In this document: positions 1-23,390 of the stretch, one piece after another
Position numbering within the stretch: the first letter of the stretch is position 1
Layout of the letters: each line of letters begins with the position of its first letter
Assembly (NCBI GenBank): GCA_965242865.1
Contig: CBDETK010000011.1
Span: 1-23,390 of the forward strand
From: Candidatus Latescibacterota bacterium
GTDB lineage: Bacteria; Latescibacterota; UBA2968; UBA8231
Direction of reading: 5' to 3'
Length of the DNA stretch: 23,390 nt
Notes under the pieces: generated by a model
Told to the model about the DNA's origin: nothing
Databases searched by the model: none
What the model saw: the letters and a program-made list of their open reading frames with translations, nothing else
Position numbers and translations under genes: made by a program

Positions 1-29
1 GTTTTAAGAAATTTCTGTCGGCCATCTCT

Positions 30-60
30 ATTTTTGATCCTAAACGCGGATATATTAGTC
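30..60 (+). promoter_or_regulatory. Possible promoter for lipoprotein gene
   Basis: AT-rich segment with a TATATT -10-like hexamer (51-56). The -35 is unclear. A small GTCAGC/GCTGAC hairpin (64-81) and an AAGGAG RBS follow before ATG 104. Confidence 0.35.
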
Positions 61-103
61 TCTGTCAGCAACAACGCTGACACCCACTTACAAGGAGCCT
101 ACG

Positions 104-454
104 ATGAAACGCTTTGCCCGCCTCACCCTAACGGCTGTTGTGGCCAGTTCCGCTTTTGCCTGCACACCAACGACCTACCAACAGGAGATGCAGGCCGCCG
201 CCGATGAGAAGATCGTACACATGGCCGATTGGCTGGCCTGCCTAAAGGAAAATGGGCGAGACAGTTCTCGCACCGCCTGCGCCGATCAAGAGTGGCAGAT
301 GAACGACGCCAACGCCAATTTCGACCGCTACATGAAAAGCTATCTTAAGTACACACAGGCGTCCAAGAGCGAGAAGATCAAGGTTACGGGCCGCTGGCGC
401 AACTACCTCACGGCTAAAGAGGATAGCCTGCACACCGTCTATAAGGTATTCTAG
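104..454 (+). CDS. Putative lipoprotein (moron-like, convergent to the structural operon)
   Basis: AAGGAG RBS. Basic N-terminus, hydrophobic stretch and lipobox-like AFA-C at Cys20. Followed by its own terminator. Confidence 0.7.
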   Translation: MKRFARLTLTAVVASSAFACTPTTYQQEMQAAADEKIVHMADWLACLKENGRDSSRTACADQEWQMNDANANFDRYMKSYLKYTQASKSEKIKVTGRWRNYLTAKEDSLHTVYKVF

Positions 455-484
455 CTGGGAAGCAGCCCATTCTGTTTGCCAGCG

Positions 485-520
485 ACGCCCGTCAACGCTT
501 TTAGTTGGCGGGCGTTTTTT
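485..520 (+). terminator. Intrinsic terminator
   Basis: ACGCCCGTCAAC / GTTGGCGGGCGT 12-bp stem (one G-U) followed by a T run, lying between two convergent genes. Confidence 0.8.
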
Positions 521-1023
521 CATGCCCGAGCCAGCGGCCAGTCAAATTTCTTTTCGCCTACCTCATACATAAAGTCTAACCCAATATCGGGGTCGCCCAC
601 GCGCTCATTTTCGCGTTGTCGTTCGGGCGTCCAAACGGCGTCCGGTTTCAACAAGTTGAACTTGCGCTTGGAGACTTCCAACAACCATTCACCGGCCTTA
701 TCAACGGTGCTCTGTCCTGCCGTCCCCGTGAAGCGATAGCCCGTATCGGCCCATGCGCCGCCGTCCTCCCGCGAGAGAAGATAAACCGACACGGTAGCCG
801 GCCCCAGGTCTTCCGGTAGGGTCTGCCGTTGGGCGTCCGAGAGGGCGATAGCCACCGCCAACGACGGCTCCGTACCCGCCTCCAGCGTGTGCTGCGGGAA
901 ACGGACGTCGAGCAGCCGGCCCCCACCGCGATACACCTCGCTCTCAAACGTAATGTTTTGGGGGAACGTCGCCAAGCGTAGGGATGTTCCGATCTTTAAT
1001 AAGATAGCCGCGAATTGCATCAC
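520..1023 (-). CDS. Tail-tip / hub-associated minor tail protein
   Basis: Second gene after the tape measure. N-terminal 'LRLAT...ITFESEVYRGGG' and C-terminal 'WTPERQ...DIGLDF...W' resemble the small hub proteins found at this position. ATGA coupling to the upstream gene. Confidence 0.6.
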   Translation of the reverse strand: MMQFAAILLKIGTSLRLATFPQNITFESEVYRGGGRLLDVRFPQHTLEAGTEPSLAVAIALSDAQRQTLPEDLGPATVSVYLLSREDGGAWADTGYRFTGTAGQSTVDKAGEWLLEVSKRKFNLLKPDAVWTPERQRENERVGDPDIGLDFMYEVGEKKFDWPLARA

Positions 1024-1610
1024 ACCGCCTCCTCAAAAGGAATAATCCACGGCCCCCACCGGGTCGCGGTGCGCGGCAGGTCTAACGCCCTCGTATCCAA
1101 GCGCACGTCCATGGTCGTCGCCGGGGTGATCCCATCGCCCACCTTGCCAACAAACACCGGCACCGGGTTCACTTGCGTCGCCGCGGGTTGCGTCCCAAAC
1201 GCTTGTAACAAGCGGTCGCCCGCCGAGAAGAACTGGCCGTCTGCCAACGCAACAGCACGGGAGAGGGTTAGACGCCCGCTCTGAGCATCTATCGCACTAA
1301 TGGTGACAGACGGCACAGGGTTCTCAATCGTCCACAGACCCGCCAACGGAAGCTCCACCGTCAGGTCCCCGCCCCGCGTCTTACGCAGTAGCGCCGACAA
1401 CTGACTGGCCAGCCGGTTCGCCTCCGATTCCTGCTGATGGGCAAAGCTCATCCATGTCACCTCGCCCCGCCACGCCCCCGGCGCATAGTAGGCAAAAGAC
1501 TGTTGACCCGTGTATTCAGAGCGATGCGATTGCAGCCCGGGCTCCCACGGCAACAACGACACCGCCGTGATGCGGTTCGCCAACGCTTCGGGGATTTGTA
1601 TATCGGCCAT
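1020..1610 (-). CDS. Distal tail protein-like
   Basis: Immediately after the tape measure with TAATG coupling. 'S..TGQQ......WRG.V.W' N-terminal pattern and 'FEEAV' C-terminus are typical of Dit-like proteins. Confidence 0.6.
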   Translation of the reverse strand: MADIQIPEALANRITAVSLLPWEPGLQSHRSEYTGQQSFAYYAPGAWRGEVTWMSFAHQQESEANRLASQLSALLRKTRGGDLTVELPLAGLWTIENPVPSVTISAIDAQSGRLTLSRAVALADGQFFSAGDRLLQAFGTQPAATQVNPVPVFVGKVGDGITPATTMDVRLDTRALDLPRTATRWGPWIIPFEEAV

Positions 1611-4090
1611 TAGCGCCTCGTATCACGCGCTAACGAGTCAGAAATATCGATCATGTTCGGCAATATCTTTTGGTTAAACTCACGTATCAACGCCTCCCCA
1701 TCCCCGAAGCCTTCTATATGGAACGTGGGTTGGAAGTTTATTGTGGGCTTCCCTGCCGCCGCTTCCCGTATAAGCTCTTCGGCCAAGCCCGGCTGCACCG
1801 ACCCGATCCCCGTTGTGGGCGCACCTAATGCCGGCAGACCGCGCAACTGATTAAGGAGATCGAGGGAACGATCCGCCGCCGACGTCTCAAAGAGGAACGG
1901 CGTCGTCCGCGGGTTGAAGATACGCGCCATCAGCGGCTCAATAATCTTTAGGCGGATGACCAACAACGCCATCTGGCGAAGCATCTGGCGCAGCGCCTCC
2001 ACCACCGAACCCGGCCCGATGATAGCACTCGCAATGCCCTCAAACGCCCCCGTAAGGGTGCTACGCACCCGTGCGCCCGCCGCGGTCATACGCGCTAACT
2101 GTTCATTCGTCGCTTGCAGTGGGCCAGTCAAAAGCCCTAAGCGCAAGAGCGGGGCTATGTCGGGTCCGGTGAACGCCTCCGCACTCACCCGCTGGCTCAA
2201 GCGCACCGCCCGCGCCATGATGCGCGTGCTGCGATCGACCTCGTCGCCCGTCTTACCAATCGTACCCGGATAACAAGCCCCAGGCCCGTACGCAGATCCT
2301 CCAGCGTCGCCTGCCACGTCAGACTCAACACATTATTGACGCGCTCGGACTCGGCTTCGGTCACCCCAAAATAGTCCAGCGTCAGGTCGCGGGTGCTTCG
2401 GAAAAAATTGGGCGATCTGAGCCACATTCGCTTCCGCCTGTTTGCCGGTAACTCGTAATCCCGTTTCTAATTGCCCGGTAAACTCGTCAATCACCGTACT
2501 CAAACTCTCCCCGCGCAACCCCGCCGCAATCGCATCCACCAACGCGTTCCCCAACGAGTAGAACGAGCCGACAATAAGCGTCACCGCCGCATTGATGCTG
2601 TTGACTATGAAACTGGGTATCGTAGCAATAGCCGCCACCACATTAGCCACAAACCGAAGACCCAAGTTACGACCCAGTTCGCCCCACGTGACGTTTTGCT
2701 CCCGCAAGATACGCGACAGATTGAGGAACGCATCGATCAAAAGAATGACACCCTCAATAATAGCACCCACGAGCAGAGCACGAAAAGCAGCTTTTGCGGC
2801 GATACGCACCAGACCTAACGCCCGCGTCAAGAGGGACAACTGACGACGCATGGCGACCAAGCCGCGACGCACCCGCAACACCGCCGCCGCACCAAACGCC
2901 AACAGCAACGCACGGCCCGTCGCCGTGATCACACCCCGGAAGCGATCCAGATTGTCCGTCAATTGGTTGAAGAAGCCCGCAATGGACGAAAGGAAGTTGG
3001 TGAGCTCGGTGGTGACGCCGAACATCCTATCGACCGCCTGTACAAAGCCAAAGGCGGCCGACGCGGCTAAGCGCAGTTGCCCTATAAGCGTAGCATTGAG
3101 TAGGTCCGCCATCCGTTGGGCGGCCCCCGTGCCACCACGAATAGCCGTCGTCAAATCCTCCACCGAACGGACGTTGCGAATGAGTATCTCGGCAACGGAT
3201 GCGTTTTCTCTCCCAAAGATATTGAAGATTTCGGCGGAATCGATCCCCGACCGCCGCAGGTTCTCCAACACGGGTATCAAGCCCAACGACGCAACACTCA
3301 CGTCATCCAACGAGAGGCCCACCGACGCGAGCGACTGCGCCGCCGCGCCCGACGGGGCCGCCAGCGACGCCAAGAACCCGCGGAACCCGCGACCGGCGCG
3401 GGTGGCGAAAATACCGGCGTTACCTAAAGCACCAATCGCCGCCTCCGTGGTTTCAACATCGATACCAAATTGCCGAGCGATTGGCCCCACGTAGCTAAGG
3501 GCTTGAGTAAGTTCCTCAAAGTTGGTGTTGGCGCTATTCGTGGTTGTTACGAGTGTGTCCGTTATGCGCTCGGCATCGGCCACCGACAGACCAAACTGAT
3601 TGATTATGTTGGTGAGTTGATTGCCTACCTCGGCGGTGGTTGCGCCGCTGGCTGCCGCAAGGTTCAATGTAGCCGGGAGGAGTGAAAATTGCTCGTTGAC
3701 CGTGTTGCCCGCCCGGGCCAACTCAACCATCGCTTGGGCGGCCTCTGCAGCCGAAAAACGGGTATTTCTTCCTAAATCACGGGCCAGTTGGTCCAAACGC
3801 TGAAAGTCATTGCCGGTGGCATTCGTAATGCCCCGGACTAACGCCATACTCTGCTCGTACTCAGCCAGTTGGCGGATGACGCCGCCCAGCCCCGCCCCCG
3901 CGCCAAAGGCAGCTAACGCCGCAGCCGCACGTCTTGCAACGGAGTTGAAGCCAGAGAGTTCATTCCGTAGGGAACGCACACGGCGTTGGTGACGACGCAG
4001 TGCCACTTCGGCAGCGCGAGTTGAACGCAATAGCTCGCGGGTGCGGCCCGTGAAGTTTATGTATAAACTGCCCAGTCTAACGGAAGCCAT
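1610..4090 (-). CDS. Tail tape measure protein (TP901-type core), ~826 aa once two compensating indels near 2405 and 2268 are corrected
   Basis: 'TRFSAAEAAQAMVELARAG', 'SANTNFEELTQALSYVGPIA' and 'AIGALGNAGI' are core TMP motifs. ORFs 2333-4090 and 1610-2317 share a frame and are bridged by the helical-looking frame of ORF 2197-2427. Confidence 0.9.
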
Positions 4091-4094
4091 GGTG

Positions 4095-4853
4095 TTAATC
4101 CAATAGCCCTTCGGCTCTCTTTTTCTTAGTGCGGTCCCAAGCCGCTGCGAGTGCTTCCTTTCTCATCTGGCGCTCCGCGTTTGATCCCGCGCTTCCTGCT
4201 CCGCCTCCCACCGTGTCAAAACGCTTGGAGCCGCGCTTCCCGTTCTTCCAAAGTGCGGGCGCAAAGTCGTAGAGCAATCAAGGCGGCGGCCCTCCTTACC
4301 CGCATGGGCCGTATAGAACAATGTGCGCGAGTTGGGCCAGCAGGTGATGAAAGGCGTGAAAATCGCCTACTGGGTATTGGTCGAGAAACGGCAAGCCACC
4401 CCGCGTAGATATGGGCGGGCATGGCCAGCACTTGCTCCACCAGACTGATGGGTGACCCGCGCTACGTGGTAGAAGCCGGTAGGGTTTTCGGCCAGTGCTC
4501 TTTCCATGCCGGACGAACCGTTCGCGCCATTTGGCGCACAGTTCAAGGCATCGCAGCACAAGGGCTGAGTCGGGGCCGCCCGCCCGGGTCATTAACTGCC
4601 ACGCTTGATCGCCAGAAAGCATCGGCAGACACAAGCCTATCGCTTGCATAGCGATATTCAACACCCGCTCCCCGCTGTCTTTATCATCCTCTTGGCTCGC
4701 ATTGATATAATCCATGAACGCCCCCACCTGCTGGACGCTGGGCTGCGTCAAGCGCAAGGGGTTGCCATCCACCTCAATATCAAGGCGGTCGTCCGACAAC
4801 AAGGCCGCTAACGAAGCCTCGTTGACGTCTTTCTTCCTTGCTACTTTACTCAT
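4095..4853 (-). CDS. Tail assembly chaperone pair (gpG/gpGT-like), broken across frames
   Basis: Directly upstream of the TMP. Start MSKV at 4853 with a GAGAGGG RBS. gpT-like segments 'VEQVLAMPAHIYAGWL' and 'FLDQYPVGD' lie in different frames. Exact boundaries are unresolved. Confidence 0.6.
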
Positions 4854-5082
4854 TCTGTCCCTCTCCATTCTTCAAGTGTGAACCTTCAAACGTTGAATCT
4901 TCACCGCGTCCGACGACGAGGCCGCGCATTTCTCCCAGTACATATCCTATGATCATGTACACGATTTCTACATTGCCCGACAGGTAGATGGTTGCATACC
5001 CCACCAGAAACAGGAAGGCCGTAATGATAGCATACCCGCCCACCTTTTCCAGTGTGTCTCGCTTAAACCCATTACGAGCCAT
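4846..5082 (-). CDS. Small membrane protein, candidate holin
   Basis: 78 aa, two hydrophobic segments, basic N-terminus and charged C-terminus. An endolysin is present in the same module. Confidence 0.5.
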   Translation of the reverse strand: MARNGFKRDTLEKVGGYAIITAFLFLVGYATIYLSGNVEIVYMIIGYVLGEMRGLVVGRGEDSTFEGSHLKNGEGQNE

Positions 5083-5289
5083 CTACCCCCCGGCCGGCGG
5101 CTCCTGCTCACTACGATAGATGCACTCCCGCACCCACTGAACCTGCCCATTCGGGCTTCGCGCCCCCACCTGCACCCAAACAGTCAAGTGGTTATCATAC
5201 GCCCCCGGCGACTCATATTCATACCCCGCCCCCTTCTGACTCAACCGAACAATACGATCAAACTCGGCCGCATTCAAACTGATGGACAT
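5083..5289 (-). CDS. Hypothetical 68-aa protein downstream of a solitary CRISPR-like repeat
   Basis: Strong GAGGAGG RBS and ATG start. Stop abuts the next gene. Confidence 0.7.
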   Translation of the reverse strand: MSISLNAAEFDRIVRLSQKGAGYEYESPGAYDNHLTVWVQVGARSPNGQVQWVRECIYRSEQEPPAGG

Positions 5290-5325
5290 ACTCGTTCCTC
5301 CTCAAGTGAATTAAAGCATCTCGTT

Positions 5326-5361
5326 GTTTCAATCCACTTCCGCCTTAGCCCGCGGAAGAAC
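5326..5361 (-). CRISPR. Solitary CRISPR-repeat-like unit 1 (type I-C-like; not an array)
   Basis: GTTCTTCCGCGGGCTAAGGCGGAAGTGGATTGAAAC: 36 nt, 7-bp stem CTTCCGC/GCGGAAG, then TGGATTGAAAC. Confidence 0.85.
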
Positions 5362-5378
5362 TGGGCTTGCAACACCCT

Positions 5379-5424
5379 AATATACGAAAGTTTTGGAGAA
5401 ACCACGCAAAACGCACAAAAAAAA
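5379..5424 (-). promoter_or_regulatory. Putative promoter driving repeat 1 and the 68-aa gene
   Basis: TTGCGT (5409-5404), 19-nt spacer, TATATT (5384-5379), and an upstream T8 tract resembling an UP element. The spacer is longer than optimal. Confidence 0.5.
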
Positions 5425-5496
5425 TCAAAGCAACTCGTTGGCGATGATAATCAAGGCGATCATCACCGCACAAAATAGGACCGTTCCCGTTTCCAT
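5425..5496 (-). CDS. Possible 23-aa hydrophobic peptide (METGTVLFCAVMIALIIIANELL)
   Basis: GAGGGG RBS 5 nt before ATG, right after the fibre stop. Single TM-like stretch. The same DNA also folds as a 12-bp hairpin. Confidence 0.4.
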   Translation of the reverse strand: METGTVLFCAVMIALIIIANELL

Positions 5497-5505
5497 ACGA
5501 TCCCC

Positions 5506-7881
5506 TCAGTTGATCTGGTACACGTCAAATGGCATGGCATCGGCCTGAACGTTGTCGCTCGCCAAGAGCAGGTCATTGCCCGCCGTCCTCCCCACGTAGT
5601 ACTCGTGGTAGGTGCGGTCGCCGCCCGCGGGGATTTGGAAGCGCACATAGCCGCTATGATCGGCATTGCGGTCGCCGCCCACCCGCGAGCTATTCTTCAT
5701 CGCCAACTCGTGACCGAACAGCACCTTCGCCTCCGCGCCCTCGCCGCCAAAGTTAATCAAGAAGATTTTAGACGCATAGTCGGAGGGCATAGACACGTTG
5801 GCATCGACGTAAGCCGATAGGCTTGTAATGTTGAGATTGTTCGCGTTGGGACTGAGCTTGACCACCCCCGGCGGTATCGTCGGCGTATTCTGAATATCGT
5901 CGTAATCGACCGGACGCTTAGCCGCAGGTATCTCGTCCGGGTTTCCTATTAGGGTCCACGGCTCCACGTTGGGCGTCAACCGCATCCACCCGGTCGGGGT
6001 ACGCATCGTCGCCGGCTGGTAGAGCCAGATATTCCTAAAATCGGCGGTCGAAGAGTATTCTCGCTCAAACCCTCTGTGATACTGAAGGATCGCGGCGATC
6101 TCGCGGCGCGTCGCCCGCGGCTGATGCGAGTAGTCGAGCGACGCAAGCGTGCCCGTTGCGCCCGCCACCGACTGGGTATTCCGCGAGAAAGACAGTTGAC
6201 CTAAGTTCGTCCACGTCTGATCGCCCACCCGACGGATACGTACATAGAACGTAGGGTTGACCGCCTGCGTGACGGCCATCGTGCGGATCGCAACCGTAAT
6301 ACTCTGATAGCGCGGGTCGCCGCCGTCGATAAAGCCCAGTGACCACGAGATGTCGAAGGGTTGACCGTCTGCCGCCGTGTTTTGGGCGATCGTACCATTG
6401 CCGCGCCAGTCCGCGTCTTTGGAAGCACCGTCCAGAATGACCGTGCCGCGACCGCGGTTCTCGACCGTCATCTCCTCGGTGGTCAGCCCAATGATATAGG
6501 GCGCGCCCACCGACGGCTCAACCAGTTGTATCGTTCCCTCCGCAACGCCCGTGGTGGCTGTGGGCGCATCCACGCTGTGAGGCAATATGACAAGCCCCCC
6601 GGCATTGCCGTGCGTCACAGCGCGGATGGCGGCCTCTAAGCCGCTAATAAAGCGGGCGGCGATGTCAATATGCTCCAGTTGGTCGGGGGCATCCCATTGC
6701 GCTTGCAATTTGGATGCCGCGGGGATGTCCGCGATCGGCAAGTTGTAGTACCAATAATGGTCGTCGTCACCCAAATAGGTTGCGCCCGTAGTGGCAATAA
6801 CGAGGGCCTCCGCCTCGTCGCCCGTGACCACCCGAAAGAGCGCCAAGTCGTCTGTCGAAGGCTGTATTTCGTAGAGCGTCTTGGGAACGCGGAAAGCAAT
6901 GTTCTTGCCCGTCTCACGCGCCGCCACCGTCCGCGTGGCGGTGTACGTGGCCGCCTTCGCGGTCGCCTCCGTATAGGCATCGTCCGCTATGGGCGACAAC
7001 CACAGGCCATCCTCAGCGCGCCACGAGCCATCGACCACATCGTCGTTCAGTCGCTCAAGATTAGGCAGGGCCGACCGGATCGCCGCGACCGCATCGGCGG
7101 ACGTGAACGGCGGCGACGCCGCCGGAATATCCGGGCGGTTGTCTATATCCGTGTTCCAATCCCAATTCTGACCGCCCAACTCAGCCTTGTCCTTGACGTG
7201 GCTTCGTATCAGCGCGACCACCGCGGCGGCGTCTAATGAGGCCCCATTACCGCCCCCGCCCTGCCCCGTCGGCAAGTGGGAGGCCAAGATGATGCTATCA
7301 CTGGACGGCGCACGAGTGCCGAACAGGAACGCATAGACCGCTTCCTGATAGTCCCGCGCTTGGTCGTTGGCCTCTTGGCGCACCGTGGCAAACGTTAAAA
7401 TATCATCAGTGAACGCCACATCCGACGGCAAGTTCTCGCGCCGTATCGGCACGATATGGCCGTCGTCATACCGCTGCGCCCAGTCCTGCACATGCCGCAA
7501 AAACTGTTGAAACACCGGGCTGGTGGAGCTATGCGGGGGAGCCAATACGTTATCGGTGGTTTCGTGCAAATGGATGTCGTCCAAAAAACGAATGGTTCGG
7601 CTCCATACCGCCACCTCGCCCACGTTCGGCTCGGTGTTCATAATGGTCACCCTATAGTAATGACCCGCGGGCGTAGTCTCCAAAAAGATGTCGAGCATCC
7701 CCTGCGCGTTGGTACGCCCCGAAAAGCTCGTGGGCACCACCACGCCGGTCGCGGCGTTCACCCACCGCGCCGTCTCGCCGGTACGACCATACTGATCGAC
7801 CGCCTCAACCCGTACCAACTGGTACGGCAACACGCCCAAGTCAAGGTCTAACGTGCTTACATGTAATGCGTGAAGTGCCAT
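5506..7881 (-). CDS. Tail fibre / virion appendage protein
   Basis: 791 aa. N-terminal beta adaptor-like domain ('RTNAQGMLDIFL...YYRVTI'), fibre hinge-like motifs 'WNTDIDNRPDIP' and 'YDDIQNTPTIP', and modular beta domains. Confidence 0.6.
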   Translation of the reverse strand: MALHALHVSTLDLDLGVLPYQLVRVEAVDQYGRTGETARWVNAATGVVVPTSFSGRTNAQGMLDIFLETTPAGHYYRVTIMNTEPNVGEVAVWSRTIRFLDDIHLHETTDNVLAPPHSSTSPVFQQFLRHVQDWAQRYDDGHIVPIRRENLPSDVAFTDDILTFATVRQEANDQARDYQEAVYAFLFGTRAPSSDSIILASHLPTGQGGGGNGASLDAAAVVALIRSHVKDKAELGGQNWDWNTDIDNRPDIPAASPPFTSADAVAAIRSALPNLERLNDDVVDGSWRAEDGLWLSPIADDAYTEATAKAATYTATRTVAARETGKNIAFRVPKTLYEIQPSTDDLALFRVVTGDEAEALVIATTGATYLGDDDHYWYYNLPIADIPAASKLQAQWDAPDQLEHIDIAARFISGLEAAIRAVTHGNAGGLVILPHSVDAPTATTGVAEGTIQLVEPSVGAPYIIGLTTEEMTVENRGRGTVILDGASKDADWRGNGTIAQNTAADGQPFDISWSLGFIDGGDPRYQSITVAIRTMAVTQAVNPTFYVRIRRVGDQTWTNLGQLSFSRNTQSVAGATGTLASLDYSHQPRATRREIAAILQYHRGFEREYSSTADFRNIWLYQPATMRTPTGWMRLTPNVEPWTLIGNPDEIPAAKRPVDYDDIQNTPTIPPGVVKLSPNANNLNITSLSAYVDANVSMPSDYASKIFLINFGGEGAEAKVLFGHELAMKNSSRVGGDRNADHSGYVRFQIPAGGDRTYHEYYVGRTAGNDLLLASDNVQADAMPFDVYQIN

Positions 7882-7887
7882 TTCAAC

Positions 7888-8364
7888 TTACCCGCTCTGG
7901 CTTATCAGCCGTTGTTGCAAACGATTCAATTGTCCCTGTTCAATCTTGCGGAATGATCGGGACATACGCGCCGAGATGATGTTGAACAACTGCCCTTGGG
8001 TCTCAATGATAGCCCGTCGTAGGTAGGAACGCGCATCGCGCCGCTGCCGCGGGCGGATACCGTACTCCACAAAGACGGCATGACGCGCCCCCGGGCCGCC
8101 ACTGGTCACCCGCGCCCCCGCGCCCGGCACCCGCCGGACCCCGCGGTCGGTCAACACCCGCTCCGAGATGCGACGCGCCTTGATGCTGCGCCGCAACGCA
8201 CCACTCTTAACCGGCACCACGGTCTTAGCGCGGGTCGCCACCGCCCCCGCCGCCGCACGAAAGCCATCGCCCTGCACACGCTCCGCCAGCAGCACCGGCA
8301 ACGCACGAAGGCCCTGCCGTATCTCGGCCAGACCGCGGCTATCCACTTCCAGATTAATCATCAA
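7888..8364 (-). CDS. HK97 gp10-like tail component
   Basis: 'AKTVVPVKSGALRRSI', 'HAVFVEYG' and 'ARSYLRRAI' motifs. Confidence 0.85.
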   Translation of the reverse strand: MMINLEVDSRGLAEIRQGLRALPVLLAERVQGDGFRAAAGAVATRAKTVVPVKSGALRRSIKARRISERVLTDRGVRRVPGAGARVTSGGPGARHAVFVEYGIRPRQRRDARSYLRRAIIETQGQLFNIISARMSRSFRKIEQGQLNRLQQRLISQSG

Positions 8365-8965
8365 GCGTTAAGAGTACTTCGGCTTTTCGCCGCGCACGGA
8401 TAGACCGTAGCGTCCAGCCGCGCAAATATTTCAGGTTTTTGCCGTCGGCCGCATCCACATTCTCAGCCACCAGATGCTCAAAATAGTGAAACTGATCCAG
8501 TTCCCCCAAACCGCGTTCCCCGCGTTCCTCGAAAATATCACTCACGGCGGCTAAGGTCCCCGGCCCGTAGAAGCCATCGGCAAAGCCGGGCGCAAGCGAC
8601 CCATCGAAATCCATGCACACCTGCTGCAACGCCCGCATAGCCCGCCGCGGCGACCGGGCACACATCTGCGAATACTGAAACTGTAGATGCGCCGGCACCT
8701 TATCGAGATGAAACTGAGTGTAATACTTTTCGTAAAACGCATCCAAGTGTTCACGCAACGCCTCCGCCACCTCGTCCGAGTCCAAGTCCGTACCATCCAA
8801 CTTATAGCCGTCGATCAAGACCCAGCCCGACCAGTCGGCGTTATGAACGCGGGAAACGCCCGAATAGGTTTCACCGCCAGAATCATCGGGATCGTTGACA
8901 TAACGCCCTTCCTCGTCAATGGTCTGGTCCACGATTGCCTTGAGAACTTTTTCGTCAATACTCAT
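8354..8965 (-). CDS. Endolysin, glycoside hydrolase family 108
   Basis: 'EEGRYVNDPDDSGGETYSGVS' catalytic motif, 'DGFYGPGTL', and C-terminal 'KYLRGWTLR' peptidoglycan-binding-type motif. AGGAGAGG RBS. Confidence 0.88.
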   Translation of the reverse strand: MSIDEKVLKAIVDQTIDEEGRYVNDPDDSGGETYSGVSRVHNADWSGWVLIDGYKLDGTDLDSDEVAEALREHLDAFYEKYYTQFHLDKVPAHLQFQYSQMCARSPRRAMRALQQVCMDFDGSLAPGFADGFYGPGTLAAVSDIFEERGERGLGELDQFHYFEHLVAENVDAADGKNLKYLRGWTLRSIRARRKAEVLLTLDD

Positions 8966-8975
8966 GATCCTCTCC

Positions 8976-11900
8976 TTATAACGTTACTTGGTACGTGCGG
9001 CTCCGCGCATAGATGCGCCGATCGCGCACGATACCCACTTCGTCAAAAAGCCCATCGGACAGTTGCAAGCGTTTCGTCTCGTTGAGCGACGCCAGCAACA
9101 GTTTATCCAAGTCCGTCACCTCCTGCATCGTCCCGGCCCGCGCAATGACGCGCACCTGGTGCGCCGTGTCCTTACCCTGCTTCAGCCCCGGCTCATACAG
9201 GTTACCCGTCACTTGGTAGTAAATGGCCGGCACCGGACTGTCACTGCGTTCCCGCTGGGCGCTGATACGCTGCGTCCCTTCCTCGTCGTCCTGATAGACC
9301 ACCGAGTCTAAGTCCAAAAGCACCGGCTCGACGCGCACGGGCGGCTCCAACGTTTCGCCTTCCGTCTCGGTGCGGTACGCCGTGAGGACGCGCCGCGCTA
9401 TCTCGACAATGATCTCAATCGGGTCCATACGCCGTCCGCGCAAGGTAGAGGGTATCTGTATGACCGCCCCGCCCGGCGGCTGGGGAGGCTGAGTAGGGCT
9501 ACGAACAATGAACACGCGAACACCTCCCATCGTTACTTGATCCGCCGTGAAGAGGACCTTTGCGCCAGCGCGACCTATCGCTACTACGTTCACATCCCGC
9601 ACGTCCGCGCCAGCCACACGCAACGTATCAACATGTAAATTAGTTAAACCGAATACAATAGGCAAGACCTCAACACGCCCTATGCGGGCGCGCGGCGGGC
9701 GCATGAACGTTTTTTGAGCAGCCAGCTCAGTAGTAAGGTCGACTACCCGGGGCTTGCCCACATCGAGCTTGGGCAGACGCCTAAAGATGCGCTGTCGGAG
9801 GCGCGGCACCCCGGGCGCAACGCCCCCCATCACCGTCGCAGGGAACGGCATGAACACGTGCCTGTGACGGCGTAGGGCTGGCTGCGCCAGCTTGATTTTG
9901 CCCAGCCTTGTTACATCGGGACGCCACGCCACCGGCGGCGTCTGCAAGGTCAGGAGTGGGCGACGCGCGACCACCCCGCCCATAGACACCGCCTGCGGAC
10001 GCCACACGGTGAACGGCTGTAAGCGATGGGAAACATCCGCGACCGCAACAGGGCCTATCGTCATCGCGGCGAGCGTCAACGGGATCGACGGAGCAACCCG
10101 CGTCACCCCATCGGCCGCCACGGCGATAGCCCCCACGCGCACCCGGCGGGGCGTCAACATGAACGTGCTATGACGAGTATCAAGGGGCGTGTCGGCCACC
10201 GACACCGCCCCGATCAAGCGACGGGCAAGCGTCAGGGAGGCCACGCCCCTATTCGTAATCGCGGCATCCTCTACATCGACGCCGCCCACCCGCAAGCGCG
10301 GCAAGCGCCCCAACGAGACCGAGACGACCGGGATAGTAGTAGCGGCATCCGCCACATCGACGCCACCCACCCGCAAGCGAGCGACGGGCAACGCCTGCTG
10401 CCCCACCGCTACCTGCGTCGGCAACCGCCTAACATCAATGCCGTCTATCTGCACATGCCCCAGCGTCAGGGACACCGCGGGCTTGACCTGCAACGTCGTA
10501 AGATCGGTTACATCAAGACCGCTTATATCGCTCACACGCTTAAGGGATAGGCTCGTAGCGGGCTTGACCTGCAACGTCGTAAGATCAGATACATCAAGAC
10601 CGCTTATATCGACTTGCGCGGGAGACAGGACCGTCGAAGGCTTGACCTGCAACGTCGTAAGATCGGTTACATCCAGACCGCTTATATCAACACGCTCAAG
10701 GGGTAGGTTCGTAGCGGGCTTGACTTGCAACGTGGTAAGATCCGTTACATCAAGACCGCCTATATCGACTTGCGCGGGAGACAGGACCGTCGAAGGCTTG
10801 ACCTGCAACGTCGTAAGATCGGTTACATCCAGACCGCCTATATCGACGCGCTTGGGTCGTAAGGCCAATGGCGGCACCACGATACGCAAGGGCGCATCAT
10901 GCGCTTCAACCCTACCCGTCTTGATGCGGGGCGGGGCCATGGTCTGGGCGGGCGTTATGTTCAACGGGCGGGCCTCATGCACCTCAAGGCCACCCACACG
11001 GAGCCGTGCCAGCGCCAGGCGCTGGGCCGGCGTCACCCGCAACGTCGTAGCATCGGACACCGCCAACGCGCCCACGTCCGTCTGCGGCAATGACAGCGCC
11101 ACGAGGGGATGGGTGACCGCGGTGGTCAGCGGCTGGCTATCCACCGGGCCAACCAGCACCGGTGCCAACGCGAGCGTCTGTGCCGGGATGGCAACCAACG
11201 CCGTCGGGTCGGCCACGCGCACCGGGCCGACAGACCGCCGCGTCAAGCGCAGGGCGACCGCGGGCGTTACATTCGTAGTAGGCGCATCGCCAATAGACAG
11301 GCCGCCCACCTCAACCCGCGTCAGCGTCAGGGCGAGCCGATCATGCCGCACGCGCAACGACGCATCGCCGCTCTCTATCTGCCCGATCGTCACCCGCTCG
11401 GGGGTCATGGATACCGCCGGCGTAACCCGGGTGCTACGCAGGTCGCGCACATCCGCGCCACCCACATCGACCCGCGACAGCGACAAGGACACGGCGGGCG
11501 TTACATTCGTAGTAGGGGCGTCCCGCGTAGCCTGTATGCCCCCTATATCGACCGTGGGGCAGCTGGAGCGGTATGATAGGCCCGACCGCTCGCAACAACG
11601 ACGGCGCGACCGCAACAGGCCCTACATCCGTCTCAGGGGTACGGAACGATGTTTGGGGCGTTACCGTGGCCAGCTCGCTACGCGCCTTGACCCGCCCCAG
11701 GGCGGTACGAGGCAACGACAGAGACACCACGGGCGTTACCGTCAAATGCGTCGCATCGCCAATCGCCACCCGCCCCACGTCCAAGCGGCGCGGCAACAGG
11801 CTTGCGGCCGGCGTCACATTCGTAGTGGGCGCATCGCCAATCGCCAACCCACCCACATCGACACGCTCCGCCCGCAAGACGACCGCCGGGATGACGCGCA

Positions 11901-13638
11901 TAGGCTGCGGATCGGCTATCGCCAGCCCCCCCACATCGACGCGCTCAAGGGGCAGCGGCCGCTGCGGCGCCACGGGCGTCAGCCCCCCATCCGCCACCGC
12001 CACGCCACCCAACGAGAGGCGCGCTACCCGCGCCGACACCGCCGGCGTTACATTCGTCGTAGGCGCATCGCCAATAGACAAGCCGCCCACGCGCAAGCGC
12101 GCCGGGCGAGCCGTCACATAGGGACGCTCCGCCGTCAACGACGCATCCGTCAACTCTATCTGCCCGATAGACACCCGGGCGGGCGTCAGCACCTGCGCGG
12201 GCGTCCTGTTCACGCTCGACGGATCCCGCGCATCGACACCGCCTATATCCGTCTGCGGTAACAACAGCGGCTGCCGCTCAATCGCTAACGCCGTAATAGC
12301 ATCGGCCACCGCCAACCCCCCCATAGCGGTCGGCGGTAGCGACAACGGTAGCCGCAGCTTAGTGCGGGGGGCTTGCGGCTGGACGCCCCCCACCGCCACC
12401 CGGTCGGGCGTCAGGACCGTGGCAACAGTAACCCCCCCCAACGAGGCATCCGACACCGACAGACCACCCACCGCCGTCCGCGGCAACGACAACGGCTGCT
12501 TGGGAAGCAACGCCGTCGTAGCATCCGACACCGCCAACCCACCCACAACCGTCCGCGGCAACGACCACGACACCGCCGGCGTCACAGCCACATGCGTAGC
12601 ATCCGACACCGCCAACCCACCCACAGAAGTCGTCGGCAACAAGAACGACACCTGCGGCGTCACCTTCGTCGTAGCATCCGCTACCGACAAACCACCTACA
12701 TCTAACTGAGAAAGAGAAAGCTCAACGCCCGAACTGACCGCGCCATAAAAACCTCTGAAATTGACACGGGTGAAGCTGCCAATGGTAGGCAGTTCGCCTA
12801 CCAGCGTCGTTGTGTGCGGTGTGTTGTACTGTGGGGACCGGGCAAACGTGATCTGATGGACCGCCGGCGTCGGACGGTCGTCGGACAAAATAGCGTATAA
12901 GGTAGTGCCGTCCGTGAACAGTCGAGGGCTATCTAATCGTATCTCACCATAGCTGACATGATTGTTAAGATTAGAAAGGGAAGCACGGCTAAGTCTAGAT
13001 CTGGAACTCGACTGATAAGCCGAGAAATAGAGATACGAACCCAACTTGACACCCGAACCAAAAGGACGGGGAGCACTGCTGCTGCTCCTTCTAGAAAAGC
13101 CAACACGGCGGATAGCCCAGTTCGTCCCGGTAGCCGAACACGTGAGCTCGTATAAATCGTAATCCCAACTGTTATACGTAGGGCCATCCGAGTCAGTGGT
13201 CCTATCATGCGTCAACCGAAAGAGATAATAGCTACGACTATTATTGTATATGATAGGCCCACGAAAGCTGTATTGTACCGTACGGTGATACCGTACACGA
13301 CCATAAATATCGCGCCCATAGCTCTGGCTTATATTCTGTGGTAGGATGTTGTTATACTCGGTGGCGTTGCTGGCAATCAGTCCGCCCAAGGGGTCGTTGA
13401 TAACCCATAGGCTGCGGTTGGCAATCGTCAGGATGCGCGGCGTGTCGTTGCCACTGGCATCGGGAACCATCCCCAACGCAAACCAGCCACCAATCGTCGG
13501 GCGCGACGTATTCTCCCAAGAGGCCCCCGATAGCTTGGCCGACGACAAGGGCGGGTCAATCGTAAGGAGCTCCCCGCGTTCACTGCCGCCAGCATCCCTT
13601 CTAGCACCATCTATATTGCGAAACAGAAACTTAGCCAT
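8976..13638 (-). CDS. Giant (~1,553 aa) repeat fibre-like protein with C-terminal tail-terminator-like domain; one +1 frameshift at ~11557
   Basis: ORFs 11434-13638 and 8976-11615 carry the same ~26-aa repeat. Removing one base from GGGG at 11556-11559 restores the register 'LQLPTVDIGG'. Confidence 0.75.
9500..12720 (-). repeat. Coding tandem repeat, ~78 bp / 26 aa, roughly 40 units
   Basis: Consensus approx. LxLxRVDVGGLxVxDAxTxVTPAVS. Five near-identical DNA units at ~10480-10850. Boundaries are approximate. Confidence 0.9.
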
Positions 13639-13651
13639 CGTCCTATCCTAT

Positions 13652-13693
13652 AAAAAAAGAGGCAGACTGCGTCCTTGAACACAACCTGCCTCT
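13652..13693 (-). terminator. Intrinsic terminator upstream of the giant gene
   Basis: AGAGGCAGGTTGTGTT / GACGCAGTCTGCCTCT 16-bp stem with G-U pairs on the minus strand, followed by a T run. Confidence 0.8.
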
Positions 13694-13716
13694 ATACACG
13701 ATCCCCGCGCTGAAAC

Positions 13717-14079
13717 TTAGTCGGCGACAGTCGTATAGGTGATGCTCGCCTCCGGCACGGTGACGGCCGCATAGCCGCTCACGGCCACCTCGACCGTGGC
13801 GCTCGTCATCGCCCGCACCGTCAAGCCGTTCTGCGCCGTCAGGTAGGCTTCCCATGCGGCCTTGACCGCCGCATCCTCACCATCCCCCTTCTCAAACCGC
13901 ACGTCGATACCATTCGCCGGTATCGTAAGCTCGTTGTTGATCGGAACGGTGACGCTGGCCGACAACGCATCCGTCGCCAACACCGTCGAGCCAATCTGAT
14001 AGCGCACATGCGTAACAACCGCCTGCGCCGCAAACGTCCCCAACGATAGGGCATTGGAGTTCGTAATCTTGGTAGCCAT
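13717..14079 (-). CDS. Small virion beta protein (collar/fibre-associated family-like, apparently permuted)
   Basis: AGGAGA RBS. Motifs 'TN...L......VTH', 'VTV...NELTIPANGIDV' and 'EVAVSGYAAVTV'. Confidence 0.65.
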   Translation of the reverse strand: MATKITNSNALSLGTFAAQAVVTHVRYQIGSTVLATDALSASVTVPINNELTIPANGIDVRFEKGDGEDAAVKAAWEAYLTAQNGLTVRAMTSATVEVAVSGYAAVTVPEASITYTTVAD

Positions 14080-14105
14080 AAAAATCTCCTTGTCTGGTAG
14101 TTAGG

Positions 14106-14834
14106 TTAGCTCGAAATCTCGACGACCCAGTCGTTGATATGACTGGTCGGCTGCACAGTGAACGACGTTTGCAGGTTGCCCCCGTCCGGCGCATCCGCGC
14201 CGGGCTTGCCAAACCGCGCCGCATACCGGACCCGCAGCTTGGGCGTGACCACCTTGAAATCGGCATCCGCCGCCACCGACGTGGGCGGAGCCAGCGTGCT
14301 GCGGCTGCCATCCGCGCTATACTGAATAATGCCCGTCCCGCCGCTCCCCCGCTCAACAACCCACGGAGTAGCCCCCTTGCCGTCGTCCTGCAGCTCGTCA
14401 ATGACATACGCTTTCCCGTCAATGATAAGCACCGCACCGCGCCCCACATCGTCAAACGGGATGTCAGGCGAACCCACAAGCGTTACAATGCCCGTGCCGG
14501 CAATCGCCGCCGTTACGCCGCTCGCACTGTTGTTATCAAAGAACTCAGCCTGTGCGGTCGTGAACTGAACATTGACCAGGGTCCCCTTGATCGCCGCATC
14601 CCGCACAAAACGCCACGCCGGATGAACGGGGTTATAGAGCGACGTAATCGTGACGGGCGCGACCTCCGGTAGGTCCGTCGAAGCCAAGCTGTCCTTGAAC
14701 GTTTGGATGGTCTCGCTGTTCAGGTCGCCGCCCCCCTCGCTGTGCGACTGCACCCCCGGTAACGACTCATACGTACCACGAATCTGAACGGAAACCTCCG
14801 CCCCTTGTACGGGTATGTTGATGCTATCTGCCAT
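14106..14834 (-). CDS. Major tail (tube) protein
   Basis: AGAGGAG RBS. Tube-like N-terminal half ('YESLPGVQS...ITSLYNPVHPAW') and C-terminal strands flank an inserted beta segment. Confidence 0.7.
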   Translation of the reverse strand: MADSINIPVQGAEVSVQIRGTYESLPGVQSHSEGGGDLNSETIQTFKDSLASTDLPEVAPVTITSLYNPVHPAWRFVRDAAIKGTLVNVQFTTAQAEFFDNNSASGVTAAIAGTGIVTLVGSPDIPFDDVGRGAVLIIDGKAYVIDELQDDGKGATPWVVERGSGGTGIIQYSADGSRSTLAPPTSVAADADFKVVTPKLRVRYAARFGKPGADAPDGGNLQTSFTVQPTSHINDWVVEISS

Positions 14835-14855
14835 GGTAGAACTCCTCTTTTGGTT

Positions 14856-15179
14856 TTAAGTGGCGGCTACACAAAACAACGTCAGCCACCGTCGATCAAA
14901 CTCTTTGACCCAGCGTATCGACCACGTGCGCCCCACATCATCCACGACATACCAGCGGGGCGTCATAGCCCGCAACGTGGGGCTCCAACGAAAACGAAAC
15001 GTGGTCTGCCATTGCTCGACGTCCACCCCCACCTCCTCCGTGTCGCGCCCCCCGCGGTCTATCCGCGTAGCAAAGACAATATGCTCCACCGGGGTATTGC
15101 GCTGCGGGTCACCGTGCGATGTCGTACCCGTCACCGCACCGGGTTCGTAGAGTCGGATGCGACGCGTACCCTCGGCCAT
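14856..15179 (-). CDS. Head closure / head-tail adaptor (SPP1 gp16-like)
   Basis: 107 aa after the connector. 'RIRLY', 'TTFRFRW' and 'GRTWSIRWV...RRWLTLFC' pattern. Confidence 0.8.
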   Translation of the reverse strand: MAEGTRRIRLYEPGAVTGTTSHGDPQRNTPVEHIVFATRIDRGGRDTEEVGVDVEQWQTTFRFRWSPTLRAMTPRWYVVDDVGRTWSIRWVKEFDRRWLTLFCVAAT

Positions 15180-15183
15180 GGCG

Positions 15184-15753
15184 TTAGTCTAACGCGGCGT
15201 GAAGGGGACGCAACGGCCCCAACAGCCGATCCAGCGCACGAAAATCATTCGGCAGGCCCCCGCCGTTGTATAGCTGCCGCACCAGCAAGACCAACGCCTG
15301 CGCCAGCACCGTATCTTTGGGGCGACGACCCAGCGTCAACCCGAGGGTCACATTCAGACGCCAGCGCAGATCCCGAGCATGGGCCGGCCACCCGGCCGGC
15401 GGCGCGTTCACGACAACAACATCCGTCGTCGGCGTCACCGTCGTCTCCACATCACCCCAATCATCCGTTTCAATCCACTCTCCCTCCGAAGAAGGAGAGA
15501 AATACGCGATGCTCTGAAGACTCTTGAACCCTCGCGCCTCAAACACAAGCGCATTCATCGCGCCCATGGGCGGGTTCGTCGAAAGAACACTCGGCCTATC
15601 CACCAGCGGGTAGTCTATGCTCGCCTCGACCCACCCCACCGCCGACGCCAACTGCTCTAACAGAAGCGTATCGTGGTAGGTCTCATCCACCGCTAAACGC
15701 AATTCTAAGCGCAAGCGATCTAACGAGCATATATCGGTAGGCTGAGCGACCAT
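15184..15753 (-). CDS. Head-tail connector (HK97 gp6-like, long form)
   Basis: 'SLDRLRLELRL...DTLL..QL.SA...VE' and 'QALVLLVRQLYN...LLGPLR'. Confidence 0.85.
   Translation of the reverse strand: MVAQPTDICSLDRLRLELRLAVDETYHDTLLLEQLASAVGWVEASIDYPLVDRPSVLSTNPPMGAMNALVFEARGFKSLQSIAYFSPSSEGEWIETDDWGDVETTVTPTTDVVVVNAPPAGWPAHARDLRWRLNVTLGLTLGRRPKDTVLAQALVLLVRQLYNGGGLPNDFRALDRLLGPLRPLHAALD
15467..15502 (-). CRISPR. Solitary CRISPR-repeat-like unit 3, inside the connector CDS
   Basis: TTTCTCTCCTTCTTCGGAGGGAGAGTGGATTGAAAC: stem at positions 4-25 (9 bp, TTCG loop) and the identical 3' tail. Confidence 0.75.
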
Positions 15754-15759
15754 TTGGCG

Positions 15760-16173
15760 TTAGGAGCGCGTAGGCTTGGGCTTGGGACGCTTAGCGTCGC
15801 GGGTCTCCACCTCGACGCCCTGCCGACGCGCAAGCTCGACCAATTTTCGTGGCGTATCTCGATGCGCCAACAGACCCACGTCATGGATTCGCAACAAATT
15901 AACCAGCATCTCTTCCTCCGTTTCTTGGCGCACCGCCAGACCGCGCGACACCATATCGTCCACCTCAGAGGCCGGCACCAGCACTAACTGACCGCGCTTA
16001 TACGGACAGCCCCCCGGGGCCACCCAATGGGTACGAAGGCGCACCCGCTCCAGCGGAATATCCTCCTTGCGCTTCTCACCCTCCAAGCGGTGCTCCTCCA
16101 GCTTGGCGCACGCTTCTTGGTGGCGACGCTCTTTCTCACGCGCCGCCGCCAACGCCATCGTCATCGTAGGCAT
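15760..16173 (-). CDS. Post-capsid hypothetical protein
   Basis: GAGGAGAGGGG RBS. 'YKRGQLVLVP..EVDDMVSRGLAV' resembles small domains often encoded after HK97-like capsid genes. Confidence 0.65.
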   Translation of the reverse strand: MPTMTMALAAAREKERRHQEACAKLEEHRLEGEKRKEDIPLERVRLRTHWVAPGGCPYKRGQLVLVPASEVDDMVSRGLAVRQETEEEMLVNLLRIHDVGLLAHRDTPRKLVELARRQGVEVETRDAKRPKPKPTRS

Positions 16174-16188
16174 ACCCCTCTCCTCTCT

Positions 16189-16224
16189 GTTTCAATCCAC
16201 TCCCGACTTAGCCCTCGGGAGAAC
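16189..16224 (-). CRISPR. Solitary CRISPR-repeat-like unit 2
   Basis: GTTCTCCCGAGGGCTAAGTCGGGAGTGGATTGAAAC, 32/36 identical to unit 1, starting 16 nt after the capsid stop. Confidence 0.85.
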
Positions 16225-16240
16225 TGGGCTTACGCCCGCC

Positions 16241-17710
16241 CTACTGCGCCTTGATCTTCAGTTTGACGATCGCCTCACAAACCGCGCCGTCTTTGACGCC
16301 GATATACCGCCCGTCCAAGCGAGCAAACGCAACGACTTTCTCCGAAAAGTTGGACGCCGTGCCGCTATCCCAGAAGCGGAAGAACAACATGCCGTTGACC
16401 ATACGCTCCATGTAATAGCTGCCATTGCCAAAGACCAGCGGGTACGTGTTATCCCCCACGTCATCCATGTTCGGATTCAACTGGTACGGATAGCCCAAGA
16501 TCGTGCCCGGCGTACCATCCCGAAGGCTCGGCAACCAGATCGGATTATCCTGCGTGTCCTTGATCTTCGTCACGGTCTTGAGCGCATCGTAACTCATGCC
16601 CCAACCAATACGTCCCCCTTCCTCGGTCGTAAAGCCGTACATGGGGTCCTCGCGCCCTTCCTTGTAAGCCGGATCGATCGCGTAGACCATATCAACGATG
16701 TCGTCAAAGCCAATCGTGCGCGACGCCGCACTCGTCAGCCCCTCTTTCGCGCCCGTGACCAACCCCTCCGGCTTCGTATCCGCCGCACCCGCCGCCGTGG
16801 TGACCGTCAACTCCTTGTTCTTCAAGCGAGCAATACGCGCCAAGCAGATGTCCTGCATCTCGGGGATACCGCCATTCTCCAAGATGGTATCCGTCTCAAA
16901 CTCCATCGTGATCGGGATGAAATCGGACGTATAGGTGTGCGCCTTCAGGACCAGCGTAGTGATGTTCGGCGCATCCACATCGTTGATAGCCGAACCCTCC
17001 GCCGACAAGCGACGACCCATCTGAGCGGTCGGATCCATCTGCATAATGCGGATGTCTTGCCCGGTCTCCGTAACACGCGTCCGAACAAAGCTGCCCCACC
17101 CGCCAAAAGCCTTCAGACGGTGTACCAGCCAGTTGGGATACTGAACGGCAATCGACTCTTGCCCCGTAGCCGCATCGCCCGCCACCAACCCCACCAGCGG
17201 AACGCGCGTAGCCGCCACCACAGGCGCCTTCACAAACAAGGGCGTCGGCGACTTCCACTGCGTGCTCTGCCACCCCTCAAGGTCGCTCCCATGCAGCTTG
17301 TGAAACTCGGCCATGCTCTCCTCAGACGACTGCAACCCCTCGTCCCGAAGACCGCCCCCCTGCGACATCTTGCCCGCAAAATAGTTCTTCCAACGCATAC
17401 TATCATGCGTTCGCAGCGCCATCGGATCGGGCAACCGATTCTCAGGACGCAACCGCTCCAACGCATCCAAGTCGCCGCGCAAGCTGTCCAACCGACGACC
17501 GAGGAACCCGTGCTCGTAGTGCAGAGCAAGATGCTTCTCCGCCATCCCCTCCACCGCACCGCCCTCAAACTTGATGCGCTTCTCGCGGTTCATGTCGTTC
17601 AACTTCTCGGTGACGTCGTCATACTCGGCCCGAACTTTGGCCTCCTCCGTCAACGTCTCATCGAACGTCTTTTTGTCCCACTTGCTAAAGCGGGATTTGG
17701 GAACTGTCAT
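16241..17710 (-). CDS. Major capsid protein, HK97 fold
   Basis: N-terminal coiled-coil delta domain, 'KIKDTQDNPIWLPSLRDGTPGTILGYPY', 'LVFGN' and 'FARLDG'. Start set at ATG 17710 (GGAGG RBS, TAATG coupling). Confidence 0.95.
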   Translation of the reverse strand: MTVPKSRFSKWDKKTFDETLTEEAKVRAEYDDVTEKLNDMNREKRIKFEGGAVEGMAEKHLALHYEHGFLGRRLDSLRGDLDALERLRPENRLPDPMALRTHDSMRWKNYFAGKMSQGGGLRDEGLQSSEESMAEFHKLHGSDLEGWQSTQWKSPTPLFVKAPVVAATRVPLVGLVAGDAATGQESIAVQYPNWLVHRLKAFGGWGSFVRTRVTETGQDIRIMQMDPTAQMGRRLSAEGSAINDVDAPNITTLVLKAHTYTSDFIPITMEFETDTILENGGIPEMQDICLARIARLKNKELTVTTAAGAADTKPEGLVTGAKEGLTSAASRTIGFDDIVDMVYAIDPAYKEGREDPMYGFTTEEGGRIGWGMSYDALKTVTKIKDTQDNPIWLPSLRDGTPGTILGYPYQLNPNMDDVGDNTYPLVFGNGSYYMERMVNGMLFFRFWDSGTASNFSEKVVAFARLDGRYIGVKDGAVCEAIVKLKIKAQ

Positions 17711-18480
17711 TATAAGAACCTCCATTCGCCGGCGTTATCGCCGTATAGGTTATAATACTGCATCATCTGTTCCTGCCGAACCCTCTCCGCCTCAGCCCGC
17801 AACGTGCTTTCTGATTCCTCCCCCGGCTCGTCGATCGCGACCTCAATCACCCTATCGGCCAACCCCACCTCCACCGCCTCTTCCGCGCTATACCACGTCT
17901 CCTCACGAAGCGCCGCCTGCACCTCCTCCAACGAGGAGTTGGTCATGCGCTTCGCATACAAGCCCGCGACCTCGTCGTTCATCTTCCGAGCGGTATCGAC
18001 GATCTTTTGGACGGCCTCCACGTCGCCGCGCAAAACCAACTGCGCGCCGTGAATCATCACCGAGGTCATAGCCGAAAGAGCGATGTCGCTGCCCGTTATC
18101 ATAATGAGCGAAGCGGCACTCGCGGCCATGCCATCGACCTGCACGTTGACCTTATCGCCCTTCTTCTTGCGCTCGCTGATCAGGTTCAGGATCGCACTCG
18201 TTTCAAAAATGTCCCCGCCCGGCGAGTTGATCCGAATGAGCACGTCCCCCGTAATCGCGTCAAGCTGCTCTTGGAAAATTTGGGCCGACATCACCGAATC
18301 ATCGCCCCACCAAGCGCGGAGGAATTCGGCATCGGCATGATTCATGATTTCTCCATAGAGAAGTATTTCATTATCACGATCACGAGCGAGACTCACCTTC
18401 GCGGGCTGATACTTCGCCCAGACATCGGGCGAGATGTTGCTGAACCGACGACGAAGTAAAGCCTTTAGTTTCTTGTCCAT
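17710..18480 (-). CDS. ClpP-type prohead maturation protease
   Basis: 'RINSPGGD', 'DGMAASAAS', 'MIHG' and 'ETWYSAEEAVEVGLAD'. Confidence 0.95.
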   Translation of the reverse strand: MDKKLKALLRRRFSNISPDVWAKYQPAKVSLARDRDNEILLYGEIMNHADAEFLRAWWGDDSVMSAQIFQEQLDAITGDVLIRINSPGGDIFETSAILNLISERKKKGDKVNVQVDGMAASAASLIMITGSDIALSAMTSVMIHGAQLVLRGDVEAVQKIVDTARKMNDEVAGLYAKRMTNSSLEEVQAALREETWYSAEEAVEVGLADRVIEVAIDEPGEESESTLRAEAERVRQEQMMQYYNLYGDNAGEWRFL

Positions 18481-18492
18481 CGACGAACCTCC

Positions 18493-18532
18493 ATTATTAT
18501 GTTAATTAAACAAAGTTGACGAAACAAGTCAA
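18493..18532 (-). promoter_or_regulatory. Putative internal promoter with TTGAC-N7-GTCAA palindrome
   Basis: TTGACT (18532-18527), 16-17 nt, TTTAAT/TTAATT in an AT-rich island, then a GGAGG RBS. Confidence 0.55.
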
Positions 18533-18535
18533 ATC

Positions 18536-18706
18536 GTGATACACGGCGGCACTAACGACCTCGACAACCTTTCTTGTATGCACCCTTCCTGCAATGCCTC
18601 CAAAGGCGATACTTGGCCCCTGCCGCCTGCACCCTGGCACGATACAATCTGTGAGCACCCACAGCTTGACCTGTTCTACGCATTCGGGTCAGTACGCTCC
18701 CTCTGA
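18536..18706 (+). pseudogene. C-terminal relic of an HNH endonuclease
   Basis: My translation: VIHGGTNDLDNLSCMHPSCNASKGDTWP...HPQLDLF... The N-terminal CxxC and DH motif are absent. Confidence 0.65.
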
Positions 18707-20001
18707 GCCTCAGTGCCGTCGCCCGACGGATTACGTCGCGGCTCGGGCTGATCTTCGTATTCGCCATCTGGTTCCCGAGCGACACCGACCCACTCGCGGA
18801 GTTCTTCCTTCGTCAAAACAGGCTTGCGAGTGCTCGACCCTTGCAGCACATCGACGAGCCTCGCTAAGTGATCAGCATCAGGACGCATAATCTCCTTATC
18901 ATCGACCACGAACCGCTGTCCTTTCCCCAGTAGAATCAAGGCCAACGGGTCCAAAAGCGCGTTCACGTGCTCGTAAAAAGACATCGCGAGGAACGACCGA
19001 ATCATCACCTGCATACCAGAACCCCAAGTGGTCTCCGAACTATTCATTAAAGCAAGCGGGATACCAAAAACCGACGCGATTTTTGCTGTCAATTCTTGGC
19101 TTAACCGTAAGGTTTCTTCGTCATTTATGGCCGGATCCAGCCGTTCTGCCTTCACATTCTGCGTCACCACCGGATCGCCGGTCTGGGCCTGTTTAATAAT
19201 GTTTTTCCGCAGTTCACCCAACTGCTCAACATGGGCCTGTGCATCCAACCCCTCGGTCGGCTGATAGTTGAAGTGAACCCGACTCAGCATCCCCCGCTTG
19301 AGGAACTCCAACTCGTGGGAATCGCTCAACAGACCGACGCGCAACGACGGAGCCAGCAGGTCTAACGGCGACGACGCGAAGCCATATTGTCTCATATCTT
19401 GACCCGGCTGCCAACCCAGCGTCCGCCCCCAGCGCACCAAGCAAATATCCTGTGCGGGTAGGCTTACCCGTTCATTAGGGTTGTGGGCCGGCGAGATGTT
19501 GTAAACCACATCCCCGTTATCCTGCACACGGCAATCGCCATTAGCGCGGATGTACCGCGTCAACCCCGTCACTCGCCCCGATTGCTTGCGCGGAACCAAA
19601 ATCCCATTCCCGTCTAAGCAATAGTCAAGCATTACATCTTTGATGAGATTAGACGTCGGCTCGCCCCCGCCATCCGCCGACGAAGCCATCATCTCCAACG
19701 CGGCTTGGGCACGCGGCGTCCGCACAGTCATACCCTCCAGGTCAACAACCTTCAGCTTACCATTCGTCACCAGCCGCGACGTCAGCCCACTGATAAGCGT
19801 AATACAGCGCACCACGGGCGCATAGCACACCGCCGTGCGGCGCGTAATAGGCTGCACCCCCTTGCCGACAAACCCCAGCCCGGCCGCCAACTGCAACGCC
19901 AGATTGACTACATCGGGCCGCTCCGTAGGCTTAGTCCCTCGCTCGCTCGTCGCCGGCGCAACAAAACGCGCAATCAAGGCGCGCATATCGTGAAAACGCA
20001 T
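18676..20001 (-). CDS. Portal protein, HK97 family
   Basis: Between TerL and the protease. 'VVRCITLISG', 'DYCLDGNG', 'SPLDLL' and 'IASVFGIPLALMN'. Confidence 0.9.
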   Translation of the reverse strand: MRFHDMRALIARFVAPATSERGTKPTERPDVVNLALQLAAGLGFVGKGVQPITRRTAVCYAPVVRCITLISGLTSRLVTNGKLKVVDLEGMTVRTPRAQAALEMMASSADGGGEPTSNLIKDVMLDYCLDGNGILVPRKQSGRVTGLTRYIRANGDCRVQDNGDVVYNISPAHNPNERVSLPAQDICLVRWGRTLGWQPGQDMRQYGFASSPLDLLAPSLRVGLLSDSHELEFLKRGMLSRVHFNYQPTEGLDAQAHVEQLGELRKNIIKQAQTGDPVVTQNVKAERLDPAINDEETLRLSQELTAKIASVFGIPLALMNSSETTWGSGMQVMIRSFLAMSFYEHVNALLDPLALILLGKGQRFVVDDKEIMRPDADHLARLVDVLQGSSTRKPVLTKEELREWVGVAREPDGEYEDQPEPRRNPSGDGTEAQRERTDPNA

Positions 20002-20006
20002 GTTCG

Positions 20007-21827
20007 TTATATCCTCGCGGCCACCCGATCTAACTGGAACGGCCTCAACGGCGACGGCAACCCTTCCGCCGCAAAACCCACACCCATCGCCAGCGCGACC
20101 GCACAGTCAATCTTCTCGCGCTGCTTGTTCTTCTCAAACCGGCGGTTGGCGCTGGCATCCATCACCGGCACCGCCGCCTGCACCGCATAACGCAACAACG
20201 GGTTAAATTCAACCTTCAACGTCTCCAAATACACGATTTCCTCCAACTTGTCAATGGAGCGCGGCATAAAAAGCGGTATCTCCCCCTTCTCGCGCTTCTC
20301 ATCCGCCCCCCAACCACGGTACGACTGGTTATGAGGTACAATAAGCAGCTCCCCCGAACGGACCGAGCGCGCATTAGACGTATAGCGGATACCCACCTCC
20401 TCCATCTCCGTTTTCAGCAGATCCATTTTCCACTGATCATAACACAGCCCTTGCACATCATACCCGTACATCATCTCGTAAATCCACTTCGCCACGTAGC
20501 CGAAATCCATCAAACGGCCCGGAACGACCTGCAAATAGCCATTGTCCCTAAACGTCTCATACGGGATTTTGTCCTCCACGCCGCGCTGACGCAAGTCTTC
20601 TTCATGCGTCCAAGCAATAATACGCGCCCAGTAGGCCACCTCGCCGTCATCCAACGGCACCTCCCACACCGCCGCCCCCGCCGACAAGTCGCGCTTCAAC
20701 CCCAAGTCCAACGAGAGATAACACGGCAAATCCTTCAAAAAAGCCTCGTCAAACGCTAAGTACTGCTCGCACGGCTTCCACGCCTCCAGCGTCAGCCACG
20801 GGGCCTCGTTCCCCGCACCCCAACGGCAAAAGAGCAACCGCTCCACTTTAGCCCGATTACTCGGCTGCCCCTTGGACCGCAAAAGTTGATCCGACACAAA
20901 CGACTGTGGCGGATACTCCGGCAACCCCGGCAGCACCTTCGGCCAGCACCCTACCTCCGTAACATCATCCTCCTCGTCCAACGCGCACACGTACGAGAAA
21001 TAGCTTTCGTCCTCGACCACCCCCTCAGCACCCCGCTCCGCCACCTCACACGCATACTCAAACTCCTCACCGCACGGCGACAGCAGGCTATCCCCCGCAT
21101 TCGTAATCACAAATATCAACGGCTGACGACGCTCCTTCGTCCCCAGATCATAGAATTTAAGCATCGCATCCGTCTGGTGCTCGTGATACTCCTCGCAAAG
21201 AACAAAGTGCGGCGTCGAGCCCGAATGACCCTTGCCCGCCGTATCACTCGCCACGCGCCGCAACCACGACCCCTTAGAATGACAGCTAATCTGTTCGGGA
21301 CGATCCACGCCACCACGAACATGAAGCAAGCTATCCAACTGAGGCGTCAACTCCTTGATGTTCACACACGCCTGCATAGGGATCAACGCCTGATCCGCGT
21401 CCCGCGCAATGATGAAGTTTTGAGCATTCGGCTCGCCATCCGCCACCGTCATATACAGACCTATACCCGCAGCAAAAGCCGACTTACCGCTGCCCTTCGA
21501 ACACAACACAAACGCCATACGGAACCGACGCATACCCGCAGGATCAACCCAACCAAACAAATTCCCCAGAATGAAACGCTCCCAGTCCATCAGACGGAAC
21601 GGCATCGACCGTTCATCCGACTCCCGCGGGGCCGGCAAGCGCAACACCTTCTCGAAAAAGCGAAAAACCTTCGTAGCCCGCTCGCCATCGAACACATACG
21701 GCAACTCACCCCGCGCCGACCGCGCCAAGTCATTCAAATGACGCTGGCACGAATGACGGACATGAGGCCCCGCCACCTGCTCCCCCGAAACCACGCGACG
21801 AGCATAATCTGTCGTTGGATGATCCAT
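20007..21827 (-). CDS. terL: Terminase large subunit
   Basis: Walker A 'SKGSGKS', Walker B-like 'VLCEEYHEH', 'ITNAG', nuclease 'LSLDLG...DLSA' and 'KIDCAVAL'. Confidence 0.96.
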   Translation of the reverse strand: MDHPTTDYARRVVSGEQVAGPHVRHSCQRHLNDLARSARGELPYVFDGERATKVFRFFEKVLRLPAPRESDERSMPFRLMDWERFILGNLFGWVDPAGMRRFRMAFVLCSKGSGKSAFAAGIGLYMTVADGEPNAQNFIIARDADQALIPMQACVNIKELTPQLDSLLHVRGGVDRPEQISCHSKGSWLRRVASDTAGKGHSGSTPHFVLCEEYHEHQTDAMLKFYDLGTKERRQPLIFVITNAGDSLLSPCGEEFEYACEVAERGAEGVVEDESYFSYVCALDEEDDVTEVGCWPKVLPGLPEYPPQSFVSDQLLRSKGQPSNRAKVERLLFCRWGAGNEAPWLTLEAWKPCEQYLAFDEAFLKDLPCYLSLDLGLKRDLSAGAAVWEVPLDDGEVAYWARIIAWTHEEDLRQRGVEDKIPYETFRDNGYLQVVPGRLMDFGYVAKWIYEMMYGYDVQGLCYDQWKMDLLKTEMEEVGIRYTSNARSVRSGELLIVPHNQSYRGWGADEKREKGEIPLFMPRSIDKLEEIVYLETLKVEFNPLLRYAVQAAVPVMDASANRRFEKNKQREKIDCAVALAMGVGFAAEGLPSPLRPFQLDRVAARI

Positions 21828-21850
21828 CTTCTTCCTGCTTACTTGAGTAT

Positions 21851-21990
21851 GCCCGCCGACGGACGAGCCCCTTCAAAGCCCATCCGTCGGCGGGCCTGAG
21901 TACGCGAGACAACAGCAAGATCGAGAACAGGTAGCACGGCTGTTGTCCCGCTTCATTACCCGCGGCATGCCGATTGCCAGTCGGCGCACC
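21851..21990 (-). other. Structured intergenic region with tandem hairpins
   Basis: 20-bp stem at 21851-21895, 13-bp stem at 21904-21951, 5-bp stem at 21969-21985. Confidence 0.65.
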
Positions 21991-22006
21991 CCGGCCCAGC
22001 AAAATT

Positions 22007-22510
22007 TTACAAAAACTCCGCTATCGGATCGGCCTGCTTGGCCGCCTCACGCGCCTGCGTGTTGCGCTTAATAGCCATCTTACTCCGAGACAACGCCGTC
22101 AAACCCAACTCCGTAGTCAGCTTGATCCAAGACAAGACATTATCCGCATACGCATCCCGCAACAGCTTAGCCGCCGGCGTCACCTTCTGCGCCCTACCCG
22201 GGTCCGACTCCAGCAACTCAGCCAGATACGCTTGAGACCGCTCAAAGTGACGCTTGTTATCCCGCATCAGCTTAGCCGTGCGACATAACTCAAACACCAA
22301 CGGCGCGTCATACTTCTGCAACCACCACCCCTCCCGAGCCGCCCACCGCCAGATCGACTTCTCAAACGCATCCAACTCATCCGCAAACACCTTCGGAATA
22401 CGACCCAACCGATCCGGTATGTCCGCCTCATCCCGCGGCGGCTGCAAAACCCGAAACTTCGGCGGCGGCCCATCGGGCCGATGATTCACCTTACGTGCCG
22501 GCAAGCCCAT
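22007..22510 (-). CDS. terS: Terminase small subunit (P27-like)
   Basis: Between HNH and TerL. 'ELGLTALSRSKM' and terminal 'DPIAEFL'. Confidence 0.85.
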   Translation of the reverse strand: MGLPARKVNHRPDGPPPKFRVLQPPRDEADIPDRLGRIPKVFADELDAFEKSIWRWAAREGWWLQKYDAPLVFELCRTAKLMRDNKRHFERSQAYLAELLESDPGRAQKVTPAAKLLRDAYADNVLSWIKLTTELGLTALSRSKMAIKRNTQAREAAKQADPIAEFL

Positions 22511-22513
22511 AGC

Positions 22514-22837
22514 TCAATCCTCCAACAAAAGTCCTTCCTCCGAACAACCCACAAACGAACGACGACGATTCTGCTTCCGCGTCACCTCCACATGACACGG
22601 ACGACACACCGCCTGCCACAACGATACATCCCAAAATAAATCAGGACGAGACTCCGCCGACACCGTGTGATGAATCTCAGACGCCGCCACCGTCAAACCG
22701 CTCTCACCGCACAACGCACACAACGGATGCCTCGACAAATAACCCGCACGAAGCCGCTTATACCGCCCACTAACACGCGCCCGACGCACACTGAACGCCA
22801 CAACACTACTCGCACAGACACGCGCAAGACGGAACAC
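22514..22837 (-). CDS. Packaging-associated HNH endonuclease (HK97 gp74-like); start uncertain
   Basis: 'HPLCALC...EIHH...LFWDVSLWQAVCRPCH'. Confidence 0.88.
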   Translation of the reverse strand: MFRLARVCASSVVAFSVRRARVSGRYKRLRAGYLSRHPLCALCGESGLTVAASEIHHTVSAESRPDLFWDVSLWQAVCRPCHVEVTRKQNRRRSFVGCSEEGLLLED

Positions 22838-22934
22838 GACTCAGTTGATCGTGCGCCGCCCACACCGCAAAAACTACGAACCCCAGCGCAGACACCAACA
22901 CGAAAGACCAAAAATACGGATACCACCGCTTCAT
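22806..22934 (-). CDS. Small membrane protein (42 aa)
   Basis: GAGAGG RBS just after the tRNA. MKRWYPYFWSFVLVSALGFVVFAVWAAH forms a single TM segment. Confidence 0.5.
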   Translation of the reverse strand: MKRWYPYFWSFVLVSALGFVVFAVWAAHDQLSRVPSCACLCE

Positions 22935-22950
22935 AAAAAACCTCTCAATC

Positions 22951-23029
22951 TGGAGCGCGAGGCGGGACTCGAACCCGCGACCGCGGACTTGGCAAGCCCG
23001 TACTCTACACCAAACTGAGCTACTCGCGC
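22951..23029 (-). tRNA. tRNA-Gly(GCC)
   Basis: GCGCGAG/CTCGCGC acceptor stem, U discriminator plus CCA, TAGCTCAG D arm, CGGGC-TTGCCAA-GTCCG anticodon arm and GGTTCGAGTCC T arm. Confidence 0.95.
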
Positions 23030-23377
23030 TCATCATCCAACTCAATCTCGCGCACCGAAAAATCACCGCGCCCCTCATCCTCCGCCTCCTCATCCTTCCA
23101 CAACAGATCATTCGCCCACGCCCACTCAAGGAACCGCTCCGCATCGCGGCGACGCGCAAAGCAAAACGCCTTATTCGGAAGCCAGTACCGTTGCAATAAC
23201 TCAATCGCGGTGGCTTCTTAGCCGCCTCCGCCAACCACGCTTCAAACTCCGCGTCCGCATCCACGGGGCGATACCCCGTCTCATACAGGTCCGAAGACTT
23301 CTCAAACGACACATACTTAAACAAAGTGCCCTTATCAACCCCCGATCCTCCGCCACTACCCAAACTTTGTGTCCCAT
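23020..23377 (-). CDS. Acidic hypothetical protein, apparently frameshifted
   Basis: Protein-like segments MGHKVWVVAEDRG / VDKGTLFKY...EAWLAEAAKK / DAERFLEWAW...EIELDDERE* lie in different frames. Confidence 0.45.
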
Positions 23378-23390
23378 AGCAATCCGATCC

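Follow-up and report, generated by a model that had tools for sequence, protein, structure and literature searches.

Racrs, the solitary repeat units that include RacrIC1 of type I-C (Camara-Wilpert et al. 2023, PMC10651486), are described in the available text of that paper as plain repeat copies. Cracrs and Cracr arrays (Liu et al., bioRxiv 10.1101/2024.10.29.618823), among which the accessible part of the preprint counts nine two-spacer arrays of type I-C, are stated there to require a pseudo-spacer that agrees with a host cas or toxin promoter at 9 or more PAM-proximal positions. Leader-repeat hairpins, as presented in excerpts of PMC13187072 for type VI-B2 and in Liao et al. 2022, cited therein, for type II-A, control processing of the first repeat. 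With respect to the processing enzyme, the portions of PMC8524198 available describe the type I-C repeat as a stem followed by an 11-nt 3′ overhang starting UGG, and assign Cas5c recognition to the base of the stem and the first handle nucleotides, not to the loop or the 5′ overhang; in an I-C Cascade structure (PMC7684278, available text) Cas5c remains bound to the downstream product at its 5′ handle.

The window analysed here, i.e. the whole 23,390-nt stretch of contig CBDETK010000011.1 (hereafter C11), is a whole phage contig with structural genes, as judged by a Pfam/PHROGs scan of its ORFs; HNH, TerL, portal, ClpP-type protease, capsid, tape measure and GH108 lysin genes are present, all on the minus strand. 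It contains two intergenic mimics of a type I-C repeat, units a and b, each preceded by a short extension. Classical H-type pseudoknots have the order S1-L1-S2-S1′-L3-S2′, and the Cas12a repeat forms a protein-bound pseudoknot. The balance of the evidence tilts towards the extension being an integral, selected part of a 43-nt phage RNA module that has a pseudoknot cap, is recognised by Cas5c, and acts as a decoy or a processing site.

The 43-nt module and its setting

Each module consists of the 7-nt extension and a 36-nt type I-C repeat mimic (Table 1). A sequence-only reading of the window had reported AAGCCCA upstream of both mimics, complementarity of its AGCCC to the loop GGGCU, and a pseudoknot layout. 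All of this is borne out on the minus strand, the complement being exact and the elements following one another as S1, a 4-nt L1, a 7-bp S2, an L2 of 0 nt, S1′, a 3-nt L3 and S2′.

Table 1. Coordinates of the units and neighbouring features in the window
Feature	Position	Strand	Remarks
Unit a, extension AAGCCCA	5362..5368	-	AGCCC 5367-5363 is the S1 5′ strand, pairing with 5351-5347; alignment columns 9-15
Unit a, 36-nt type I-C-like repeat mimic	5326..5361	-	Handle and lower stem common to host array A
Unit a, L1	A5362 + GUU overhang 5361-5359	-	
Unit a, S2 5′ strand CUUCCGC	5358-5352	-	
Unit a, loop GGGCUAAG	5351-5344	-	GGGCU 5351-5347 (S1 3′ strand), L3 AAG 5346-5344
Unit a, S2 3′ strand GCGGAAG	5343-5337	-	
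Unit a, 11-nt handle UGGAUUGAAAC	5336-5326	-	
Unit a, predicted Cas5c cut	between 5337 and 5336	-	Placed after the available text of PMC8524198
Unit b, extension AAGCCCA	16225..16231	-	AGCCC 16230-16226 is the S1 5′ strand
Unit b, repeat mimic	16189..16224	-	Handle 16199-16189
Unit b, S2 5′ strand CUCCCGA	16221-16215	-	
Unit b, loop	GGGCU 16214-16210, AAG 16209-16207	-	
Unit b, S2 3′ strand UCGGGAG	16206-16200	-	
Unit b, predicted Cas5c cut	between 16200 and 16199	-	
Unit c, comparison unit	15467..15502	-	Same handle, other stem and loop, without extension; in frame inside ORF 15184-15753
Promoter-like motif TTCGTATATTAG	5377..5388	-	8 nt upstream of the unit a extension; putative promoter
Major capsid gene	16241..17725	-	Directly upstream of unit b; Phage_capsid PF05065, E 1.5e-18
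137-aa ORF	15760..16173	-	Directly downstream of unit b; without family match
68-aa ORF	5083..5289	-	Separated from unit a by 36 nt on its downstream side; opens the gene block that runs to the tape measure
Tape measure gene	2333-4090	-	End of the block opened by the 68-aa ORF

Units a and b are identical at 39 of 43 positions, and their four differences make up two compensatory pairs in S2. Both are solitary, having no other repeat within about 100 bp: the handle has only three matches with 0 mismatches in the window (5326, 15467 and 16189), and no two spacer-separated repeats, as in a mini-CRISPR array, were found there. Unit c is located within an ORF, units a and b between ORFs. The same assembly holds two sibling phage contigs, C4, which is 92-99% identical to C11, and C2. 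Repeat-mimic units, with differing stems, number at least 3 on C11, 9 on C4 and 7 on C2 (n = 19 overall), and several of the C4 and C2 copies are paired, hence not solitary.

Several of the modules lie between cistrons. The extension of unit b begins 9 nt past the capsid stop codon (TAG, 16243-16241), and the next ATG follows 15 nt downstream, behind GAGAGGAGAGGGG; in units b, e, d, u8 and u9 the distance from the end of the upstream ORF to the module is 5-18 nt, and that from the handle to the following start codon is 2-36 nt in a, b and d. The promoter-like motif TTCGTATATTAG occurs at four phage sites, and a strict scan for the sigma-70 consensus upstream of unit a gave no match. The 76 nt at 5401-5326, which comprise motif, extension and unit a, recur in C4 at 12325-12400 with 93% identity, and in C4 the whole block including the extension is duplicated in tandem (b, b2). 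At 12358-12540 C4 has a mini-CRISPR array of three repeats and two spacers of 36 and 35 nt (spacers of host array A are 35-38 nt), the first repeat of which is unit a with the same promoter-like motif and extension. Spacer 1 of this array resembles the phage's own gene family; no target for it was found on any of the three contigs, where the matches have mismatches at positions 1, 3 and 6 and no TTC flank. Units bearing an extension are never downstream of a unit without one. Contigs from public DNA runs have joints exactly at 16231 and 16188, a variant skipping 5327-5396, and inserts of 24-36 nt between copies of unit c. None of the runs listed with the unit sequence was an RNA run; there were four, from one study, with DNA contigs only.

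The chromosome of the same assembly carries, at 3.5254-3.5365 Mb, a type I-C operon (cas3-cas5c-cas8c-cas7-cas4-cas1-cas2) adjoining a CRISPR array. The assembly has one match to the Cas5c family, on the chromosome, and Pfam and PHROGs scans of 25 + 12 phage ORFs revealed neither Cas5c nor Cas6. The phage units resemble type I-C repeats in that a stem of 6-7 bp is followed by UGGAUUGAAAC. The repeat of host array A ends in GAGGGGAGCGGAUUGAAAC, which matches this handle at 10 of 11 positions, and has the same lower stem, C-U-C-C/G-G-A-G. The first handle nucleotide is U in the phage units and C in this assembly's host array, so the Cas5c of this particular chromosome may not be the cognate enzyme. 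Rfam returned only tRNA at gathering score in the window, with no match to CRISPR-DR families, the best on the unit strand being CRISPR-DR9 at 16.8 bits versus a gathering score of 45. Comparison of the host spacers with C11, C4 and C2 gave matches to the handle only. One host spacer includes the reverse complement of the unit handle, and host spacers A33-A35 match other small contigs (C9, C12 and C6).

Covariation, energetics and geometry of the extension-loop helix

Units were collected with a search pattern made up of the loop, the S2 3′ strand and the handle only, the extension being left out. It finds 12 units in the assembly (two on C11, six on C4 and four on C2) with nine distinct sequences. 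A 5-bp complement of the loop is present upstream, at one fixed register, in all 12 units with a GGGSU loop, versus 0 of 7 units with other loops. S1 takes the form AGCCC:GGGCU or, in a second class, AGCCUG:CGGGCU and ACCCUG:CGGGGU. In 20,000 12-mers sampled from the contig, a 5-mer pairs with GGGCU by chance at a rate of 1.25% at a fixed register and of 14% at any register, so a single instance would mean little; nor, given the paralogy of units a and b, can their shared 7 nt alone separate selection from duplication.

Across the nine distinct rows, the five S1 pairs are formed in 45 of 45 cells; three are invariant, one has changed on one side (C-G/U-G) and one on both sides (GC in five rows, CG in three, UG in one). 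For the six S2 pairs the count is 54 of 54, with two pairs changed on both sides. The two helices together thus have 99/99 cells paired in the crossing order of an H-type pseudoknot. None of 500 shuffles reached the observed pairing score, and sliding the partners by 1 to 3 columns leaves 37-56% of cells paired. Columns 10, 12 and 13 are invariant, and the flanking columns, 1-9 and 15-17, contain no invariant position. The partner of column 25 differs between units, being column 34 in a, b and b2 and column 15 in d, e, u7, u8 and u9; as column 25 has exactly one partner in 9/9 rows, S1 and S2 add up to 12 bp in both classes. The U-G wobbles at 14:26 (5/9 rows) and 11:29 (1/9) would read as A-C mismatches in the opposite strand, which indicates that the constraint acts on the sense RNA.

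It had been proposed that the shared nucleotides reflect only duplication if the helix does not covary; among the paralogues and strain variants of the sibling contigs, S1 does covary. Judged from aligned sequences, its support is equal to that of the accepted hairpin S2, and comprises one both-sides event and two wobble transitions, within one assembly and closely related contigs, where the nine rows perhaps represent five paralogue lineages. Searches elsewhere gave no such unit, so independent phylogenetic replication is lacking: IMG/VR yielded 0 homologous units at first and then one chance match inside a coding region; 15 loci in JGI metagenomes had neither an upstream stem nor GATTGAAA; and four loci in GTDB, at one genome per species, were not convincing. 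In 75 genomes of the same order the pattern found 0 units, and a covariance model found ordinary arrays only, at ≤30 bits versus ≥58 bits for the 12 units. Unit DNA had no match in INPHARED, and a search for relatives of the phage by capsid protein found none in IMG/VR or in the order, the best in INPHARED having 27-31% identity.

The S1 duplex is computed at -6.3 to -10.0 kcal/mol, and the S2 hairpin at -12.1 (unit a), -12.2 (unit b) and about -5 to -8 kcal/mol (second class). Formed instead as a hairpin, S1 has -7.5 kcal/mol in units a and b and -7.3 to -7.7 kcal/mol in the second class. Folding by ViennaRNA, which covers nested structures only and does not score pseudoknots, chooses S2 in three of nine rows (a, a of C4, b) and S1 in two (d, u8). 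In an idealised A-form model, with assumed helix parameters and reach per nucleotide, L1 would have to span 16.3 Å over four links and L3 18.8 Å over three in the first class, and 12.3 Å over three and 21.8 Å over four, respectively, in the second; the 3-nt L3 of units a and b must be near fully extended, at 6.3 Å per link. On this model an H-type pseudoknot is sterically possible, and the pairing pattern is such that S1 can stack on S2 to give one of 12 bp.

Proposed role and alternative readings

The module retains just those features that Cas5c reportedly reads, i.e. the handle UGGAUUGAAAC and, in the lower stem, C-U-C.../...G-A-G, and its loop and 5′ overhang, reportedly unread by the enzyme, can pair as helix S1. 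In the reading we favour, the module of unit b would be transcribed within the phage polycistronic mRNA and that of unit a right behind the promoter-like motif. Host Cas5c would cut at the 3′ base of S2, and the downstream RNA, with its 11-nt handle, would tie up Cas5c and Cas7 as a Racr-like decoy; with the C4 variant, cleavage would instead mature a phage-borne crRNA. The pseudoknot may lock a modest hairpin into the correct register within a long GC-rich mRNA, and may give the upstream product a compact end resisting exonucleases. Of the three functions proposed from sequence for the extension (stabilising the RNA, trapping the nuclease, switching cleavage), trapping is the least likely, since Cas5c, according to the accessible portions of PMC8524198, recognises the stem base and first handle nucleotides and not the loop or 5′ overhang.

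A variation, which we regard as unlikely, is that the phage relies on host Cas5c to mature the polycistronic mRNAs that it makes itself. Diverse cassettes of 36-43 nt between cistrons, with a common handle and differing stems, would then be cut to give monocistronic pieces, and the pseudoknot-capped form would protect the upstream 3′ end, leaving messages such as the capsid mRNA nuclease-resistant there. If true, the engineered Csy4/Cas6 operon insulators would have a natural counterpart, and the virus would depend on a host immune enzyme.

The covariation described above cannot discriminate between a knot and a switch in which S1 and S2 are alternative hairpins, so that capture of the loop by the extension would open the top of S2 and lower processing by Cas5c, with translation of the upstream gene or another factor picking the fold. 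The second class is compatible with such a switch: its S1 hairpin is about as stable as S2, S1 can be extended to 7-8 bp in d, e and u8, nested folding at minimum energy gives the extended S1 hairpin for d and u8 (an outcome equally consistent with a knot), and column 25 swaps its partner between classes. A ribosome terminating at the upstream stop codons, 5-18 nt before the extension, could probably reach it as well. In units a and b, however, S2 is far more stable than the S1 hairpin (-12.1 and -12.2 versus -7.5 kcal/mol), so that S1 alone would rarely win, and in the counted register S1 and S2 have no nucleotide in common and, in the idealised model, are sterically compatible; we give the switch only a small share of the probability. 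Similarly doubtful is that the extension is a passenger, the 5′ end of a duplicated segment with a functionless, coincidental complementarity to the loop. The near identity of units a and b (39/43), the tandem duplication of the extension with the 76-nt block in C4, the 14% chance of a 5-bp match at any register and the origin of all data in one assembly are all as expected for a passenger. By contrast, the lack of any invariant position in the flanking columns beside a core that changes only in pair-keeping ways, once on both sides, and the retention of S1 in 12/12 GGGSU-loop units and 0/7 others argue for maintenance of the pairing, and the differences between a and b, all four of them compensatory, indicate selection on the module.

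Pairing of the extension with the start of the handle (CCA:UGG or AAGCC:GGAUU), which would close the hairpin from below and mask the handle, has a precedent in leader-repeat hairpins (PMC13187072, in the excerpts available). The nested consensus of RNAalifold adds pairs 13:43, 14:42 and 15:41, the last paired in 11 of 12 rows, and columns 9-13 pair with 42-46 in 77.8% of cells. Yet the central pair, 11:44, is unpaired in 8/9 rows, the helix has 3 bp, or 4 bp with a mismatch, versus 5-6 perfect pairs for S1, and the sole covarying column, 11, tracks loop column 29 rather than the handle; as the handle is invariant, such a helix offers no both-sides changes. Handle masking is accordingly improbable. 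We consider it highly improbable that the element acts as DNA, with AGCCC-N11-GGGCT as an inverted-repeat site bound by a protein dimer of phage or host, or as a recombination site at a cassette border. The joints at 16231 (5′ edge of the extension) and 16188 (3′ edge of unit b) and the 5327-5396 skip would fit a recombination border, but may be assembly-graph effects at repeated 31-mers. Moreover, the T-G pairs (14:26 in 5/9 rows, 11:29 in 1/9) are not palindromic as DNA, and AGCC../..GGCT and ACCC../..GGGT coexist on C2, which one protein specificity would not explain.

If the favoured reading of a capped, selected module is correct, a repeat mimic has acquired its own tertiary fold from nucleotides that the enzyme ignores, and phages engineer such RNAs for stability, folding fidelity or control; the module would also be a compact natural 43-nt design for Cas5c-processable, structurally insulated RNA cassettes. 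Should the helix be just a passenger, what is left is one further Racr-like unit. The phage-host pair is a rich test bed for RNA-level counter-defence, as there are many I-C mimics per phage, a mini-array reusing unit a and a host spacer containing the reverse complement of the handle.

Relation to described repeat-derived RNAs

As with the classical H-type pseudoknots, L2 is 0 and there is potential for coaxial stacking; the L3 of the present units is, by contrast, unusually short (3-4 nt). Among the literature matches listed, judged by title and start of abstract, there was no type I repeat or Racr with a pseudoknot.

The present units share with the leader-repeat hairpins the pairing of a sequence just upstream with repeat RNA (PMC13187072, available text). 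Those hairpins, according to the same excerpts, mask the repeat and block its processing, whereas the present pairing involves the loop only and leaves stem base and handle free; it differs further in its crossing (pseudoknot) topology and in being phage-encoded. The three-repeat array of C4 is like the virus-borne mini-CRISPR arrays (Medvedeva et al. 2019, PMC6858448), unlike which units a and b in the window are solitary. Cracrs, as far as the accessible part of 10.1101/2024.10.29.618823 describes them, are likewise repeat-like units of phages, sometimes multiplexed. A Cracr reading was tried and rejected: the 36 nt after each of the 19 units gave only scattered background matches to the chromosome, the best, with 9-nt seeds, being 25/36 and lacking a TTC flank; the cas locus had no match.

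Resemblance to the Racrs, as set out in the available text of PMC10651486, extends to a phage-encoded solitary repeat copy, in a non-coding position, with the sequence and hairpin of the host type. In the reading favoured here it would also include co-transcription with neighbouring genes, RacrIC1 being bicistronic with acrIC5 according to that text, in which the word 'pseudoknot' has 0 occurrences. The present units, known from sequence alone, differ from the Racrs in lying between structural and early genes and not beside a recognised acr gene, and in that many units with differing stems are held by the same genomes. Also unlike the Racrs, they have a conserved addition on the 5′ side, the sequence of which is complementary to the loop.

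Repeat mimics and the host type I-C system

Units a and b, the 36-nt type I-C-like repeat mimics of the phage contig C11, each comprise a 7-bp hairpin, an 8-nt loop and an 11-nt tail, and are preceded by seven identical bases (the extension, AAGCCCA); the first five loop bases are the exact complement of AGCCC. Direct reading of the window bears out both the coordinates and the layout that the sequence-only reading had assigned to these two units. The comparison unit c is embedded in frame in a genuine coding sequence (...FSPSSEGEWIET...), and differences between C11 and its sibling contig C4 on both sides of it fall mostly at third codon positions.

The assembly has 13 contigs (6.0 Mb), of which C11 is the whole window. 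Its 5.6-Mb chromosome carries a type I-C operon, i.e. cas3, cas5c, cas8c, cas7, cas4, cas1 and cas2, including the sole Cas5c (the repeat-processing nuclease) of the assembly, with an adjoining array of repeat ...TCTCCCCTTGCTTTGGTGAGGGGAGCGGATTGAAAC. The phage units have the lower stem in common with this repeat and their tail matches it at 10 of 11 positions, so they are type I-C repeat mimics whose 11-nt tail would become the 5' handle. All 19 phage units have U as the first handle base, beside the predicted cut site (UGGAUUGA...), even in a phage near-copy of the host repeat, versus C in the array of the co-assembled chromosome (CGGAUUGAAAC); since the terminal repeat of a relative's array (locus L075) also has U at this position, the cognate host may be a neighbouring strain. 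None of the host spacers targets C11, C4 or the third phage contig, C2.

In the host array, spacer five terminates with GTTTCAATCCACTCTG, the reverse complement of a phage-type handle and stem base, and this end is identical over 16 nt to part of unit f on C2; the host lineage has probably sampled a related, unit-bearing phage and taken up a spacer spanning such a unit. The interval from host cas4 to cas1 contains a degenerate solitary repeat (TCTCCTCTTGCTTGGGTGAGGGAAACGGATTGAAAC) and then a second partial handle copy, which may be a regulatory or processing unit within the cas operon. A genome of the same genus has a lone CCTCCCCAAGGGGAG-TGGATTGAAAC unit, with no further handle copy in its 3-kb locus, that may be another solitary repeat unit.

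Coordinates of repeat units and neighbouring features (C13, chromosome)
Feature	Contig	Position	Strand	Description
Unit a with extension	C11	5368-5326	minus	gcAAGCCCA-GTT-CTTCCGC-GGGCTAAG-GCGGAAG-TGGATTGAAAC
Unit b with extension	C11	16231-16189	minus	gtAAGCCCA-GTT-CTCCCGA-GGGCTAAG-TCGGGAG-TGGATTGAAAC
Unit c	C11	15502-15467	minus	tail as in a and b; stem and loop differ; without extension
Handles starting with U	C11	5326-5336; 15467-15477; 16189-16199		likewise every unit on C4 and C2
ORF containing unit c	C11	15184-15753
Major capsid	C11	16241-17725	minus
Tape measure	C11	2333-4090	minus
Other phage genes	C11		minus	HNH, large terminase, portal, ClpP-type protease, GH108 lysin, HK97 gp10-like protein
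Direct repeats	C11	~10190-12730		long series of 75-81-nt (~26-codon) repeats
Large overlapping ORFs with these repeats	C11	8976-11615; 11434-13638		probably a repetitive fibre-like or decoration protein
tRNA gene	C11	22954-23029	minus	Rfam RF00005, 63.7 bits; between HNH/terminase region and contig end
Mini-array	C4	12325-12590	plus	promoter-like motif, extension, unit a, 36-nt spacer, host-like repeat, 35-nt spacer, truncated repeat, terminator-like hairpin with T-run
2192-codon ORF, matching end of C4	C4	5737-12315	minus
Abutting pairs, no spacer	C2; C2; C4	2836-2914; 3677-3755; 5506-5584		first unit with extension and degenerate handle (UGGAUUGAGUC/A)
Part of unit f	C2	302-317		identical to end of fifth host spacer
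Fifth host spacer	C13	3525526-3525491	minus
Repeat between cas4 and cas1	C13	~3527369-3527422	minus	degenerate, solitary
Solitary unit, relative's genome	L074/G031	~1478-1513 (locus position)	minus	CCTCCCCAAGGGGAG-TGGATTGAAAC

Probable pairing of the extension with the repeat loop

A random 5-mer of the contig pairs with GGGCU in 1.25% of cases at a fixed register and in 14% anywhere within 12 nt; likewise 21 of the 37 spacer ends in the host array pair somewhere with its GU-rich loop, and 0/37 at the fixed register. Because chance pairing is this common at free register, a lone match is worthless and the evidence lies in consistency across copies. In collinear blocks C4 (28 kb) shares 92-99% identity with C11, and C2 (12 kb) overlaps both; the three are strain variants or further parts of one phage population. 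When the assembly was scanned with a pattern of the loop GGGSTRA, the stem 3' strand and the handle, leaving the extension out, 12 units matched; a scan of 75 further genomes from the order gave no match. Ungapped alignment of the 12 gave nine distinct sequences in two classes, the first including a, b and b2 and the second d, e, u7, u8 and u9.

The helix between extension and loop (S1, columns 10-14 with 26-30) is paired in 45/45 cells of the nine rows. Three of its pairs are invariant, a fourth differs at one partner only (C-G or U-G) and the fifth at both partners (G-C in five rows, C-G in three, U-G in one), such that loop GGGCU goes with extension AGCC(C/U) and loop GGGGU with A(C/U)CCU. 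The accepted hairpin stem (S2, columns 19-24 with 35-40) is paired in 54/54 cells with two pairs changed on both sides, so the support for S1 is about equal to that for S2. None of 500 column shuffles reached the observed covariation score or percentage paired, and sliding the partners by 1-3 columns left only 37-56% of cells paired. Flanking columns 1-9 and 15-17 have no invariant position; the 5-nt core therefore stands out as a constrained island, more than the mere edge of a recent duplication. Pairing at the fixed register is found in all 12 units of this loop type versus 0/7 with other loops.

Column 25 changes partner between the classes. For a, b and b2 the partner is column 34 (C-G or A-U), and column 15 holds no base that could pair with column 25; for d, e, u7, u8 and u9 there is a mismatch at column 34 and C25 pairs with G at column 15. 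The classes therefore have S1 of 5 bp with S2 of 7 bp, and S1 of 6 bp with S2 of 6 bp, a total of 12 bp in each. Covariation, which the sequence-only reading had proposed as a test, is thus found in S1 on copies from C4 and C2, with one pair changed on both sides. The copies are related, an estimated five or so paralogue lineages giving one both-sides change, two wobble transitions and no disruptive change; all come from one assembly, so that the evidence is suggestive, not proof, of selection on S1, and the pairing itself is rather likely to be real.

U-G pairs occur at columns 14:26 in 5/9 rows and 11:29 in 1/9, which on the opposite strand would be A-C, and in DNA T-G; together with the presence of both S1 sequence variants on one contig, this favours pairing in the sense-strand RNA over a protein operator. 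The extension might instead pair with UGG of the handle so as to prolong S2, and RNAalifold, which returns nested structures only and no pseudoknots, does extend S2 by 13:43, 14:42 and 15:41; however, the longer helix (9-13 with 42-46) has only 77.8% of its cells paired, its central pair is unpaired in 8/9 rows and none of its pairs shows a change at both partners. Both pairings are weaker candidates than S1. For unit b, nested folding prefers a GGGC-GUAA-GCCC tetraloop hairpin of the extension with an upstream GGGC (16227-16238, minus), but this is not conserved in other units.

By ViennaRNA, the S2 hairpin is at -12.1 (a) and -12.2 (b) kcal/mol, the 6-bp S2 of the second class at about -4.6 to -8.2 kcal/mol, and the S1 strands as a duplex at -6.3 to -10.0 kcal/mol; the nested optimum of d and u8 is the S1 hairpin. 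From these energies and optima S1 is not marginal, and it is possible that it acts as a switch rather than as part of a knot. The fit of the pseudoknot was modelled on a quasi-continuous A-form helix with A-form fibre parameters and tested against minor- and major-groove widths of 16.9 A and 10.0 A, respectively. In the first class loop L1 spans 16.3 A over 4 links and L3 18.8 A over 3 links, and in the second L1 12.3 A over 3 links and L3 21.8 A over 4 links. An extended nucleotide reaches ~6.5-7 A; both loop classes appear sterically feasible in the model, L3 of a and b being nearly taut.

Arrangement of the modules on the phage contigs

C11 is a phage structural module with all genes on the minus strand. 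The module of unit b starts 9 nt past the capsid stop codon and the unit ends 15 nt ahead of the next ATG; that of unit a lies 8 nt behind motif TTCGTATATTAG, which is present at four phage sites, and a 68-codon ORF starts 36 nt after the unit. The modules lie between cistrons: for b, e, d, u8 and u9, 5-18 nt separate the end of the preceding ORF from the module; the ORF preceding u7 (C2 2386-2859) enters the unit and ends at a TGA within its loop. Units with an extension stand alone or open a pair (e followed by f; u7, u8 or u9 in direct contact with a g-type unit; a followed by a host-like repeat), and on C11, C4 and C2 none stands behind a unit lacking the extension. Cutting at both abutting units would free a 36-nt RNA of handle and hairpin only, a possible minimal decoy.

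C4 has a mini-array of three repeats, the host-like one with a single mismatch to the host repeat, and two spacers whose lengths are near the 35-38 nt of the host's. It opens with a 76-nt cassette, 93% identical to 5401-5326, that comprises the motif, the extension and unit a. Spacer 1 resembles a gene family of the phage itself (31/36 on C11, 845-880; 30/36 on both C2 and C4); spacer positions 1, 3 and 6 are mismatched and its flank is GGA, not TTC, so its real target is not among these contigs. For spacer 2 the assembly contains no match.

Public runs with the phage sequence comprised four DNA runs of one study, with no RNA run among the matches listed. Their contigs include variants lacking unit a (5327-5396 skipped), joints that coincide exactly with both edges of the 43-nt module (16231 and 16188), and two copies of unit c around differing 24-36-nt inserts, which would mean that arrays of the unit c repeat exist in those samples, in phage or host. 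These joints and copies could represent genuine cassette borders and arrays or be artefacts of the assembly graph.

Predicted function and known relatives

The phage units keep exactly the features that Cas5c is reported to read (stem base and first handle nucleotides; PMC8524198), those it is reported not to read (loop and 5' overhang) being varied or re-used. The evidence is suggestive of a 43-nt phage module with a Cas5c-type repeat base and two mutually compatible helices under selection. Transcribed inside phage mRNAs, the module would be cut by the cognate I-C Cas5c after G5337 and after G16200, and the downstream RNA would bind Cas5c and Cas7 by its handle, as an RNA anti-CRISPR (Racr)-like decoy or, in C4, a phage crRNA; in the I-C Cascade structure the 5' handle is clamped by Cas5c and Cas7.7 (PMC7684278). 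Stacked on S2, S1 would lock the fold and cap the end of both the hairpin and the upstream product. Taken jointly, the selected module and this mechanism are given slightly better than an even chance, most of the doubt attaching to function and to simultaneous folding of S1 and S2. The H-type pseudoknot claimed earlier is supported structurally as far as sequence goes, by pairing and covariation, its function being predicted only. As to a viral crRNA-like regulatory RNA (Cracr), pseudo-spacers behind 19 units gave no match to the host cas locus, leaving that reading unsupported.

The wider class is already known, including Racrs such as RacrIC1 (PMC10651486), Cracrs (bioRxiv 10.1101/2024.10.29.618823), virus-borne mini-arrays (PMC6858448) and leader-repeat hairpins (PMC13187072). 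The term 'pseudoknot' does not occur in the Racr and leader-repeat papers. Among the matches listed, literature joining pseudoknots with CRISPR repeats, anti-CRISPRs and phage held nothing relevant by title or abstract start, nor did that on intercistronic CRISPR repeats in phage mRNA processing hold anything relevant. Allowing for similar units that may stand uncommented in the Racr and Cracr supplementary tables, the novelty, judged from the aligned copies, lies in a type I repeat mimic with a 5' extension that is conserved, covaries with the loop and pairs with it.

Follow-up and report, generated by a model that had tools for sequence, protein, structure and literature searches.

The window analysed here, a stretch of 23,390 nucleotides, carries on its minus strand phage late genes (terminase large subunit, portal, protease, major capsid, neck and tape measure) and, around them on the same coding strand, three units of 36 nt each, hereafter labelled U1, U2 and U3 (Table 1). 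Read on that strand, their sequences are GTTCTTCCGCGGGCTAAGGCGGAAGTGGATTGAAAC (U1), TTTCTCTCCTTCTTCGGAGGGAGAGTGGATTGAAAC (U2) and GTTCTCCCGAGGGCTAAGTCGGGAGTGGATTGAAAC (U3), and the copies lie 722 nt and 10.1 kb apart. A search of the window for the 12-mer GTGGATTGAAAC at up to one mismatch gave three matches, each of them exact and on the minus strand, where 0.09 would be expected by chance and 0 of 100 shuffles gave three; this confirms the three singly oriented 36-nt units described in an earlier note on this DNA, and at the same tolerance the window holds no further copy. Family searches and a repeat search also bore out the note's claim that the window has neither cas genes nor a CRISPR array. 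The units are repeat-like and solitary, each standing apart from any second repeat on a mobile element, and none belongs to a spacer-bearing array next to cas genes; a spacer of array length flanked by two or more repeats is absent from the window and present on a sibling contig, C4. Across the whole assembly, of which the window is one contig, GTGGATTGAAAC has 14 exact copies, 12 of them on three phage contigs, against 0 for a reversed control.

Every unit is predicted to form a stem from C4 to G25, as the note had proposed and folding reproduced, followed by an unpaired 11-nt tail, TGGATTGAAAC, that is identical in all three. The stems of U1 and U3 have 7 bp and that of U2, capped by a UUCG loop, has 9, with fold energies of -12.1, -14.4 and -12.2 kcal/mol for U1, U2 and U3 and modest z-scores of -2.4, -2.0 and -1.9. 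The units form two structural classes, A (U1 and U3) and B (U2). The class A units differ from each other at 4 positions (6, 10, 19 and 23), which are two compensatory swaps, 6:23 and 10:19. This four-position pair had been given as units 1 and 2; position-by-position comparison shows instead that it consists of the copies at 5326 and 16189. U2 is more distant in sequence, with 16 of 36 positions different from U1 and 15 different from U3. The units retain the elements that Cas5c recognises according to published work: a stem ending in G, UGG directly after it and the single-stranded tail ending AUUGAAAC. The stem and loop appear free to vary by compensatory change. All three accordingly show the hallmarks of type I-C repeats, namely a stem of about 7 bp with an 11-nt single-stranded 3′ tail, and UGG 3′ of the stem in a tail with that ending.

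Class A units have a further feature, in which AGCCC in the 5′ flank can pair with GGGCT in the loop. Alignment and pair counting over nine class A units found 45/45 cells paired, and the pairing covaries, with one pair seen as GC, CG and UG and another as UG and CG. We regard it as a candidate second helix or pseudoknot; such pairing is impossible for an array repeat, because spacers differ. At U3 the flanking AGCCC can alternatively pair with an upstream GGGC to give a small GUAA hairpin.

U1 and U3 are intergenic. U1 lies 144 nt past the stop codon of a 791-aa ORF and 36 nt ahead of the ATG of a 68-aa ORF, downstream of a promoter-like motif, GTATATTAG, that has 4 occurrences in 63.7 kb of phage contigs, every one upstream of an accessory element, and 7 in the 5.6-Mb chromosome. 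A simple scan for sigma-70 promoters passed over this motif and flagged none at U1, U2 or U3. Judging from the motif, U1 probably stands at the head of a separate transcript and is not confined to the late mRNA, so that the earlier proposal of units carried in sense on this mRNA stands for their orientation but probably needs amending for U1. U3 sits 16 nt past the capsid stop codon and 15 nt ahead of the ATG of a 137-aa ORF. U2, by contrast, is intragenic, and its assignment as intercistronic was wrong: it forms codons 84–96 (Y-F-S-P-S-S-E-G-E-W-I-E-T) of a 189-aa ORF whose protein has 127 homologs at E <= 0.001, most of them about 180–195 aa long and matching end to end, and no family in Pfam or PHROGs. 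In an alignment of 20 of the 127 homologs with the window protein, the U2 segment coincides with a variable loop and adds no residues compared with the homologs. The ORF is conserved, looks like a head–tail gene and is apparently essential.

Table 1. Features of the window, with the mini-array of sibling contig C4.
Feature	Position	Strand	Description
Accessory locus	50..454	+	promoter-like motif 50-58; 116-aa ORF 104-454
Protospacer-like site for C4 spacer 1	845..880	-	31/36 bases match
68-aa ORF downstream of U1	5083..5289	-	no family found
U1, class A	5326..5361	-	stem 5358-5352 with 5343-5337; loop GGGCTAAG; tail TGGATTGAAAC 5336-5326
U1 5′ flank	5362..5375	-	AGCCC 5367-5363 can pair with loop GGGCT 5351-5347
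Promoter-like motif GTATATTAG	5377..5385	-	15 nt upstream of U1
Next ORF	14856-15179		weak PF05521 match
189-aa ORF containing U2	15184..15753	-	conserved phage protein between head genes and head-completion-like gene
U2, class B	15467..15502	-	9-bp stem, UUCG loop, tail TGGATTGAAAC; in frame within gene
137-aa ORF directly downstream of U3	15760..16173	-	no family found
U3, class A	16189..16224	-	identical to U1 apart from the swaps 6:23 and 10:19
U3 5′ flank	16225..16238	-	AGCCC can pair with loop GGGCT
Major capsid protein gene	16241..17725	-	phrog_15928 and phrog_10 (major head protein); directly upstream of U3
C4 mini-array	12365-12543 of C4		U1-type unit, 36-nt spacer, host-type repeat, 35-nt spacer, end-degenerate repeat

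Beyond the 3 units of the window, 17 more were found, 7 on sibling contig C2 and 10 on C4. All 20 copies on C2, C4 and C11 are sense to the local genes, and the units of C2 and C4 end 2–13 nt before start codons, with 5′ flanks rich in TAG stops. Contig C4 also carries a mini-array, preceded by GTATATTAG, at the site that holds the accessory locus in the window and nothing in C2. Its repeats 2 and 3 are the host repeat with one change, U for C at the first handle base, the third being end-degenerate, and U1 with 40 nt of upstream flank is 93% identical to its leader and first repeat. Spacer 1 matches the phage family at 30–31 of 36 positions; at its window site, spacer positions 1, 3 and 6 are among those mismatched, and GGA stands in the 5′ flank in place of TTC.

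Units are gained and lost among variants 92–98% identical, as expected under an arms race. In C4, U1 is replaced by about 80 other bases, with the 68-aa gene and the promoter-like motif still present, and U3 is duplicated, the two copies being identical while the 40 nt between them differ at 7 positions from the upstream flank; in C2, a pair of A and B units is inserted. Insertions are accompanied by duplication of the preceding 24–30 nt. Contigs of the same samples show the U1-less form in 2 of 4 runs and the U3-duplicated form likewise in 2.

The cognate system that the earlier note had proposed to search for was found in the same assembly. The chromosome (contig C13) carries cas3-cas5c-cas8c-cas7-cas4-cas1-cas2 beside a 41-repeat array, and all seven Cas proteins score at or above NCBIfam cut-offs (Cas3 via HD and helicase core domain models). 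The single cas5c gene is chromosomal, and its product resembles solved Cas5c endonucleases (E = 7e-41). The array repeat has the same build as the units, with the 3′ tail CGGATTGAAAC, and differs from them at 14–18 of 36 ungapped positions; the first handle base is U in every unit and C in all 41 host repeats, and the handles are otherwise alike. We infer the phage–host link, and with it a host of matching subtype, from shared binning, from the C4 mini-array repeats (35/36) and from a host spacer that holds a unit end. An integrated phage copy is not among the grounds for this link. In a search with the host's 96 spacers (40 + 56), none matched C2, C4 or C11; no present targeting is visible. 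The host cas operon itself contains a repeat-like unit that fills the 36-nt cas7–cas4 gap exactly and ends at the cas4 ATG, as well as a leader-like piece and a degenerate repeat ahead of cas1, and in a same-genus genome two repeat-like units of a chromosomal operon stand immediately ahead of start codons.

Relatives of the class B unit occur elsewhere as arrays. U2-like repeats with 24–36 other letters between them are found in contigs of all 4 runs (3 samples of 1 study), and arrays in three IMG/VR contigs have 22–27 of 36 positions in common with U2 and an identical 3′ end. In the IMG/VR contig L047, units are followed directly by an ATG. For class A units, searches of GTDB and of metagenome contigs gave no relatives.

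Together with the complete I-C operon, the C4 mini-array and the U2-like arrays support the assignment to type I-C, which had rested on repeat shape. The units are very probably solitary repeats that descend from type I-C CRISPR repeats and sit on a tailed phage whose likely host has a complete I-C system. As to function, we favour, at roughly even odds (about 0.5), RNA anti-CRISPRs of the Racr kind that would soak up Cas5c or Cascade; RNA decoys for Cas proteins are a trick already known in outline. The sequence, structure and orientation of the units, the host cas genes, the hybrid mini-array and the gain and loss of units are the observed steps of this scheme. Transcription of U1 would start at the promoter-like site ahead of it, U2 and U3 would form part of the abundant late mRNA, and together they would offer Cas5c many extra sites for binding and cutting. 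Cleavage would leave 5′ handles, and Cas7 and Cas8c could assemble on these into unproductive complexes, which would draw Cas proteins off real crRNAs and weaken immunity; we infer these steps, from transcription through Cas5c binding and cleavage to the effect on immunity. In C4, a crRNA directed against related phages would take its handle from the U1-type first repeat of the mini-array.

Several observations weigh against such decoys. An inhibitor needed early in infection is badly placed in a late structural operon, and U2 lies within an apparently essential gene, so a Cas5c cut there would destroy that mRNA. The divergence from the host repeat includes U rather than C at the first handle base, which belongs to the trinucleotide read most closely by one studied Cas5c, so recognition by the host enzyme is not assured. 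The lack of a matching host spacer tells in the same direction, as does the fact that no acr-like neighbour of the units was recognised. The repeat-like units in the host cas operon and in the same-genus chromosomal operon point to a native, non-defence use. Finally, the phage–host link itself depends on binning, the mini-array repeats and one host spacer.

A rival reading is operon punctuation, in which the phage would borrow host Cas5c to cut polycistronic RNA at the hairpin bases. Cleavage would give an upstream fragment, such as the capsid message, with a protective hairpin at its end, and a downstream fragment whose 11-nt leader, starting with a 5′-OH, would lie immediately before the next ribosome binding site. 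The placement of U1 and U3 agrees with this, as do the positions and TAG-rich flanks of the C2 and C4 units, the cas7–cas4 and cas1 elements of the host, the same-genus pair and the L047 units. We nevertheless consider it unlikely: U2 is in coding sequence, where a cut would be harmful; phage gene expression would depend on a dispensable host enzyme; and close variants without U1 or with extra units are otherwise unchanged, so no single site is needed. A broader version, which we likewise hold doubtful, is that the units are natural RNA-processing or control signals read by Cas5c outside CRISPR arrays, in phage and host operons alike. Phage units, some stiffened by the flank–loop pseudoknot, would cut and stabilise operon RNAs while tying up Cas proteins, and the host lineage would use the unit in its cas operon (cas7/cas4 and cas4/cas1) and in other chromosomal operons. 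If true, a Cas nuclease would have a housekeeping role in gene expression, copied by the phage.

The units might also be scars or seeds of mini-arrays, by-products of phage–array recombination at the common handle. They would then do little by themselves in the window, and the form of use would be a mini-array that turns host Cas against rival phages. The near-identity of the U1 region to the C4 leader and first repeat would fit this origin, as would the hybrid make-up of the C4 array, whose phage-type and host-type repeats are what recombination at a common 3′ end would give, and the duplications that accompany insertions; mini-arrays against related viruses are, moreover, already known (PMC11656645). 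We think it quite unlikely, since stems are kept by compensatory change and the 11-nt tail is invariant, the identical U3 copies of C4 beside 7 differences in 40 nt speak for selection on, or conversion of, the unit, and neutral scars need not all be in sense.

Very improbable, in our view, are phage RNA structures unlinked to Cas, such as stability hairpins, pseudoknots or sites for phage or host RNA-binding proteins, whose likeness to the CRISPR handle would be inherited and no longer used. The covarying flank–loop pairing, denied to array repeats, the differing first handle base and the want of class A relatives in GTDB or metagenome contigs would suit them. The tail, however, is conserved to the base although stems differ at up to 16 positions, and a class A unit opens a mini-array whose spacers are of array length. 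Nor is GATTGAAAC a general chromosomal motif (34 copies on the chromosome, a number reached by 14 of 200 permuted 9-mers), and intrinsic terminators are rejected, the hairpins having no U-tract and the scan giving 0 terminator-like sites in 15300-16400 and 2 in 4900-5700, neither at U1. A REP/MITE-like element scattered in both orientations, which the earlier note had named among the outcomes that would refute it, is ruled out by the 20/20 sense copies on phage contigs and by the chromosome, where hairpin-bearing copies are only those of the array and cas operon.

Among known systems, phage T7 mRNAs have RNase III sites between genes, where this host endoribonuclease cuts hairpins and leaves stabilising 3′ hairpins. 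Punctuation by inter-cistron hairpins cut by a host enzyme would resemble these sites, except that the enzyme would be a CRISPR endoribonuclease, not universal in hosts, and the cutting here is hypothetical. Cas5c cuts canonical I-C repeats at the 3′ base of a 7-bp stem, leaving an 11-nt handle, and BhaCas5c reads mainly U22-G23-G24, tolerating changes in loop and 5′ overhang (PMC8524198). The units share the 7-bp stem, the 11-nt 3′ tail and UGG after the cut site; they are 36 nt long and outside arrays, with 8-nt loops (4 nt in U2), as against 32 nt and 5-nt loops in canonical repeats (PMC8524198). Cracr elements, viral crRNA-like regulators that repress cas promoters, also pair a phage repeat-like element with downstream sequence, including type I-C and stacked cases; what defines them is that 9 or more PAM-proximal bases match either a host cas promoter or a guarded toxin gene (bioRxiv 10.1101/2024.10.29.618823). 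The 9-nt seeds after each unit gave two chromosomal hits with a TTC flank, neither near the cas locus, and with no cas-promoter match of at least 9 bases there we reject the units as Cracr.

Mini-CRISPR arrays on viruses are used in conflicts between related viruses, according to a review (PMC11656645). The C4 array is similar in having 3 repeats, 2 spacers, host-like repeats and a spacer resembling a phage-family gene; it differs in that its first repeat is of phage type rather than host type, its spacer match in the window is imperfect and without a TTC flank, and the window has no spacer-bearing array. Closest are the Racrs, solitary repeat units in phages, of which RacrIC1 inhibits type I-C (Camara-Wilpert et al. 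2023, PMC10651486). Like them, each unit here is a single repeat-like phage element of the host's subtype that keeps hairpin and handle (PMC10651486); RacrIC1 lies within a longer mRNA, bicistronic with acrIC5 (PMC10651486), and the window units are likewise proposed to lie on longer mRNA. The published search treated a location in coding sequence, as seen for U2, as probably false (PMC10651486), and a search of passages of that paper found no mention of several units per genome. The phage family described here differs in these respects, with units in a late structural operon, flank–loop pairing, no recognised acr neighbour, a putative activity, and many copies per genome (3 in the window, 10 on C4 and 7 on C2) in two structural classes.

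Reading the window sequence bears out the three 36-nt, type I-C repeat-like units of the earlier note, hereafter U1, U2 and U3, each of which has GTGGATTGAAAC as its minus-strand 3′ end. A search of the window for this 12-mer that tolerated one mismatch gave three matches, each of them exact and on the minus strand, against a chance expectation of 0.09, and none of 100 shuffles gives three. Every unit folds into a C4-G25 stem followed by an 11-nt unpaired tail (the handle); U1 and U3 have stems of 7 bp, the stem of U2 is 9 bp long and carries a UUCG loop, and the folding z-scores, on 36 nt, are modest (-1.9 to -2.4). A four-position compensatory difference (pairs 6:23 and 10:19), previously placed between units 1 and 2, does exist, but it separates the unit at 5326 from that at 16189; 16/36 and 15/36 positions, respectively, distinguish these two from the unit at 15467. 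The units are indeed embedded, in sense, in a phage structural operon, the minus strand of the window being the phage late operon. Two large ORFs of this operon without a family match, which probably encode tail or fibre proteins with repeat domains, contain long runs of diverged direct repeats of 75-78 nt (also 156 and 234 nt), a block without counterpart in the sibling phage contig C4. An Rfam search of the window gave nothing above the gathering threshold except one tRNA; the phage tRNA-Gly (GCC) is 76-80% identical to chromosomal tRNA genes.

Positions of the units and of other features in the phage contigs, the host chromosome and comparison loci
Feature	Sequence	Position	Strand	Content
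U1	window	5326-5361	minus	class A unit
U2	window	15467-15502	minus	class B unit
U3	window	16189-16224	minus	class A unit
Late operon, upstream part	window		minus	HNH endonuclease, terminase large subunit, portal, protease, major capsid
Late operon, middle	window		minus	U3, 137-aa ORF, 189-aa ORF with U2 inside, head-completion-like ORF
Late operon, next part	window		minus	large repeat-rich ORFs, endolysin-like ORF, neck protein, 791-aa ORF
Late operon, downstream end	window		minus	U1, small ORFs, tape measure protein
189-aa ORF	window	15184-15753		contains U2
Large ORF	window	8976-11615	minus	879 aa
Large ORF	window	11434-13638	minus	734 aa
Repeat block	window	10190-12730		inside the two large ORFs
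tRNA-Gly (GCC)	window	22951-23029	minus
Match to mini-array spacer 1	window	845-880		phage-family gene
Joint without U1	window	5326 to 5397
Joint behind 189-aa gene	window	15181-15191
Mini-array	C4	12365-12543
Extra stretch	C4	about 25940-26019		compare window 15180-15191
Motif copy	C4			upstream of mini-array
Motif copy	window			upstream of 116-aa ORF
Motif copy	C4			upstream of 68-aa gene
Motif copy	window			15 nt upstream of U1
I-C array spacer 5 from leader	C13	3525491-3525526		compare C2:282-317
Repeat-like stretch before cas1	C13	about 3527360-3527480		L015 1560-1680
Repeat-like unit, cas7-cas4 gap	C13	3528138-3528173	minus	L015 2339-2374
Host array 2	C13	4796508-4800849	plus	locus L017
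Hairpin-plus-handle units	L084 (G031:C54)	ends 10627, 7169	minus
I-C-like units	L047	ends 6644, 8648, 8721, 11687	plus

The window is all of C11, one of the 13 contigs of an assembly that holds 14 copies of the 12-mer (0 for the reversed control), 12 of them on the small contigs C2, C4 and C11. These three are 92-98% identical to one another over long stretches and are thus variants of one phage. C13, the 5.6-Mb chromosome of the likely host, carries a 41-repeat array with the repeat TCTCCCCTTGCTTTGGTGAGGGGAGCGGATTGAAAC, adjoined by cas3, cas5c, cas8c, cas7, cas4, cas1 and cas2; all seven products reach the NCBIfam cut-off for type I-C or general Cas models, and the cas5c gene, the only one in the assembly, encodes a product whose sequence resembles solved Cas5c endonucleases (E = 7e-41). 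With a complete I-C operon and array in the same assembly, the subtype call no longer depends solely on repeat shape, its only basis before, although phage units and host repeat share only their build and last ten bases, and 14-18 of 36 ungapped positions differ. The first handle base is U in every phage unit and C in 41/41 host repeats.

Among the spacers of the host I-C array, numbers 36-38 have matches of 27-32 nt (97-100%) in the small contigs C9, C12 and C6, two in each contig and about 10.4 kb apart; these contigs represent a different mobile element, apparently assembled as a tandem duplicate. In the fifth spacer from the leader, the last 16 nt are the reverse complement of the 3′ end of a phage unit and the remaining part matches no contig of the assembly; its sequence suggests that it probably came from an unsampled element carrying either a unit of this kind or a repeat with the U-type handle. 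A second host array (57 repeats, 56 spacers) has type III genes upstream, namely Cas10-like, Csx10, Csx7-like RAMPs and Cas1; of these spacers, 17/56 have matches (≥94%, ≥35 nt) on the chromosome of the host itself, one of them to a repeated element found at about 20 sites.

A search with GTGGATTG over the assembly's twelve small contigs identified hairpin-bearing units on C2 (7), C4 (10) and C11 (3) and on none of the others, every one oriented like the genes around it. Class A consists of U1, U3 and five more distinct forms, with loops GGGCTRAG, GGGGTGAG or GGGGTGAA and a 5′ flank (A, then G/C/T, CC and C/T) complementary to the loop. Over nine distinct sequences, 45/45 cells of this flank-loop helix are paired, with one pair taking the forms GC, CG and UG and a second the forms UG and CG. 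In the main stem, 92% of cells pair and three pairs have changed on both sides; when the partner is slid by 1-3 columns, pairing falls to 57% or less. All nine are closely related and come from a single assembly, which makes the flank-loop pairing a lead, not proof. The pairing would form a pseudoknot and is impossible in an array, whose repeats are flanked by spacers; in U3, the flank can alternatively form a small GUAA hairpin. No outside set for covariation was obtained, because searches with the phage capsid protein gave no close phage relatives: no IMG/VR locus by peptide patterns, 0/75 other family genomes, and only matches below 31% identity among GenBank phages. Relatives of class A were sought in GTDB (24 matches, all coding look-alikes without the hairpin) and in metagenomes (4 matches, none a unit).

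Class B, made up of U2 together with related units on C2 and C4, resembles the repeats of real arrays: three IMG/VR contigs contain I-C arrays of 11-17 copies each whose repeats have 22-27/36 positions in common with U2 and are identical over the last 16 bases. Of the four holders that a search for sequencing runs brought up, none is recorded as RNA. Contigs of four public runs were also compared with the window; they derive from three samples of one study, possibly the assembly's own source, and are hence not independent. All four contain end-to-start pieces of U2 with 24-36 intervening letters, with four different inserts, which we read, from sequence, as a likely array of U2-like repeats carried by a co-sampled organism or element. 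Such an array is found neither in this assembly nor in the family's 75 other genomes, and its organism was not found, since in the family/order search GAGTGGATTGAAAC has more than one copy only in the window's own genome and a single copy in 5/75 others, and GAGAGTGGATTGAAAC occurs in 0/75. An IMG/VR search for GGGAGTGGATTGAAAC returned 46 contigs, at least ten with hairpin plus handle and the remainder with the match coding (E-W-I-E-T) in an ORF; around ten such ORFs, the neighbours are mostly unassigned in function, and therefore no general position rule emerges. In one IMG/VR locus from an unrelated virus (L047; 14.7 kb, 65% G+C), two of the same-strand units form a mini-array of repeat, 37-nt spacer and degenerate repeat, and an ATG directly follows two units.

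For the 189-aa ORF that contains U2, phmmer finds 127 relatives at E ≤ 0.001, mostly 180-195 aa long and matching end to end, where a word-based homology search gave only the C4 copy. In an alignment of the window protein with 20 of the 127, U2 provides the codons for residues 84-96, within a variable loop, with no insertion relative to the aligned relatives. Given its perfect 9-bp stem and loop, the exact handle abutting them and its class B kin elsewhere, U2 is hard to credit to chance, and the unit seems to have been written into the coding sequence.

The C4 mini-array starts with a U1-type unit and a 36-nt spacer, continues with the host repeat bearing a single C-to-T change and a 35-nt spacer, and closes with the C-to-T host repeat again, its end degenerate. 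Spacer 1 matches a phage-family gene at 31/36 positions in the window and 30/36 in C2 and C4 itself, with mismatches including spacer positions 1, 3 and 6 and a flank of GGA, not TTC; a virus-borne mini-array aimed at relatives is a known pattern (PMC11656645). Here the phage-type unit occupies the position where the repeat must supply the crRNA 5′ handle, which is the strongest indirect sign that the units are read by I-C machinery. The corresponding locus holds a 116-aa ORF in the window and nothing in C2. The motif [GA]TATATTAG, with 4 copies in 63.7 kb of phage contigs and 7 in the 5.6-Mb chromosome, may be a promoter-like signal; a simple sigma-70 scan does not flag it. U1 with 40 nt of upstream flank is 93% identical to the leader and first repeat of the mini-array.

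Where the window has U1, C4 has about 80 other bases. U3, single in the window, is doubled in C4; the two copies are identical, and the 40 nt between them show seven differences from the upstream flank. C2 carries an inserted pair of class A and class B units, with about 28 nt of the sequence before it duplicated as well. The U1-less joint and the U3 duplication joint are each present in 2/4 runs. An additional 75 nt or so, present in C4 behind the 189-aa gene, hold promoter-like TTCGTATAAT and a GC-rich hairpin and form another small intergenic cassette varying between variants; a joint at this place is present in two runs.

Repeat-like units also occur in chromosomal operons. One occupies exactly the 36-nt cas7-cas4 gap of the host, ending at the cas4 ATG, and cas1 is preceded by a copy of about the final 24 nt of the array leader, by a degenerate repeat and by another copy of the handle. 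The cas operon of a same-genus genome, G049, has no such units; its I-C array (locus L025) has the repeat TCTCCCCTTGCTTCGGTGAGGGGAGCGGATTGAAAC, with the U-type handle of the phage units only in the last repeat. In L084, a locus of another genome of the genus, two units lie 3.4 kb apart, the downstream one ending 5 nt 5′ of an ATG and the other abutting the start of the next listed ORF, in a chromosomal operon with ATPase-like and HslV-like peptidase ORFs and no recognisable phage character.

According to PMC8524198, the Cas5c cleavage site is the 3′ base of a 7-bp stem, the product keeps an 11-nt handle, and one studied Cas5c reads chiefly the U-G-G that follows the cut while tolerating altered loops and 5′ overhangs. 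The phage units keep the parts that Cas5c reads, and the remainder varies by compensatory change. Solitary phage repeats act as RNA anti-CRISPRs (Racrs), among them one for type I-C within a bicistronic RNA (PMC10651486). On these two grounds we favour, at a probability of about 0.5, a Racr-like sponge, in which the units would take up Cas5c, Cas7 and Cas8c. The late-operon position and the U in place of C in the handle speak against it; also counted against it are the host spacers, of which 0/96 match C2, C4 or C11, and the lack of a recognised acr gene near the units. That the units are RNA-processing sites between cistrons appears unlikely: it would fit their placement just before start codons, here and in the same-genus chromosomal operon, and the units within the host cas operon, but U2 argues against a pure inter-cistron cut-site role, as a cut there would destroy the message. 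Somewhat less likely again, the units are scars or seeds of mini-arrays, in keeping with the hybrid C4 array and the duplications; a Cas-independent RNA structure, which would fit the flank-loop pairing, is improbable. A Cracr-type guide (a crRNA-like regulator) against the cas promoter is rejected by the lack of a seed match near the cas locus, an intrinsic terminator by the lack of a terminator-like site at any unit, and a REP-like element by the common orientation on C2, C4 and C11.

With phage units and the likely host's complete I-C locus in one assembly, this is a compact natural system for asking how a type I-C system responds to repeat mimics of differing dose, position and structure, whether Cas5c cuts messenger RNAs and how phage mini-arrays arise. 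Solitary repeat units and mini-arrays in phages are both already known kinds. To our knowledge, solitary phage repeats, recently recognised as RNA anti-CRISPRs, have so far been described as single and intergenic, with their own promoters, whereas this phage lineage has many dispersed sense copies in two structural classes, one copy within a coding sequence, flank-loop pairing, a handle that differs from the host's at one fixed base, and copies gained or lost between near-identical co-occurring variants. Several units per genome are not mentioned in the passages of PMC10651486 that were searched, and intragenic repeat matches are regarded there as probably false; searches restricted to intergenic, truly solitary matches will miss cases like this phage's. 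Compared with known phage mini-arrays, the hybrid array of C4 differs in using a phage-type unit as its first repeat.

Follow-up and report, generated by a model that had tools for sequence, protein, structure and literature searches.

CRISPR repeats of type I-C systems, as described in PMC8524198, fold into a stem-loop with 2-nt and 11-nt overhangs, and their 3′ overhangs are identical. Cas5c, the type I-C processing enzyme, recognizes the base of the stem together with the 11-nt tail. For BhaCas5c, the features reported in that work as being read by the enzyme are (i) the U-G-G just past the cut, (ii) the stem base, and (iii) the 3′ overhang, and not the loop or the 5′ overhang.

Solitary CRISPR repeats carried by phages are an established means of RNA-based counter-defense and are normally intergenic. 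Such solitary repeat units (SRUs) work as RNA anti-CRISPRs (Racrs), and a single bicistronic RNA carries both RacrIC1 and AcrIC5 (Camara-Wilpert et al. 2023, PMC10651486). The Racr search set out in that report masked ORFs, and intragenic matches were treated as probable false positives. Related elements include viral CRISPR mini-arrays, which a review places in inter-viral competition (PMC11656645), and phage crRNA-like regulatory RNAs, in which repeat units carried by the phage load Cas proteins of the host (10.1101/2024.10.29.618823). What is new at the locus described here is a copy inside a gene. The window, i.e., the whole 23,390-nt stretch of DNA analyzed (contig C11), holds three repeat units, all on the coding strand, of which the third is the subject of this work.

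15467-15505, minus strand: unit 3, a solitary type I-C-like CRISPR repeat within the adaptor gene (from its letters, fold, and homology to C2 units)
15478-15499, minus strand: hairpin of unit 3, a 9-bp stem CUCUCCUUC/GAGGGAGAG with a UUCG loop (from RNA folding and stem count)
15467-15477, minus strand: 11-nt tail of unit 3, UGGAUUGAAAC, covering codons W93, I94, and E95 plus positions 1 and 2 of codon T96 (from the register)

The gp6-like adaptor gene of a tailed phage contains, in frame and on the sense strand, a solitary type I-C CRISPR repeat, unit 3. The initial annotation had described 36 nt at 15467-15502 with a 9-bp stem and a C-UUCG-G loop, and both the sequence and the fold bear this out. 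The coding (−) strand of this segment reads UUU[CUCUCCUUC]UUCG[GAGGGAGAG]UGGAUUGAAAC, with 3 nt preceding the stem, one G-U pair among the nine base pairs, and C(UUCG)G closure of the tetraloop. The register and 3′ end proposed to be common to units 1, 2, and 3 were also recovered, each unit having a 3-nt lead and an 11-nt tail. The minimum free energy of 15467-15502 on the minus strand is −14.4 kcal/mol, and 8 of 200 dinucleotide shuffles gave a fold at least as good. The 5′ end of the unit required correction because homology with sister units on contig C2 runs 3 nt further in the RNA, through GUAUUU; the family unit thus corresponds to window positions 15467-15505 and includes the Tyr84 codon. 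As RNA, it consists of the GUAUUU lead, a 22-nt hairpin, and the 11-nt tail, and it has the 5′ GTATTTCTCTC and the 3′ GGAGAGTGGATTGAAA in common with the C2 units at G000:C2:2879-2914 and C2:3720-3755.

Unit 3 and the type I-C repeats of PMC8524198 are alike in having a stem-loop followed flush by an 11-nt 3′ overhang that starts with U-G-G, which in unit 3 lies directly 3′ of the Cas5c cut predicted between 15478 and 15477. The two differ in that the published repeat has a 7-nt stem and a 5-nt loop, whereas in unit 3 the stem measures 9 bp and the loop 4 nt, and the unit is solitary, with no spacer periodicity. Judged by its sequence, the mimicry can be narrowed to type I-C repeats and their processing enzyme Cas5c. 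Like other solitary repeat units, unit 3 is carried by a phage and is CRISPR-repeat-like in sequence and structure. It forms no periodic repeat-spacer array, as it is present in single copy in the window and on the sibling contig C4. The nearest other unit is 722 nt away, and the lack of a partner repeat at spacer distance distinguishes unit 3 from the mini-arrays covered in PMC11656645. No cas gene was recognized among the 23 window ORFs scanned, a cmscan of the whole window (E up to 1) returned tRNA only and none of the Rfam CRISPR-DR families, and a promoter/terminator scan of 14800-16500 found nothing near unit 3 and no promoter-like site.

The gene that carries unit 3 and its structural neighbors are as follows.

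15184-15753, minus strand: 189-aa gp6-like head-tail adaptor gene (P0001), carrying unit 3 in codons 84-96 (from homologues, AF2, and Foldseek)
14856-15179, minus strand: head completion (head closure) gene, downstream of the adaptor (PF05521, E 1.6e-4, under the curated cut-off)
16241-17725, minus strand: major capsid protein gene, just upstream of unit 2 (PF05065, E 1.5e-18)

The initial annotation held that the repeat mimic is overprinted on a genuine head-tail connector gene, and homology and modeling agree. P0001 itself has no match to PF05135 (Phage_connect_1) at E up to 0.01, while 21 of the 41 aligned family members match it, with a best E of 2.2e-6. The AF2 model of the adaptor has a pLDDT of 89.7, and its top Foldseek matches are RcGTA neck chains (6toa_D, E 1.1e-7, TM 0.60) together with other phage neck proteins. 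The assignment as an adaptor rests on this fold and on the position of the gene between the capsid and head-completion genes. In the model, the product of the gene carrying unit 3 folds as one adaptor protein.

Residues 84-96 are encoded by TAT TTC TCT CCT TCT TCG GAG GGA GAG TGG ATT GAA ACG (YFSPSSEGEWIET). A word-indexed search for adaptor homologues returned one protein, the 98%-identical copy on C4, and an exhaustive phmmer search returned 127, the next best being 40% identical; the C4 copy is the only relative above 40% identity. Unit 3 is unchanged on C4, which shows nothing because the C4 and C11 adaptor genes differ at only ~10 of 570 positions. The 41-homologue alignment places the F-S-P-S of unit 3 on the family motif Y-W-S/T-P (Y in 39 of 41, W in 35, T/S in 30, and P in 21). 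The insertion of ~12 amino acids for which the initial annotation had proposed to look is not what this alignment contains; the site has instead undergone a deletion of six residues. The site is a β-hairpin in the AF2 model and the least conserved part of the adaptor, with 1-3 of 11-13 aligned positions identical compared to 20-41% in the flanks, as determined for each of 14 homologues under 50% identity. The conserved L-R of the family is replaced by G-E, and the G-E codons make up the 3′ arm of unit 3.

The codons used are rare in the phage (TCT 0.10, CCT 0.12, GGA 0.04, and GAA 0.23). When the peptide was fixed and codons were drawn 200,000 times according to phage usage, the tail and a stem of at least 7 bp were kept in 0.8% of the samples. 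This codon choice is equally expected under simple recent copying of DNA. Two of the three reading frames of unit 3 are open. A host-type repeat placed in the same frame would introduce an in-frame TGA, whereas unit 3 has none.

The other two window units and the ORF between units 2 and 3 are as follows.

16189-16224, minus strand: unit 2, a solitary repeat in the intergenic region that separates the major capsid gene from the 137-aa ORF (from its letters and fold)
5326-5361, minus strand: unit 1, an intergenic solitary repeat (from its letters and fold)
15760-16173, minus strand: 137-aa ORF between units 2 and 3 (ORF call)

In units 1 and 2, the stem is 7 bp long and the loop 8 nt, and the 3-nt lead and 11-nt tail are those of unit 3. 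Within the 6-Mb assembly, the exact tail joined to a flush stem of at least 6 bp occurs 11 times, always on C2, C4, or C11 (63.7 kb together), and is absent from the other ten contigs (5.93 Mb). The family comprises at least 12 units across these three related phage contigs. No variation is seen in the tail or at stem pairs 1, 2, and 5; at pairs 3, 4, and 6, both partners differ between units (CTCC/GGAG, CTCT/AGAG, CTTC/GAAG), and the loops measure 3 to 10 nt. This variation, with a fixed tail and stem base and a free loop, is as predicted from the Cas5c recognition described in PMC8524198, and the set amounts to a natural mutational series on what Cas5c must see.

The sibling contigs differ by the gain, loss, duplication, and exchange of units; unit 2, for example, is tandemly duplicated on C4. 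Positions 5326-5401 of C11 correspond to 12400-12325 of C4 at 93%, and the sequence upstream of unit 1 also precedes a mini-array on C4. This array (C4:12365-12543) contains three repeats and two spacers, two of the repeats being equal to the host stem-loop, and it resembles the viral mini-arrays of the review cited above (PMC11656645). A hairpin and a T-run that follow it look terminator-like by eye. Its spacer S1 has partial matches to phage genes (30-31/36) with no adjacent TTC, which is reminiscent of the guides of the regulatory RNAs described in 10.1101/2024.10.29.618823. Unit 3 differs from those RNAs in that nothing ties it to a partial guide or a promoter target.

The co-assembled bacterium has a type I-C operon (cas3, cas5c, cas8c, cas7c, cas4, and cas1) on its chromosome, adjoining a 41-repeat array whose repeat ends in CGGAUUGAAAC. 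It encodes one Cas5c (G000:C13:3531218-3531805) and gave no match to the Cas6 family TIGR01877. Of the window units, unit 3 is the nearest to the host I-C repeat by sequence. Aligned to host repeat B, it is identical at 29/38 columns; against a natural repeat of 37 nt from viral contigs, the value is 29/37. At the position read by Cas5c, UGG is present in every phage unit, while the host-family arrays, array B included, have CGG, so it is not certain that the Cas5c of this particular host would recognize the units. Natural arrays elsewhere (...GGAGAGTGGATTGAAAC) share the tail UGGAUUGAAAC exactly. As to the possibility, raised in the initial annotation, that the differing stem of unit 3 mimics a second host repeat, natural arrays that have its stem base do exist elsewhere. 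Among 75 genomes of the host's order, neither the CTCTC...GAGAG stem class nor unit 3 within 3 mismatches was found. The exact 33-mer of unit 3 had no match in metagenome_contigs and viral_contigs, nor did unit 3 with any 3-6-nt loop in metagenome_contigs. Host spacers match the small contigs C9, C12, and C6 and none of C11, C4, or C2.

Unit 3 is comparable to the Racrs of PMC10651486 as a single phage-borne, repeat-like hairpin that matches the repeat type of a host system and that occurs as several units per phage lineage. The type I-C Racr of that study also sits on an mRNA with a protein-coding gene. Unit 3 departs from the Racrs described there in lying in frame within a late structural coding sequence and in not being a small non-coding RNA with its own promoter. 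Racrs are often found close to acr genes; family searches of the ORFs neighboring unit 3 recognized no acr gene, and they assigned no family to the 137-aa ORF or to the 68-aa and 78-aa ORFs near unit 1. In the Atlas, the 137-aa ORF gave leads at 0.75 only, all under 0.9.

The reading preferred here, tentatively and at less than even confidence, is that unit 3 is a Racr-like decoy for Cas5c carried in late mRNA. It is favored by the combination of the 9-bp stem and 11-nt tail, the pattern of variation among the units, the enrichment of the family on phage contigs, the coding-strand orientation of all three window units, the type I-C host, the C4 mini-array, the Racr precedent, the codon choice, and the lack of an in-frame stop. 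Transcription of the late structural operon would display the hairpin and UGGAUUGAAAC on an abundant mRNA. Cas5c would remain on the 11-nt handle and nucleate Cas7 on phage RNA that lacks a proper spacer or 3′ repeat, and units 1, 2, and 3 would jointly divert Cas5c and Cas7 from host crRNAs, as is the case for Racrs. The unit itself may derive from an intergenic CTCTC-subfamily unit, copied to a place where the ancestral Y-W-S/T-P codons resembled the 5′ end of the unit, the surviving stem variant being one with no in-frame stop. Several considerations count against a decoy, namely, that late mRNA is late for counter-defense, that a cut at unit 3 would sever an essential mRNA, that the phage units have UGG where the host arrays have CGG, that 6% of synonymous versions of the peptide already form a stem of at least 9 bp, that the signs of microhomology call for no function, and that the authors of the Racr search regarded intragenic matches as probable false positives (PMC10651486).

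A stronger form of this proposal, in which unit 3 is a working RNA anti-CRISPR or Cas5c sensor truly overprinted on an essential structural gene, is unlikely. Here, remodeling of the loop (L-R to G-E, with the loss of six residues) would have endowed the late mRNA with a Cas5c site, and units 2 and 3 would together give rise to an RNA of 722 nt with a handle, able to titrate many Cas7 subunits. Were this form true, the intragenic repeat mimics that surveys filter out would represent a hidden class of phage counter-defense. Activity of unit 3 would in any case imply that repeat mimics can overlay protein-coding sequence, that catalogues of these elements are incomplete, and that the structural gene is under double constraint.

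Nearly as likely as the decoy is a tolerated neutral capture, in which illegitimate recombination or gene conversion brought a copy of a CTCTC-subfamily unit or of an array repeat into the adaptor gene, with no role at the RNA level. Such an event would have been seeded by the likeness of the ancestral TAT TGG TCN CCN codons to the unit lead GTATTTCTCTCC and would have exchanged ~18 codons of the variable β-hairpin for 12, in frame and stop-free by luck. The overlap of the 5′ end of unit 3 with the conserved Y-W-S/T-P codons suggests capture guided by microhomology, and together with the two C2 sister units that have the same 5′ lead, it points to a process for which function is not needed; the family consensus implies that the ancestral codons were already lead-like. 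The low conservation of the site and its position in a β-hairpin, the traffic of units among the sibling contigs, and the two open frames of the unit also speak for capture. Opposing it are the flawless retention of both the 9-bp stem and the 11-nt tail, the surrender of the conserved L-R for the G-E of the 3′ arm, and a sense orientation that matches the other two window units; none of these points excludes a recent neutral event. An inert unit 3 would be a record of unit movement by microhomology into look-alike places.

The model of the initial annotation, processing of the mRNA, here assigned to Cas5c, is improbable. Cuts at units 2 and 3 would free an RNA of 722 nt that contains the 137-aa ORF and adaptor codons 1-83 along with an 11-nt handle and a 3′ hairpin, with consequences for the 137-aa gene (stability or translation) and a lower adaptor output in type I-C hosts. 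The geometry behind the model is accurate, in that the spacing of units 2 and 3 (estimated at ~720 nt) is 722 nt and encloses the ORF. It is also in line with the end of unit 2 falling 15 nt ahead of the 137-aa start codon, with a purine-rich, Shine-Dalgarno-like stretch between, and with a unit on each of C2 and C4 ending 2 nt before an ATG. Hairpins directly after major capsid genes often define transcript ends, which has been counted in favor of processing as well. However, cutting within an essential gene would leave a non-stop 5′ fragment, and the phage would rely on a host defense protein that is absent from many hosts. Moreover, the 137-aa protein has no recognizable function, and the duplication of unit 2 on C4 has no apparent processing purpose.

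Less probable still is a role at the DNA level, with the unit serving as a homology patch for recombination with arrays or other units, for example, in exchange of phage cassettes, capture of spacers, or integration at arrays. C4/C11 alignment blocks do break at unit 2 and just past the adaptor gene, duplications adjoin units, and the source DNA of host spacer B5 overlaps a unit tail. However, C4 and C11 are collinear across unit 3 with no breakpoint there, 36-39 nt is short for homologous recombination, the host repeat is identical at only 29 of 38 columns, and the common sense orientation of the three window units is not required. Contigs from sequencing reads with a repeat-spacer-repeat structure can be placed on unit 3 in 4/4 runs (three samples of one study; alignment threshold 80%), which would also fit a role in DNA. 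Over 14100-17800, the joints listed include five that have, in 4/4 runs, four different 24-36-nt inserts between unit-3-like sequences. An array built of the unit 3 repeat was considered and withdrawn as a firm result, as the alignment of unit 3 with the repeat of host array B spans 36 columns at 80.6%, i.e., at the threshold. The contigs may be host-type arrays. The inserts at these joints are absent by eye from the 40 array-B spacers of the assembly. Among the rows listed, the contigs of 4/4 covering runs have no differences within unit 3.

A chance resemblance arising from the codons of an ordinary peptide is very unlikely. S-P-S...E-G-E complements itself at the first two codon positions, so that 6% of the synonymous samples have a stem of at least 9 bp. 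However, base composition predicts 0.0053 occurrences of the exact 11-nt tail in the window, 0.35% of window positions have a flush stem of at least 9 bp, the 5′ lead is common to unit 3 and its sister units, and 11/11 exact units come from the phage contigs. The full type I-C architecture, the intergenic sisters, the mini-array on a sibling, and the co-assembled type I-C host likewise set this intragenic match apart from a chance hit. At up to 2 mismatches, the 14-mer occurs three times in the window against a shuffle expectation of 0.14, a count reached in 0/100 shuffles.

The assembly comprises 13 contigs (6.0 Mb), and its phage contig C11 (23.4 kb, taken entire as the window) carries an HK97-type structural module on the minus strand. 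Unit 3, a solitary CRISPR-repeat-like element, lies inside a gene of this module; its sisters, units 1 and 2, are intergenic.

Features of the window
Minus strand, module in order: HNH endonuclease, small and large terminase, portal, ClpP-type protease, major capsid protein, 137-aa ORF, 189-aa ORF, head completion protein, tail genes, endolysin, tape measure
16241-17725, minus strand: major capsid protein gene
16189-16224, minus strand: unit 2
15184-15753, minus strand: 189-aa ORF carrying unit 3
15467-15502, minus strand: unit 3
5326-5361, minus strand: unit 1

The HNH and terminase genes are preceded by a tRNA-Gly (GCC) gene (22951-23029, minus strand). At 10190-12730, ORFs of 879 and 734 aa contain long arrays of diverged periodic repeats of 75-81 nt (about 26 aa) and presumably encode a repetitive tail or fibre protein.

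The RNA strand of unit 3 reads UUUCUCUCCUUCUUCGGAGGGAGAGUGGAUUGAAAC and folds at -14.4 kcal/mol into a 3-nt lead, a 9-bp stem, a UUCG loop, and an 11-nt tail; 8 of 200 shuffles equal or better this energy. Units 1 and 2 have 7-bp stems and 8-nt loops with an identical 3-nt lead and 11-nt tail. The initial annotation was right throughout on the letters, stem, and loop of unit 3 and on the register and 3′ end common to all three units. As codons, unit 3 encodes YFSPSSEGEWIET, residues 84-96 of the 189-aa ORF.

The resemblance of unit 3 to a repeat is not due to chance. The 14-mer occurs three times in the window with at most two mismatches against 0.14 expected, a count reached in 0 of 100 shuffles; base composition predicts 0.0053 exact copies of the 11-nt tail per window, and flush stems of at least 9 bp occur at 0.35% of window positions. 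Assembly-wide, the 12-mer GTGGATTGAAAC has 14 copies, 12 of them on C11 and the related phage contigs C2 and C4, with one within a host-array spacer and one elsewhere on the chromosome. The assembly has 11 exact tails joined to a flush stem of at least 6 bp, all on these three contigs (63.7 kb) and none in its remaining 5.93 Mb.

The 189-aa protein itself has no match in Pfam, PHROG, or NCBIfam. An exhaustive phmmer search with it returned 127 proteins (E ≤0.001), mostly 180-200 aa long and aligned end to end, and 21 of 41 aligned family members match PF05135 (gp6-like head-tail connector). Structurally, an AlphaFold model built on the homologue alignment (pLDDT 89.7) resembles phage neck proteins, including the adaptor in the neck of the Rhodobacter gene transfer agent (6toa_D; E 1.1e-7, TM 0.60). 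On the strength of the family and model matches, the ORF is taken as one real adaptor gene. Unit 3 sits well inside this gene, on a predicted β-hairpin (strands 76-86 and 92-96).

The host chromosome, C13, has two CRISPR arrays, A and B; array A adjoins type III genes, and the operon beside array B is type I-C.

C13:3522935-3525848: array B, 41 repeats of GTCTCCCCTTGCTTTGGTGAGGGGAGCGGATTGAAAC, adjoining cas3, cas5c, cas8c, cas7c, cas4, and cas1

The assembly contains one Cas5c, the type I-C repeat-processing enzyme; the Cas6 model TIGR01877 has no hit. In the excerpted account of PMC8524198, type I-C repeats form a stem-loop whose overhangs measure 2 nt (5′) and 11 nt (3′), the latter identical across species, and Bacillus halodurans Cas5c mainly recognizes the base of the stem along with the 3′ overhang and the U-G-G that directly follows the cleavage site, rather than the loop or 5′ overhang. 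The phage units fit the architecture in that excerpt point for point. Their stems end flush with UGGAUUGAAAC; no unit departs from the common tail or from stem pairs 1, 2, and 5, pairs 3, 4, and 6 differ in both arms, and loop lengths vary between 3 and 10 nt. Public genomes contain natural arrays sharing this stem base and tail (CTCTCC...GGAGAGTGGATTGAAAC) at 10 loci, whose hosts include Anaerolineales and other Chloroflexi MAGs, and viral contigs carry the pattern as three arrays and two solitary units that look intergenic by ORF layout. Rfam repeat families gave no match to the units. All 12 phage units (C2, C4, and C11) read UGG (TGGATTGAAAC), whereas the host array reads CGG (CGGATTGAAAC), as does each array match outside this assembly in the host family, among the matches listed; the differing base directly follows the Cas5c cut site.

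On the chromosome, decayed host-type repeats lie by cas1/cas4 in the cas operon region (C13:3527369-3527422 and 3528138-3528173), and a lone 9-bp hairpin followed by CGGATTGAAAT lies far from the arrays (C13:1560197-1560233); these may represent crRNA-like regulatory elements of the host. In array B, spacer 5 (C13:3525491-3525526) ends in GTTTCAATCCACTCTG, which follows an A-rich run and is the reverse complement of a unit's tail and stem end. This spacer was once acquired by the host from DNA overlapping such a unit, and past those 15-16 nt it has no match to C11, C4, or C2. Spacers 36-38 match the small contigs C9, C12, and C6 (27-32 nt, 93-100%), with every match present at two places some 10.4 kb apart; the contigs are therefore further mobile elements that were assembled in tandem and that this host targets.

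Regarding the suggestion that unit 3 mimics a second host repeat, it is the window unit closest to the known one (29/38 alignment columns versus 26/38 for unit 2 and 26/39 for unit 1), with which it shares a long stem and a 4-nt loop. All 75 other genomes of the host's order lack both the CTCTC...GAGAG class and unit 3 at up to three mismatches, and exact unit 3 is absent from two public contig collections. Contigs from all four sequencing runs show a unit-3-like sequence, 24-36 other letters, and a unit-3-like sequence again. Alignment of the host repeat with unit 3 gives 80.6%, about the 80% identity threshold for placing contigs, so the source may be other strains with host-type arrays; however, only one or two such contigs occur per run, and by eye their inserts are not among this assembly's spacers.

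C4 (28.4 kb) and C2 (11.9 kb) share long blocks with C11 that are 84-99% identical, and one 260-nt block at 72%. C4 shares the adaptor gene, and the unit 3 within it is unchanged. Its unit 2 lies in a 76-nt tandem duplication (C4:27026-27137) of the capsid gene end plus the unit, one copy having an extra GATTGAAAC, and a different cassette occupies the place matching unit 1. On C2, two units abut (C2:2840-2960), with one and the same ~30-nt piece of a gene's 3′ terminus on either side. C4 also carries a mini-array, preceded by sequence that also precedes unit 1.

C4:12365-12543, plus strand: mini-array of a unit-1-like repeat, 36-nt spacer, repeat, 35-nt spacer, decayed repeat, and a hairpin with T-run

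These duplications, swapped cassettes, paired units, and the mini-array mark the units as mobile cassettes of this lineage. The second mini-array repeat has the host stem-loop but reads UGG (TGG in DNA), and the closing hairpin with its T-run looks terminator-like by eye. Spacer 1 matches a 167-aa ORF of the window (845-880) at 31/36 and both C2 and C4 itself at 30/36, with target flanks reading GGA, not TTC; it may be a regulatory guide, or else an old spacer directed against relatives. Elsewhere (C2:2357-2397 and C4:4294-4334), 2 nt separate the end of a unit from the start codon (ATG) of an ORF of 150-odd aa whose product appears helix-turn-helix-like by eye; if Cas5c cut there, the mRNA would be nearly leaderless.

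The subfamily mates of unit 3 (C2:2879-2914 and C2:3720-3755, the latter equivalent to C4:5549-5584) share its 5′ lead GTATTTCTCTC and 3′ part GGAGAGTGGATTGAAA; the shared lead extends the homology to 39 nt (15467-15505). The initial annotation had predicted a ~12-aa insertion at unit 3, and the alignment reveals the opposite, with the adaptor six residues shorter than its family (Y-F-S-P-S-S-E-G-E-W-I versus Y-W-x-P-x-G-x-L-R-x-x-P-D-G-x-I). Among 41 sequences, position 84 is Y in 39, 85 W in 35 and F in 3, 86 T or S in 30, 87 P in 21, and 94 I in 26; positions 91-92 are L in 23 and R in 27, where this protein has G and E. Given the conserved Y-W-T/S-P columns, the lead and 5′ arm of unit 3 (G TAT TTC TCT CC) fall on family-conserved codons, and an inferred ancestral TAT TGG TCN CCN would already match them at roughly 9 of 11 letters. 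The most economical account is one in which an intergenic unit, copied into the gene at this stretch of microhomology, displaced a variable hairpin and survived as a stop-free version: a host-type repeat in the same frame has a TGA, which unit 3 lacks. In-place evolution from the old codons could also have produced it.

Nucleotide-level selection on unit 3 shows weakly. Among 200,000 synonymous samples with fixed peptide and phage codon usage, 8.4% kept the tail, 9.5% a stem of at least 7 bp, and 0.8% both. Its codons are rare (TCT 0.10, CCT 0.12, GGA 0.04, GAA 0.23), a pattern likewise expected after recent copy-in. Over the 570 positions of the gene, the sole close relative shows about 10 differences, so the unchanged unit there shows nothing; in the four DNA runs with the phage, the unit-3-covering contigs, among those listed, have no other letters inside it.

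Unit 3 is a copy of a type I-C repeat, in sense orientation within an adaptor gene, with intergenic sisters and a mini-array on a sibling contig, in a phage co-assembled with a type I-C host that has Cas5c. By analogy, our tentative preference is that it serves as a Cas5c decoy in late mRNA, akin to an RNA anti-CRISPR (Racr). Cas5c would bind the unit in this late mRNA, presumably an abundant one, probably cut between 15478 and 15477, and stay on the 11-nt handle; Cas7 would then load onto phage RNA, and units 1, 2, and 3 together would divert the host's few Cascade parts. Solitary repeats act as Racrs by such diversion, and a type I-C example sits on a bicistronic mRNA, in the excerpted text of PMC10651486. 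Against a decoy stand (i) the late timing, (ii) the cost of cutting an essential mRNA, and (iii) the UGG/CGG mismatch with this host. A neutral capture that the gene tolerates comes close behind in probability. The processing originally proposed, which would release a 722-nt RNA between units 2 and 3, is improbable; a DNA-level recombination role is slightly less probable still, and chance resemblance, given the counts of tail and stem, has next to no standing.

The published Racr search, as excerpted, masked ORFs and took intragenic matches as probable false positives, so excluding intragenic units (PMC10651486). Solitary repeats and mini-arrays in phages are already known from the sources consulted; within a limited literature search, what is new here is a high-confidence unit inside coding sequence.
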